DNA of 64,000 bases, taken from the NCBI GenBank assembly GCA_963796455.1, contig CAWCLO010000006.1, positions 128,001 to 192,000 of the forward strand. The letters run 5' to 3'. Positions 1 to 64,000 of this stretch are shown here, in pieces; within the stretch, counting starts at the first letter, position 1, and each line of letters opens with the position of its first letter. The notes under the pieces were generated by a model that was given only the letters and a program-made list of their open reading frames with translations, was not told where the DNA came from and did not search any database. The translations under genes were made by a program, and so were the position numbers. The stretch is from Candidatus Sulfomarinibacteraceae bacterium. GTDB taxonomy: Bacteria; Acidobacteriota; Thermoanaerobaculia; Thermoanaerobaculales; Sulfomarinibacteraceae.

Positions 1-156
1 CTTGAGCCCGAGCCCGTAGAGCCAGGCGCGGGCACAGGTCGCCGCCCGGTAATCAAGCTCCGAATAGCTCAGTCGCTGCCCGGTTGCGACCTCGACGATG
101 GCGGTCTTGTTCGGCGACAAACGGCTGCGTTCACCTACAATGTCGGCACAGATCAC
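1..156 (-). CDS. Acyl-CoA synthetase / AMP-binding enzyme, N-terminal part (runs off window)
   Basis: Not in the ORF track. GTG at 156 overlaps the hydrolase TGA (GTGA). Manual translation MICADIVGERSRLSPNKTAIVEVATGQRLSYSELDYRAA resembles the N-terminus of the ligase at 6387-7923 (RRASLTPNKTALID...ITYREL). Confidence 0.75.
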   Translation of the reverse strand, partial: MICADIVGERSRLSPNKTAIVEVATGQRLSYSELDYRAATCARAWLYGLGLK

Positions 157-1115
157 GGCGAAAGCTCCTGCCTCCATGCCTCCTCAGGGGGAGTATCGAG
201 AGCCGTCCGCAAAGCCTCGGCAAAGAGATCGGGGCATTCGCGATGCGGCACATGACCGCAGCCGGGAACCACGTGGAGCCGCGCCCTCGGCAGACCCTCG
301 AGCAGTCGATCGGCATATTCCATCGTCATCAAACCGTCGGAGTCACCCCACACCAGTTCGACCGGTGCGACGACAGTGGTCAGACGATCATCGAGAAGAT
401 AGTTGTTGATCTTTCCACCCATGTTCGCGAGGCTTCCGGCGAACCGTCCGGCCGGCCCTTCCCGGGAATGGCGGACGACATCGTCGAGAACAAAATCCGG
501 TACCGGCGGGGTCGACGGGCCCATCAAGGCCTTCATGGTCTCTCGGGCTTCCTCGCGGTTCGCCGGAAAGATATTGACCGTCGAATCATTCTGTCGGATG
601 GCGCCGCCGTTGACCAGTACCAGCCGCAATACGCGATCGGGGTAATCCCTGGCATAGAGCATGGCCACCCACGCTCCCATCGAATTCCCGACGAGCACGG
701 CCTGCTCGTCAGCGCACACCGTTTCCATCAACACGTCGACCGCCCCGCGCAAGGTTTCGATACCGAGCGGACCATCCTGGGGATCGCTCTTCCAGTGGCC
801 GGGCAGATCGGGAATCACGACCCGGTAGTCATCGACGAAGGTGGGCACGGCTCGAGCCCAGGCGCCGGCCTGGTCTCCCGCTCCGTGCAAGAGGATCATG
901 CACGGGCCCGATCCTGCCTCCCAGACGGTCATTCCGCCGGCGGGGGTCCTTACAGTCGTCTTGTCGAACCCGTGCCGGGTCAACGCCATCCGACTGAAGG
1001 ACGCATCGATCTTGAGCGGCCGCTTCCATACCATCCACGAAGTCACGATGATGCCGATGACGATGAGGATTCCGAACCCAAGCAGGACTTTCAGAATTTT
1101 TTTACCCATCGACAT
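153..1115 (-). CDS. Alpha/beta-fold hydrolase with N-terminal membrane anchor
   Basis: LLHGAG, DLPGHW, nucleophile elbow GNSMG, WGDSD, GCGHVPH; hydrophobic N-terminal helix. Confidence 0.9.
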   Translation of the reverse strand: MSMGKKILKVLLGFGILIVIGIIVTSWMVWKRPLKIDASFSRMALTRHGFDKTTVRTPAGGMTVWEAGSGPCMILLHGAGDQAGAWARAVPTFVDDYRVVIPDLPGHWKSDPQDGPLGIETLRGAVDVLMETVCADEQAVLVGNSMGAWVAMLYARDYPDRVLRLVLVNGGAIRQNDSTVNIFPANREEARETMKALMGPSTPPVPDFVLDDVVRHSREGPAGRFAGSLANMGGKINNYLLDDRLTTVVAPVELVWGDSDGLMTMEYADRLLEGLPRARLHVVPGCGHVPHRECPDLFAEALRTALDTPPEEAWRQELSP

Positions 1116-1207
1116 CCCCCAAATCCAGGAAAGTGTTGAATATCGAGTTGCAAGATCTGAGTTGGGCCCTCTTCGTCACGCGCTTCACTGCGGTGGGCGG
1201 GATCTCG

Positions 1208-1228
1208 AAACTCAAAACTCAAAACTCA
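1208..1228. repeat. (AAACTCA)x3 heptamer repeat
   Basis: Directly visible in the intergenic region. Confidence 0.8.
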
Positions 1229-1267
1229 AATCTGATTCTGTCCTTCTTCGACACCAACCGATTTTTT

Positions 1268-2257
1268 TCAACGCATCCTGAACGCCGCTCCCGCTTGGTT
1301 ATACCCTACTCCAGATCCGACGAGCACGAGCAAATCACCCGAAGAGATCTTGCCCTGCTCGATTGCGTCATCGAGCGCAATCGGCACACAGGCCGACCCG
1401 GTGTATCCCCACTTCTCCATCACCGTGTGGGTTTTCTCCATCGGCAGACCGAGATCCGACAGGACCAACTCGATGGATGGCTTGCGGACCTGGGTAAAGA
1501 TCGTGAAGTCGATCTCCGAGAGTTCGAAGCCTCCATTGGCCGCCAGTGATCGCACGACCTTCGGCCAGCCCTCGTGGTTCACTTCAGGAGGATAGCGCTC
1601 GACCATGCGGACCGCCGTTCGACCGGCTCGCACAGCTTCTTCGGTGGCGGGCTCGAAAGTCGCACCCGCGTAGACCCCCCAGTGGGCGTGGTACGCCCCG
1701 TCGGCACGCATCGCCGAAGAGACAAAGCCTGGTTCGTCTGAGGGTTCGAAGACCGCCGCTCCGGATCCGTCACCATAAAAAAAGATCATCGGGTCATCGG
1801 GCGCAGCCAATTTCTGCATGTTGTAGACACCGACGACCAGCACGGTCTTCAATGCCGGGTTCGATGCGATGAGCCCCGAGGCGATCGCGGCACCGGTCGG
1901 GAACGAGGCGCAGGCGCAGCCCACGTCAAAGGTCCCTGCGTTGACGGCCCCCAGTTTGTGTTGCAGAACCACCGAGGTTGCCGGAGTCGTGTAATCGGGT
2001 GAGTCGGTACCGAGAATGACGAGGTCGACGTCCTCCGGCCGGCGCCCCGCCTTTTCCAGGGCCTGTCGCGCCGCCGGCAACGCGATATCCGACGCACACC
2101 AATCCTCCGGCGCCCACCAGCGAGTGCGAATCGACGACGACTCCTCCATCTTGTCGACAAAGTCGGGGATGTGGGCAAAGCGCTCGCGGAGTTGGTCGTT
2201 GGAAACTTCGTTTTCCGGGATATATCGGCCTGTAGCAACGATTGTTGCGTATCTCAT
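1268..2257 (-). CDS. 3-oxoacyl-ACP synthase III (FabH-like), non-canonical active site
   Basis: Thiolase-fold motifs GTDSPD, FDVGCACASF (catalytic Cys), GDGSGAAV, GSGVGY. The usual HQAN reads TQVR and GNT reads GYT. Confidence 0.9.
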   Translation of the reverse strand: MRYATIVATGRYIPENEVSNDQLRERFAHIPDFVDKMEESSSIRTRWWAPEDWCASDIALPAARQALEKAGRRPEDVDLVILGTDSPDYTTPATSVVLQHKLGAVNAGTFDVGCACASFPTGAAIASGLIASNPALKTVLVVGVYNMQKLAAPDDPMIFFYGDGSGAAVFEPSDEPGFVSSAMRADGAYHAHWGVYAGATFEPATEEAVRAGRTAVRMVERYPPEVNHEGWPKVVRSLAANGGFELSEIDFTIFTQVRKPSIELVLSDLGLPMEKTHTVMEKWGYTGSACVPIALDDAIEQGKISSGDLLVLVGSGVGYNQAGAAFRMR

Positions 2258-2265
2258 GAAAATTC

Positions 2266-2349
2266 CTTTCCGATCCCATTCCCGATCCCGCTCCCGATCC
2301 CGGACCGAAGGATGATTTCGGGAACGGGAGCGGGAACGGGAGCGGGAAA
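2266..2349. repeat. Inverted hexamer arrays (TCCCGN)n / (CGGGAN)n able to form a hairpin
   Basis: ttcccgatcccgctcccgatcccg ... cgggaacgggagcgggaacgggagcgggaa between the SDR and KAS III genes. Confidence 0.75.
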
Positions 2350-2356
2350 GGAGGGA

Positions 2357-3139
2357 CTAGGTCCCAATCACCAATCCACCATCAATCGAGAAGGTGGCGC
2401 CCGTGACCCACGTCGCCGCATCCGAGGCCAACCAGAGATAGGCGTTGGCGATGTCGGCGGTGTCGCCGATCCGCCCCATCGGGGTATGGGCGACCATGCC
2501 GTCGAGGACCTTTTGCGGCATCGCCTCGATGATCTCGGTCAACACGAAGCCCGGCGCCACGGCGTTGACCCGAATTCCAAAGCGGCCCAATTCGCGGGCC
2601 CAGGTCTTGGTCATCCCGATGACACCGGCCTTGGTGGCCACGTAGTTGGTCTGACCGAAATTCCCGTTGAGACAGGCAACCGACGATGCGTTGAGAACAA
2701 CGCCGCCTCCGCGGGCGATCAAGTGGGGCGCGGCCGCACGGGTGCAGTGAAATACCCCCTTGAGATTGACGTTGAGAACGGCGTCCCACTGGTCGTCGGT
2801 CATCCGCGCCACCACCTCGCCATCCTTGAACTTGACGAGCTGTCCGTCTCGAACGATCCCTGCATTGTTGACCAACACATCGAGACCGCCCCATCGGTCC
2901 ACCACATCCGCGATCGCCGTCTCCACCTGGCCGGCGTGAGCGACATCGACTTTTTGAAAAAAGCCTTCACCCCCGGCCGCATTCAGGGCCGCAACGACCT
3001 CGTCGGCCACCGCTTCGTTGACGTCCCACGCCGCCACCTTCGCGCCTTCCGCAGCAAAGGCCAGTGCCGTCGCCCGGCCGATGCCTGCAGCAGCGCCAGT
3101 GACGATCACGACCTTGTTTTTGAGTCCGGTTTCGATCAT
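2357..3139 (-). CDS. fabG: Short-chain dehydrogenase, 3-oxoacyl-ACP/acetoacetyl-CoA reductase family (FabG-like)
   Basis: TGAAAGIG, NNAG, YVATK catalytic motif, VAPGF. Start placed at ATG 3139 after the GGAGG SD. Confidence 0.85.
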   Translation of the reverse strand: MIETGLKNKVVIVTGAAAGIGRATALAFAAEGAKVAAWDVNEAVADEVVAALNAAGGEGFFQKVDVAHAGQVETAIADVVDRWGGLDVLVNNAGIVRDGQLVKFKDGEVVARMTDDQWDAVLNVNLKGVFHCTRAAAPHLIARGGGVVLNASSVACLNGNFGQTNYVATKAGVIGMTKTWARELGRFGIRVNAVAPGFVLTEIIEAMPQKVLDGMVAHTPMGRIGDTADIANAYLWLASDAATWVTGATFSIDGGLVIGT

Positions 3140-3227
3140 GTCTCCTCCTTCACACACCTGGGGCCCCGGATGATCTGGAGCCGGCAGACAGCAGGTGCCC
3201 GGTCGACGCGTCGACGCCGATCAGACG

Positions 3228-3262
3228 AAAAAAAACGGGGGCGCCTGTCCGGCGCCCCCGTT
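3228..3262 (-). terminator. Intrinsic terminator after the TonB receptor gene
   Basis: Stem CGGGGGCGCC / GGCGCCCCCG with an A8 tract (U tract on the - strand). Confidence 0.85.
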
Positions 3263-3270
3263 GGATTACA

Positions 3271-5533
3271 TCAGAAGAAGCGCCACTCGAGGGTCGCCAC
3301 AAATGTCTGCGGGGCTCCATACGATCCCTGGAGAATTCCGAGCGCCGGAATGTTGTATCCGTTGGTCAGGTACTCCTCGTCGAGGAGGTTCTTGCCGCTG
3401 ATACCGAACCGCCACTTGGCGTTGCCCGACAGCCACGAAATCCAGGCGTCAACCAAACCGAAGGAAGGCTGAACGATCGGATCGACCCCCTCGTTGGTCA
3501 GAATCGACTCATCTCGATAGCTGTAGCCGACACTGGCGGTGATCAAACCGCCGAAGGCCGGGAAGTCGAAGTTGCCGCGGATGGCGCCGGTCAACTCCGG
3601 TGCGTTGGTGATCACCTGGGCATCGAGAACGCCGTCCTCGTTTTCGTCCAAGAAATCCGGGTCTGTATGCAGATACGCGAGGAAAGCCCGAAAGACCAAA
3701 CCAGGATCTCGAGGCCCAGTTGTACTCAACCTCGACTCCACTGACGGTGGCGTCGCCAGCGTTGAGGAAGTTGCCGAAGAAGGCATCGTTCGTGCCGTCG
3801 CCATTCGAATCGTAATCGGTGAACGTGCTGACCTGGATGTCGGTGTAGTCGCCGTAGAAGACGGCGCTGTTGAGGACCAGCGACCGGTTCGCGAGTACCG
3901 TCTTGACCCCGACCTCTGCCACCGTCATGACTTCGTCGTCAAACGGCAGGCCGGACTCCGGAAAGACGGTTTCCTGGGCGCGGACGTTGTAACCACCGCT
4001 CTTGAAACCCCGATTGACCTTGAAGTAGCCCATCACGTCCGGGCTGAATTGGTAGTCCAGACCGAGCTTGGGTGCCCACGAGGTGAATGTCACCTCGTCG
4101 TCGAAGTCCGCGGTGACCAACCAGTAATCGGTGTAGGTGTTGTCGGTGTTGTAGACGTTGAAGGCCCGGCCGTGCTTGGTCTCCCGTGTCGGCCGCAGCC
4201 CCACGTTGAGAGTCAGACGATCGGTGAGCCTGAAGCTGCCGTCGGCGTACAGGGCGTAGGACTTGGTGTCGATATCTCCCTCAGTGGTTACAAAAGTGCT
4301 GCCGACAAAGGTGGCGTTCACCCTTCCACCCGCCGTGCCGTCGAAGTAGTAGAGGCCGAGAACGCCGCTCCATTTATCGGAACCGGTGAAGACAAGCTGA
4401 AACTCCTGCGTCGTCTGGTCGTCGAAGTAGACCGCCGGACCTGTGTCGACGATCGGCGCAGGTGTGGTGTCGAAGTCGATGTTGTTCTGGGCGTCATTCT
4501 CCCGGTGGGCGGTAATGGACTTGAACTGCAGCGCCGGGTTGATGTCCCAGGTCAGCGTCAACGAGTAACCCGTCGAGTCCGTGCTGTTGATCGGCGCGAG
4601 GCCGCTCTCGGTATCGAAGAGGTTGTCATATGGCGGACACGCTCCAATACCGAAAAGAGGACAGAGAGGGTTGGCCGCGAGGCGGGTCAGGCCGACCGGT
4701 TCCGCCCTATCTTCGGTATGATCGTAATCGGCCCGAATCGATACCTTGTCCGAGAGCAGCCACTGCAGGCCGAGACGGTAAGCGGTGGTGTCCTTGTCCG
4801 AGACGTCCCTGTTCTGGTAGGTATTTTCTCCGTAGCCGTCACGGGTGAGCTTCGCAAAAGAGGCTTTTCCCCGAAGCTTGCCAGCGACGATCGGCCCGGC
4901 AATCGTTCCCCGAAATTCCTGGGTGCCCCAGGTCCCGGGGTTCCACGTGATACGTCCTTCTGCGGTATCCGTCAGCGGCCTGGTCACGTATTTGATGGCG
5001 CCACCGATAGTGTTCTTGCCATAGAGGGTCCCCTGCGGGCCGCGCAGGACCTCCACTCGCTCGACATCATAGACATCGAGCAAGGCGCCCTGCGGGCGCG
5101 CAACGTAGACATCATCGATATAGAGGCCGACGCCGGGATCCACGCCCCACAACGGGTCCGCCTGGCCCACGCCGCGGATGAACGCCGTCAGCGTGGTCGA
5201 TTGGTTGCGGCCCTGATAGATCGAGAGGTTGGGGACATAGCTCTCGAGCTCACTAATGGTCGTGGCGGCAATATCCTGGAGCTGAGGGCCACCAACCACC
5301 GAAACTGCAATCGGTATTTCCTGTAAGGCCTCTTCACGCCGTCGCGAGGTGACGGTGATCTCGCCGGCAAACGGCTGCCGATCGAGCGCTTCCTGAATAG
5401 CCTTTTCTTCTTCGGTCTGAACGGTCTCATCGGTCCCTTCTTCGGCTTCCTGAGCCAAAGCCGGAACGGCGAAACAGACCAACACGGCCAGTACCGCTAC
5501 CAACAAAAACATCGGTTTCACGCGATCACTCAT
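3271..5533 (-). CDS. TonB-dependent receptor (one frameshift near 3684)
   Basis: Signal peptide, ITVTSRRRE, plug motif EVLRGPQGTLYGKNTIGGAI, GFKSGG, C-terminal ..LEWRFF. ORFs 3509-5533 and 3271-3804 join if one T is removed (SGF-LAYLHTD). Confidence 0.85.
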
Positions 5534-6222
5534 TGTTTCCTCCCCTTCTCGAAGTTGGCGCCCTCCGCTACTGTCGAATCCGGCGGATCAGCCGGATCTT
5601 TGAGCAGCCCGCGACGCAAAATGCGGATAAAACCATCAACAGCCTGACTGGCGTCCATCCCGAAGTGCATGGGTACGCCAAAACATTTCTCGACGGTATA
5701 AAAGTAAAAAAGCCAGCGCGTCGCGACCATCACAGCCACCATGGGGTCGGCGTCGGTCAGACGGCCCTGGCGCCGGAGTTCTTCGAAGCGCGGTCCATAG
5801 GCCGCTTTGAAACGATCCGCCATGGACTCGTAGAAATAGCGAATGTGCCGGCCCTGGAACTCGATCACATCGATGAAGACGAGCAGGATCGAGGCCTTGT
5901 TCTGCTCGACCGTGAACTCGATCGCGGCCGCCAGCTTTTCGAGATCATCCGGGAAGTCGGCTCCGACAAAAACCTTCTGCAATGGGTGCGCGGGATCGAG
6001 CAACCGCGCCCAGTAATCATCGATGAGCTGTTGGAAGATCTTTTCCTTGGAGCCGAAGTGGTGGTAGAGGTTTCCCACCGACTGGTCGCAGGCCTCTGCA
6101 ATCTGCCGCATCGAGGTGGCGCCGTAACCCTGGGTCGAGAAGAGCTCGAGCGCCACCTCCAACACCTTGGTGGTGGCAACTTCCGACCTCGCGGCCTGGC
6201 GTCCGTTTGATCCTCTGGGCAT
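5530..6222 (-). CDS. TetR/AcrR family transcriptional regulator
   Basis: N-terminal HTH ALELFSTQGYGATSMRQIA...GNLYHHFGSKE; stop overlaps the TonB receptor start. Confidence 0.95.
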   Translation of the reverse strand: MPRGSNGRQAARSEVATTKVLEVALELFSTQGYGATSMRQIAEACDQSVGNLYHHFGSKEKIFQQLIDDYWARLLDPAHPLQKVFVGADFPDDLEKLAAAIEFTVEQNKASILLVFIDVIEFQGRHIRYFYESMADRFKAAYGPRFEELRRQGRLTDADPMVAVMVATRWLFYFYTVEKCFGVPMHFGMDASQAVDGFIRILRRGLLKDPADPPDSTVAEGANFEKGRKQ

Positions 6223-6235
6223 ATCCTTTAAAAAC

Positions 6236-6280
6236 CGAACGTTCGTTAGGTAACCTATGCTCTGAGATCCAGATTGTCAA
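6236..6280 (-). promoter_or_regulatory. Sigma-70-type promoter with a palindromic candidate TetR operator
   Basis: TTGACA (6280-6275), 17 bp, TAGGTT (6257-6252); perfect palindrome CGAACGTTCG at 6236-6245 near the expected +1. Confidence 0.65.
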
Positions 6281-6386
6281 GCCGCACGGGAGGAGACAAA
6301 CCTCCGACGGCGGCGATCCGTGGCCGAGCCCGGGAAGGATGGGTAGGTGGAGGCCTACCGATCGGCCCGGACCAAAATATCCCCAC

Positions 6387-7923
6387 TCAATCCACCGAAA
6401 TCTCTGTGAGGCGCTTCTTGTCGATCTTGCCGGCGGCGGTCTTGGGCAATTCCTCCGCAATCACCACCGACTTCGGGATCTTGAATCGGGCCAATCGCTC
6501 GCTGCAAAAGGCGATCAGCTCGTCGGCGCGGAGTTCGCAGTTCGGCCTCACCACTACGAAGGCGCGGCCCACCTCGCCCCAGGTGTTGTCGGCAACCCCG
6601 ATCAGCGCCGCCTGCGCCACCGCCGGATGCTCGTGTAGCACGCTCTCCACCTCGGCCGGATAGACGTTTTCGCCGCCGGATTTGATCATGTCCTTCTCAC
6701 GCCCGACGATCCAGTGGCAGCCGTCGGCGTCCCGGCGCGCCAGGTCCCCGGTGCGCAGCCAGCCGTCAGGGCCGATGGCCGCCGCGCTCTCCTCCGTTTT
6801 TCTCCAGTAGCCGTCGCACACGTGGGGCCCCCGGATCAGGAGCTCTCCGACTTCGTCGGAACCGCACTCGCCGCCGGCGGCGCCCTCGATCCTAACGTCT
6901 ACGTGGAACAACGGGTAGCCGACTGCTCCCGGCTTTCCTCGCCGCTCCTCCGGTGGCATCCAGAAGTTGTTGGGCCCGGCCTCGGTCAGGCCGTAGCCGG
7001 TGAAGAGCTCGACCCCGCGCTCTCTGAAACCGGTCGATCACCGGCTCCGGGCAGGATGCGCCGCCACTGCCACAGATCTTCATCCGGGAGAAGTCGGCCT
7101 CCTGCCAACGCGGGTGCTGCTGCATCATGATGTACATGGTCGGCACCCCGACCAGCAGGGACACCTCACGGTCCCGGATCAGGTCGAAAGTGTGATCCAG
7201 ATCGAAGGTGCGGCAGACGATCGAGGTGCCGCCGACGTGGACAAGCGGTGCGGTGAATACGTTGAATCCGCCGGTGTGGAAAAGCGGCATCTGGAGAATC
7301 GCCACGTCGTCGCCGGTCAAACCCCAGCTGACCACCGTGTTGATCGAGTTGGCCGTGATCGACCGGTGCGTCAGGACCGCGCCCTTGGGGAAGCCCGTGG
7401 TGCCGCCGGTATAGCAGATGGCCCAAGCATCGTTCCAACCCAGGTCCGCTTCGGGCGGCTCACTGTCGGCACACTCTTCGCGGTCGATGAATTTCGTGTC
7501 GGAATCTGTCTGATGCTCGCCGAGAGCCACAAAGTGTTTGACACAGGCAACCTGTCCGCGCAGTTCATCTACCACTCCGGCAAAGTCAGGTCCATACACC
7601 AGCACGCGAGGGGTTGCGTCTGCCACCAGGGCTGCCAGCTCCCGCGGGGTCAAACGCCAGTTGAGCAACTGGATCACGGCTCCGATCTTGCCGCAGGCAA
7701 ACCACAGATCCAGGTACTCGACGCAGTTCATTGCGAGCACCGCGACCCGGTCGCCACGCTCCACGTACAGACGCTGCCGAAGGAAATGAGCTGTGCGGTT
7801 GGTCTGGTGGTTCAACTCGCGGTAGGTGATCTGCCGGTCTCCGTCGTTGGTGTCGATCAACGCGGTTTTGTTCGGAGTCAGGGAGGCCCTACGGGTCAGC
7901 CAGCTGTTCACGTACATCCGCAC
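6387..7923 (-). CDS. Long-chain acyl-CoA synthetase (one frameshift near 7028)
   Basis: YTGGTTGFPKG, GYGLTEAG (after the frameshift), RTGD, GREKDMIKSGGENVYPAEVE, PKTAAGKIDK. Confidence 0.9.
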
Positions 7924-7948
7924 CTCCTCCGGCGTTCTCGACGGCCCG

Positions 7949-8980
7949 TCAACCCCACCTCACCACCGACGCCGACCAGGCGTAGCCGACGCCCGCAGCC
8001 ACCATTACCATCACCATCTCGTCGCGCAAGCGGCCCGACTCCAGTCCCAAAATTATCGAAAGCGGCTGGTCTTGCTGGCCGATATGTCCGTACTCGTTCA
8101 GGTGGGTCGCCTGCTCTTCGGTCAGACCGAGCTCTTGCAGGATGAATCGGTGGGCTGAAGGCTTGAGATGAAGCACGTTGAGGTAGCCGATGTCGGCCCT
8201 GCCGAGGCCACTCCTCTCGAGCGCGCGATCAACCACGTGCAGGAAGTTGTCCATGGAAACAGCGTCGAGCCGGCGCTTCATGGCGTCGGGATTGGGGCAG
8301 TCCAGTCGGTTGCGCCCCTCGGCGATGGCCTCGGCCGAGATCGGCTCTACCGTTCCGCCGACCGGGATGATGACGTCGCGGGAAAACGAACCGTCAACGA
8401 CGACCTCCGACTCCAGCAGGCGGTTCCTCGGGTGGCCCTTCTGCAACAGAATCGCCCCACCGCCCGCCGCAAGACTGAAAAGGAAACGTGCCCGTTGGTT
8501 CGTGTAGTCGACCCAGTCGCCGTTGCGGTAGCCTCCCGCGATCAGCACCGTTTTCAGGTCTGGGTCGCCCAGCATCATCGCCTTCGCCATCTTGAGCACC
8601 GCCATCGTGGTCGCACATCGCATCTGAACGTCGATCGCCCAGGCCCGCCGCGCACCGAGGTCGTACGCAAGCTTGACTCCCGCCGTCCACAGCGGGAACT
8701 CCTTCCATTCCTCGGTGGTACACAGGACCAGGTCGATCTCCTCCGGGTCCAACCCGGCCCGTTTGACCGCGTCCTCGGCGGCCCACAGCCCCATGGCGTT
8801 GGTGTGGTCGCCGGGGCCCGCCACCGGCTTTCGGGTGATACCCATTTTGCGGATGACGACATCCTCTGGAACTCCCGATCGCTCGGCGATTTCCGCTGCC
8901 GTGATGAAGGTCTCGGGTATGTAGACCCCGGCCGACAGGATGCCGATCGGCGGCGCGGGATCAATCTCCGGCGCGCTCAC
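7949..8980 (-). CDS. Second KAS III-like condensing enzyme (Cys-His-His type)
   Basis: IGILSAGVYIP, DVQMRCAT (Cys), LHLKPSAH, YGHIGQQD, AAGVGYAW. GTG 8980 overlaps the upstream TGA. Confidence 0.85.
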   Translation of the reverse strand: MSAPEIDPAPPIGILSAGVYIPETFITAAEIAERSGVPEDVVIRKMGITRKPVAGPGDHTNAMGLWAAEDAVKRAGLDPEEIDLVLCTTEEWKEFPLWTAGVKLAYDLGARRAWAIDVQMRCATTMAVLKMAKAMMLGDPDLKTVLIAGGYRNGDWVDYTNQRARFLFSLAAGGGAILLQKGHPRNRLLESEVVVDGSFSRDVIIPVGGTVEPISAEAIAEGRNRLDCPNPDAMKRRLDAVSMDNFLHVVDRALERSGLGRADIGYLNVLHLKPSAHRFILQELGLTEEQATHLNEYGHIGQQDQPLSIILGLESGRLRDEMVMVMVAAGVGYAWSASVVRWG

Positions 8981-9798
8981 CGTCCCGCACTCTCGCCGGG
9001 CGCGGTGAGGAAGTCCAGGACCGCCTGGTTGAATCGATCCCGCTGGTCGAAGGAGCACGCGTGCCCGGATTCCTCGAGGATCACCACCTTTGCATTTGGG
9101 ATCAGTTCGCCCAGAATTCGGGCGTTGGCAGCCGGCGACACCCGGTCCGATTCCCCATGCACAATCAGGGTCGGAGAGGTGATCGTGGGCAGCCGATCCT
9201 CGCGGTGAAAGCCCTTGATCGCCCCCCGCTGCCTCTTGAAGGCGGATGGCGGTTGCGGGTGGGCAACCCGCCAGGCCACGTACTCCTCGACTTCGCCGGG
9301 GTTGTCCTCCATCCAACGATGGTGGGCAAAAATTGAAAACGCCCTGCGCGTATCTGTTGCCGGGTCGCCCGTCCTGCGCAGGCGAAACATCATCGGAATC
9401 AGTTTCCACACCGATGGTCGGACGCTCCTCGGGCCGTTGCTGGTGGTGCAGACCAGCACCAAACGGTCCACCATCTCAGCATGGGATAGCACCAACTCCT
9501 GGGCAACCAGCCCGCCCAGCGACGCCCCCACCACATGCGCCCTCTCAATCTCGAGGACTCTCATCAGACCCACTGTGTCGGCCACGAACATCGGAATCGA
9601 GTACGGCTCGTCCGGTTTGTCCGACTCACCGGACCCCCGGTTGTCAAACACCACCACCCGGAATCTCTCCGAAAACACCGGCACCTGCTTCGACCACAGA
9701 TAGGTGTCGGCACCCAAACCACCGATCATCACCAGCGGCGGTCCGGATCCGTGCTCCTCGTAGTGGATCCCGATACCGTTGACATCGACTTTCGGCAT
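8977..9798 (-). CDS. Alpha/beta-fold hydrolase
   Basis: MPKVDVNGIGIHYEEHGSGPPL, FDNRGSG, GASLGG, HGESD, SGH. Confidence 0.9.
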   Translation of the reverse strand: MPKVDVNGIGIHYEEHGSGPPLVMIGGLGADTYLWSKQVPVFSERFRVVVFDNRGSGESDKPDEPYSIPMFVADTVGLMRVLEIERAHVVGASLGGLVAQELVLSHAEMVDRLVLVCTTSNGPRSVRPSVWKLIPMMFRLRRTGDPATDTRRAFSIFAHHRWMEDNPGEVEEYVAWRVAHPQPPSAFKRQRGAIKGFHREDRLPTITSPTLIVHGESDRVSPAANARILGELIPNAKVVILEESGHACSFDQRDRFNQAVLDFLTAPGESAGR

Positions 9799-9950
9799 GC
9801 AAGCCCCCGTTTCCCCAACCCGAATGATCCGACGATCATACGACCACCCTCCTGCCTTCGCCAGGCTCTCCGGATCTGAAAAGCACTGGTATTCCTCCTG
9901 GGCTTGCCACCACCAAACCTGCTTCCAGCCCCTAGAGCCCTGAAGGAGCG

Positions 9951-9998
9951 ACAGGGAATAGCGTCGGGAGTCAGCTGACACCCCAGGCTATTCCCTGT
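9951..9998. repeat. Long inverted repeat / hairpin downstream of rnr
   Basis: ACAGGGAATAGC ... GCTATTCCCTGT arms with inner GTCA/TGAC pairing; no U tract. Confidence 0.65.
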
Positions 9999-10052
9999 GG
10001 CCGGTCCGCGGCACGCTCGACCCTCAGTCACCCAAACAGCGGCGACAGAGGC

Positions 10053-12293
10053 TCAACGCTTCAAAGCCTTCTTCCTGGGCCGTCCGGACTTGCGCGCGGC
10101 GCGGGTGTCAGGTTTGACGCCCACCGGGACCAGCTGCAGCTGCATGGCATCCAGATCGACCCGGGCGAGCAGCACCTCGATGGGATCGCCTAGACGCCAC
10201 ACCTTTTTCTTTTTCTCCCCCACCAGGCGGTGTCGCCGGTCGTCATAGACGTAATAGTCATCGTCGATCTCCGAGATGTGGATCATCCCGTCAACCGAGA
10301 TTTCATCGAGCCGGACAAAGAGACCGAACTCGGTGACTCCCGAGATGTGTCCGTCAAAAATCTCGCCCTCCCGCTCGCGCAGATAGAGCACCGTCTTCCA
10401 CTCGACCGCAGCCCGCTCCGCCGACTCGGCTCGCCTCTCGGCCGCCGAACACGATTCGCCGAGAATCTTGAGCTCGGCTTCAACCGCCTCACGTTCGGGT
10501 CCCGGCCGGAACGGACCATCCTCGAGAAGCTTTGCCAGCATCCGATGGACCACGAGATCCGGATAACGTCGGATCGGTGAGGTGAAGTGCAGATATTCCT
10601 CGGTGGTCAGGGCGTAGTGCCCCCGCGGGTCGGGGCTATAGAGGGCCCGCGCCAGAGTCCGCAGGACCAGCATGTCGATCAGCCGCTCCTCGGGTCTCCC
10701 GTCTGCAGCTTCGAGCAGATCCTGAAGCGCGGAGGGTTCGAGGGACGACGGATCACCCTTCAGCTTCAGACCGAGATCGGAGACTACCTGCATCAGTTGC
10801 TCGACCCGCTGAGCCTCCGGCTGATCGTGCACCCGATAGAGACCCGGCTGGTCCGCATCCATCAACATCTGGGCCACGCAACGATTCGCCGCAACCATCA
10901 ACTCCTCGATCAAGCGGTGGGCGCGATTGCGCGCGGCAGGTTGGATCGCAACCACCCGTCCTTCGGGATCGAGGATGAGTTCGGGCTCGGCGAGGTCAAA
11001 ATCGAGGCTGCCGCTTGCGCGACGAGCCTGACCCAGTCGTTTGGCGGCCTCGGCCAGGAGGTCGAGCGATCCAGCAAAGGGCTCGGTCTCCGCCGGCCAT
11101 TGGCTGCGAGGAGATTCCAACCACCCGGCAACCTCGCCATAGGTGCAGCGGCGGCGCGAACTGATCACCGAGGCCCCCGCCGATCGTCGGATGATCTCAC
11201 CGCCACGATCAACCGTGAACCAAACCGTCCAGGTCAGACGGTCCACTTTTTCGCGCAGGGAGCAGAGGTCGTTCGAGAGTTTCTCGGGCAACATCGGCAC
11301 GCACCGACCGGGCAGATACACGCTGGTTCCGCGTTCCCGGGCCGACTCATCGAGGGCGGTGCCGGGCCGAACATAATGACTGACGTCGGCGATATGGACT
11401 CCGACCTCGATCGCCCCGTTTTTCCCCTTGCGGGCACTGACCGCATCGTCAAAATCGCGAGCGGTGCTGCCGTCGATGGTGATCGTAGGCTCGCCACGAA
11501 GATCCGACCGCCCCTTGATCTCGGCTTCGGAGATCTCGGACGGGAGATGATTCGCCTCGGCCATCACCGATTCCGAAAACCGCTCCACGATGCCGAACTG
11601 CCGAAGCACCACCTTTTCGACCACGCCCGGATCTGCGGCTTGACCAAGCCGTTCCAGAAGCACCCCGCGGGCGCGCTGTCCTTTCGGGTCAACTGTGTCC
11701 AGCGAAATGACGACCAGCTCCCCTTCGAGGGGCTCGCCCTCGACCCGGGACCCGGTCGGCGTGACCGTCAATCGGAGCCGCCGCTCGAGCGGCTTCACGT
11801 GGGGACGACCGCTGCCGACGATCCACCGCCCGACCACCTCCTGCCTCGCCCGCTCGAGAACACGCACCACCACGCCCTCGCGAACTCCGTCGGCACGGGC
11901 GCGCTTGCGCGGCTTTTCCAGCCGCACCAGTACCGTGTCACCGACCAGAGCCCCTCGCATCGCGTGCGGTGAGATGCGAATCGGCGCCCCGGATCGGTCG
12001 CCACCCGCGACCTCGATCTTTGCCCCGGCGACCCGCCGCAACTCGCCGGTCACCAGGTCGGAGGCCTCGGCCGAGAAGTACCGCTTGCCGCGGCCGAGCA
12101 TCACCAGGCCGTCTTTTTGCAGCTGTTTGAGGATCGGCCGCAGGATATGGCGCGCCTCGGAACGGCCCATCGAATGTTCTGCAGCCATCTGATTGACCAG
12201 CTGCTGGATTGTCAGACCCTTGGGACCGCGACGCTGAATCGCGGACAAAAGATCTTCAGATTTCAGATTTTTATTGGAATTGCTTTCGGTCAT
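10053..12293 (-). CDS. rnr: Ribonuclease R
   Basis: RNB motifs TIDGSTARDFDDA, HIADVSHYV, HFTSPIRRYPDLVVHR; C-terminal S1 domain and basic tail. Confidence 0.95.
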   Translation of the reverse strand: MTESNSNKNLKSEDLLSAIQRRGPKGLTIQQLVNQMAAEHSMGRSEARHILRPILKQLQKDGLVMLGRGKRYFSAEASDLVTGELRRVAGAKIEVAGGDRSGAPIRISPHAMRGALVGDTVLVRLEKPRKRARADGVREGVVVRVLERARQEVVGRWIVGSGRPHVKPLERRLRLTVTPTGSRVEGEPLEGELVVISLDTVDPKGQRARGVLLERLGQAADPGVVEKVVLRQFGIVERFSESVMAEANHLPSEISEAEIKGRSDLRGEPTITIDGSTARDFDDAVSARKGKNGAIEVGVHIADVSHYVRPGTALDESARERGTSVYLPGRCVPMLPEKLSNDLCSLREKVDRLTWTVWFTVDRGGEIIRRSAGASVISSRRRCTYGEVAGWLESPRSQWPAETEPFAGSLDLLAEAAKRLGQARRASGSLDFDLAEPELILDPEGRVVAIQPAARNRAHRLIEELMVAANRCVAQMLMDADQPGLYRVHDQPEAQRVEQLMQVVSDLGLKLKGDPSSLEPSALQDLLEAADGRPEERLIDMLVLRTLARALYSPDPRGHYALTTEEYLHFTSPIRRYPDLVVHRMLAKLLEDGPFRPGPEREAVEAELKILGESCSAAERRAESAERAAVEWKTVLYLREREGEIFDGHISGVTEFGLFVRLDEISVDGMIHISEIDDDYYVYDDRRHRLVGEKKKKVWRLGDPIEVLLARVDLDAMQLQLVPVGVKPDTRAARKSGRPRKKALKR

Positions 12294-12319
12294 TGCAACC
12301 TATTGAAACACACTTTGTC

Positions 12320-12403
12320 ATTTCGAATTTCGAATTTCGGATTTCGGATTTCGGATTTTGGATTTCGGGTTGCGGATTTCGAATTTCGGATTTCGGATTT
12401 TGC
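12320..12403. repeat. Heptamer tandem repeat (ATTTCGR), 12 units with variants
   Basis: atttcga atttcga atttcgg atttcgg ... directly upstream of rnr. Confidence 0.9.
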
Positions 12404-12407
12404 AGGG

Positions 12408-12659
12408 TTACTCAGCCTTGGCGAGTTTGTTGTAGAGCCAGGCGAACAGCCAGCCACCGATGAAACCGTCGATGAAGCCCCAGATGGCACCGACAAACGC
12501 CCCCACGTAGCTGAAGCTGTATCCGAGATAGAAGTGGTCGAGGGTCCTGATCTGTTCACCCTCATATCCCCGAAGCAGCAACCAGACGGTCGCACCAAAG
12601 ACCGCAAATCCCCACAAAATCCCACACGCCAGGCCAAAGGCCTTCGCATTCAGACGCAT
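12408..12659 (-). CDS. Small two-TM membrane protein, holin-like family
   Basis: MRLNAKAFGLACGILWG...YLGY...GAIWGFIDGFIGGWLFAWLYN; GAGG SD before ATG 12659. Confidence 0.7.
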   Translation of the reverse strand: MRLNAKAFGLACGILWGFAVFGATVWLLLRGYEGEQIRTLDHFYLGYSFSYVGAFVGAIWGFIDGFIGGWLFAWLYNKLAKAE

Positions 12660-12760
12660 CTCAAACCTCCTCGTTTTTCGTTCCTGCATTGCTTGAAGGC
12701 AGGGTACCACCGCCTTCCGGATTCAAAACCCGCCGGCAGCGATTGGCGCAGCGAATCGCC

Positions 12761-12789
12761 TTGACAGTGAACCGGCCGGGATCTACCAT
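12761..12789 (+). promoter_or_regulatory. Sigma-70-type promoter of tRNA-Leu
   Basis: TTGACA, 17 bp, TACCAT, ending 17 bp before the tRNA. Confidence 0.7.
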
Positions 12790-12806
12790 GCACCTCCCGC
12801 TTATGT

Positions 12807-12894
<88 letters not shown>

Positions 12895-12907
12895 AGCATC
12901 TTCCTCT

Positions 12908-12991
12908 TCAAATACGTAAAGAAACACCCTGTGCAAACGGATTATTGTCCCGTTGGGGAACTCGTCGCACGACCGACTGCGCGCGATTCAT
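12908..12991 (-). CDS. Putative 27-aa peptide, repeat copy 1
   Basis: AAGGAGG, 5 nt, ATG; MNRAQSVVRRVPQRDNNPFAQGVSLRI*. Confidence 0.4.
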   Translation of the reverse strand: MNRAQSVVRRVPQRDNNPFAQGVSLRI

Positions 12992-13080
12992 GGTGTCCTC
13001 CTTCAGATGACCCCTGAATCGCAAGGCGCGGTCGGCCGCGGGGTTTGAGTCCCCCCTTTCGCACCACAGCATCTTCCTCT

Positions 13081-13164
13081 TCAATCTCGTAGAGAAACCC
13101 CCTGTGCAAACGGATTATTGTCCCGTTGGGGAACTCGTCGCACGACCGACTGCGCGCGATTCAT
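13081..13164 (-). CDS. Putative 27-aa peptide, repeat copy 2
   Basis: Same SD and ATG; MNRAQSVVRRVPQRDNNPFAQGVSLRD*. Three of five differences from copy 1 are synonymous. Confidence 0.4.
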   Translation of the reverse strand: MNRAQSVVRRVPQRDNNPFAQGVSLRD

Positions 13165-13334
13165 GGTGTCCTCCTTCAGATGACCCCTGAATCGCAAGGC
13201 GCGGTCGGCCGCGGGGTTTGAGTCCCCCCTTTCGCACCACAGCATCTTCCTCTTCAAATACGTAAAGAAACACCCTGTGCAAACGGATTATTGTCCCGTT
13301 GAGGAACTCATCGCACTCAGCCCATCCTTCGTGA

Positions 13335-14765
13335 TCAGGCAGGTTGCTCCAGCAGCTTGTCGATCACGTCCGCGGCGGAGTAGGAGGTCTTGCCTTCGGG
13401 AATGAAACGGGCGATCTGGGCCAGGTCGTCGCCGGAGGTGAGCAAGGGTTTTTCGACCTCGCCGCCCTTCTGGATCTGGGGATGGCCGGCGTTTGCGACC
13501 AGTGAGTTGCAGATGCACTTGCGTCCGATCGTGTCGGCTTCCTGCCCACCCTTGGCGAGATAGTTCTCCACCGGTTCCGAAGCACAACGGTATCCCACCT
13601 TGCCGTCGTCCTTGCGGTACGCCTCACGCAGATAGCCGAGATCACAGACCCGGGTGCGTGAAAGGTAGACATCGCGCTCGGAGAGACTGCCCTCCAACTG
13701 GGCCACCTTGAACGGGAATCCGGTCGGCGAGGCAAGACGATCGGTGACAACCCGCGCCGTCCCCGCCACGGCTTCCTGCAGCAAAGCCTTTCGATATTCG
13801 TCTGCCAACCCGGAATCGTCGCAAAGCGCGAAGGCAGTGCCGACCTGTATTCCGTTACCGCCGGCAGCCAGGACCTCACGCAGTTTTTCGGCGGAGGCGG
13901 CCCCTCCGGCCACCCAGAACGGAAGCCCCATGTCGCGTATTTTGGCGAGATCGACGACATCCCGATCGCCATAGATCGGCTCGTTCTCGTCATTGACCTC
14001 CAACTGGCCGCGGGGCGGCGCATTGTGACCGCCGGCGGTCGGTCCTTCAATGACAAAACCATCGACCTGCCCGTTGGATCTCCTCAACATCGTTACGGCC
14101 AACACATTGGAAGCGATGATGGGGAAAAACTTCGGGCGAACAAGAGGAGGGGGATCGCCCTCGATGAAATCCTGCGGGTCAAAACGGGCGAGGTTGTCAT
14201 CGCCGTTTTGTGAGCCAACGACATTCAACGGATAAGAAACTTTTTGATGCGTCGATAGGCCGTCGAGGACACCGGGAACCATGGTTGGGATCCCCGCACC
14301 CATGATCACGTAGGCCGCGCCGGCCAACATTGCGCCGTACATCGAGGGAAGGTGCGGCATCTGGATTTTCTCGAGATAATTGATGCCGATATCGCCGTCG
14401 TGGCCCTCGCGAGCGAGAAAGACCTCGATAAAGTTCCCCAGAATGCAAAGTTCGTGGAGTCGCTTCGCCCCAACCTTTTTGTGGAGCGGAATCGCCGCGT
14501 AGGGTTTGTCGGCCGGCTTGCCCTCCGGAACGTAGAACTTATCCAGAGCCCGTCTGGCCATGTCGGGGAAGGGAAAACTCTGAAGCGCCCGGCGGACGTG
14601 CCCGCCGGCGTCGCCATCCTGGAGCCGCCTGACCAATAAGATCTCGAGCGCGACACCGGACACTACGCCGAGCTGCCCCAACTTTGAAACGGTCCGGGCG
14701 AGGTGCCAATTCGAGATCGCGACGCCCATTCCACCTTGAATGATCTTCGGAAATTGAACTGCCAT
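13335..14765 (-). CDS. Nitronate monooxygenase / FabK-like FMN-dependent oxidoreductase
   Basis: IIQGGMG, GAGIP, EGPTAGGHN, AGG, GIQVGTAF. Confidence 0.85.
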   Translation of the reverse strand: MAVQFPKIIQGGMGVAISNWHLARTVSKLGQLGVVSGVALEILLVRRLQDGDAGGHVRRALQSFPFPDMARRALDKFYVPEGKPADKPYAAIPLHKKVGAKRLHELCILGNFIEVFLAREGHDGDIGINYLEKIQMPHLPSMYGAMLAGAAYVIMGAGIPTMVPGVLDGLSTHQKVSYPLNVVGSQNGDDNLARFDPQDFIEGDPPPLVRPKFFPIIASNVLAVTMLRRSNGQVDGFVIEGPTAGGHNAPPRGQLEVNDENEPIYGDRDVVDLAKIRDMGLPFWVAGGAASAEKLREVLAAGGNGIQVGTAFALCDDSGLADEYRKALLQEAVAGTARVVTDRLASPTGFPFKVAQLEGSLSERDVYLSRTRVCDLGYLREAYRKDDGKVGYRCASEPVENYLAKGGQEADTIGRKCICNSLVANAGHPQIQKGGEVEKPLLTSGDDLAQIARFIPEGKTSYSAADVIDKLLEQPA

Positions 14766-14901
14766 GAATCGCAGCGTAACAGTCGGAAATGACTCCCGAA
14801 AGTCCGCCTGCGGCAACGTGTGCCGCGTACGGTGACATGGCCTGATGAGTCCCGATCGTCGAGGCGGCGAGCAGAAGGCAGTCCTTCAGAGCCTTTGGCG
14901 C

Positions 14902-16122
14902 TCACCTCCAGGCGAGACAGAGCACGTGGTAGCTGGAGGTACCACACGTAGCATTGCTGATACTCATCCAGGAGCCACTGGTGCTCTGAGTGCTTCCATA
15001 GCGACCGCCGAACAGGGCCGATCCATGCGTCCAACCCGAACAGGTTGTCGTCGCCACCGAGCCGTCGTCGAGGCTCCCCGTATACCAGAAACCGGTGGCG
15101 GTCTGGGCGCCCGCCGCGTCCAGCGACTGATCAATGGACCCATCGAGAAGATCAGCCCAATCGTCGGCGATCACCTGCCAATTGGGTCCGGTGATCATGC
15201 GATCGGTCGGCACCCCGAAAGCGACTGGAAAATCTCGGATCTCGTCGTCGGCCGAAACGGAAATCAGCGCGCGAGTCTTCGCTGCGAGGGGTACTCCCGG
15301 CGTTGACTGCGCCGCCTGCCCGCACAATACATCGGCACCCGATCTTCCGCCGATGGCACCGGTCACACCACCGCCATCGAAGATGACCAGTCGATCGGGC
15401 AGGACCGGCGTCAGCATCGACCAACCCGTGCCATCCGCCGACTCGAAGCCATCACTATGGATATCGAGCGTCGCCGGCGGCGAGGACATGGTGATCTCGT
15501 CGAGATAGGAACTCAGGGCGTAATAGTTGTAGAAATTGAACCGGGTCAGCGTGGTCAGATTCGATGAACGAAACGGCACGTTGTACTGCCGCGGCACGCC
15601 ATCGATGCTGGCGTCGACCGTCCGTCCCACCCAATCGAGGGTGAGGTCCACTCGATACCATTGTCCCGGGTTGTAGGGTGCAAGGGTGTAGGAATACACC
15701 GGCGTGGAAAGAGACCAGTAACCGCCGGCCGATGCGACGAACAACACTGCGCCGCCATCGACTGCGGCGTTTTCATCTCCCAGCACAACGTAGGCGTTGG
15801 TCACATTCGCGGTTTCGGTTCGTACCCAGAAGGTGACTCCGGTGGCCTGCCAACTCCCAAGATCGTAGTTGGCGCCTTGCGAATGACCACACGCACCGTC
15901 GATCTTGAGACTGCGTGCCGATCCGTTGGCGCCTGTTGCGGAACTGTTGACCGCGGTACAGGGCCCGGTGGGAGCCGTCCATCCAACGAGGTCACCATCT
16001 TCGAAGTCATCGATGAGCGCGATGGCTTTGGATTGAGCGATCTGTTGGGCGGCTGAAGGAGAGCTGACGGACAATATCACCATGGCGACACAGGCAAGCC
16101 CGAGCGAGAAAGGAAATCTCAT
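14902..16122 (-). CDS. Secreted protein with a beta-sandwich domain and a C-terminal DUF1554/endostatin-like Cys domain
   Basis: Signal peptide; DDFEDGD and IHSDGFES motifs; C-terminal GADVLC...IADDWADLLDGSI...WYTG...CSGWT...HVLCL. Confidence 0.65.
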   Translation of the reverse strand: MRFPFSLGLACVAMVILSVSSPSAAQQIAQSKAIALIDDFEDGDLVGWTAPTGPCTAVNSSATGANGSARSLKIDGACGHSQGANYDLGSWQATGVTFWVRTETANVTNAYVVLGDENAAVDGGAVLFVASAGGYWSLSTPVYSYTLAPYNPGQWYRVDLTLDWVGRTVDASIDGVPRQYNVPFRSSNLTTLTRFNFYNYYALSSYLDEITMSSPPATLDIHSDGFESADGTGWSMLTPVLPDRLVIFDGGGVTGAIGGRSGADVLCGQAAQSTPGVPLAAKTRALISVSADDEIRDFPVAFGVPTDRMITGPNWQVIADDWADLLDGSIDQSLDAAGAQTATGFWYTGSLDDGSVATTTCSGWTHGSALFGGRYGSTQSTSGSWMSISNATCGTSSYHVLCLAWR

Positions 16123-16256
16123 ATTGGGTACTCCTTCTGCGAGAATTCTCTCAACGGATAAACCCAATATAGGCCCGGAGGAACAGCTTTTCACCCGCCA
16201 TCGAGGCGATGTGTGATGGCTGTCACCGGCTGGATTGTGTGGAGATTCTCGCCCGG

Positions 16257-16997
16257 TCAGGGAGCGACGAAGGCCTCCGCCAGAACGGCAGCGACCCGAT
16301 CTCGCCCGTCGCCGTAAAACTCGAGGAAGCGGACTCCGATTCCGTTGACGCCTCCCCGCTCGGCGGTGGCATGTCGAACGATGGCCGCCTCTCCAGTCAC
16401 CTTGTTTTCTTCGTCCCCTGCCAGGATCTCGAAAACGACGAGCTGGCCGGGTTCGAGAACGGTGGTGGTCTGAACCAGCATCCCGGTCAGCGACAGATTC
16501 GACGTTTCGCCCGCCGCCTCGATGGTTCCATCGTCGAGAACCGTTGACAGGCGAGCCGCAAAACGCATCGCGGCCCTCGGGGCGATGTCGAGGAGATCCG
16601 CCACATGCTGCTCGATCACCTCTTCGGCCGTTTCGATGGTGACGACGCGGTTGACGCCGCGGCCGATGAGTTGACGGGCGGCCGGCACGGCGTCGTCGGC
16701 TGCGATGACCAGGACCGAACTCGTGTGGCTGGCGGAGGCTTCATTTCGTAAACGGCTGACGATCTCGGCGAAGCTTTGCTGGTCAGGCTCTGCATCGAAA
16801 ATGATCAGATCGAAGTGCTTCGCACAGGCCAGAGCCACGGCCTCTTCGAGGGAGGCCGCCGTTTCGATTTCGAGCTGACGACGATCGAGAACCGGTGCAA
16901 TGGCATTGAACGGCCCCCGGCCGATTCCCGCCAGCAGCACGGTCGATAGATTGTCTGTCACGGGTCCTCCTTCGTCCGCCGGAGTCCGACTGTTCAC
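16257..16997 (-). CDS. Receiver-like domain plus PilZ domain protein
   Basis: FDLIIFD receiver-like segment; PilZ motifs RAAMR (RxxxR) and NLSLTG (D/NxSxxG). Confidence 0.75.
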   Translation of the reverse strand: MNSRTPADEGGPVTDNLSTVLLAGIGRGPFNAIAPVLDRRQLEIETAASLEEAVALACAKHFDLIIFDAEPDQQSFAEIVSRLRNEASASHTSSVLVIAADDAVPAARQLIGRGVNRVVTIETAEEVIEQHVADLLDIAPRAAMRFAARLSTVLDDGTIEAAGETSNLSLTGMLVQTTTVLEPGQLVVFEILAGDEENKVTGEAAIVRHATAERGGVNGIGVRFLEFYGDGRDRVAAVLAEAFVAP

Positions 16998-17248
16998 ATT
17001 TCATTCAGCACAATGTGACCACTATACCCGGACCGGATTCAAATCACCTTCTCAGGATGCTCCATCCGAATTCCCTCCACCGGGCAAACTGTTTTGAGCC
17101 CATTCCCGTACAATGGGTAGCCATCCGACGCAGACGAGCGGGTGTTGCACAGATATTTCATGATCTTGGAATAAAGATCATTTTCACAACGGTTTAACCT
17201 CAGCTGGGTAAAGTGTGGACCGAAGCGCCACCGCCCTTGGAGAGAGTC

Positions 17249-18169
17249 ATGAAAACGGTAACGACAGAAAACCGCAAGCGGGTCTCGAAACTCGAGGCCG
17301 AGCTGGCGAATTTCCGCGAGATGATGGAGTACGTCAACTGGATCCCGGATGAGGTGAGCCTGACCAATATCGAGGTATTCGGGGAGACATTTCCTCTCAA
17401 TGGGCTGCTCGGCGGTGACCACATCATCGTCGTCGATTTCAAAAAGCGCTACAACCTGGACGCTCGTATCACCGAAGCCCTGCAACAGGGCCGCGAAGAC
17501 GTAGCGCAGAATCTCAAAGCCTGCAAGGATCGGGTCGGCATCCTCCTCGCCGACTCTTGCGGTCACGACATGACCGATTCGCTACTGACAGCGATGCTGC
17601 ACCAGGCCTTTCTCACGGGTGTGCTGTACGAATTGGAGACCAACGGCCACGTCACATCAAAACTCTTCGAGATTCTCAACACCCGTTTCGCCCGTTCGTC
17701 CAGCATCAGCAAGTTCATCACCATGGTCTACGGAGAAATCGGCGAGGACGGGACCTTCCGTTTCATATCGGCCGGTCACCCGAAACCTCTCGTCTACTCG
17801 TCCGAATACGACAGGCTGGTGGATATCGACCCGGAGCGCACCAAGAACTTTCTCCCCGTCGGGCTCTTTCCGAGCCGCGGAGACATCGATGAGGGACCGG
17901 CGACGATTCCACTTCCTTCGAAGGAACGATATTCGGTCAACGAGGTCAGCCTCATGGGTGTCGGCGATATTCTCCTGCTGCAAACGGATGGTCTTTACGA
18001 GCACTCCCTCGGCGAACAATCCTATACCCCGGAAAAGCTCGAGCGCGCGATCCGGGAAACAAAGGATCTGCCGCCGCACGACATCGTTGCCGCCATCCGG
18101 GAGGATATGGTTCGTTTCGCGCCGCCGCAGGACGACACCAGCCTGGTTGTGATCAAAAAGACTGCGTGA
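17249..18169 (+). CDS. PP2C / SpoIIE-family Ser/Thr phosphatase
   Basis: GGDH, ADSCGH, SAGHP, TDGL, DDTSLVVIK. Confidence 0.9.
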   Translation: MKTVTTENRKRVSKLEAELANFREMMEYVNWIPDEVSLTNIEVFGETFPLNGLLGGDHIIVVDFKKRYNLDARITEALQQGREDVAQNLKACKDRVGILLADSCGHDMTDSLLTAMLHQAFLTGVLYELETNGHVTSKLFEILNTRFARSSSISKFITMVYGEIGEDGTFRFISAGHPKPLVYSSEYDRLVDIDPERTKNFLPVGLFPSRGDIDEGPATIPLPSKERYSVNEVSLMGVGDILLLQTDGLYEHSLGEQSYTPEKLERAIRETKDLPPHDIVAAIREDMVRFAPPQDDTSLVVIKKTA

Positions 18170-19172
18170 GGTCTTCACCCCTGCGACGAGCGCTCGGGGA
18201 CATACCGGTCCAACGTTTGAATGATCTGGAAAAGCTCGAGACTTCAGAAAAGCCGAGCATGTAGGTGATGTCGCTCAACGTCAGATCGTCATCGTCAATA
18301 AGACGCTGCGCCAGTTCGCGCCTTGTTTCTTCGAGAACCGCCTTGTATGTCGTCCCCTCCTCGCGCAACTTGCGCTGCAGGGAACGAGAGCTCATGTTCA
18401 ACTCGGCCGCGATGACCCCGGCCGGAACCACCCCCGATGGCATGCCGTCGATCAAGCGAGCCTTGACGCGCATGACCGTCGGAGATCCGCTGAGTTGGGC
18501 CAGATAGTCTCGAATGACCTTTTCATTGGCGTATGCCAGTTCGGCGTTCGCCGACGACAGCGGGTGGCGCGCGTCCGCGAGATCAATTGTGACTGCAATC
18601 CTCTCGGCGCCGTAATAAATCGGCGACCGGAAAAACTCCTGCCGCCGCTGCCGGCAACCGCAACCATCGTGGGTGAGGGACACCGATTGCGGTCTGAATT
18701 CCGGCCCAAAGGTCATCCTCGCCATCTGGACGATGTTCGCGGTCACCGCATCCATCACCACCGGATTGGGATCGATACCTGATCCGTGCTGCGCGGCGAT
18801 GACCATGGTCAAGGCTCCATCCTGATCGTCGATCCTGAAATCCGCCGCGGTGGATATGACCGCCGAGTAGCGAACCAGCCGGCGCAGGGCCTCTTCGATG
18901 GTTGCGCTCGCCAGCCAGGCAAATCCGAGGCCGTGCCAGGTTGTGGGGTGCCATTGTGCGGCAGCCGTCAACCCGAAACAGGGATCGCCGGCCCGCGCCT
19001 CGGCATATTCCCACAATCGAGCCATCGCTCGGGCCGGATAACGTTCATTCGGATCGTCGAGCAACTCGGGATCGAGCCCGGCATCTCGAAACACCTCATC
19101 CGGATCAATACCATAGGTTCTCAGCGCATCCCAGATCATCCGGGCCCACGAGGTGATCGTCGTAAACGGCAT
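18153..19172 (-). CDS. AraC family transcriptional regulator (OruR-like)
   Basis: C-terminal double HTH MSSRSLQRKL...LGFSEVSSFSRSFKRWTGMSP. Confidence 0.92.
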   Translation of the reverse strand: MPFTTITSWARMIWDALRTYGIDPDEVFRDAGLDPELLDDPNERYPARAMARLWEYAEARAGDPCFGLTAAAQWHPTTWHGLGFAWLASATIEEALRRLVRYSAVISTAADFRIDDQDGALTMVIAAQHGSGIDPNPVVMDAVTANIVQMARMTFGPEFRPQSVSLTHDGCGCRQRRQEFFRSPIYYGAERIAVTIDLADARHPLSSANAELAYANEKVIRDYLAQLSGSPTVMRVKARLIDGMPSGVVPAGVIAAELNMSSRSLQRKLREEGTTYKAVLEETRRELAQRLIDDDDLTLSDITYMLGFSEVSSFSRSFKRWTGMSPSARRRGEDLTQSF

Positions 19173-19437
19173 CGACAAATCCTACACGAGCACGAGTTTT
19201 GATGGACCCATTCAAAAAGTAGAATATCCAACTCAATACAGACGGAAGCTTCAAACACTTGAGATCAATAGATTTGGCGCGAAATGTCAAAAAAACGGCG
19301 CATCCAGACATGCACGGAAGACCGATTCGGGGCATATTGAATACGAGGATCAACGATGCGCCGTCTGGTCCGACTTCATCATCATTTATTCCTCTCATCG
19401 CCAGCGGCCGTCCGTTGGCATTTTTTTGGAGACCGCT

Positions 19438-19731
19438 ATGGAATGGACGCCCGAAGACATCATCGAAGCGATTCTCAACCGCGGTCCATTCTCCAAAGAT
19501 CTTGTCGAGAGCTGGCCCAAAGCCCTTCGGAAGGACTATTTCGAACTCATGGCCCTCGATCTCGAAGATCTCGGGGCGGAGGAGTTCGAACGTCAATCAC
19601 GCTTCATCGGAGAGACCTATCTCTTGAGCCACAACAAACCGATTCGCAGCTCGAGCGTGCTCCTCAATGCGTGGTTGAAGTTGACCGACGGCGAGCCTCC
19701 GCCGGAGATGCTGGCATTTCAGGTCGAGTAG
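19438..19731 (+). CDS. Hypothetical protein (97 aa)
   Basis: GGAG SD before ATG 19438 and host-like codon usage; no recognised motif. Confidence 0.55.
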   Translation: MEWTPEDIIEAILNRGPFSKDLVESWPKALRKDYFELMALDLEDLGAEEFERQSRFIGETYLLSHNKPIRSSSVLLNAWLKLTDGEPPPEMLAFQVE

Positions 19732-19743
19732 GCGCCGCCGCTT

Positions 19744-20028
19744 TCAATCCTCGGAGACGCAACAAGACGCTTCGGTCCGGCCGAGCGCCGAATTGATGAC
19801 CGCGGCCGCACACCCGACACCGGCCGAGACGGAAATCGCATCGGACTCGCAGTTGAGGGCACAGGCTCCGCACTCCATGCACGCGTCGCGATCGCTGACC
19901 CTGGCGCCGACATCGTTCATCACAAATACCGCGTGCGGACAAACGAGCACACACACCCCACAACCGATACAACGCCCCTCATCGAGTTCAAGCGTCGTGA
20001 CACCGCGCAGGTAGGTCAAACCGGTCAT
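19744..20028 (-). CDS. hgcB: Mercury methylation ferredoxin HgcB
   Basis: Two CxxCxxCxxxC motifs (CIGCGVCVLVC, CMECGACALNC), GVGCAAA, C-terminal vicinal CC; ATG overlaps the hgcA stop (TGATG). Confidence 0.95.
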   Translation of the reverse strand: MTGLTYLRGVTTLELDEGRCIGCGVCVLVCPHAVFVMNDVGARVSDRDACMECGACALNCESDAISVSAGVGCAAAVINSALGRTEASCCVSED

Positions 20029-21164
20029 CAAAGACCCAGCCATTTCGACAGGATCACCAGGCCGACGCCGGCTGCCAGAGCGACGACCTCAATCGGTAAC
20101 GCCAGGCGCATCTCCCGCTTGACGCCCGACGGCGACGTAAAGGTCGAGGCTCCGGTGAAATTCATGGCGACAAAGGCCGCCACGGCGGTTCCGACCATCA
20201 ACCAACCGCTCGCCTCGAAAATCCAGTTGTCGCCCGCCGGTTCGGGCCAACGCGACCAGAGGACAGCTGCCACCAGCGGCAGGCCGACCAGCGCCCCTTT
20301 GAGCGCGAATGGCCGAGGGGGTATCCATGGTAAAAGGGCCGGCACCACCACCGCGCCCGCAACAACTGCGGCGAGCACCACCAGCACCCCGGTGATACCC
20401 TGCTCGAGCGCTCCGGCGACAAATCCTCCCTTGCCGGCGAGCCCACCGAACAACAAAAGAAACGCGATCACGGGGATCGCAATCTTGAGGGCCGCCACCA
20501 ACTCGACCGGGATGACCGCCAAGCGGTCACGAAACCCGAACCGACGACGCCTCATGGACGGCGTCGCCTCCATGCCATTAGCCAGGAAGTCCGGCACGTC
20601 CTCGGCCAGGACGGGCCCCCAGACGACCTCGAATCCGCTTCGTGCGACCACTTCGTGCGCGGCGATGCCGGGCGCACCCAACTGCGGCACGATCAACCGG
20701 CGGTGAACCACCACCCGGCCGAGATCAGCACTCGCAACCCGGCGCACCAGCTCATCCGTGCCGAAGGTTCCCTTGCCCGCCGCGCACCATACATTGACGC
20801 CGGCGGTATCGAGGACGAGGATCCAGACATCGAGTCCTACCGCAGCACTCCTGAGGTGATCGAAGCTGAGTTTGTAATTGGCGGTCACCAGTATTGGAGA
20901 CATGGGATCGGGAGCGCCCAAGGCGTAGAGACCGGGAGGAACTGTGTAGTCCATCCGGCCGACTCCCCAGCGGACTTTGGTCTTTCCCCACCGGTCAGCC
21001 GGACCGAGTTCGCCGCTGACGCGCGGCACAGCACCGGACGCGGTGCCCGTCCACCCCACCACGAAATCCTGGTGGAACGGGTTGTCGGCCTCACGGGCCG
21101 ACGCTCCCGTTCCTCAAGACGGCGGCGGGGCAGGGTTGGCGGTCGACAGATCGGCATCACTCAC
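20028..21164 (-). CDS. hgcA: Mercury methylation corrinoid protein HgcA; probable Sec at codon 17 (TGA 21116-21114)
   Basis: PGLYALG, VTANYKLSFD, cap helix GVNVWCAAGKGTFG, PQLGAPG, C-terminal TM helices, NFTGASTFTSPSGVKREM. The hgcA call is secure; the 5' extension to GTG 21164 is inferred (ORF track starts at 21062). Confidence 0.95.
21074..21113 (-). promoter_or_regulatory. Candidate bacterial SECIS element
   Basis: Directly after the in-frame UGA: GGAACGGG-AGC-GUCGGCC-[CGUGA]-GGCCGAC-AA-CCCGUUCC. Confidence 0.75.
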
Positions 21165-21293
21165 GCAGTCGATTGTACCTGCGCTTATTCCGCGTTCGCG
21201 CACGTCGGAACTCAGGGAGGCCGGAAGTGAACCGGATGCTGCAGGACCGATCTCAACCGAGCGCGAGCACGAAAAAATCCGTACACTGCTCGC

Positions 21294-21920
21294 ATGATCG
21301 AGATCCTCATCGCAGGAGCCGCATTTGGTCTCAGCGCCGGTCTCTCGCCCGGTCCGATGCTGGCGCTGGTGGTGTCGGAGGCCGCGGCCAAGGGCCGCGC
21401 CGCGGGCCTCGCCATCGCCGCCGCTCCCCTCCTCAGCGACGGTCCGATCATCGCCGCCTCGATTTATCTGCTGGGCCGAGTCGAGGATTCTCAGGCGGCG
21501 CTCGGCATCCTCTCCCTGGTCGGAGGGGGATTGCTTGCGTCCTACGGAATCTCGGGGCTTCGCATCAAGCCTTACAAAATCGATGAAGAGCCTCGTCGTC
21601 TGCAGATCTGGCAGTCACTCGGGAAGGGCGTGGCAGCCAACTTCCTCAATCCGAATCCATACCTCTTCTGGCTGACAATCGGCACCCCGTTACTGCTCCG
21701 CGCAGATGCTGCGAGTCGCCTTGTCGCGGCCCTGTTCCTGGTGCTTTTTTATATTGGACTGGTGGGGTCAAAAGCTGTACTGGCTGTCCTGGTGGCCCGT
21801 TCGAGATCGGTCATCACGGGCCCCGGCTATCTCTGGGTCAACCGGATTCTCGCCCTCGTCCTGCTGGTCTACGCGGCGCTTTTCATCCGCGACGGACTCA
21901 GTCGCCTCATGGGTGTATGA
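21294..21920 (+). CDS. LysE family translocator
   Basis: LSPGP, NFLNPNPYLFW, multiple TM segments. Confidence 0.9.
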   Translation: MIEILIAGAAFGLSAGLSPGPMLALVVSEAAAKGRAAGLAIAAAPLLSDGPIIAASIYLLGRVEDSQAALGILSLVGGGLLASYGISGLRIKPYKIDEEPRRLQIWQSLGKGVAANFLNPNPYLFWLTIGTPLLLRADAASRLVAALFLVLFYIGLVGSKAVLAVLVARSRSVITGPGYLWVNRILALVLLVYAALFIRDGLSRLMGV

Positions 21921-21955
21921 CATTGAGATACCCTTGAGTAGGAACAAAGGGGATC

Positions 21956-22156
21956 ATGATGAGCGATGAAAACACCTATGAGCTGATCTCGGCGCCCTAT
22001 CCGGCCGAGCTTTCCGATGCGGTCAGCGTCCGGATCGAAGAGGGCTGGAAGGTTCTGGGCGGACCCTTCACAGACGGCGACAACTTTTATCAGGCTGTCG
22101 TACGAGCGCCTGACAAACGCCTTCGACGTGGAAGTTCCGACACCGAAAGCGCCTAG
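21956..22156 (+). CDS. Small protein, DUF1737-like
   Basis: YELIS...VSVRIEEGWKVLGGP...FYQAVV. Confidence 0.65.
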   Translation: MMSDENTYELISAPYPAELSDAVSVRIEEGWKVLGGPFTDGDNFYQAVVRAPDKRLRRGSSDTESA

Positions 22157-22186
22157 CCGGCATTTGTCACCGGTGGCTGCTGTGGG

Positions 22187-24543
22187 CTAAAACTCAAAGC
22201 TCACACCAAATGACGGAATGATCGGCAACCAGTACTCCTCTGGAAAACTCACGACAATATTTTCGAGACTGTCGCCGCGAAAATCCGGATCGGCGATGGC
22301 GATACCGCGGAGATTCTCCCGATTTGTCAGGTTCTGAACATCGATAAAGAAGGTCAGCAGACCCTTTCGACCCAACTTTGACGTCCGGCTGGCCCGGAAA
22401 TCGATGCGGAAATAGTCCTCGAGCGTTTCCTGGTAGAAGGGACCGACATCGTAGGACAGGCTCAGACCACCGTCCGGATCCTGGACCAGATGGGCCTCCA
22501 CCGCGGTCGCCGGCCACCCGGTGTGATAGTTGACCACGCCGGTCAGGCTCCACTTGGGGCCCGGGCGCCAGCTCAGCCCGCCGATCACCGAGTGGGGCTG
22601 ATTCACATAGCGCGGAGTGTCGATGCCGTTCAGTTTGTCCTCGATGGAAGAGAATGCATAGCTGAACCACCAATCCAAGGACCCGCCCTTCCGGCTTGCC
22701 AGATAGACTTCGACTCCGTGAGCACTGACTGACTCGGGCACGATCAGAGCCAGATCGGTCGCGAACTCGGGAACCGGGCTGAAGGGATCGAAGATCGTCT
22801 CCCAGCGCCGGTGGGGCTCACTCACTTCTCTCACATAGGCATCGATCCTGAGTACGATCTCGGATCCGAGATCGGTCTCGAATCCAGCCGTCAGATGCTC
22901 AGCCGTTTGCGCATTCTGAAATTCGGTCTCCCCGAACTGCACCTGGAGTTCGTACGGCCGCTGGGATTGAGAATATCGACCCCACCCGAGACGCAGCATG
23001 GAAGACGAACCGAGGTTGTAGAGCAGGTTGAGACGGGGGCTGATCTGGTCGTCGTCCGTCAGGGTCTGTCTGTCGTAACGAAGCCCCGCTTCAACCGTGA
23101 ATCGATTGCCAAAGCGCAGGCGATCGGAGACGTAGACCCCATATTGCTCGCCATCGTAGGTGTCGTGAAAACTGTCGACACGAACTCCGGGGTAGAAACG
23201 GGGGTCGTCGATCGGATCCTGGATCTGGGCGTTCAGTTCATAGTCGTAGCTGACCTCATAGTGGCGGAGGTCAAAGCCCCAGCGGAGGTAGTTGCGTTCG
23301 CCGATCTCGTGCTGCCAACCCTGCCGAAGACCGTAGAAGCGATCATCTCGAACATCGACCATGTCGAAAAACTCGTCGGGCTCGTCGATGGCCAGAAAAT
23401 CGCGACCGATGGTGATATTGCCGAAATAGAGCGCCGTGTTCACAAAGGACTTTGACGCCGATAACCCCCTGGTGGCCCAGCCACAGGTATTTGCTGGTGT
23501 AGCCGGAATTCACATCCACGTACTCGTCTTCGTCGTCCTCCTCGAACAAGAGGTCGTCGTCCGCATAGAGGACCGCCAAGGAGAACGCATTTTTATTGTT
23601 CGGCGCATAGGCAAGCTTGCCGAAGGCATCCCAATAGCGCGGGTCCGGCGGGTCGCCATCTTCATCGTTGCCGCCGGTCGCTTTCAAGATGAAATCGAGG
23701 TAGCCCCGCCGCGCGGAGGCCAGCCAACTGCCCTTGCCACCCGCAAAGATGCCCCCGGTATTGACCCACGCGGTTGTCAGACTGATCCCGACTCCGGTTC
23801 GGGTCTTCTTCGGCTCGACGGTATCCATGTCGAGAACGGCCGTCATCCGGTCGCCGTATTCTGCGGTGAATCCGCCGGGTGTGAGCTCCATGCCGCCGAT
23901 CATCTCCGGATCCAAAATGCTGAACACACCCTGGAAATCCTTGAGGTGAAAGGGCTCCATTACTTCCTGACCATCGAGGGTCACGAGCATCTCGTCGTAG
24001 AGCCCGCCGCGAACGACGAACCGGGCTGAGAAATCGGAACCCGATGTTCCCGGCAGGACTTGGACCGCACGGAAGAGATCGTCCCCGAAGTGGGGCAGCT
24101 CCCGGATCTGCTGACGATCGAGGGCCACCGCGGCTGCCGGCGCCTCGCGAAGGAGCGAAGCGCTGGCGGTCACAACGATTTCCTTGAGTGGGATCAGCAT
24201 AGCCTGGAGTCGAAAATTGACCTCGGTGGTCTCCCCGCTCGAGACGACGACGTTTTCCAGGCCTTCGCCGATAAAACCAGTGGCCGTTGTTTCGAGCCGG
24301 TGGGAGCCGACCGGAACATCGGTAGAATCGAAATCCACCATTCGCGTCGGTGATCGCGGATTCACCTGTAGTGGTATCGGTCACCAGCGCGGACACCACC
24401 GGCCGCCCTGCCTCATCCACGACGCGGCCCTGAATTGCGCCAACGGCCGAATCGGCCTCCTGGCCCGCCGACACCGTTCCGATTGACAACATCACCAAAG
24501 CCACGGCGGCCAAGGTGCTGCGAACTGTCCGACGATCGTTCAT
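22187..24543 (-). CDS. TonB-dependent receptor with N-terminal carboxypeptidase-regulatory-like domain (frameshifts near 24324 and 23455)
   Basis: Three overlapping ORFs give signal peptide plus IQGRVVD, plug LPG...VRGG...GGFTAEYGDR, and a barrel ending FGVSFEF. Confidence 0.85.
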
Positions 24544-24847
24544 CGTTCCCCCACCCCATCAAATTCCGCAATGCCGTTGTTCCGGCTACGCGGTCCTACT
24601 TCAATATGTTTCGCGGAAAACAGCCTCGCTTGATGCAATTGCGATGATGGCATGAGGGTTTGTTGAGGTTTGAGCCCGCAGAACCGTTGTTGGTTTTGAG
24701 CCTCTCCGGCCCGGGCCGCCGAAGACACCCATCGACAGTTGAGGGAATGAGCCGATATGCACGTCTTTTTTGATCGCATCATTTCGAGACAAGTGATTAT
24801 TTTCGGGACACTCAAGCGATATTGCGCCAAAAAATCAGAGCGGTTTT

Positions 24848-24863
24848 TGGCACCTATTTTGCA
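24848..24863 (+). promoter_or_regulatory. Sigma-54 (RpoN) -24/-12 promoter
   Basis: TGGCAC-CTATT-TTGCA matches TGGCAC-N5-TTGC; 30 bp before the SD-preceded ATG at 24894. Confidence 0.7.
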
Positions 24864-24893
24864 GTCAGAATGAATTCGAATGGGGGAGAAATA

Positions 24894-27800
24894 ATGAACC
24901 GTCTGCTACATTGCTCGCCTTGGCTGCATTTCTATCTGTGTCCTGACCGTGCTGACCTTTGGCCTCGGGATGGCTGAAGCGGCCACCTACCCCTTCGCTG
25001 ACGATTTCGAAAGCGGTCTCGGCAACTGGACAGCGGAGGCGCCGTGGGGCGCAACCACGGCGTATTACTCGTCTCCGGTCTCCTCGGCCACCGACAGCCC
25101 CTCCACCTACTACGGGGCGTCGGTGGACGCCTCTCTGGTATTGGCCTCATCAATCGATCTCACATCGGCGACCCGGCCGGTCCTTCGTTTCTACCACCGG
25201 CACCAACTCGAGGACGGCTACGACTTCGGCCATGTGGAGATTTCGACCGACGGTGGCTCGACCTGGACCGCACCGGTGGCGAGTTACACGGGGGCCTCTG
25301 CGACGTGGATCCGCGAGCAGATCGACCTCAGTTCGTACACTGCCTCCAACGACGTTCGCATCCGTTTCCGCCTGGTTTCGGACAACACGGTGTCTCAGGA
25401 CGGCTGGTACGTCGACGACGTTGTCATCGCCGAAGGACCGGATTCAGTCACCCTCGATACGCCGGTGACGATCACCCCGAACTCGGTCGACCTCACCTGG
25501 GACGAGTCCCTGGAGGCCGATTTTTCGGTCTACCGGATCTACCGCGCATCCACCGCCACTTTCGACTGGCGCGATGCCGCACTTGTGGCGGAAATCGACG
25601 ACCCGGCAGTTCTCGAACACACCGACATCACGGTCACCCCGAAGACCACCTTCTACTACCAGATCATGGTGCTGACCTCCAGCGACCTGCACAACTCGAG
25701 CAACGAGGTCGAGGCCACGACGCCGGCGGGCATGGACTACCCATTCCTCGATGACGGCGAGGGAACCGGTTCGGCGTGGTCGGCAGACCCGCCGTGGGCT
25801 CTGAACACCGAGGAGGCCTCCTCCGGGACCCATAGCTGGTCCGACTCGCCGGGCGGCGATTATGGCGACAGTATCCCGTCACAGAGCCTGACCCTGGTCA
25901 GCCCCATCGACCTGACCTCGGCGGCCACACCTGTGCTCAGCTTCGTCCACAATTGGACCTTTGCCGCGGGCGACTCGGGCAACGCCGAGATCTCCACCGA
26001 CGACGGCAGCTCCTGGACCCCCCTCGCCATTTTCACCAACGGCACTTCGGACGGATGGGTCCGCGGACGATTCGATCTCTCCTCCTATACAACGTCGAAC
26101 GACGTCCTCGTCCGCTTCCGCACCACAACCGATCCGTCGACCGGAGCCGACGGCTGGTACGTGGACGACATCTCGGTGGCAGAGAGCCCGACGGTGGTGG
26201 ACCCGCCGATCCTCGACGAAATCACATCGCACTCCATGCGCCTCACCTGGGCGCGGTGCAACGACCTGCTCTTTTCGCACTACGCCATCCACCGCAGCGC
26301 GGCCTCCGATGTTGGAATCAACTCCACGATGATCGCCGAGATCTCGGACCAGGACACCACGACATTCACCGACACCGGTCTCGCCGTCGACACCGACTAT
26401 TACTACCGGGTCTATGCTGTGAGCCCCTACGGCACCTATTCGCCCGGCAGCACCTCGGCAAGCACTGACCGGACCGGCGGCAACGCCTATCCCTTTGTCG
26501 AAGACTTCGAGGGCTCGCTCGAGAGCTGGAATTTCACCGGAGATTGGGACGCCACCGACACCGACCAGCACGGCGGCAGCAGTTCTCTGACCGATTCACC
26601 GGATACCACATCCACACCCTCCACCACGTGGGAAGCCAGGACAACCATCGACCTGACGGGCTCAGTCTGGCCGGTCTTGCGCTTCTGGGATCGTTTTGCT
26701 CTCGCCGACGACTGGGGCTATCTCGAGGTCTCAACCAACGGCACCTCCTGGTCCAGGGTCTACAGCGTCACCGGAGCCCGCGCCGCGTGGTCCGAGCAGT
26801 CGATCGACCTGTCGCCGTGGAAGACCTCCGACAACCTCAGAATTCGATTCACCGTGGGCACCGGCGGCTCCAATGTCGACGACGGCTGGTACATCGACGA
26901 CCTCTCGGTGGCCGAGCACACGGGCAGTATCAGTCTGCCTTTCTTCGACGCCATGGAGGCCGGCACCGGCAACTGGCTTGTTGCAGCCTGGGCACCGTCC
27001 ACCGACAACCCCCACGACGGAACGTGGTCGGCACAGTCCACCCCGCAAGGCGCGACTCTTGACCGCATGGAACACGTCATGGAGCTTGCCGGTGAACTCG
27101 ACCTGTCAGCGGCCATCGACCCACAGCTCACCTACTGGGTACGCGGCGGCGTGAGCGACAACGGCAGCATCCGCGTCCGGATCTCCGTCAACGGCGGCGT
27201 CACATGGACCGACGTCCCGGGCACACCGCTCGGCGAGTACTGGAGCGGTGATTGGACCCGCATCCAGGCATCTCTGGCAGCCTACCTCCAGAGCGGCGTC
27301 AGAATCCGTTTCGTTGTCACCCAGGGCTCCTACGGCGGCGCCACCAATGTCTTCATCGATGACGTCTCCATCGAGGAAATGCCCGAAACCGTGTACCTCG
27401 GAATCCCGACTCCGCACCTCAAGTCGGTGGACCTGTCCTGGGACGAGAGCACCCTCGGCGACTTCGACCGCTACGAGGTCTATCGGTCCACGGCCGCCAA
27501 CGTCACCACCGGCAGCACCCTCGTGGCCACCTTCGACACCGAAAGCGAAACCACGTTCACCGACACCGGTCTGTCCATCGGCGCCTCTTACTACTACCGC
27601 GTCTTCGTCTTCAATTCGCGCAATGTGGCCACCCCTTCCAACGAACGCTCCACCACGACCGTGCCCCTCACCTTCCCCTTCACCGACCCCATGGAAAACC
27701 TCGATAACTGGGATGCCACCGGTACATGGGGGCCCGACGGCGCCGACCCGTACGAGGGATCGTTCTCACTCAACGACTCCCCCGGAGACAACTCCGCTTA

Positions 27801-30800
27801 CAGTGTCACCACCTACCTCCTCACCGCCATCGATCTCTCGGGCTCCACCTGGCCTGTCCTTCGCTTCCAGGACCGCCTTGGCCTCGCCAACGACTGGGGC
27901 TATCTCGAGGTCTCAACCAACGGCACCTCCTGGTCCAGGGTCTACAGCGTCACCGGGGCCCGCGCCGCGTGGTCCGAACAATCAATCGACCTGTCGCCCT
28001 GGAAGACATCCAACAACCTCAGAATTCGATTCGCCGTGGGCACCGGCGGCTCCATCGCCGGCGACGGCTGGTACATCGACGATCTCTCGGTGGCCGAGCA
28101 CACCGGCGGTTTCAGCCTGCCATTCTTCGACGATCTCGAGGCCGGCACCGGCAACTGGCTTGCTGCAGCCTGGGCACCGTCCACCGACAACCCCCACGAC
28201 GGAACGTGGTCGGCACAGTCCACACCGCAAGGCGCGACTCTTGACCGCATGGAACACGTCATGGAGCTTGCCGGTGAACTCGACCTGTCAGCGGCTATCG
28301 ACCCACAGCTCACCTACTGGGTACGCGGCGGCGTGAGCGACAACGGCAGCATCCGCGTCCGGATCTCCGTCAACGGCGGCGTCACATGGACCGACGTCCC
28401 GGGCACACCGCTCGGCGAGTACTGGAGCGGTGATTGGACCCGCATCCAGGCATCTCTGGCAGCCTACCTCCAGAGCGGCGTCAGAATCCGTTTCGTTGTC
28501 ACCCAGGGCTCCTACGGCGGCGCCACCAATGTCTTCATCGATGACGTCTCCATCGAGGAAATGCCCGAAACCGTGTACCTCGGAATCCCGACTCCGCACC
28601 TCAAGTCGGTGGACCTGTCCTGGGACGAGAGCACCCTCGGCGACTTCGACCGCTACGAGGTCTATCGGTCCACGGCCGCCAACGTCACCACCGGCAGCAC
28701 CCTCGTGGCCACCTTCGACACCGAAAGCGAAACCACGTTCACCGACACCGGTCTGTCCATCGGCGCCTCTTACTACTACCGCGTCTTCGTCTTCAATTCG
28801 CGCAATGTGGCCACCCCTTCCAACGAACGCTCCACCACGACCGTGCCCCTCACCTTCCCCTTCACCGACCCCATGGAAAACCTCGATAACTGGGATGCCA
28901 CCGGTACATGGGGGCCCGACGGCGCCGACCCGTACGAGGGATCGTTCTCACTCAACGACTCCCCCGGAGACAACTCCGCTTACAGTGTCACCACCTACCT
29001 CCTCACCGCCATCGATCTCTCGGGCTCCACCTGGCCTGTCCTTCGCTTCCAGGACCGCCTTGGCCTCGCCAACGACTGGGGCTATCTCGAGGTCTCAACC
29101 AACGGTACCTCCTGGTCCAGGGTCTACAGCGTCACCGGGGCCCGCGCCGCGTGGTCCGAACAATCAATCGACCTGTCGCCCTGGAAGACATCCAACAACC
29201 TCAGAATTCGATTCGCCGTGGGCACCGGCGGCTCCATCGCCGGCGACGGCTGGTACATCGACGATCTCTCGGTGGCCGAGCACACCGGCGGTTTCAGCCT
29301 GCCATTCTTCGACGATCTCGAGGCCGGCACCGGCAACTGGCTTGCTGCAGCCTGGGCACCGTCCACCGACAACCCCCACGACGGAACGTGGTCGGCACAG
29401 TCCACACCGCAAGGCGCGACTCTTGACCGCATGGAACACGTCATGGAGCTTGCCGGTGAACTCGACCTGTCAGCGGCTATCGACCCACAGCTCACCTACT
29501 GGGTACGCGGCGGCGTGAGCGACAACGGCAGCATCCGCGTCCGGATCTCCGTCAACGGCGGCGTCACATGGACCGACGTCCCGGGCACACCGCTCGGCGA
29601 GTACTGGAGCGGTGATTGGACCCGCATCCAGGCATCTCTGGCAGCCTACCTCCAGAGCGGCGTCAGAATCCGTTTCGTTGTCACCCAGGGCTCCTACGGC
29701 GGCGCCACCAATGTCTTCATCGATGACGTCTCCATCGAGGAAATGCCCGAAGTCGTGACCCTGGCCACCCCCGATCAGATCACTATCTCTTCCATGCGGC
29801 TACAATGGAACGACCTCAATGACCCCGACTTCAAGGCGTACGCGATCTACCGTTCGCCGACCTCAACCGTCGACACGAATTCCGAGCTCATTACCACTAT
29901 TACCGAGCAGGCAACGACCGAGTTCGTCGACACCGGCCTCCAGGCCCGCACCTCCTATTACTATCGGGTCTACTTCGTCGACACAGCCGACGTCCACGCT
30001 CCCTCCAACAGCACTTCCGCCATGACCTTCGGTGTGACCGTGCCGTTTCACGACGATTTCGAATCCGACAGTGGGGTCTGGACCTTCACCGGCGAGTGGG
30101 GCCGCGTCACCGATGCCGGTGTCGGAAACTCCATGAGCCTCGGCGACTCGCCCGGTGATTTCACATCCAACGTGGACACCTGGGCCGTCACCGGAGTCGA
30201 TCTTTCGGGCACAACGTGGCCCGTGGTGGCATTCGACGAACGTTTTGATTTTGCGGGTCACTGGGGCCGCTTCGAGGTCTCATCGAACGGCGGTGCCAAC
30301 TGGACCGTTCTCCACGGCGCCACGACAAGCCATACCGGGTGGGTCCAACGACGGTTCGACCTCTCGCCGTGGCGCGGCCAGGCGCAGGTGTGGATCCGCT
30401 ACTTCGTCGACGCCAACAGCGGCGTGCCAGCCGACGGCTGGCATATCGACAACCTCTATATCGGTGAGAACCTCATCGAAGGGTCATCGAGCTATCCCTT
30501 CTTCGACGGATTCGAAGACGGCGACGGGAACTGGCTCCAAGGCGGGTGGACGCTGATAGACGACAACCCGTACGAAGGCTCGACGAGCATCCTCGACACG
30601 CCTGCGAGCCGCCTCGGCAATTCCGAGCTGTGGCTGACCTACGGCAGCGAGCTCGACCTGTCATCGGCCACCGATCCCCTGCTGACCTTCCAGGTGCGGG
30701 GCAACCTCCCCTATCGAACCAACTTCCGGGTTGAGGTCTCCACCGACGGCGGCAAAGCATGGCAAGACCTCCCGTCACTGCAAATCAACTACTACTGGGG

Positions 30801-32316
30801 TCCGAGCCCCTGGGTGCGAATGCAGACATCGCTGGCCGGCTATCTGGTCACGAATCTGAGGCTGCGCTTCCGAGGGCTCGGCAGCTATGGTGGCGACGAA
30901 AATATTTTCCTCGACAACATCGCGGTGGGCGAACAGACGCCTGGCGCGCCTACCCTCAGTGCTCCAGCCTGGGGCGGAGACGAGCCCACCGTGAGGCCCA
31001 CCCTGATCGTGAAAAACGCCATCGATTACCAGAGCGATCTCATGAACTACGAGTACCAGGTCTTTGATGACTCGGAGCTCACCAATATCGTCGCCGACGT
31101 GCCGGCGGTCGCGGGCGGCAGCGACACCACCTCCTGGCCTGTCGACGAAGACCTCCTCCCCGACACCCAGTACTGGTGGCGCTGCCGGGCCACCGACGAT
31201 TCGGACCACACCGGTCCGTGGATGGAGACCGCCACCTTCTTCGTCCAACTCGAGGATCATCCACCGACAGTTCCGGTTCTGCTCGCTCCGGCCGATGGGG
31301 GTGAACTGGCGGATCTTACCGGCCGTTTGACCTGGCTCGAATCCACCGATCCGGACGAGGACAGCGGTGACTACGTCGCGAGCTATCGGGTCCAGATCGA
31401 TGACGATCCCGCCTTCGGCTCGATCGACGTCGACGTGACCGGAATCACGGTCTCGACCAAGGCCACGGGCGCACTCAGCGTTGCGCTTTCCGACCTCACG
31501 GGCTCCGACAGCCTCGTCACCGGAACCCTCTACCACTGGCGGGTCAACGCCAAGGACAGCCACGGCGTGGCCTCGGATTGGTCGGCCGGTCCGACTCGCT
31601 TCATCTTCGGCTCCGACGAACAGGCGCCGACCTGTGCAATCAGCTCCCCAGCCGACGATGCCACCGTGACCGGAACCCCGATCACTATCACCGGCACCGC
31701 CAGCGACGATATCTCGGGACCGGACATCATCGAGATTTCAACCGACGGCGGCTCCACCTGGACCCAGGCGGTCGGCTCGGATTCGTGGACCCACCAGTGG
31801 TGGCCGGCTCTCAGCGGCGACTACGAACTGAGCTGCCGCGCCACCGACCTCGCCGAGAACGCGGGAACGACATCGACTCCCATCACGGTCCACGCCGATC
31901 TCGACCGGACGATGTCCTTCGGCGAGGGAAGCGCGGAGATCAACGAGGACGTCGGGAGCTACAATGTGACCGTCACCCTGAGCGCGGCCCGAGCGACCGA
32001 GGTCACCGCAGAGTTACTCGTCACCGGAAGCGCCTCCTCGGGGTCGGACTTCGACGAACCTCCCCAGACGATCCGCTTCTTTCCCGGCCAGACCACTCTC
32101 GTCTTTCCGGTGTCGATCACCGATGACGACGAATTCGAGGGCGACGAAACGATTCAGTTGACCCTCGGCAGCACCAATGTCCCCGACATCACGATCGGCG
32201 CGGTCGGGGTTGTCACCCTGACCATCCTCGACAACGATGTGGCCCCCGATCCGTTCATATTCAGCAACGGCTTCGAGGATGGAGACCTTGCGGCCTGGAC
32301 CGCCCACGTCCCCTGA
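24894..32316 (+). CDS. Giant secreted/surface protein (~2470 aa): repeated jelly-roll (MAM/InhA-like) and FN3 domains, Ig-like and Calx-beta domains
   Basis: Repeated FxDDFE...STxGGxxW...GWYIDD modules, FN3 (DLSW...YYYRV), DDDEFEGDETI Calx-beta, C-terminal IFSNGFEDGD. ORF track starts at 24949; the SD-preceded ATG 24894 needs one base removed near 24900. Confidence 0.85.
26700..29751 (+). repeat. 1182-bp (394-aa) intragenic tandem repeat, about 2.6 near-identical periods
   Basis: Identical shadow ORFs recur at +1182 (27248/28430, 27594/28776); synonymous C/T difference at 27924 vs 29106. Left boundary approximate. Confidence 0.92.
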
Positions 32317-32344
32317 TTCGTCATTCTCATTGAGATCGTCCGCC

Positions 32345-32385
32345 GCCCCGCGTCCTACTCGGACGCGGGGCTCTTTGTTGTTTTT
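32345..32385 (+). terminator. Intrinsic terminator
   Basis: GCCCCGCGTCC-tactc-GGACGCGGGGC followed by a T-rich tail. Confidence 0.85.
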
Positions 32386-32522
32386 GGAGACGGACGTGTA
32401 TACAATACGACAGAGAAAGAATCTCAGTCTAACAATTTGTTTACGCGAACTCGGCAACGATTCCTTGGACGTTGCGGCCCACCACAGGATGAGCCTGGGT
32501 TCGGTGGCGCCTCGAATCATGA

Positions 32523-33899
32523 ATGGAGATGAAAATGAACTTTGACGAACTTGCAGCCGGCCTCCGAGGTGAACTGGTCACACCAAACTCCCCTGACTAT
32601 CACGATGTCCGGGCTGTTTACAACGCGATGATCGACAAGAAACCTGCGGCCATGGCCCGTTGTGTAGATGCGGCCGATGTCCAGACCTGCGTCAACTTTG
32701 CACGAGAAAACGGCATTCCATTGGCCATCCGCAGCGGCGGCCACAACGCGGGAGGCCTCGGCTCTGTGGATGACGGCCTGGTGATCGATCTATCACCCAT
32801 GCGCGGCATCAGGGTCGATGCAAAAAACAAAACGGTACGTGTCCAGGGCGGCTGCCGGTGGGGGGATGTGGATCACGCCGCCCACCCCTACGGCCTTGCA
32901 GTTCCGGCCGGGATCATCTCGACCACCGGTTGCGGAGGGCTCACCCTCGGCGGCGGAGTCGGCCACCTGACGAGAAATTTCGGTCTGACCATCGACAACC
33001 TCCTCGAGGCCGATGTCGTCCTCGCCGATGGCTCGATGGTGGTTGCCAGCGCCGACGAGAACCCGGATCTCTTCTGGGCCTTGTGTGGCGGCGGCGGCAA
33101 CTTCGGAGTCGTGACATCTTTCTTATTCCGCGGCAACCCGGTTAACACCATCTTCGGTGGACCGACACTGTGGAGCCTCGACCGCACCGAGGAGATCATG
33201 AAGTGGTACCGCGAATTCATCCTCTCCGCACCCGAGGAACTCACCGGATTCTTCGCATTTCTCACCGTTCCGCCCGGACCACCCTTTCCGGAACACCTCC
33301 ACCTCAAAAAGATGTGCGGGGTCGTCTGGTGCTATTCAGGTGACATGGCCAAAGCGGAGGAGCTCTTTGCGCCAGTTCGTGCACTCGAACCGGATCTCTA
33401 CGGCGTCCAGGAGATGCCCTTCCCGATGCTCAACTCGGCCTTCGACCCGATCTACCCGCCCGGCCACCAGTGGTATTGGCGGGCCGACTTTTTCACCGAG
33501 ATCACCGACGAAGCAATCATCGAGCACGCCAAATGGGGAGCCGACATGCCGACCATGCAGAGCTCGATGCACCTCTACCCGATCGACGGTGCTGCCCATC
33601 GGGTCGGGGCCGAGGACACGGCCTGGAGCTATCGCGAGGCCAACTGGGCGGGGGTCATCGTCGGCGTCGATCCCGATCCGGCCAACAAAGACCTGATCCG
33701 CGACTGGGCGGTCGGATACTGGGATGCGATCCACCCTTCCTCCTCCGGCGGCGCCTACATCAATTTCATGATGGAAGAGGGCCAGGAGAGAGTGCGGGCG
33801 AGCTACCGGGGCAACTACGAACGCCTGGCCCAGGTCAAAGCAAAGTACGACCCGAACAACTTTTTCAAGGTCAACCAGAACATTCACCCGAAGGGTTAG
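32523..33899 (+). CDS. FAD-binding oxidoreductase, berberine-bridge/VAO family
   Basis: RSGGHN (covalent-FAD His), GLTLGGG, GGGGNFGVVT, AYINF, KAKYDPNNFF. Confidence 0.93.
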   Translation: MEMKMNFDELAAGLRGELVTPNSPDYHDVRAVYNAMIDKKPAAMARCVDAADVQTCVNFARENGIPLAIRSGGHNAGGLGSVDDGLVIDLSPMRGIRVDAKNKTVRVQGGCRWGDVDHAAHPYGLAVPAGIISTTGCGGLTLGGGVGHLTRNFGLTIDNLLEADVVLADGSMVVASADENPDLFWALCGGGGNFGVVTSFLFRGNPVNTIFGGPTLWSLDRTEEIMKWYREFILSAPEELTGFFAFLTVPPGPPFPEHLHLKKMCGVVWCYSGDMAKAEELFAPVRALEPDLYGVQEMPFPMLNSAFDPIYPPGHQWYWRADFFTEITDEAIIEHAKWGADMPTMQSSMHLYPIDGAAHRVGAEDTAWSYREANWAGVIVGVDPDPANKDLIRDWAVGYWDAIHPSSSGGAYINFMMEEGQERVRASYRGNYERLAQVKAKYDPNNFFKVNQNIHPKG

Positions 33900-34409
33900 G
33901 GACCTTCGCCTGCAGCGTCCAAAGAGGCACGGAGAATCAAGCAGTCCCGTGAAAGTGCCCACCTGACAACATGAGGTTTACAGGTTGGTTGTTGGCATAT
34001 CCGGTTCGCGGTTTCCCCGTGTCCGCGTCCGCGTCCGTGCCCGAATTGCAGCGGCAGCGACAGTGTCCAGGGGCAGCGCCAGGGATCAGGGGCGGGGAAC
34101 AGCGATCAGTATTCAGCAATCAGCGGCAGCGATCAGATCCGTGCGAGACCTGGCGATTGCTCCACCAGATTTCTTGAACTGAGCGTTTTGTGCCATCCGT
34201 ACTGGGGAGGCTGTCGCTGAAGACGGCCGCTGATGACTGAACGCTGACGCTGAGTACTGTTCGCTGACGCTGTCTGCTGTTCGCCGTCGCTGTCCCTGAT
34301 CGTTATCCGAGACGTTGTCTTGGACACGAGTGATCCTGCATCCTGCATCCTGCATCGAGTATCGGGCGAGTGGGTGGCTCTCCGGCGTTTCGACGCCTCG
34401 GAGTGGGCT

Positions 34410-34985
34410 CTACGCCGCTTCCGTCTCGTCGGTTTCCGGCTCGACCTCCAGCACCTCGATCGCCTCGACCGCCGTCGCAATCACCGCAACCATCTCGTCA
34501 AATTCGGACCGTTCGAATCCCTGCGACTGGAAGAGGATCGTGCCGTTCGGCCCGATGACCACGTTGCGCGGGATGAAGCGCGAGGCGTACTGGCTGTAGG
34601 CGATCATCTCGGGGTCGCCGGCGACCGGAAAACTGTAATCGTGCTGATCCATGAAGGGCTGCAGGACCGTCTTATCTTCTTCGCGCCCGATTACGACCAG
34701 GGCGAAACGATCTTTGTCGAATCGCTGCCAGATTTCTGCGTCGAGGTGGGGCAGTTCTTCGCGACACGGCGGACACCAGGTGGCAAAGAAATTGACCAGA
34801 ACCACCTTGCCCCTGTGGGCTTCGAGATTGAAGGTCTCACCCTCCAGGGTCACCAGTTCGAAGGACGGCGCTGTTTGGCCGATGACCGTGATGGTGGTTT
34901 CTTCGGGTGTGAGCTCGGGTTCGCCCGCACAGGCAGATATTAGAAGAGCGACGAAGAGAATAGTGGCATTCTTGAGAATTTGCAT
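34410..34985 (-). CDS. TlpA/ResA-like thioredoxin lipoprotein
   Basis: Lipobox ISAC; NFFATWCPPCREELP; IPRNVVI. Confidence 0.9.
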   Translation of the reverse strand: MQILKNATILFVALLISACAGEPELTPEETTITVIGQTAPSFELVTLEGETFNLEAHRGKVVLVNFFATWCPPCREELPHLDAEIWQRFDKDRFALVVIGREEDKTVLQPFMDQHDYSFPVAGDPEMIAYSQYASRFIPRNVVIGPNGTILFQSQGFERSEFDEMVAVIATAVEAIEVLEVEPETDETEAA

Positions 34986-35320
34986 TGGCCCCTCCACAGA
35001 GGCGGAGACCGAAGCCCCGGCCCGCTGCGAAGTTTAGCACCCACGCTATCGCTACCTTCGACCCAAGGGTTTTTGATCGGCTTGACGCAACCGCGATCGG
35101 GACTCATATTGAATGTCAGCTCAACCAATAACTCGGCGCAAGATTGCGGGTCCTCTCCGGGATCTTCGTGACTCCAGGAACCGGGGTAACGTGCCCGCGT
35201 TTTTCTGCCCAAACAGAAAGGAGAGCCTTGGGATCTATGACCACTGATCGCCGTCGACCTCGTCGAAAATCCCTTTCATCCACATCACTTGATCGTAATG
35301 CCCAAGAAAGAGAGGAAGGA

Positions 35321-37030
35321 ATGAAGCATCGCTGTTCCGCACCCGACTTTCGACTCGGATCCGTTCTTTTGACTCTTTGTCTTTGCGCGCTGATCGCACC
35401 TCCGGTTTTCGGCCAGTCCATGGCATCGGAACCGACGACACCCTCGATCGACACCGATCTGATCGACAAGGCCGCCGGGAAGAGTGTCATGAGCCGGATC
35501 GACCCCGATTTCATCGGCCCCTATGACTTTTCAGCTCAGACCCGCCAGAAGGCGATTCACACCGGCCCCGGTTTCGAGGGCTTTGGATTTGACGACAACG
35601 CCATCGAGAACGGGGGCCCACTCTTCATTCCGCCCGATCCGATCGGCGCCGCCGGTAAGAGCCGGGTGATCGCGGTCGTCAACACCATGATCGAGGCACA
35701 CACCAAGGGCGGCAAGCTCAAGTGGCGGGATTCTCTGGCCGGCTTCTTCAGCCCGCTCAACCCGCTGAGCTTCACCTTCGATCCCAAGATCGTCTACGAC
35801 CAGTACGAGGATCGATTCGTCGTCGTGACCCTCGAGAGAGTGGCCAGCGGAAATCCGATCGACCCGGGGAACGTCTCGCGCATCCTCGTCGCGGTCTCCA
35901 AGAACGGCAACCCCAAAGGCCCCACCGCCGCCGATTGGCACTACACCGCTATCGACTCGAAGGTCCTCTTCGGGGGATTCGTCGAGCTGTGGGCGGACTA
36001 CCCCGGTTTCGAGGTGGATGAGGAGGCGATCTATATCACGGTCAACCTCTTCGCCTTTCCTTTCTACGCAGGCTACGGCGGCATGAATCTGTGGATCATC
36101 GACAAGGGGACCGGGACCGGCGGGTTCTACGACGGCGGCGCCGCCTCGGCGGGACAATACGATCCTGTCTCCGCAACCGGGGGCTTCGGCTCGACGTTGA
36201 TGCCGGCACAGGTCTACGGAGAGGGCGGTGTCGACGGCCCCGGCTCGACCCTCGGCACCTTTCTCGTTTCCTACTCCGGGCTCACCTTTGGCGGCCCCGG
36301 AGCGCCGGAGGCGCTTCAGGTCATCACCGTCGACGACCCGCTGGGAACCGCTGGCGGCCCTTACTTCAACCTGGAGTTCGTGACCGTCGGAGACATCGAG
36401 GACGTCGGAGGCATCTACGGGTTCCCGGACCTGCCCGACGCACCCCAGATGGGAACGGCGGCTCTGATCGAGGTCAACGACCGGCGGACGCTCGATGCCG
36501 TGTGGCGCGATGATTCCCTGTGGGTCACCACCACCATCATTCCGAACATCGGTGTCGACACCGGGGAAACAACCGCCCACTGGTTCCAGCTGGACACCTC
36601 AGCCGGACCCAACGCGATCGTCCTCACCGACGGCGGTGACATCGGCGGCGAGGATCTCGCGGTCGGCACCACCACCTTCTTCCCGTCGGTGGCCGTCAAC
36701 CGCGACGGGGACGCCATGTTCGGTTTTGCGGCATCTGCCGACTCGATTTACGCCGGGGCCTATGTCACCGGGCGCGAGGCAGGCGATCCGCTGACCACCG
36801 TCCAGGAAACCGAGGTCGTCAAGGCCGGGGAGGACTGGTATATCCGAACCTTTGGTGGCGGCCGAAACCGCTGGGGAGACTACAGCGGTATCGCGCTCGA
36901 TCCGACCAACGAAGATTTCGTTTGGGTATTCAACCAGTTTGCCGACCAACGCGGCACTCCCACGAGCGGAGGCGAGGACGGCCGCTGGGGGACCTATTGG
37001 ATGCGAGCCAAGTTCAAGGGCCGCAGATAG
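35321..37030 (+). CDS. Secreted hypothetical protein (RWGDYS-motif family)
   Basis: SD before ATG 35321, signal peptide, PPDP, FDPKIVYD, ADYP, RWGDYS. Confidence 0.75.
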   Translation: MKHRCSAPDFRLGSVLLTLCLCALIAPPVFGQSMASEPTTPSIDTDLIDKAAGKSVMSRIDPDFIGPYDFSAQTRQKAIHTGPGFEGFGFDDNAIENGGPLFIPPDPIGAAGKSRVIAVVNTMIEAHTKGGKLKWRDSLAGFFSPLNPLSFTFDPKIVYDQYEDRFVVVTLERVASGNPIDPGNVSRILVAVSKNGNPKGPTAADWHYTAIDSKVLFGGFVELWADYPGFEVDEEAIYITVNLFAFPFYAGYGGMNLWIIDKGTGTGGFYDGGAASAGQYDPVSATGGFGSTLMPAQVYGEGGVDGPGSTLGTFLVSYSGLTFGGPGAPEALQVITVDDPLGTAGGPYFNLEFVTVGDIEDVGGIYGFPDLPDAPQMGTAALIEVNDRRTLDAVWRDDSLWVTTTIIPNIGVDTGETTAHWFQLDTSAGPNAIVLTDGGDIGGEDLAVGTTTFFPSVAVNRDGDAMFGFAASADSIYAGAYVTGREAGDPLTTVQETEVVKAGEDWYIRTFGGGRNRWGDYSGIALDPTNEDFVWVFNQFADQRGTPTSGGEDGRWGTYWMRAKFKGRR

Positions 37031-37045
37031 TCTCTCGAAATACGC

Positions 37046-37071
37046 GGGCGCCTTCGGGCGCCCCTTTTTTT
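37046..37071 (+). terminator. Intrinsic terminator
   Basis: GGGCGCC-TTCG-GGCGCCC followed by a T7 tract. Confidence 0.9.
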
Positions 37072-37167
37072 ATCGACTGGCCGACCCTCCTCATCCCTTG
37101 ACACCTCCCGACCGCCCCTTCACATTGAGGACGCATTGAATCGACCACGACATTTCGAGGAGGCCCC

Positions 37168-38910
37168 ATGAAAGACACGAGCATCAGTTTTATGCGGTCT
37201 CTCTGCGCCGGAGAGATCGAAGAGAACGTGATCTTCCCCTTCCCCACTTTGAGCGACGACGAACGCGATCTGCTGCGTCCGGTCGTCGAGTCGGTCGACG
37301 ACCTCCTATCGGGCCACACCGAGGATTTTCGCGCCTGGGACGTCGCCGGTGAAATGCCTGCAGAGTTCGTGCAGGAGCTGCGCGATTTCGGGCTCTTCGG
37401 GTTGATCGTTCCGGAGGCGGAAGGAGGCCTCGGTCTCGGCAATATGGCCTATTCTCGGACCGTCCAACAGGTCGCCCGCCACGACGCCTCGGTGGCGGTG
37501 ACCATCGGCGCCCACTCATCGATCGGCATGCGAGGTCTCAAGCTCTACGGCACCGATGAGCAAAAGGCGAAGTACTACGAAAGACTCGCCACCGGCGAGC
37601 TGATCGCGGCCTTCTGTCTCACCGAGCCCGAAGCCGGCAGCGATGCGGCGTCGATCAAAACCCACGCCGACGAACACGACGATCACTTTCTGCTCAACGG
37701 ATCCAAATTGTGGGTGACCAACGGCGGTATCGCCGATTTCTTCACCGTTTTTGCAAAAACTGGTGAAAAGGACTCCCGTTCTCGCCTCAGCGCGTTCATC
37801 GTTACTCGAGACATGCCCGGTGTTTCGGTTGGCGCCCACGAAGACAAAATGGGAATTCGTGCCAGCTCGACGTGTTCGGTCTACTTCGAGGACGTCAAGA
37901 TACCCAAGGAAAATCTTCTCGGCCCACTCCACAGTGGTTTCAAGGTGGCGATGAACATCCTCAACAACGGCCGATCCGGACTCGCGGGCGGCTGCGTGGG
38001 TGGCATGAAGACCCTGATTGCACTCGCTGCAAAATACGCTATGGACCGCCACCAATTCGGCCAGCCGATCGGCAGCTTCGGCCTCATCAAGCAAAAGATC
38101 GGCCACATGGTGGTCGATTGTTATGCCACTGAAAGTGCCGTTCAAATGGTCGCCGCTCTGGCCGATCAGGAGTACGACGACTTTTCGGTCGAGGCTGCAA
38201 TCACCAAGATCTTTGCCACCGAGTCTCTGTGGCGTTCAGCGGACGAGGCCCTCCAAACCGCCGGCGGCACCGGATACATGCGCGAATACCCCTATGAGCG
38301 CGTGGTCCGTGACAGCCGGATCAATCGACTCTACGAAGGAACAAACGATATCCTCCGTCTCTATGTCGCCCTGACCGCCCTCAACGATGTCGGCCAACGG
38401 CTCAAAGAAATGGCAGGTTCGCTGCGCGGCATTTTTGACGATCCCATCAAAGGGTTTGGCCTGCTCTATGAATACGCCAAGAATCGCGCCACCTGGGCGA
38501 CAGGCCTCTCGGTGGCCGGCCCCGGTATGTCGAAGGCCCATGTCGAACTGAGGGCGGAGGCCGACGTCTTCGAAGACACCGCTCGAGACCTCGCGGCAAT
38601 GGTCGATCGACTGTTGCGCAAGCACGGTAAGGACATCATCGGCAAACAGTTCGCCACTCGAAGGCTTGCCGATGTCATGATCGATCTTTTTGTCCTCGGA
38701 TGCGTCATCAGCAGGGTGACGGCGGCGATCGAGGCAAATGGGCCCGATGAGGCGGCCGAGGAGATCGAGATCGCTCGGGTGTTCGCCGCCAAGGTCCGGG
38801 GACGAGCCCGCCGGAACTTCCGTAAGATCGACAACAACGATGACGAGCTCATCAAGAACCTCGCGGAGGCCGCCTACGAGCGCGGCGGTTATGGCTGGGA
38901 CGTTCTGTGA
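37168..38910 (+). CDS. Acyl-CoA dehydrogenase, long VLCAD/ACAD9-like form
   Basis: FCLTEPEAGSDA, NGSKLWVTNG, KMGIRAS, RHQFG, LYEGTNDIL, C-terminal extension. Confidence 0.93.
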   Translation: MKDTSISFMRSLCAGEIEENVIFPFPTLSDDERDLLRPVVESVDDLLSGHTEDFRAWDVAGEMPAEFVQELRDFGLFGLIVPEAEGGLGLGNMAYSRTVQQVARHDASVAVTIGAHSSIGMRGLKLYGTDEQKAKYYERLATGELIAAFCLTEPEAGSDAASIKTHADEHDDHFLLNGSKLWVTNGGIADFFTVFAKTGEKDSRSRLSAFIVTRDMPGVSVGAHEDKMGIRASSTCSVYFEDVKIPKENLLGPLHSGFKVAMNILNNGRSGLAGGCVGGMKTLIALAAKYAMDRHQFGQPIGSFGLIKQKIGHMVVDCYATESAVQMVAALADQEYDDFSVEAAITKIFATESLWRSADEALQTAGGTGYMREYPYERVVRDSRINRLYEGTNDILRLYVALTALNDVGQRLKEMAGSLRGIFDDPIKGFGLLYEYAKNRATWATGLSVAGPGMSKAHVELRAEADVFEDTARDLAAMVDRLLRKHGKDIIGKQFATRRLADVMIDLFVLGCVISRVTAAIEANGPDEAAEEIEIARVFAAKVRGRARRNFRKIDNNDDELIKNLAEAAYERGGYGWDVL

Positions 38911-39752
38911 AAAACCGCACCATCGCACTCGTCTTTTCGGTTTTCCTGGTTGGCGCCACGGCCGCTGAGGATCCCAAGCACACCGCGGCTGCAATCGACA
39001 GTTACAAAACCGCCTGGTCGGGTGCGATCGACATGGTGACCCCTGGCGGCTATCTCTATGAAGAACTGCGGCGCTGCGCCGGCTGCCACGAGACCGCCAA
39101 GGACGGCCAGGGCCGGTCCACACACCGCAACGCCATCGGCATCACCGGCGAGTCCGAAGCACCGGAAATAACCGGCAAGGGGTGGCTGAGCGGGGGTCAC
39201 GGACGGAGCCAGGATCCCGAGATCGTCTCGAATACCCACTGCGCCTGGTGCCACGCACCGAGCCAACCCGGGGTCACCGCCGACATCGCGGCCGCCAAAC
39301 CGATTGATGGCGGCCGGGTCGGGGTCAGCTGCATCGCCTGTCACGCCTCAGAGGCCGTCAATGACGAGTTCGGCTCCTACCAGGCAAACTTCCGACCGGG
39401 AGGCGACCGGGACAGCTTGGTGGATTTTGTTCCACGAAGCTCTGAGAGCGGGGTCGAGACCAACGGCCAGTGTCTCTTCTGTCATCTTCGGCAGCACGAG
39501 TTCACGGTAGAACACCACGGCGCCATGGTGGCCGGCGGCGACCTGCTGTGCATCGACTGCCACATGGCGGTCTACAACATCACCGATTCGGGACGCGCGG
39601 AGCGATACCACAACATGAGGGTGGCGGAAAACCGTGACGCCGCAACCTGTCGGCCGTGCCACCACTTCAAACCCGATGAAATGGCCGAGAAATGCAAACA
39701 GCTGGTGCCCGATCAGGCTTCGACCGTGCACGCCGTACCGGCCTTCGAGTAA
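38907..39752 (+). CDS. Periplasmic multiheme cytochrome c (6 CxxCH)
   Basis: Signal peptide; CAGCH, CAWCH, CIACH, CLFCH, CIDCH, CRPCH. Confidence 0.9.
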   Translation: MKNRTIALVFSVFLVGATAAEDPKHTAAAIDSYKTAWSGAIDMVTPGGYLYEELRRCAGCHETAKDGQGRSTHRNAIGITGESEAPEITGKGWLSGGHGRSQDPEIVSNTHCAWCHAPSQPGVTADIAAAKPIDGGRVGVSCIACHASEAVNDEFGSYQANFRPGGDRDSLVDFVPRSSESGVETNGQCLFCHLRQHEFTVEHHGAMVAGGDLLCIDCHMAVYNITDSGRAERYHNMRVAENRDAATCRPCHHFKPDEMAEKCKQLVPDQASTVHAVPAFE

Positions 39753-39905
39753 GCACCGCGGGCGCAGCCGCCGGGAATGCAGAAAAACCCATCGCAGTTT
39801 GTATCTGTCAGAGCCCAGCAATCCGAGACCTGAAGACGCGCAAAGCCAAAGAACCTCTCCTTCTCGCGCGCTCGAAGTGTCTCTCGACATGCCCTTGGAG
39901 ACCAC

Positions 39906-40523
39906 ATGAAGCTCTACTATCACCCGATTTCCGACAACTGCCGCCGGGTTTTGGCGACCATCTATGAACTCGATCGCGAAGACGTGGAACTCGAGGTCGT
40001 CGACCTCTTCAAAGGAGAGCACCAGACGCCCGAATTTCTGGCCCTCAATCCGAACGGCAAGGTTCCGGTTCTCGTCGACGGCGAGGTCTCGATGTGGGAG
40101 TCGATTGCCATCATGCAATACCTGTCTGGGGAAAGCAACCTTTGGCCTCAGAGCAAGTTACGCTACGACATCATCCGCTGGCAGGTCTGGTCGGTCGCCC
40201 ATTTCGGATCAGCCATCGACAAGATCGTCTTCGAACGCTTGATCAAAAAGACCATGGGAATCGGTATGCCCAACGAGGGAACGGTCGAAGCGGCGGTCGC
40301 CGATTTCAAACGCTATGCCGCGGTTCTCAACGGCCACCTCGAAGGGCGCGATTGGTTGGTTGGCGACAACATCACCCTGGCTGATCTTTCGGTGGCAGCC
40401 AAGTTGACATACGCTCCCGCAGTGGCCGTTTCGATCGGCCCCTTCGACAACATCGATCGCTGGTACGGTGCGATCGAAGCGCGGGATTCGTGGCAGAAAT
40501 CTGCGCCGCCCGACATGAGCTGA
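39906..40523 (+). CDS. Glutathione S-transferase family protein
   Basis: LNPNGKVPVL, ESIAIMQYL, ITLADL. Confidence 0.93.
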   Translation: MKLYYHPISDNCRRVLATIYELDREDVELEVVDLFKGEHQTPEFLALNPNGKVPVLVDGEVSMWESIAIMQYLSGESNLWPQSKLRYDIIRWQVWSVAHFGSAIDKIVFERLIKKTMGIGMPNEGTVEAAVADFKRYAAVLNGHLEGRDWLVGDNITLADLSVAAKLTYAPAVAVSIGPFDNIDRWYGAIEARDSWQKSAPPDMS

Positions 40524-40615
40524 AAAAAATCGCCGCATCGATACTGTGACAATGGCTCCAGTGTCACACCACTCGAAGCGGGGAACGGGTAAACTCCTTC
40601 GTCGAAGGAGGGACC

Positions 40616-41848
40616 ATGAAATCCAAATTGACCCTTATTGCGGCCTTGGTGCCGTTTGCACTGCTTGCCGGATGTCAACCACAGGCCACACCCACTGAAC
40701 CGACGACGCCTGTCGAGGTCGACTATCAAGCAGAGGCGAATCGCCTCGCCCAGGAACTCCTGATCATCGACACTCATATCGATGTCCCCTACCGGTTGCA
40801 CGACAACCCGGAAGATGTCTCCGTCAGAACCGAGGGCGGCCACTTCGATCTCGTGCGAGCAAGAGAGGGTGGACTGGACGCGGCCTTCATGTCGATTTAC
40901 GTGCCGGCGGAACTCCAGAACAACGGTGGCGCCAAGGAGCTTGCCGACGAGCTCATCGACCTCGTCGAGGAGATGGAGGCCACCGCACCGGATGGCTTCG
41001 CCATCGCCCGGACAGTTGCTGAGATTCGGGAGAACTTTGACCGCAAGGTCTTCTCACTTCCCATGGGCATCGAGAACGGCGGAGCAATCGAAGATGACCT
41101 CTCAGCGCTGCAGCATTTCTACGACCGGGGAGTACGGTATGTGACCCTGACCCATTCCGAATCCAATCTGATCTGCGACTCGTCCTACGCCGAGGAACGC
41201 ACATGGAACGGCCTCAGCCCCTTTGGTGAGGAAGTCGTCGCCGAAATGAACCGTCTTGGCATCATGGTCGACATCTCCCACGTGACGGATGAGACCTTCT
41301 ACGACGTGATCGAAATGACCGACGTTCCGGTCATCGCATCCCATTCCTGCCTGCGGACTTTCACACCCGGCTTCGAACGCAATATGGACGACGAAATGGT
41401 CAAGGCCCTGGCCGCAAACGGCGGGGTCATCCAGATTGCCTTTGGTTCCGGCTTCCTCGCCGAAGAGGCCCAGAAACAGTCGATGGAACTGTGGGCAACC
41501 ATGCGTCAATTCATGACCGAAAACGATGTCGCCATGGGCAGCGACGAGTTTCGCGCCCGGATCAAGCAATTCTACGAAGAAAACCCCAAGGCCACTGCGA
41601 CCATCTCCGACCTCGCCGACCACATCGACCATGTGGTGAAGCTGGTTGGAATCGACCACGTCGGTCTCGGTTCGGATTATGACGGCGTTTCCGACCTGCC
41701 GGCCGGGCTCGAGGATGTTTCCGGCTTCCCGAATCTGCTCGAAGAACTGCTCCGACGCGGCTACACCGAAGAGGACCTGCGGAAAGTCTGCGGTGAGAAT
41801 CTGCTGCGGGTCTGGTCCGAAGTCGAACAAGCCGCCGCCACCAGTTGA
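40616..41848 (+). CDS. Membrane dipeptidase (peptidase M19), lipoprotein
   Basis: Lipobox LAGC; DTHID, ENG, TLTH, VDISH, ASHS, GLGSDYDG. Confidence 0.92.
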   Translation: MKSKLTLIAALVPFALLAGCQPQATPTEPTTPVEVDYQAEANRLAQELLIIDTHIDVPYRLHDNPEDVSVRTEGGHFDLVRAREGGLDAAFMSIYVPAELQNNGGAKELADELIDLVEEMEATAPDGFAIARTVAEIRENFDRKVFSLPMGIENGGAIEDDLSALQHFYDRGVRYVTLTHSESNLICDSSYAEERTWNGLSPFGEEVVAEMNRLGIMVDISHVTDETFYDVIEMTDVPVIASHSCLRTFTPGFERNMDDEMVKALAANGGVIQIAFGSGFLAEEAQKQSMELWATMRQFMTENDVAMGSDEFRARIKQFYEENPKATATISDLADHIDHVVKLVGIDHVGLGSDYDGVSDLPAGLEDVSGFPNLLEELLRRGYTEEDLRKVCGENLLRVWSEVEQAAATS

Positions 41849-41867
41849 TAGGAAGGGAAAAACAACC

Positions 41868-42347
41868 ATGAAGACACAACAAGTACTTTCGATCGCCGCC
41901 GTTCTGGCGCTCGCCCTCGGTTGCGGGGGTGCGCCGACCGAAACTGCCGCCCCGCCCGAGACTGCAGCGGAGAATGTTCCGGCGCCCGAACCAGTGGTCG
42001 AGGCTCGAAACGACCAGGTCTTTGTCTGCAGCTGCGGTGAAGATTGTGACTGCAACACCATCGCCGTCGCCGAGGGCACATGTACCTGCGGCACCGAATT
42101 GGCCGCGGCCCACGTGGTCAAGGTCAAAGGAGATGATGCGCTGCTCTGCACCTGTGCTTCGGAATGCATCTGCGAGATCGACGCCGAAGACGAGAACAAA
42201 TGCTCCTGTGGAGCAGATCTGCGCACAGTCAGCCTCGTCGGTACCGGACTGTATTTCTGCAGGTGCGGCGGCGAGTGCACGTGCAATTTCGTGTCGTCAG
42301 AACCCGGTACATGCACCTGTGGAATGGAGCTCATCACCAGCTCCTGA
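41868..42347 (+). CDS. Cys-rich lipoprotein with three CxCxxxCxC-x(8-9)-CxCG repeats
   Basis: ATG 41868, lipobox ALGC, 18 Cys in three modules. Confidence 0.8.
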   Translation: MKTQQVLSIAAVLALALGCGGAPTETAAPPETAAENVPAPEPVVEARNDQVFVCSCGEDCDCNTIAVAEGTCTCGTELAAAHVVKVKGDDALLCTCASECICEIDAEDENKCSCGADLRTVSLVGTGLYFCRCGGECTCNFVSSEPGTCTCGMELITSS

Positions 42348-42393
42348 ACATACCCGGCGAACCTGATTCCGCGCCAACCGACGGAGGTGGCTC

Positions 42394-44145
42394 ATGAACC
42401 GCGTGCTTTTCGAAAGAACCGCGTGCTTGGCCCTGGTGTGTTGCAGCCTCTTGCTTTCTTTCGCTTGTACCGAGCAAAGCACTGAGATTGCCGACCTGAT
42501 GATCACCAACGGCCGGGTCTACTCGCTCGCGTGGAGTGAGCCCGGGACCGATGGTTCGATCGCAGGTGATGCCCCGCACGACCAGAACGGATGGCACCCG
42601 GACGCCGAGGCGGTGGCCGTCAAAGACGGACGGATTCTGTTTGTCGGATCGGTGAAAGCGGCCGAACGCTATCTCGACTCCACCACCACGGTCCTCGATG
42701 TGGCCGGAGCGACCGTGATCCCCGGTTTTGTGGATTCGCACGCCCATATCCAGGAACTCGGTCGCGAGGAGGTTCAGGTGAACCTCGTTGGAGTGGCCGA
42801 CGAGGAGGAGGCCATTGCACGGGTCGTCGCGGCTTCAGCCGAAACCCCGCCCGACGAGTGGATCATCGGTTGGGGTTGGGATGAGGGCGAGTGGGCAAAT
42901 CATTATCCCACCGGCGACGCCTTGAGCCGGGCCTTCCCCGACAACCCCGTCGTGTTGAAGAGTCTTCACGGCTTCGCCGTCTGGGCCAATCATCAGGCCC
43001 TGGCCGCGGCCGGAATTCACCGCGGCACTCCCGACCGTGACGGCGGCCGGATCCTACGCGATGCCAAGGGCAACCCCACCGGAGTGCTCATCGACCGTGC
43101 CACGACCCTCCTGACCTCCGCGATCCCAGAGACAACCGACCACCAGATGAAGGCCTTTGTGCTCGCCGGCCTCCAGACAATGGCGCGAGACGGCTATGTC
43201 GCGGTGCACCAGGCAGGAGCTGACACCCAGGTCATGCGCGCCTTCGAAGAACTCGAGGCTGAAGGCTTACTGCCGGTCAGGGTCTATGCCATGTTGAGCC
43301 TCAGAGACGAGGCGCTCTGCCGCCGTTGGATCGAGATTGGGCCGACCACCGGCACGATGCTGACGACCCGTTCGGTCAAGGCCTACTACGACGCGGCCCT
43401 TGGGTCGCGCGGCGCACGAATGCTCGATGACTATTCCGATCGGTCCGGGCACCGGGGTGTCGCCGGATCGGATTACGGCTTTGATCAGAATCTCGCGGCT
43501 GAAATGATGCGGGCCGGTTTTCAGATCGGGATTCACGCCATCGGCGATGCCGGCAACCGTGAGACCCTCGATTTCCTCGAAATTGTGATCGCTGCCGACC
43601 CATCAACCCTTGACGCTCGACATCGCATCGAGCACGCCCAGGTGGTCCACCCCGACGATTTTGCACGTTTCAAAGCGGCAGGTCTTATCGCTGCCATGCA
43701 GCCTCCGCACTGCGTCGAGGACATGTCGTGGGCGGAAGACCGCCTCGGGCCCGATCGGGTCCGCGGCGCCTATGCCTGGCGAACCATGCGGCTCGCCGGT
43801 GTTCCGCTGACCTTTTCGGCCGACCTCGCGGGCTCCGACCACGACATCTTCTACGGTCTGCACGCAGCCGTGACCCGGCGCGACAAGAACCGGCAACCTC
43901 CCGAAGGGTGGTACCCGGAAGAGGCCATGACCCCTGAGGAAGCGCTTCGGGGTTACACCTCCTGGAGCGCTCTGGCTGCCGCGTGGGATGCGGAAACCGG
44001 CACTCTCGAAACGGGCCGGTGGGCGGATCTCACCGTGATCGACATCGACCCGCTGGCTGTCGGCGAAACGGATCCCGGAGGGCTTCTGGACGGCAGGGTC
44101 CTGGCCACAATCGTTGCCGGGGATCTCGTCCACAATACCTTCTGA
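42394..44145 (+). CDS. Amidohydrolase family 3 (YtcJ-like)
   Basis: PGFVDSHAH, IHAIGD, RIEHAQ, GTLETGRWADL. Confidence 0.92.
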   Translation: MNRVLFERTACLALVCCSLLLSFACTEQSTEIADLMITNGRVYSLAWSEPGTDGSIAGDAPHDQNGWHPDAEAVAVKDGRILFVGSVKAAERYLDSTTTVLDVAGATVIPGFVDSHAHIQELGREEVQVNLVGVADEEEAIARVVAASAETPPDEWIIGWGWDEGEWANHYPTGDALSRAFPDNPVVLKSLHGFAVWANHQALAAAGIHRGTPDRDGGRILRDAKGNPTGVLIDRATTLLTSAIPETTDHQMKAFVLAGLQTMARDGYVAVHQAGADTQVMRAFEELEAEGLLPVRVYAMLSLRDEALCRRWIEIGPTTGTMLTTRSVKAYYDAALGSRGARMLDDYSDRSGHRGVAGSDYGFDQNLAAEMMRAGFQIGIHAIGDAGNRETLDFLEIVIAADPSTLDARHRIEHAQVVHPDDFARFKAAGLIAAMQPPHCVEDMSWAEDRLGPDRVRGAYAWRTMRLAGVPLTFSADLAGSDHDIFYGLHAAVTRRDKNRQPPEGWYPEEAMTPEEALRGYTSWSALAAAWDAETGTLETGRWADLTVIDIDPLAVGETDPGGLLDGRVLATIVAGDLVHNTF

Positions 44146-44303
44146 CTGGACCATTCTGGCGCAGTGTCCCGCGGCCCTGGGTTCATCGCTTCATTCCGTT
44201 ACAAGGTGTTCGGCACAAACCTCAACCGAAGGTGGCACATTTATTGCGATTTGCTCCATCGATCGCGCAAGGTTTCGGGTTGCGCGGCCTGGAGGAACCC
44301 ATC

Positions 44304-45164
44304 ATGGCGGTTGAAATTCGACGCGATCGGAAAATCGAGTCCGCCGGCCACGGGCGTCGCATGACACATCTGTTTCTCGATTCGGCCCTCAGCCTCGCAT
44401 TTGGAGTCGTGGTCTGGTTTTTCATTGCTTACGTCGCCGTGTCGGCCGGCTTTTCCAGCGATCCGATTCTGACGCAGGGATTTGTTCTTTTTCTGGTGAC
44501 GTTCGGGCTGTACTTCTTAGTTTTCGAAAGCGTCTTCAACCGCACACCGGCCAAGTTCTTGACCGGGACCGTTGTCGTGACGGACGATTTTCAAAAACCT
44601 ACCTTTTTACAGATTCTCGGTCGGACCCTCAGCCGCTTCGTCCCTGTTGATGCTTTGACCTTCATGGGCAGTGAAGCCTCGGGCTGGCATGATCGTTGGT
44701 CGGGGACCCGGGTCGTCATCAAATCGTCCCTCGATTCCGAAGCGGCGCTTGCTCCAGAAAATGGCCACGTATCGGCCATCGATCGCCAGACGAAAGCCAT
44801 CGCCACCCAGGGCCTGCAGGAAAATGTCCTCGAGAGAGATTTTGTCGTAATCCTTGCCGACGGCTGCCAATCGAATTGGCTCGATCGGCAGACCCTCGAG
44901 GACTGGTTCGAGGCAGGGCGCGTCAAAGGCTCTACCTACGTCTATGCCCGGGAGATCGGCGACTGGCAGTTGCTGCGGGACCTGGCCGGTTTCTCCTGCA
45001 GAATCACCCAACAGGTGGCCGATGTTTTTGGCGAACCTTCCTCCACAGTCAGAGAGCCCGCGAATATCTATCAGACCGCGAAAATCGAAACCGGAGCCGA
45101 TTCAACCGCAGAAGGACCCGGCGACGACCTTCCCCTCTCCGATCTCGTGAAGAACACAGGTTAG
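44304..45164 (+). CDS. RDD family membrane protein with C-terminal extension
   Basis: GGAGG SD; RRMTHLFLD, RTPAKFLTG, GWHDRWSGTRV. Confidence 0.8.
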   Translation: MAVEIRRDRKIESAGHGRRMTHLFLDSALSLAFGVVVWFFIAYVAVSAGFSSDPILTQGFVLFLVTFGLYFLVFESVFNRTPAKFLTGTVVVTDDFQKPTFLQILGRTLSRFVPVDALTFMGSEASGWHDRWSGTRVVIKSSLDSEAALAPENGHVSAIDRQTKAIATQGLQENVLERDFVVILADGCQSNWLDRQTLEDWFEAGRVKGSTYVYAREIGDWQLLRDLAGFSCRITQQVADVFGEPSSTVREPANIYQTAKIETGADSTAEGPGDDLPLSDLVKNTG

Positions 45165-45218
45165 CCCCTTTTCGCCTCGATCCATGGCACTATGGGGCCT
45201 CGTCGAGAGGAGGCCCGC

Positions 45219-45686
45219 TTGAAGACCGCCGAAGATATCGTCAAAGAAAAAACCAGTGAGACCGTCACCGTCACCCGGACCCAGACAGCCCGCGAGGCGA
45301 TCGATCTGATGAACGCCAACCGAATTGGCGCCATTCTCGTCAACGACGGCGATGAAATGATCGGGATCTGGACCGAACGGGATTTTCTCCGCAATGCCGG
45401 AGATTCCTCATTTAACGTCCAGACCTCTACGGTCGGTGAGTTCATGACCTCACCCCTTCACTTCGCGCCCCACGACGCCACGTTGACCCAGCTCGAGGAG
45501 ATGTTCCTCGGTCTGTATGTCCGGCACCTGCCGGTTCAAAAGGGGGGACAGTTCATCGGTCTGGTGTCGATCGGCGATGTGATGCGCGCCACGTTGCTCG
45601 AAAAGGACGACCAGATCAAACAGCTCAACAAGCTGGCGAGTTGGCAGTTCTACGAAAATTGGGGCTGGGACCGGGAAAAGAAATAA
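45219..45686 (+). CDS. CBS domain protein
   Basis: TTG start after GAGGAGG; IGAILV, GIWTERD, RHLPV, VSIGD. Confidence 0.88.
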   Translation: MKTAEDIVKEKTSETVTVTRTQTAREAIDLMNANRIGAILVNDGDEMIGIWTERDFLRNAGDSSFNVQTSTVGEFMTSPLHFAPHDATLTQLEEMFLGLYVRHLPVQKGGQFIGLVSIGDVMRATLLEKDDQIKQLNKLASWQFYENWGWDREKK

Positions 45687-45687
45687 C

Positions 45688-45719
45688 AAAAAAGGGGTGG
45701 ATCCGTTTGGATCCACCCG
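45688..45719. terminator. Terminator hairpin between convergent genes
   Basis: A tract, then GGGTGGATCC-gttt-GGATCCACCC. Confidence 0.75.
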
Positions 45720-45765
45720 TCCCCATCGTCCGGGCGAGAACAAACCCGCCCTTCCTCAAAAATGT

Positions 45766-46485
45766 CTACTTGGCGACGTAGGCGGTCAAGGTTGAATCGA
45801 TCACACCATCCGCTTTTTTGGCGGCGGCCCCCTCTTCGGACTCAAGGAACGCCATCATCGCCCCCATGTCGGCGACATCGACCAGGATGCCGACCTGTGT
45901 CGGGTTGTCGGGATTCTGGAAGGTCGTGACGCTCGGCACACCGGAAGCGGCAAACATTTCCTGTCGGCTGTTGCTGCTATGCCATGCATCAAGCCAATGA
46001 TCCCCGTCCTCGACATCGTGGGTCATGAACATCAATTGACCAGCCGGCGCCGGCGGGTTGTCGCTGTTCCAGATGTCGTTGGTGATCAGCCATTTTCCGC
46101 CGATCTTCTTCCAGGTCTCGATGTACTTCCCGCTATCGACGACCGATCCGTCGGGCGCGTTGAGCGTGTAAACGCCGGCACGGTATCCGAGATCTCCGGA
46201 CTCGAAGGCCTCGGTCGTGGGCAGCGAACCGGTCAGACCCGCCGCGATCATCGCACCGAAATCAGCCCGGACCGCGTCGCGCCCCATGGCGGCAGGCGCA
46301 TTGGGCGGCATGACCCGGCAGTCCTCGGCATAGAGGGCGGCGATGGCTTCCACATCCCCAGAGTTCAGGGAAGCTTCCCATTGTTTGGCGAGGTCGGCGA
46401 TCTCCGAGCTGTTCTGCGACCCCTGCGGCGCGCACGCTGCTAGAAACATCACCATCAAAAGCACTGCATACTCGATCTTTTTCAT
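45766..46485 (-). CDS. SnoaL/DUF4440 (NTF2-like) lipoprotein with a second small domain
   Basis: Lipobox LAAC; GDVEAIAALYAED, GKYIETWKK...W...DIWNSD. Upstream TTGACA-17-TATCTT at 46594-46566. Confidence 0.85.
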   Translation of the reverse strand: MKKIEYAVLLMVMFLAACAPQGSQNSSEIADLAKQWEASLNSGDVEAIAALYAEDCRVMPPNAPAAMGRDAVRADFGAMIAAGLTGSLPTTEAFESGDLGYRAGVYTLNAPDGSVVDSGKYIETWKKIGGKWLITNDIWNSDNPPAPAGQLMFMTHDVEDGDHWLDAWHSSNSRQEMFAASGVPSVTTFQNPDNPTQVGILVDVADMGAMMAFLESEEGAAAKKADGVIDSTLTAYVAK

Positions 46486-46658
46486 GAATTCCCCCGTTCG
46501 GTTCTTTGCCGTTCCGTAGACAGCCCGGCATCAATTGTCTTTTTATTTTGAGACTCGGTACAAAAAAGATAGTCGCCGATCGAGCGCTTGTCAAGTCAAT
46601 GCAATGACCTTCTGAATCCCCCTGCCCCGATATCCGTACTACCTCTGGAGGGGGAACC

Positions 46659-47213
46659 GTGGAGAAGCTCAACCCGTCACGCATCATCACAACCATCGCC
46701 GTCGTCGTGCTGGTCGTTGGCGCAGCTCTTTTCTATTTCTTCCGAACGACCCTCACGTCGGAGGGGCTTTACAACGTTCAACAGGCGATCGGCATGAACC
46801 CGTCACCTCCCGAACGCCACATCGTGGCGGAAGGTTTCAACGGGTGGGCGGTGCTGCAATACGGTGTCGAGGGAGCACCCGAACTCGTGACCGCCGACAA
46901 CGTGATCGTCATTGAGTACCCCCCGTCGGGCCGCCTTCAGACATCGACACCACCGGCCGATAACAATGGTCTCCTGCACAAGGGATACTATGAAAAACAC
47001 GGGGATTCGGTGGTGCCGCTCGAGCGCCTCAGCTCCATCTGGGGCGAGTACACGTTGACGCGAATGATCGACGACGAGGGGGAAGTCCACGGCCGCTCAG
47101 TCGGATTCTTCGTCGGCAGCCTGTCGGAATTCAGAGACAACCCCCGCCCGGGCCGGAGGTCGAGGTCGAGGTCGAGGTCGAGGAGATTCAGTCCACGCCT
47201 GTGCCCGACGTGA
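46659..47213 (+). CDS. Membrane-anchored hypothetical protein
   Basis: GGAGG SD, N-terminal TM helix, GFNGWAVLQY...GAPEL...FFVGS; 3' end runs into a (GAGGTC)x4 repeat. Confidence 0.65.
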   Translation: MEKLNPSRIITTIAVVVLVVGAALFYFFRTTLTSEGLYNVQQAIGMNPSPPERHIVAEGFNGWAVLQYGVEGAPELVTADNVIVIEYPPSGRLQTSTPPADNNGLLHKGYYEKHGDSVVPLERLSSIWGEYTLTRMIDDEGEVHGRSVGFFVGSLSEFRDNPRPGRRSRSRSRSRRFSPRLCPT

Positions 47214-48288
47214 CTGCGGGTTCGACCTGATCGACGATCAGCCGAAGATTGTCTTCCGATCTCAAAAGCGCTTCGAGCAATCGGAGCTGCGCGCGGGTGC
47301 GGCGCAGATTGTGTTCCTTGTCTTCCACAGGGTAGTAGCGATCACCGTCGAGAAAATCCGCCAGAAAACGCAGCGCCTGCTCGTAGGTGATGACGATGGC
47401 TCCATCGACCAACTTCGATCGTTCATGAGCCGTCAACCACCCTGATGAACCATCTACATAGCCTGCGGCCAGCTCGCGAAAAACATCGTCGCGAACACCG
47501 ATCCGCCCTAAATCGGCTTCATCCTCGGGGAGGCCGCTGACCGCCGAACGCACCAGATCGCCGAAATCGTGAGCCGCTCGACCCGGCATCACCGTGTCGA
47601 GATCGACCACGCACAGAGCCTCCCCCGTTTCTTCGTCCACCAACACATTGTCGAGCTTGGCATCGTTGTGGACCCAACGGATCAATCCGCCGTCAAGGGG
47701 CAGCCGGACGGCAAGTGAAGCAAGATCGAGTAACCGACGGCACTCGAACCGACACGATTCGAATCGCTCCCCCCTTGAAGCGGCCCTTTCCCGAAGAGCA
47801 TCGAGACGGGCCGGTGTGTCGTGAAACCCAGGGAGAATCTCCCTCGGTTCACGCCCGACACCGTCGGCGACGAGACCCGGAAACCGCCCCAGAGCCCGCG
47901 CCGCGGAACGAATCTCTGCAGGCTTCGAGGCGTCGGGGGGCCGCGATTCCGGCACCTGAACCGACACCCGCCAGACCGCACCATCATCATCACGAAACCA
48001 CGGTCTCTCATGCGGGCCCGCGAGATAGATCAGCCGGTGGCGCGGTTCGTCATCGCCGAGAAGGTGGAGGGCGCTGTCCACCCTTGAAGCGGCGGCCGCG
48101 GCATTTTCGGCCATCGCCTCGGGTTCGGGAAACACACGGGCATTCAACTGTTGAAGGAGCCGGCCCTGATCACCGATTTGGACCAACCAGCTGGAGTGAA
48201 TCAGACCCGAACCGAAGGATTCAATTCTTCCAGCGAAGGCCTCGATGCCAAAGGCCTCGGCGGCCCGACGAAGTGCCCGGTAGTCCAC
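47188..48288 (-). CDS. Aminoglycoside-phosphotransferase-family sugar kinase (N-acetylhexosamine 1-kinase-like)
   Basis: GSGLIH, FHDTPAR, HNDAKLDNVL, VDLDTVMPG, DFGDLVRS. Confidence 0.85.
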   Translation of the reverse strand: MDYRALRRAAEAFGIEAFAGRIESFGSGLIHSSWLVQIGDQGRLLQQLNARVFPEPEAMAENAAAAASRVDSALHLLGDDEPRHRLIYLAGPHERPWFRDDDGAVWRVSVQVPESRPPDASKPAEIRSAARALGRFPGLVADGVGREPREILPGFHDTPARLDALRERAASRGERFESCRFECRRLLDLASLAVRLPLDGGLIRWVHNDAKLDNVLVDEETGEALCVVDLDTVMPGRAAHDFGDLVRSAVSGLPEDEADLGRIGVRDDVFRELAAGYVDGSSGWLTAHERSKLVDGAIVITYEQALRFLADFLDGDRYYPVEDKEHNLRRTRAQLRLLEALLRSEDNLRLIVDQVEPAVTSGTGVD

Positions 48289-48312
48289 AAATCACATTGT
48301 GACATCGCCGCC

Positions 48313-48341
48313 AAAAAAAGGGGCCGCCCGAAGGCGGCCCC
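48313..48341 (-). terminator. Intrinsic terminator after the TonB receptor gene
   Basis: A tract, then GGGGCCGCC-cgaa-GGCGGCCCC. Confidence 0.85.
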
Positions 48342-48382
48342 ACCCAAGGTGGTACCGATCACCTGTGCCTGTTGGTGATGGT

Positions 48383-51300
48383 TCAGAATTCGAACTTGAG
48401 GGTCAGGCGGAGCTCACGCGGCGCCTGATATGCATTGTCGAGGCCGTAGCGGACATCCAGAGCCTCCGGACCGAGCGACGCCAGAAGCGCTGCATAGCTG
48501 TAACCGCTATGCACATCGTCGGCGGTGATTGGAGCATCCTGGGTGGCAGTCTTGTTCGCAGTGTCGAAAGCACGGTGTCCTGGTCAAACAGGTTGAGCAC
48601 GGTCAGACCGACGGTGAAGCCCATTCCGTCGCCAAAGGTGAAGGTGTAGAAGAGCGAGAGGTCGGTCTGGGTGAGCCATGCGGTGCCGGCCCAGATCGCC
48701 GCGCCCGTAGGGATAGAACTCGTTGCCGATGGGAACGGTTCCGTAGGTGGTGAGAGGGGTTCCACTGCCGATGTACTGGTTGACACCGACGTTGAAGCCG
48801 ATCGGGAAGCTGTAGAGGAACTGCGCCCCGAGCTGATGGGTCCGGTCCGTCGGCAGCTCGCCGTAGACGTGCTTTCCATCCTCATCGTAATAACCGAAGA
48901 CCGAGTCGTAGAGACGGCTGACGTTTGGCGAACGACGGGCTCCGGTCTCGGTTGTGAACCGGGGGCTGTAGACGCTGTTCATCTCGTCCGAGTTGGCGAG
49001 ACCAGAGTAGTTGCCGTAGAGGCGGCTGAGGGTGTAATAGGCCCGCAGCGACCAGTTGTCGGCAAAACGCTTATCGAAGGTCAACTCGAGCGCGTCGTAT
49101 TCACGCTGCGGTTTCGGGAAGTAGAGACCCTCGTCGGTCGGACCGGCGGTGATGCCCTCTCCCGGGTTGCCGATGACATAGACCTCACCGATGCCGGGAT
49201 AGAGGAAACCGATGTCCTCGATCGAACGGGTGATCTCTTTGTGGACGATCCGGGCTCCGAGCTGAATGTCGGAGTTCAGCTGGTGGTCCACGCCGATTTG
49301 GTACTCGTAGTTCTCCATCGGTTTGATGTCGGGATCGACCAGCGGCACGCCGATGGCTTGCCACTCCGCCGGATCGGCGGCGTTGTGACGGCGGTCGACC
49401 GCCTCGACGAAGGTACCGGCGCCGCAATCGGGGCGATCGTTGATCGTGTTGTCACCTACGCGGCAACCGGTGGCGGTATTGAGCCCAGGATCAGCGATAT
49501 CGAATGTATAGACAAAATCGACCCACTTGTTGCCACCAAACGAACCGCGCGGCATCTCGTACTTGGTCACATCGTAGTATTTGCCCAGCGAACCATAGAG
49601 CTTCCACTTGGCGTTGTTCTGGATGTCCCAGGCAAAACCGAGACGCGGGGCGATCTTCTCGCCGAAGTTGAACTCGATCGCCGGATCGGGGCCGGTGGCG
49701 CCGAAGTTCGGGATCGCCTCATGCTCGGAACGGATGCCGAGGTTGAGGGTCAGGTTGGGCAGCACACTCCATGCATCCTGGATGAAGAGCGCCTCGTTGT
49801 TGGTTTCGACATTTCCGAATTCCGAGATTCGATAGATCCGGAAATAGCCGTAATCCCCGCTCACGCTTTCGGAAGAGGTCGTGGTGTAAGAACGGTCCCA
49901 ATAGTAACGAACGCGATCTGAGTTGTAGCCCGAGAGCACGTCGTTGGCGATCTTCTCATTCTGGTAACCGAACTTGAGCGAGTGGTCGCCCGCACCCTGG
50001 AAGTACGCCGTGGCGTCGAGCGCGACCGCGGTCCGCTCGTAGATGTCACGGATATCAACGCCGGTCTGCAGGTTATCGCTCAACCAGCCGGCTCCCTGTT
50101 GCCACTGTGCTGGAATCTCGGGATGACGGTCGACAAATCCCGAAATGCTGGTGGTGTCGTAGTTGTGGATGAGGTCGAACAGAGGGACGCCGGTGTCCTC
50201 GCTATTGGTCTTGTAGTAACCCACGCGGCCGCTAACGACGAAGTTGTCGCTCGCGATCCAGTCGGCGTTCAAATAATAGGTCTCACGTTCGCCTTTTTCG
50301 CCGAGCGGCGCATAGTTGTCCTGATCCGGTAGGTCCGCACGACCATCGGGGTTGGGGAGCAGGCCATCGGTCTCGTAGGGCGAGAGGTTGAGACCGCCCT
50401 TCAACAGCAGCGCGCTCGAGATATTGGCCGTCAGGTTGGCCGTCAAATAGTCGACCTGGAAGTCCGACTTGTAGGTCTGGGGGTCGAAGCTCACCCAGTC
50501 GACATAACGCTCGGTGGTGCGGATGCCGGGCATATAGGACGCAAAGAACCACAAGCGATCGCGAAGGATCGGGCCGCCGATCGAGAAGCCCGGGTCCCAG
50601 CGAGTTTCGTCGTCCTTCTTGTAGGTCTCGTGACCGGCCTGGGTCGGATCGTCGAGGTCGTACTCGATCTCCGGCCGCTGCGCGCCGTTCCACGAGTTGT
50701 CTTCGTAGTCGACGAAGAGCGAGCCGTGGAACTCGTTCGAGCCCGATCTGGTCACGGCGTTGACCACGCCGCCCATGGCGCCGCCGAACTCGGCCATATA
50801 ACCCGCTGACTTGACCTGGACCTCTTCCATCATCTCGGCACGGATCGGCACCGAGCTTTCGCCGATCTGGGGGATCGGTGGTATCGAGGCCGTCGATGAT
50901 GAAGCGGTTTTCGAGACCAGAGGCGCCATCGATCATGATGCCGCCGCCCTGGTCGTTCTGCGCCGCGCCGGCCGCAAAACTCACCACGTCGGTGAAGTCA
51001 CGACCGCGTGGAAGGTGGTCGATCTCCCACTCGCGGACGCTGAGCTCGGTCTGGCTCTCGGTGAAGTCGATGGAAACCGTGTCGGCATAAACGTTGATCT
51101 CCTCCGAAAAGGCCTGTTGCAGTGAGAAGTTGACGGTGGTTGCCTGACCGAGCGCCACGTTGACCGCGGTTTCGGCGGGTTGGAAGCCCTCGAAGGTCGT
51201 GGCGACCGTGTACTGGCCCGGGGCCAGCCGCGGAAAGCGGTAACGCCCGTCATCGCCGGAGACGGTCGACACCGTTCCGACCCCTCCGGTTGCGTTGACG

Positions 51301-51446
51301 ATGGCGCCGGCAATCGGCGAACCATACTCGTCTCCGACCAGGCCTTTGATTCCGCCGGTCGTCTCCTGCGCCGACAATCCTCCAGCGAAGATCACGGCCA
51401 CCGCGACAATTATCCATAGCACCCGAGACACACTCGAATTTTTCAT
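48383..51446 (-). CDS. Oar-like TonB-dependent receptor (frameshifts near 50870 and several in 48400-48700)
   Basis: Signal peptide plus ETTGGIKG, AEFGGAMGGVVNAVTRSGSNEFHGS, GGPILRDRLWFF, PRLGFAWD, terminal LTLKFEF (stop at 48383). Confidence 0.85.
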
Positions 51447-51660
51447 ACCGCTACCTCCTTTTCCTTCCACGGGAGACGAAGGCCCGTTCTGTCCGACGCC
51501 TGACGACCCGATCGAGCCGAAACCGGTCGGACGACATTCGTTCCCTGGGAAGAACCGCACGAGTGGATGTAAAAACGCGCAGCCAGGGTCAGGAGGGTGG
51601 GGATGGGGCCACGGACACGGACGCTTTATGCGGAATCGGTCGCGTCAGAAACGACGCCGA

Positions 51661-54097
51661 CTACCAGTTTGGCGACACGGCTTCGGTCGCCCAATCATCC
51701 GAAGCCTCAGCGTTCTCGGGTTGTTGGTCGAGGCGTCGACGAACCTTGTCGGCAATCACCTCGAACTCCGGGAGGCCGCGCAGGGGGTCGAGGCCGGTTT
51801 CTTTGAAGAAGTCATTGTGTGCAAAACCGAGATCGAGCGCCTGTTGGAGCCGGCGCAGGGCCTCTTTGGTCTCACCCTGGCGAGCGAGATTGCACGCGAA
51901 ATTGTAAAGCGTGAATTCGAAATCCGGAAAATTCTCGATGATCTCGCTCTCCGCCGTCACCACCTCTTCGAACAGCTCGCGCGCCCCATCCAGATCGTCG
52001 GTGTGGAGTTTGACCGTTGCAGCGATATCCAGGGCGAGGTAGTAGGAACGATCTCTGGGGCCCCCGAGGTCTTTCAGGATGGCCACACCCTGCTCGACCA
52101 GGGGAAGCGCCTCTTCGCTCTCACCGAGCCAATCCAGCGTACGACGCGTAATTGACGAGGGTCCTGACCTTTGTATACGAATCCGGGCCGGAGAATCCTC
52201 CCCGCACCATCTCGGTTTGCTCGAGGAGCGTTTTCGCCAACTCGAGGTCCCCGCATGCCACCGCCAGCGCGCTGCATGCGGAGAGGGCGCTCTCGATGTC
52301 GGGGTTTCCCAAGCCGTTTCCATCCATCGTCACATGACCGACTCGTTCACTCATCTCCAGCGCTTGCTCGCGGTCTTCCGTCAGAAAGTAGGCGATGGCG
52401 AGTCGTTCGAGACTCATGATGATGTCTGGGTGGCCCGCCGGGAGCACCTCGTCTCGAATGGTAAGAGCCTCAACATGGGTGAGTAGGGCCCGCTCGTCCA
52501 TCTCGAGATCGAAATACAGATCCCCGAGATGGGAAAGACTCGTTGCATAGTCCGGGTGGATGGGTCCGAGATGGCGGCGCCGAATCGCGGCCCGACTCCT
52601 CGAGCAGCTCTCGCGCCTGATCGAACTCGCCCAGGCCGCCGTAGGAGACACCGAGAGCCATCAGGACCCGGGCCCGAGCAAGCGGCTCATTGGCGAGCTT
52701 GATCCGGGGGTGCTGCAACCCGCGGTCGAGGATTTCACGCGGACTCGTGGTCTGCCCCAGCCGCGAGGCGGGCTCAGATCGATGATGGTGGTTTCGATGA
52801 ACTCGGCGACAGGGGTCGAGGTCTCAGCTTCTCTTCGCGCCCGGTTCATCCCCAAGGTCGTGCCGAGGATCGCGGCCAACAGCGCCGCGACCACCAGGGT
52901 TCCGGCGGCAACCGCGAGGCGGTTCCTGCGGACGTACTTCCCCAGTCGATAGAGCACACTCGGCGGCCCCGCCGCCACCGGCCGGTGGCGTATATGTCGC
53001 GCGATGTCTTCGGGAAATTCCGCCGGTGATCCGTAGCGTCGCGAACGGTCCTTGTCGAGGACTTTGAGGACGATCCAGTCGAGGTCGCCCTGGAGCTGCT
53101 TCATGAGCGCTGCCGGTATCCATCGCCGTTCCGCGCAGCGCGCCGTGCGGCGCGACCCGCAGGCGGCTCACCCAGCGTCGCTCGGCGTGGGCGGCTCCAC
53201 CTCGCGGATGATCCGCTGGATCTCGTCGAAGCCGGCCTCCCGGAGCGTCTCTTCGCGGTCGAACGGCGGTGCGCCGGTGAGCAGCTCGTAGAGGAGCACG
53301 CCCAGCGAGTAGACGTCGCGTGCGCGTATCGACGTCGACGCTCGCTCAGCTCGGCCTGCTCCGGGCTCATGTAGTCCGGGGTGCCGATCAGCTGGCCGAG
53401 CTCGGTGTAGAGCGTGCTGCTCCGTCAGCGGCGGTGCGATCGCCTTGGCGATGCCGAAGTCGATGACCTTCGGGACCGGCGTCGCCGTCCTGCAGCGTGA
53501 CCAGGATGTTGCGAGGGTTTCAGGTCGCGGTGGATCACGCCCTTCTGGTGGGCGTGCTGGACCCCGCGCAGACTGCGAGAACAGACTCCAGCCGCTCGTG
53601 CAGACCGAAGCCGGTGGTCGTCGCAGTACTCGGTGATGCGGCAGCCCTCCACAAACTCCATCGCGAAGTATGGACGGCCATGCTCGGTCGCGCCGGCGTC
53701 GAAGACCATGGCGATGTTCGGGTGGTCCATCAGCGCCAGGGCCTGGCGTTCGATCTCGAAGCGGCGACAGCACCTGCCGGGTGTCCATCCCCCACTTGAC
53801 GAGTTTGAGCGCCACCCTGCGTTGGACCGGCGACTCCTGCTGCTGCTTCCCAGACCTCGCCCATCCCGCCCTCGCCCAGGCGGCGCACGACACGAAAATC
53901 TCCGATCATCGTCGGGTTTGCTGCCGTCTGTTCGGCTCGTTCAGCTCATCGTCGAGAGTCAACAGGTATTCCACCTCGCGCCGAAGATCCGCGTCGGGAT
54001 CGCAGGATTTTTCAAGAAACTCCGCCCGCTCGCTTCCCGCCAGTCCCTTGGCGCAGGAGAAGATCTTCTTCGCCCGTTGGTGGTTCTCGGTCGTCAT
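51661..54097 (-). pseudogene. Hanks-type Ser/Thr kinase with TM and TPR repeats, broken by many frameshifts
   Basis: Motifs spread over frames: VALKLVK, HPNIA, HRDLKP, DFGIAK, MSPEQA, DVYSLGVLLYELLTG, GDLDWIV, HPDYATSL, YNFAC. May be sequencing error rather than decay. Confidence 0.8.
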
Positions 54098-54748
54098 TCT
54101 TCCGGCTCTCCCACCAGTTCCCGAAAGAGCCAGACTCGCGCATGGAGCCAATCGTTGTTGACCGTTCGTGGCGAGACCTCGAGGACATGGGCAATCTGCT
54201 CGATCGTCAGACCGCCGAAGAACCGCATGGTCACGACAGCGGCCTGCCGTTGGTCGAGTTCGGCCAGTTTGTCGACCGCTCGGTTGAGCGATAACAACTG
54301 GTCGTAATCGAAGAGTTCACGGCCGGGGCTGGTCAGCGCGGCCGTCAGCGCGACACGCTCCCAGGATCTCCCCCTCTTGACCGCCGCCCGGTCGCGGGCA
54401 TGATTGATCAGGAGGCGTCGCATGACCCGTGCTCCCACGGCCAGGAAGTGGGTCCGCCCCTTCCGACGTGGCGCGGGTCTGATCCACCAGCTTGAGGTAA
54501 GCCTCGTGAACCAATGCAGTCGGCTGCAAGGTGTGGCCCGGATTCTCGCGGCTCATGAACTTGCCCGCGATCCTTCGCATCTCGTCGTAAACATAGGGAA
54601 AGAGATCTTCGGCCGACGGAGAATCGGTGCCGTCGGCCTCGGCGTAGCGTTCGACACAATCCGTAACGATCTTTCGCGTAGCGGCGTTCGTTTCAATTTC
54701 GAACGGCACCAGATTTTCGTCGTCGCGAGATGGTCCAGAGTCCGTCAT
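54094..54748 (-). CDS. ECF-type RNA polymerase sigma factor, kinase-associated type (frameshift near 54465)
   Basis: VYDEMRRIA...HTLQPTALVHEAYLKL, then RTHFLAVGARVMRRLL...RFFGGLT...VSPRTVNNDW. Confidence 0.88.
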
Positions 54749-54992
54749 GGTCTCACCAACAGACCGAATGGTATCAGGTTGCGCCATTTCCTGAAAAACG
54801 GGGCGAGCATAGACGAGGTCTCGGGTGCTCATGAGAACACACCCACCGGACCCCTGAAAATAGCACCTGAGTCGATCGTCGTGCCGTACGCACTGGAAGA
54901 AAAAAGGCATGGCGTAGGTCTCCCTTTCTTTGACGCACGAAAAGGAGGGGAAACACGCAACCTTCGCCGCCGGCGTCAACAGGGGATATGTG

Positions 54993-56939
54993 ATGATCAT
55001 GAATAACGATTTACCGAATATCATCCGTCAACTCTTCTCGCTGTTCGCCGTGTTCACGGCGATGCTCTGCTCTTTCATATCCTCCGCTTCCGAGATCCAC
55101 GATCAGATCCCGGGCGAGAACCCCCAGGCGATCCGGTCGCTCCTCGCTGCCGACCCGGACCTCGTCAACCAACGCGATGAAAACGGCCGGACACCACTCC
55201 ACATCGCCTGTCGAGGCGACCACCCGGAAACCGTCAAGCTCCTGGTCTCGGCGGGGGCCGATGTCAACGCCGCCGACGACTACCAGAGCAGACCGATTCA
55301 CTTCCTCGCCTACCGGAATCTCGTTGCATCGATGCGGGTGTTGCTCGACAACAAGGCCGACATCAACGTGCAGAACCACGGCATGAATACACCCCTCCAC
55401 TATGCGGCGTTGGCCGATCACGAGGCGGCGGCAGCTCTTCTGGTGGCTGCAGGTGCCGGTCTCGAGATCACCGACGACTATGGACGCACCCCATTGATTG
55501 TGTGCGCCAGGGAGGACGGTGGCGCCGGGACCGCCAAGATCCTGCTCGAAGCCGGCGCCGATGTCTCGGCGAAAGACATCCACGATGACGACGCGCTGAT
55601 GCTCGCTGCCTGGCGGGGCAAAAAAGACGTGGTCGATCTCCTGCTCGACGCCGGGGGCGCCGTTCCCAAAAAGGGCCCCGATTCTCGGACCCTCTTCCGG
55701 TACGCAGCAGAAAACGGGCTGACGAGACTATTCAAAAACCTCGTGACGGCCGGGGGAGACCCGGTATTCATTCTTGACAGCGGCGGCACCCTGGCTCATC
55801 TGGCGGCCGCCGGCGGTTCGCTCGAAATCCTCAGGGGACTCGCCGCCCGTGGTTTGGACATCGACGCTCGGGACGACAACGGGTGGACCCCGCTCCACTA
55901 TGCGGCCCGCGACGGACGGGTCGAGTGCGTACGGTGGTTGTGCGGGGAGAAAACCGAGATCGACGCCCGCACCCTTCAAGGCCAGACGGCCTACAACATC
56001 GCTCTCGAACGCGGGATGTCTCAGACTGTGGAGACCTTGAGAGCGGCCGGTGCCGATATGGGGCCCATGCAATTTCCAGAAATTCGGGGGCCTTATCTCG
56101 GTCTGAAACCGCCGGGCGGAACCCCCAGAGTATTTGCCCGGGGAATCGTTTCCTCGGTGTGGAGCCTGCACAGCTCAGTTGCATTTTCTCCCGACGGCCG
56201 CACCGCACTCTGGTCGCCCATGGAGGGTTGGCCGGGTGAGGTCTACTCGAGGAGCAATATCATGATGCTGCGCATGCAAGGCGACCGATGGGCTCCACCC
56301 GAGTGGGCGCCATTCACCAGTGAGGATCGCGGCGATGTGGCCTTTTTCGCGCCGGACGGTAGCCGCATCTATTTCCTTTCGCGCCGAACGCTCCCCGATG
56401 AGGAGCCGTCCCAACGGGAACGGATCTGGTTCGCCGATCGCGCCGGGGACACCTGGGGCCCGGCGCAACTGGTCGACCCGATCGTCAACGACTACCCGCA
56501 GCACTGGCAGTTTTCGGTGGATGCAGCTCATACCATCTATTTCACGGCGGATCTTCCTGAGGGCCGGGGAGGCGGCGATATCTACCGGGCGACCCATGTC
56601 GACGGCAACTGGCAGCAACCGGTGAACCTCGGTTCGAGTATCAACTCCGACAAGGATGAGTCCACTCCGTTCATTGCGCCCGACGGCAGCTATCTCCTGT
56701 TCCAACGCGAGGGAGATCTCTTATTGAGCTTCCGCGCCGAATCCGGCTCGTGGACCACGCCGCAGGGCCTCGGAGCGGAGATCAACTCGACTGATCGAGA
56801 GCTCTGTCCGCTGGCCCCGCCCGACGGGAAATACCTCTTCTTTCTCCGCTATCGCGGCGGACGGACACAGGCCTGGTGGGTCGCCGCCGATTTCATCACC
56901 GACCTGCGGCCGCAGCCTGCGGCCGCGCACGAGGAATAA
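54993..56939 (+). CDS. Secreted ankyrin-repeat plus TolB/PD40 beta-propeller protein
   Basis: Repeated GRTPLH/TPLHYAA; FSPDG, FAPDG, PVNLGSSINS. Confidence 0.88.
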   Translation: MIMNNDLPNIIRQLFSLFAVFTAMLCSFISSASEIHDQIPGENPQAIRSLLAADPDLVNQRDENGRTPLHIACRGDHPETVKLLVSAGADVNAADDYQSRPIHFLAYRNLVASMRVLLDNKADINVQNHGMNTPLHYAALADHEAAAALLVAAGAGLEITDDYGRTPLIVCAREDGGAGTAKILLEAGADVSAKDIHDDDALMLAAWRGKKDVVDLLLDAGGAVPKKGPDSRTLFRYAAENGLTRLFKNLVTAGGDPVFILDSGGTLAHLAAAGGSLEILRGLAARGLDIDARDDNGWTPLHYAARDGRVECVRWLCGEKTEIDARTLQGQTAYNIALERGMSQTVETLRAAGADMGPMQFPEIRGPYLGLKPPGGTPRVFARGIVSSVWSLHSSVAFSPDGRTALWSPMEGWPGEVYSRSNIMMLRMQGDRWAPPEWAPFTSEDRGDVAFFAPDGSRIYFLSRRTLPDEEPSQRERIWFADRAGDTWGPAQLVDPIVNDYPQHWQFSVDAAHTIYFTADLPEGRGGGDIYRATHVDGNWQQPVNLGSSINSDKDESTPFIAPDGSYLLFQREGDLLLSFRAESGSWTTPQGLGAEINSTDRELCPLAPPDGKYLFFLRYRGGRTQAWWVAADFITDLRPQPAAAHEE

Positions 56940-56955
56940 AGCGAGAAACAACTCC

Positions 56956-57393
56956 ATGAAGATCCGGCGCACCATCGAAAAAGAGCTCGGGCCCGGCGAG
57001 ATCTTCGCGCTGATCAATACCCAGGGCCACGGGGACCACACATACGGCAACCAGGTGTTTCGAGATGTCCCGATCATCGCGCACTCGAGCGTTGTGGCGA
57101 CCATCGTCGACGCCGAAGGGCGCCGGGCGCAGACTGCGGCGAAGCTCGAAATGGTCCTTGCCCGTCTGGAGGACCGCCTCGACGGGGTGGAGGCTGACAG
57201 CGCGGGTTCGGAGCAGCTGCAAGCGAAAATCAGGTATTACGAGGCGATGCACCTCGGTCTCACCGACGGATTCGTGCTGACCCCACCGACCCGGCCGACC
57301 TCTGCCGGCGGTTCTTACTCGCCGGCTTCGAGCCGCTTGAGGACCTGGATCGCGTTGTCGAAGGTCGGGTCGATCTCGAGCGCCTTGCGATAG
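56956..57393 (+). pseudogene. Fragment of a metallo-beta-lactamase-fold protein
   Basis: INTQGHGDHTYGNQVF...IIAH resembles the HxHxDH region; N- and C-terminal parts are missing and the 3' end overlaps the opposite gene. Confidence 0.55.
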
Positions 57394-58736
57394 GCCGCAA
57401 TTCCCTTTTCGCGGTCCCCGTTGGAAAGGTAGGACTCACCCAGGCTGTCCCAGGTATTTGCATCATCGGGAAACCGTTGCGTATTGAGTTCGAAGACCGC
57501 AATGGCTGCCGCAACCTCGCCCTCACCCAAAAACTCATAGCCGAGCATGTTGAGGTCGCTGCTCGAGCGAAGTCGGTAGCCCTTTTCTTCGAGGAATCCC
57601 CCGATGTCGGCCGGAGCCGGATCGAGACCGCCACCCTTCAACGCTCCGTATACGGCCTGTCCGATGGGCTGTTGCGGCGGTTCATAGCTCTCACCGAAAA
57701 CGATCGCCTCGATCGTTCGCGCGGGCCCCATGGCGGCACCGGTGTAATTGGAGAGCACGATGATTGTGACCTCGTCTTCAAGGAAGCGCAGAAACATGGC
57801 GCTGACGCCGGCGGTGCCACCGCCATGAAAAATGGCGCGGCGACCATTGCGCTCGCGGATCTGCCATGTGTAGCCATAGTTGTCGAGATTCGGGGTGTAC
57901 ATTTTTGCCTTCGACTCATTGCTGATGAGGGTCTCGCCACGAAGTGCGCGATCGAACTTGAGCAGATCCAGCACCGTCGTCTCGATACCGCCATCCGCAC
58001 AGGCGGGTGGAGCCTGGCAAACGGCTGCGGTGAATTTCCCTGAAAGACCTTTTGTGTAGCCGGTGGCCCGATTCGGCACGACCTCGTCCCAGAAGTTGAT
58101 TCCCGTGGAGGTCATTCCGGTTGGACCGAGAATATTTTTCTGCAGATACTCCTCATACTGCAGGCCGCTGACTTTTTCGATCACCAAACCGAGGACCACG
58201 ACGCCGGAATTTGAGTACGCGAATTCAGACCCGGGCTCATCGAAACGCAGTTCCTGGTCATAGACCAGGGGCAGGAAATCATCGATTTCGCGGAGCCGCG
58301 CCATCTGCGTCCTGAATCCGGGGTGCGCCATGTAGTTCGAGAGTCCCGAGGTGTGCGACAGGAGGTGGTGAATCGTGATCCCATCCCCATAAGGAAACTC
58401 CGGGAGGTACCGGGTGACCGGCGCCTCGAGTTCGACCTTGCCCGCCTCCACGAGCTGCATGATGGCCGTACCGGTCAGGGTCTTGCCGATGGATCCGATG
58501 TTGAAGCGGGTTTCCAGAATATTGGCGACACCATGATCTTTGTTGGCTTCCCCGAAGGCGGCGGCATAGATCACATCGCCCTGTCGTGCCACCAACACAG
58601 TGCCCGAGAACAGGTCGAGCTCCGCGTACTCGCCCATAACTCGATCGATCGACTCGACCACCTCCACAGCCTGTAAACATCCCGCGGCGAAGATCGAGAC
58701 GACGACCAGAACGAAAGAAACCTGCAAACGTTTCAT
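57315..58736 (-). CDS. Serine hydrolase (beta-lactamase family) with C-terminal TPR
   Basis: SIGK (SxxK), LLSHTSG, YSN, HGG; WDSLGESY TPR. Confidence 0.92.
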   Translation of the reverse strand: MKRLQVSFVLVVVSIFAAGCLQAVEVVESIDRVMGEYAELDLFSGTVLVARQGDVIYAAAFGEANKDHGVANILETRFNIGSIGKTLTGTAIMQLVEAGKVELEAPVTRYLPEFPYGDGITIHHLLSHTSGLSNYMAHPGFRTQMARLREIDDFLPLVYDQELRFDEPGSEFAYSNSGVVVLGLVIEKVSGLQYEEYLQKNILGPTGMTSTGINFWDEVVPNRATGYTKGLSGKFTAAVCQAPPACADGGIETTVLDLLKFDRALRGETLISNESKAKMYTPNLDNYGYTWQIRERNGRRAIFHGGGTAGVSAMFLRFLEDEVTIIVLSNYTGAAMGPARTIEAIVFGESYEPPQQPIGQAVYGALKGGGLDPAPADIGGFLEEKGYRLRSSSDLNMLGYEFLGEGEVAAAIAVFELNTQRFPDDANTWDSLGESYLSNGDREKGIAAYRKALEIDPTFDNAIQVLKRLEAGE

Positions 58737-58864
58737 GACAATCCCCCACCATCGTTTGGCGATCATTGTGACTTCAGGTACGAGCCGCACGACGCAAAGG
58801 TTATCGCAGCGCACCGCACCGCTGTAGAATGGCGCCGCGTCGCATGAGCGACGCGGGGGGGAAA

Positions 58865-60992
58865 ATGAAACGACAGCTTCTCTCGATAACCCTGTCCGGT
58901 CTCACGACGATCGCCCTACTGGGTTGCGGTTATGTCGAAGACACCTCGACCGCCATCGCCTATCCGCCAACCGAGCGCGGCGATGTTGTCGACACCTATT
59001 TCGGTGTGGAGGTTGCCGACCCCTATCGGTGGCTCGAGGATCTCGATGGCGAGTCGGTGGCTGCCTGGGTCAAGGCCCAGAACGACATCTCCTTCCCCTT
59101 CCTCGAGGCGATCCCACAACGCGAAGCGATCAAACAACGTCTGACCGAACTGTGGAATTACGAGCGCTATGGGATACCGAAGAAAGAGGGCGCCAGGTAC
59201 TTCTTCGCCCGCAACGACGGCCTCCAGGATCAGAGCGTGCTCTATGTCTCCGAATCCCTCGAAGGTGAGCCCCGGGTCCTGATCGACCCCAATACCTTTT
59301 CCGATGATGCCACGATCGCCCTGTCTTCCTGGGTGCCGAGCCCCGATGGAAAGTGGATCGCCTATTCCACCTCCGACGGCGGAACCGATTGGAAGACCTG
59401 GCACATCCGCAACGTGGACACCGGAGAGGACCTTGCGGACTCGATCAACCGCTGCAAATTCACCGGCGTCTCGTGGTCAAAAAACAGCGGCGGCTTTTTC
59501 TACAGCCGCTACCCGGCCGGCGAGGATGGCAGGGGCGACGGTTCGAAAACCACCTCGGTCTATTTCCACACCAAGGGCACGTCACAGGAAGATGACGAGC
59601 ACATCTACACCATTCCCGGCGGCACGAAAAAGAACCCCTACGCGACGGTCACCGACGATGGCAATTATCTGGTCGTGACCAATCGTTATGGCTATGACGC
59701 CAACGAAGTCTTTTATCTTCGCCTCGGCTCCGGCCAGACCGATCACACAGCCATTTTCGATCAATGGGACGCGCGCTACAACTTTGTCGGCAACGACGGA
59801 GAAACTTTTTTCTTCTGGACCAACAGGGATGCGCCACGGGGACGCGTGATCGCCGTTGATCTTGGAGCAGGAGCAGGCTCCCTCCGTGAGGTCGTGCCCG
59901 AGGCCGAGGAAACTCTGAGCTCGGTCTCCTTTGTCGGCCGACACCTCATCGGACAATACTTGCGGGACGCCCACAGCCTGATCCGGGTTTTTGCAGAGGA
60001 TGGAGCCCTCGTCCGCGAGGCGGCGCTCCCGGGCATGGGCACTGCGCGCGGTTTTTCCGGCCGCGGCGACGACACCGAGACCTTCTTTTCCTACACCGAT
60101 TTCACGACACCGACCGCGATCTTCCGATACACGGTGGACAGCGACGAGAGCAAGCTCTTCGCCCGCTCCCAGCCCCCGGTCGATCTCACCGGTTATGAGG
60201 CCAAACAGGTTTTCTTCGAATCGAAGGACGGCACCCGGGTGCCCATGTTCATCGTCCATCGCAAGGGACTGGCTCTCGACGGGCAGAATCCAACTCTGCT
60301 CTATGGATATGGCGGATTCAACAGCTCGCGAGACTCCGTCCTACCGCTCGACGCGGATGGTGTGGCTCGAGATGGGAGGCGTGCTGGTCATCGCCAACAT
60401 CCGCGGCGGCGGCGAGTACGGCAAGGCTTGGCACGTAGCCGGCACCAAGCTGCAGAAACAGAACGTCTTCGATGACTTCATCGCGGCGGCCGAGTGGCTG
60501 ATCGCCAACGGCTATACCTCGACCCCGAAACTGGCCGTCCAGGGGGGCAGCAATGGCGGCCTCCTGGTCGGCGCCGTCATCACCCAACGTCCTGATCTCT
60601 TTGGTGCGGCGCTGCCTGCCGTCGGGGTGCTCGACATGCTGCGCTACCACCTGCCCAGTGCCAATGCCCGACAGTGGTCGTCGGACTACGGTCTTTCGGA
60701 AAACGAGGACGAGTTCCGGGCACAGCTCGCCTACTCGCCCTATCACAACACGGTCGAGGGCACCTGTTACCCGCCTACACTGATCACCACCGCTGACCAC
60801 GACGACCGGGTGGTTCCGTGGCACAGTTTCAAGTTCGGAGCGGCGCTGCAGAACGCCCAGGCATGCGACAACCCGATCCTGATCCGGGTCGAAACCCGGG
60901 CCGGTCACGGCTCCGGCAAACCCACCTGGATGCAGATCGAGGCGATCGCGGACCAGTGGGCGTTTCTGGCAAAGGCATTGCACCTTGAATAA
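58865..60992 (+). CDS. Prolyl oligopeptidase (S9A), lipoprotein (frameshift near 60330)
   Basis: [48 protein letters not shown]. Confidence 0.92.
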
Positions 60993-61013
60993 TTCAAAGA
61001 TCGGCCGGCGATC

Positions 61014-62148
61014 ATGACTGCGACCGGAAAAAACACCGTCGACTGCCCGCATCGCGTCCCGTGTGGCGCCTGCTCACTGCTGCGAAAGCCCTACCCGGAG
61101 CAGCTCAAACAAAAGCGACGGTGGCTCGGCGAAGCCCTCGACAAAGAACTCACCATTCAGACCGAGCAGGTGCTTCTGACCCTCGAGTCGCCTCTGATCG
61201 AGGGCTATCGAAACCGGGCCAAGATGGCGATCTCCACCGATCGCGACAGGCGATCCAGTCTCGGGTATTTCCAACGGCGCAGCCGGGAGGTGGTGGACGC
61301 ACCCGATTGCGGCGTGCTGGTCCCGGAGTTGCTCCAGACCACCCGGAGTCTCCGCCGCTTGATGAATTCATCCACCCGATTTCCCTTCGTACTCCGGCAT
61401 GTCGACCTCCGCTGCGGCAGCGATCCTCGACAACAGCACCTGACCCTCGTCATCAAGTCGGAGACCCTGCCAAAGATCCCTCTCGAGGCCATCGTGAATG
61501 CCTGCCCCAACGTGGCCGGGATCGCCGTCAACCTCAACCCCAAAGGAGGTCCCCAGGTCATCAAGGGCCGGATTGATCCCCTGTGGGGCGAACGCGAGGT
61601 CTGGGTCCGATCCGCAGGCCTCGAATTGAGAGTCTCCCCAGGTTCGTTTTTCCAGGTGAATCTGGGCCTTTTGGAGAAGATCCACTCGCGGATGGCGGAG
61701 TTTCTCGGAGAAGGCAAACTGCTCTTCGACCTGTACGCCGGTGTCGGAACCCATGCCCTTGCCCTGCGTCAACAGTTCCGGCGCATCCTCTGCGTCGAGG
61801 GCGTCCGCAGCGCAACGGCGGATGCCAAAGCGGCGGTCAAATTGGGCCGGGTGGAAAATGTCGAGATCCTGGCCAATCCGATCCGCCGCGCACTGCACCG
61901 GCTCCGTTCCGAAAAACCCGACGCCGTGATCCTCAACCCTTCCGCTGCCGGCGCCGAAGAATTGGCCCTTGAAATGATCGTCGAGTCAACGGCGACGCTC
62001 GGTGGCCTATCTCTCCTGCGACCCCGAGACCCTTGCCCGCGATCTCGCCATCCTCGTCAAGGGCGGTTTCAAACTGGTCACGGTCCAGGCCGTCGACATG
62101 ATGCCGCAGACCCGGCAGGTGGAATCGCTGACACTCTTGCGTCGCTGA
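61014..62148 (+). CDS. rlmD: 23S rRNA m5U methyltransferase, RlmD/TrmA family (frameshift near 62000)
   Basis: CPH..CGAC Fe-S motif, YRNR, SFFQVN, DLYAGVG; alternate frame continues [12 protein letters not shown]...DMMPQT.VE. Confidence 0.8.
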
Positions 62149-62238
62149 CCACGGCGTCCGTCGGCAAAGCTCCCCGATGACGTTACCGGTAAAAGCCGCC
62201 ATCGGTTGACCGTCACATGAGCCGACGAGAATCGCTGT

Positions 62239-63422
62239 CTATCTCGTGCTCCACGTCCCGCTGCACGAATAAGCCTCGCCCCAGGCGGTGGCCACGTTCT
62301 TGATTTCACCGCTGCCGGTGAGAGCGTTGCCGGAAGCCGATGGGTTGACGTGCCCCGTCATCACGATGGTGTCCATCGATGTGACCGAGATCTCGCCGGC
62401 GGCATTGACCGTTCCCTCCGCGATTCGGGTGAAATTATCGAAGTACAAAAGACCTTCGGCCTTGGGCACTTTGACGGTCAGGTCGAAATTCCCGGTCGTC
62501 GTCACTGCCCCGATCGGCTGGCATTTCCACTGGTAATCACCCTTCAAGGTGTACTCCCCGCTGCCCAAATGACCACTGCCGGTCGATGGTGAAGCCACGG
62601 TGCTCGGCGGTTGGTTCGGAACCACAGGCGGTGGTGGTGGCGGGGCGGTCGTCGGTGGTGACGGCTGCGATTGCGTTTGGCCCGCAGGTGGAGACACCGG
62701 CGCGTCGGTCCCACCGGGCTGTGGATCGCCGATCGTGGCCAACGCCGACTCCAGCTGTCGTCGCAGCTCCGGATCCTTGATCTGACTCATATCGATCTTG
62801 CCCACCATCGATCCCGATTCCTCCGGTTGCGGCGTCGGCACGGGAGTGGGAACGGCCCGGATGGTCGGCGTTGGTGTTGGTGGTGGCGGCGGCGGCTGAT
62901 TCCTCGGCGGGTTTCCCGGAGGGTTCCCAGGAGGGTTCCCAGGAGGGTCCTTCCGGGAGGCAACACGAGAGGAGCCGGCGGCATGGCGCAGCGCAGTTGC
63001 CCCCTGTCGTTGGGCAAACACTGCATGCCGGCGCCACAGATGGCGGTTCCACAGCATTCCGCGGGCGGCACCGCACAGCGCGAGCCACCGGCGCAGTTCA
63101 TGCAGACCATGCCAGCACCGCAGATCGCCGAACCACAGCACACTGCCGGACGAACTGCACAGCGTGAACCACCGGCGCAGTTCATACAGATCATGTTGTC
63201 GCCGCAAACGGCGTCGCCACAACACACCGCTGGCGGCACAGCGCACTCGGGGCCACGCGCACAAACGATGCATTGCATGTTCGGGCCGCAATCGTCGGAG
63301 CCCGGTCGACAGTCGTCTGCCCACAAGACCGTTGGTTGGATCAACGCGTAACCTGAAATGATCAACACACAGACCGCAAACCCGAGAGAGTACCGAGGCC
63401 TCGAGAACGTTTGTTCATTCAT
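62239..63422 (-). CDS. Secreted protein with 25-aa Cys-rich repeats, Pro-rich linkers and a C-terminal beta domain (frameshift near 62950)
   Basis: Signal peptide; three copies of CxxCAxGxxCAVxPAxCCGxAxCGxxM; (PPGN)x3. Confidence 0.65.
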
Positions 63423-63442
63423 CTTCAACTCTCCCCGCCGGA

Positions 63443-64000
63443 TCACGGCGCCGTTCGAAACATGGAGTATCCGCTGTGAGCAAACCAAGGGTCGCTCTTT
63501 TGGCTGCGATCGCAAGCCGCCACTCGCCAAATGTAGTAGATGTTCGCCACCAGCCCATTGGCCTGTGTCAGAGTGTAGTAATCACCCGGGGCCCAGTCGG
63601 CAACCATCGGCGTCCACTGCTGGGTGGCCGCATTCCACCACCAGATCTCGATCCAGAAAGCGAGCGGATCTCCGTCCGGGTCACCGTTGTTCTGCCACGA
63701 AAGCTGGATGGCCCCCTCATATCGCAACGGAAACGGAGATTCCCACCCTCCGGGAGAAACGGTAGGTGCATTCGGAGGTCGATTGACGGCTGGAGGTGCA
63801 ACGGTCGGTTGCGGCGGCGGTGGCGAGACCTGGCCACCGCAGTCGGTGCAGGCGTAGACTCGTGCGTCCTTCCCGACAACAATCGGCTGTCCACCCTCGG
63901 ATACCGACACCCGGGCCGCGCCCTGCGGTGGTCGGTGCCGCCGCCACTGGTTTCCGTCGTGGCTCCAGAGATTGCCGCCCGTGTCGGCCACCCACACGTG
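63443..64000 (-). CDS. C-terminal part of a secreted protein (tectonin-like repeat, Pro linker, FN3-like domain)
   Basis: WVADTGGNLWSHDGNQW...AARVSV; NRPPNAP...LSW...DPDGDPL...YIWRVAACD; starts beyond the window. Confidence 0.65.
   Translation of the reverse strand, partial: HVWVADTGGNLWSHDGNQWRRHRPPQGAARVSVSEGGQPIVVGKDARVYACTDCGGQVSPPPPQPTVAPPAVNRPPNAPTVSPGGWESPFPLRYEGAIQLSWQNNGDPDGDPLAFWIEIWWWNAATQQWTPMVADWAPGDYYTLTQANGLVANIYYIWRVAACDRSQKSDPWFAHSGYSMFRTAP

Follow-up and report, generated by a model that had tools for sequence, protein, structure and literature searches.

A probable lone-selenocysteine variant of HgcA, with a probable leaderless start, in a Candidatus Sulfomarinibacteraceae bacterium

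The window analysed here, a stretch of 64,000 nucleotides of DNA from a Candidatus Sulfomarinibacteraceae bacterium (source genome G000; 5.02 Mb in 10 contigs, 90.5% complete), carries the genes hgcA and hgcB on its minus strand. The full predicted hgcA gene (20028..21164) opens with GTG at 21164-21162 and runs for 16 codons ending Pro-Pro-Pro-Ser, the serine (Ser16, TCT, 21117..21119) standing in the slot held by Cys in most selenocysteine (Sec)-type HgcA, before meeting an in-frame TGA at 21116-21114 (codon 17, the predicted Sec17), after which the frame runs on for 361 codons through a GTG at 21062 to the stop at 20030-20028. Translated with TGA as U, the product is 378 amino acids long. 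The frame is as the earlier note described it, and it continues without a break into the called open reading frame, which by mechanical calling starts at GTG 21062 and gives a product of 344 amino acids; codons 1-34 (21063..21164) thus form a hidden N-terminal extension, and a sequence scan found no ATG, GTG or TTG between the TGA and 21062. An exact look-up of two truncated proteins in the protein collection returned neither. The hgcA stop is overlapped (TGATG) by hgcB (19744..20028), a 94 amino acid ferredoxin from ATG 20028 that scores 114.7 bits against NF040864 (cut-off 99, scored from an ATG at 20043); its GVGC site has Cys and not Sec, there is a CC near the C-terminus and its cysteines are intact.

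The 378 amino acid form matches the HgcA profile NF040863 with 429.3 bits over residues 46-375 (cut-off 275), and the 344 amino acid form scores 429.8 bits, so that by the profile both are full HgcA proteins. The cap-helix motif NVWCAAGKG at residues 124-132 fits N(V/I)WCA(A/G)GK, and translation shows that its Cys127 is the sole cysteine of the protein, leaving Sec17 and Cys127 as its only selenol and thiol. In an AlphaFold model (19 sequences, mean pLDDT 82.5) residues 1-28 fall below pLDDT 50 and are predicted to be a disordered arm, residues 31-40 are confidently modelled and lead into a beta hairpin, and long helices at residues 211-377 are those of the C-terminal transmembrane domain; a structure search returned no solved HgcA structure, its matches being three corrinoid iron-sulfur proteins only. 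Codons 1-16 are weakly coding (0.04 versus 0.29 for the core) and their sequence is not conserved in relatives. The protein resembles other HgcA of NF040863 in its profile match, its cap-helix Cys, its C-terminal membrane helices and the hgcB directly downstream, and differs in the Sec arm, which the profile leaves uncovered.

Among the 77 family genomes, 10, the source genome included, have hgcA (E 1e-60 or better), and in 8 of these 10 the first in-frame upstream stop is a TGA at a distance of exactly 107 codons from the cap-helix Asn. The same eight conserve the TGA together with codons that follow it, and lack of such conservation was one of the earlier note's refuting conditions. A stop codon produced by sequencing error was rejected because seven relatives have the same TGA. 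These eight genes form one clade (bootstrap 99, SH-aLRT 96; tree of 68 rows) and their shared TGA is therefore not eight independent events, but within the clade the TGA is invariant (8/8) while its flanks vary, with four residue types at -1, four at +1 and six to seven at +2/+3. Arg+7, Gln+15, Phe+17 and Val+18 are also invariant in all eight, with synonymous codon changes, and lie at or before the first downstream start, which in relatives falls at +18, +21, +23, +26 or +35 codons from the TGA.

Among the 164 distinct loci first analysed, the first upstream stop lay at this distance of 107 codons in 41 of 99 loci where it was TGA versus none of 59 where it was TAA or TAG. The set was widened to 190 loci, of which one without a readable cap-helix motif and five duplicates were removed to leave 184; TGA was the first stop 106-110 codons upstream in 50, and after seven without the Q/D-x-F-V anchor were dropped (one of them, a Geobacter PPCUGP locus, is probably a real Sec-type) 43 of the 184 distinct loci were taken as Sec-type. 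Alignment on that anchor placed Sec in the slot in 37 of 60 loci and Cys in 5, which is the interchange between Cys and TGA looked for in the earlier note; P0005 also has Cys there. An arm of the same kind is present at a locus labelled Ca. Sulfomarinibacteraceae. Outside the family, 20 of a phylum sample of 400 further genomes had hgcA, and none of the 19 readable genes had TGA at this codon, many having Cys-rich arms instead. Within the genus of the source genome hgcA was found in 3 of 25 genomes and is of two origins, since the genes of G007 (L118) and G018 (L119) have no arm and fall in a different lineage of the tree. Four family genomes (G003, G011, G022 and G028) also hold HgcA-like matches below the NF040863 cut-off (L020-L023 and L027), with NVWCAA(C/G)G in place of the GKG motif.

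Directly after the UGA the RNA is predicted to fold into a SECIS-like hairpin (21074..21113, minus strand) with an 8-bp lower stem from +1, a 3x2 internal loop, a 7-bp upper stem from +12 (21102-21084) and an apical loop CGUGA at +19 to +23 (21095-21091), 18 nt separating the UGA from the loop; in E. coli fdhF the spacing from UGA to upper stem is 11 nt. The predicted energy is -29.2 kcal/mol (z about -5; none of 200 shuffles equally stable), with -12.3 kcal/mol for the upper stem alone, and the hairpin is the most stable in its clade. Stretches of TGA plus 41 nt that were equally stable numbered 1 in 20,000 sampled at random from the 150,123 TGAs of the genome, and none in 3,104 GC-matched ones. 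This is exactly the fold that the earlier note had drawn, but across the eight related sequences only the upper stem is conserved (91.1% of cells paired, two-sided changes in five of seven pairs) and the lower stem is not (43.8%). The covariation score of the upper stem was reached by none of 500 shuffles and none of 6 slid registers, in a test whose structure was taken from the source-genome hgcA, whose sequences are kin and whose shuffle control ignores relatedness.

The bacterial SECIS (bSECIS) model, as given in a 2026 review (PMC13188914, Fig. 2A legend), has a loop of 3-9 nt, an upper stem of 4-16 bp, a G in the first two loop positions, a spacing of 16-37 nt and a minimum free energy of at most -7.5. 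The hgcA hairpin agrees with it throughout, having a loop of 5 nt with G second (CG), an upper stem of 7 bp, a spacing of 18 nt and an energy below -7.5. The common N-G-G/U-N-N loop with paired ends does not fit, as the ends here are C and A; a GUGA tetraloop could form instead if the C were bulged out, though this is not the predicted fold. Most Desulfobacterales-type loci have a 4-nt loop at +20, whereas the family clade has a 5-nt loop, C-G-U/G-G-A/C, at +19. A longer rod helix (21051..21133) is also predicted in the source genome, pairing the Pro-codon tract and the UG of the UGA with an AGGA and the two GTGs at 21062 and 21059; it was rejected as a general conserved switch, its AGGA and downstream start not being conserved in relatives.

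The selenocysteine machinery, on which the earlier note had made its reading depend, is present in the source genome, with selA, selB and selD above the NCBIfam cut-offs and free of internal stops, and a tRNA-Sec with anticodon UCA on C10 (ARAGORN). For the seven relatives that share the TGA, tRNA-Sec was matched at 70-77 bits in every genome and a full selA in six, that of the seventh being a contig-end fragment. The arm-less hgcA genomes G007 and G018 both have selA as well, so the machinery is necessary, but not diagnostic, for a Sec-type hgcA. The source organism appears to use Sec widely, since one in-frame TGA stands at a Cys-type position in six of 12 redoxin-family matches (C4:241443-241844, C10:125679-126074, C4:219814-220218, C1:1155851-1156234, C4:458582-459001 and C1:54236-54691), in most of which a hairpin follows after about 17-22 nt. 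Further candidates, at C2:119611, C7:105182, C5:108090 and C1:356707, have the motifs GSFTUPPF, CYPU, TFVU and VPVUPVC with downstream hairpins; a de novo scan of the genome, used for examples only, gave 824 candidates that are mostly false. SelD of this genome has Cys. No Sec-type formate dehydrogenase was matched, none of ten TIGR01591 matches above cut-off being of that type, and in the one with a TGA this codon was judged a true stop.

The GTG at 21164 has no good Shine-Dalgarno sequence but is preceded at 7 nt by a -10-like hexamer, TACAAT (21172..21177), the probable promoter of a leaderless hgcAB mRNA. Genome-wide there is a strong signal for leaderless genes in this organism, the starts of long coding frames peaking 6-9 nt after TANNNT-type hexamers: ATG starts number 83, 56, 45 and 37 at these four spacings (221 in total) versus 5-8 per position at 0-5 nt, GTG starts number 35 and 23 at 6 and 7 nt, and such a hexamer stands 6-7 nt before only 43 of 41,094 internal ATG or GTG codons. 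A -10 box at leaderless spacing is found in five of the eight family Sec-type hgcA genes versus 4 of 35 other Sec-type loci, the other three clade members having purine-rich, Shine-Dalgarno-like words upstream. A sigma-70 scan returned no full promoter in 19500-21500, leaving the -10 box as the basis for the leaderless reading, and no RNA run was among the 22 sequencing runs listed. We consider that the hgcAB mRNA is probably translated leaderless from GTG 21164. A start at 21062, which the earlier note had set against its own reading, is disfavoured by the promoter-to-start signature at 21164 and by the predicted RNA helix in which 21062 lies. Together these findings support the claim that HgcA here is a 378 amino acid selenoprotein cut short by gene callers; hgcA almost certainly starts 34 codons earlier than they place it, with one stop codon read as selenocysteine.

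The residue before Sec is Cys in 34 of the 43 Sec-type loci, Gly in six, Thr in two and Ser in one, the last being the source-genome hgcA; within the clade of eight it is Ser in one gene, Thr in two, Gly in three and Cys in two. The Ser-Sec dipeptide in place of Cys-Sec, which the earlier note had proposed, is therefore present as TCT before the TGA in the one assembly read, and there is, going by sequence, no Cys beside Sec in HgcA of the source genome, Cys being mostly missing there in its lineage. Six of the 43 loci have no Cys at all from -4 to +3, and the exact motif PCUGP occurs in three, the source-genome gene reading PSUGT. A residue other than Cys at -1 requires five changes on the hgcA tree and is found in three separate groups (the family clade, Desulfacinum and one Desulfobacterales locus), and its repeated appearance with the TGA kept argues that the Cys is dispensable. 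In the source genome TCT makes up 7% of Ser codons and TGT 34% of Cys codons, and TCT is one base from TGT; with its rare codon and PPxU context Ser16 looks like a recent change from Cys.

Sec-containing HgcA is a class already in print, and what is new here is the lone-Sec variant with a probable leaderless start. Haft and Gwadz (bioRxiv 10.1101/2022.07.06.499078) describe the majority of HgcA as selenoproteins bearing CU in their N-terminal region, with PCUGP in 20 of 20 HgcA examined and an extended length of 363-400 amino acids; the proposal is cited in PMC11588087, and the part of the 2026 review available (PMC13188914) lists HgcA with the motif CU only. The source-genome hgcA shares with these CU-type genes the one in-frame UGA before the start as annotated (aligned with the CU-type TGA of 34 loci), a length within the published range, Sec machinery in the genome and the existence of Cys-type homologues. 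It differs from them in an arm without Cys at -1 or anywhere (PPSUGT versus PCUGP), in its probable leaderless start and in its Acidobacteriota-type host, the examples named in the available text of Haft and Gwadz being deltaproteobacterial. As it has every sequence feature of the CU class but the dipeptide, it would be expected to work like Sec-HgcA, as a variant of the CU form. Non-Sec, Cys-rich-arm (CC-type) HgcA have a flexible N-terminal arm of similar length, and Cys can fill the Sec slot, but their arms have at least two Cys whereas that of the source genome has one Sec and no Cys. The literature searched yielded no report of a non-CU Sec HgcA, although the Fig. 5 and Fig. S7 alignments of Haft and Gwadz may contain such, and no match for hgcA in Sulfomarinibacter or Thermoanaerobaculia; the available text of bioRxiv 10.1101/2022.07.06.499078 and PMC11588087 contains no 75Se or mass-spectrometric proof of Sec in HgcA.

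We therefore think it very probable, taking the reading as a whole, that a leaderless hgcAB mRNA is translated from GTG 21164 with Sec inserted at codon 17, and that HgcA carries a lone Sec on a flexible arm, which may serve as an accessory handle for mercury. In this scheme hgcAB would be transcribed, probably as a leaderless mRNA, and SelB with Sec-tRNA would bind the upper stem-loop 18 nt past the UGA, so that the codon is read through as Sec and the product is a 378 amino acid HgcA with Sec on its N-terminal arm; the neighbouring Cys would not be required in the family lineage, the Sec itself being the conserved unit. Selenolate binds mercury more tightly than thiolate, and Hg(II) prefers two ligands while methylmercury needs one; as a lone Sec could not chelate alone, a tethered one-ligand handle is favoured. 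The single selenolate, as one ligand, might pick up Hg(II) or product methylmercury and shuttle it between the cobalamin at Cys127 and the cysteines of HgcB, which would supply any second ligand. The HgcB cysteines are described as important for activity in PMC11588087. Given read-through, such a mercury-handling role for the arm is speculative, with a little better than an even chance of being right, and it is probably an accessory one, since HgcA without an arm occur in the same genus.

The Ser codon could instead be an assembly error in an ordinary Cys-Sec HgcA, with TGT read as TCT. The single-base difference, the rarity of TCT and the fact that Ser-Sec is found once in 43 Sec-type loci would agree with this, as would the context PPPSUG, which resembles the PPCU of G026 and G078; the codon is known from one assembly with frameshift-like breaks elsewhere in it, and contigs of four DNA runs cover none of 20954-21400, where the TCT-TGA and the hairpin lie. 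The same codon evidence, however, fits a real and recent change from Cys to Ser, and five of the seven clade relatives are also without Cys at -1. Near-identical contig pieces listed from four runs, which may include the source sample, cover 917 of the 1,137 hgcA bases and differ there from the assembly by one substitution and one inserted base, the latter absent from two other runs. An assembly error at Ser16 is, on balance, improbable.

Translation might also start at GTG 21062 or 21059, the UGA, arm and hairpin being an inherited and unused remnant of which the change from Cys to Ser was the first sign of decay; this we hold to be the least probable of the alternatives. It would be in keeping with the full HgcA score of the short product, with the arm-less HgcA of the same genus, with a weak AGGA 4-7 nt before these GTGs (the search for anti-Shine-Dalgarno matches gave mostly noise) and with the end branch of the source-genome hgcA, the longest in its clade (0.64). 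A decaying remnant would not be expected to have the most stable hairpin in its clade, to keep R, Q, F and V before the 21062 start intact or to retain a -10 box at leaderless spacing before the upstream GTG; the V codon is no start codon in five of the eight clade members, and the predicted mRNA fold holds the AGGA and the two GTGs in base pairs. That same pairing, which in the source genome joins the codons before the UGA to the AGGA and GTG-GTG, could serve a switch in which both forms are made, ribosomes short of Sec stopping at the UGA, opening the long helix and re-initiating at 21062 or 21059, so that selenium would determine how much HgcA is long and how much short; the existing TGATG overlap between hgcA and hgcB counts in favour of this. 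But the AGGA is not conserved, the first downstream start of relatives varies from +18 to +35 codons and long helices are to be expected in GC-rich RNA, and we judge this no likelier than the assembly error.

With the lone-Sec, leaderless reading preferred, the family clade bears on why microbes methylate mercury and on the role of Sec in HgcA. The published CU motif had suggested a two-ligand Cys-Sec chelate, and a clade that keeps the UGA and hairpin while Cys gives way to Ser, Thr or Gly is in effect a natural mutagenesis series, which argues that selection acts on the selenium atom alone; the HgcA of the source genome, with Sec17 and Cys127 its only Se/S-H side chains, is the cleanest lone-Sec case. 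As judged from sequence, lone-Sec HgcA would overturn nothing, the class being published. Gene callers truncate Sec-type HgcA, and roughly one Sec-type locus in five (9/43) escapes a search for "CU". More tentatively, and with the odds against it, one may suggest for the whole clade that a Sec without partner Cys, encoded on a leaderless mRNA whose 5' end lies only 17-22 codons before the UGA, is by itself the functional unit and a one-ligand handle for mercury or methylmercury, with selenium supply gating full-length HgcA; if this were true, selenium would promote rather than suppress mercury methylation by these sediment bacteria.

Divergent from hgcA in the window (21294-21920, plus strand) is a LysE/RhtB-type exporter-like gene, with weak NCBIfam matches below cut-off, that was not seen in the loci of relatives. 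In three of nine family loci scanned (L111:237-322, L112:2847-2930 and L115:1065-1150), and not in the source genome, hgcAB is closely followed by a tRNA-Leu(TAA), and upstream of hgcA in L113 (G033) is a same-strand frame of 286 codons whose product may resemble an arsenite methyltransferase of the ArsM type. The hgcB of L116 (G034) breaks after the first cluster motif into unrelated helicase-like sequence, possibly through mis-assembly in a genome of 1,370 contigs. Farther along the window an outer-membrane-receptor-like gene (22187-24543, minus strand) is broken into pieces in three frames, as would be expected of indel errors, and a frame of 2,455 amino acids (24949-32316, plus strand) has near-identical internal repeats of about 400 amino acids. 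Elsewhere in the source genome ARAGORN called five "tRNA-Asp(GTC)" of an odd length of 95 nt (C1:256404, C1:372006, C10:210759, C10:275636 and C10:353452) which are probably a dispersed repeat, and another repeated word, of 41 nt, is present some ten times over its contigs.
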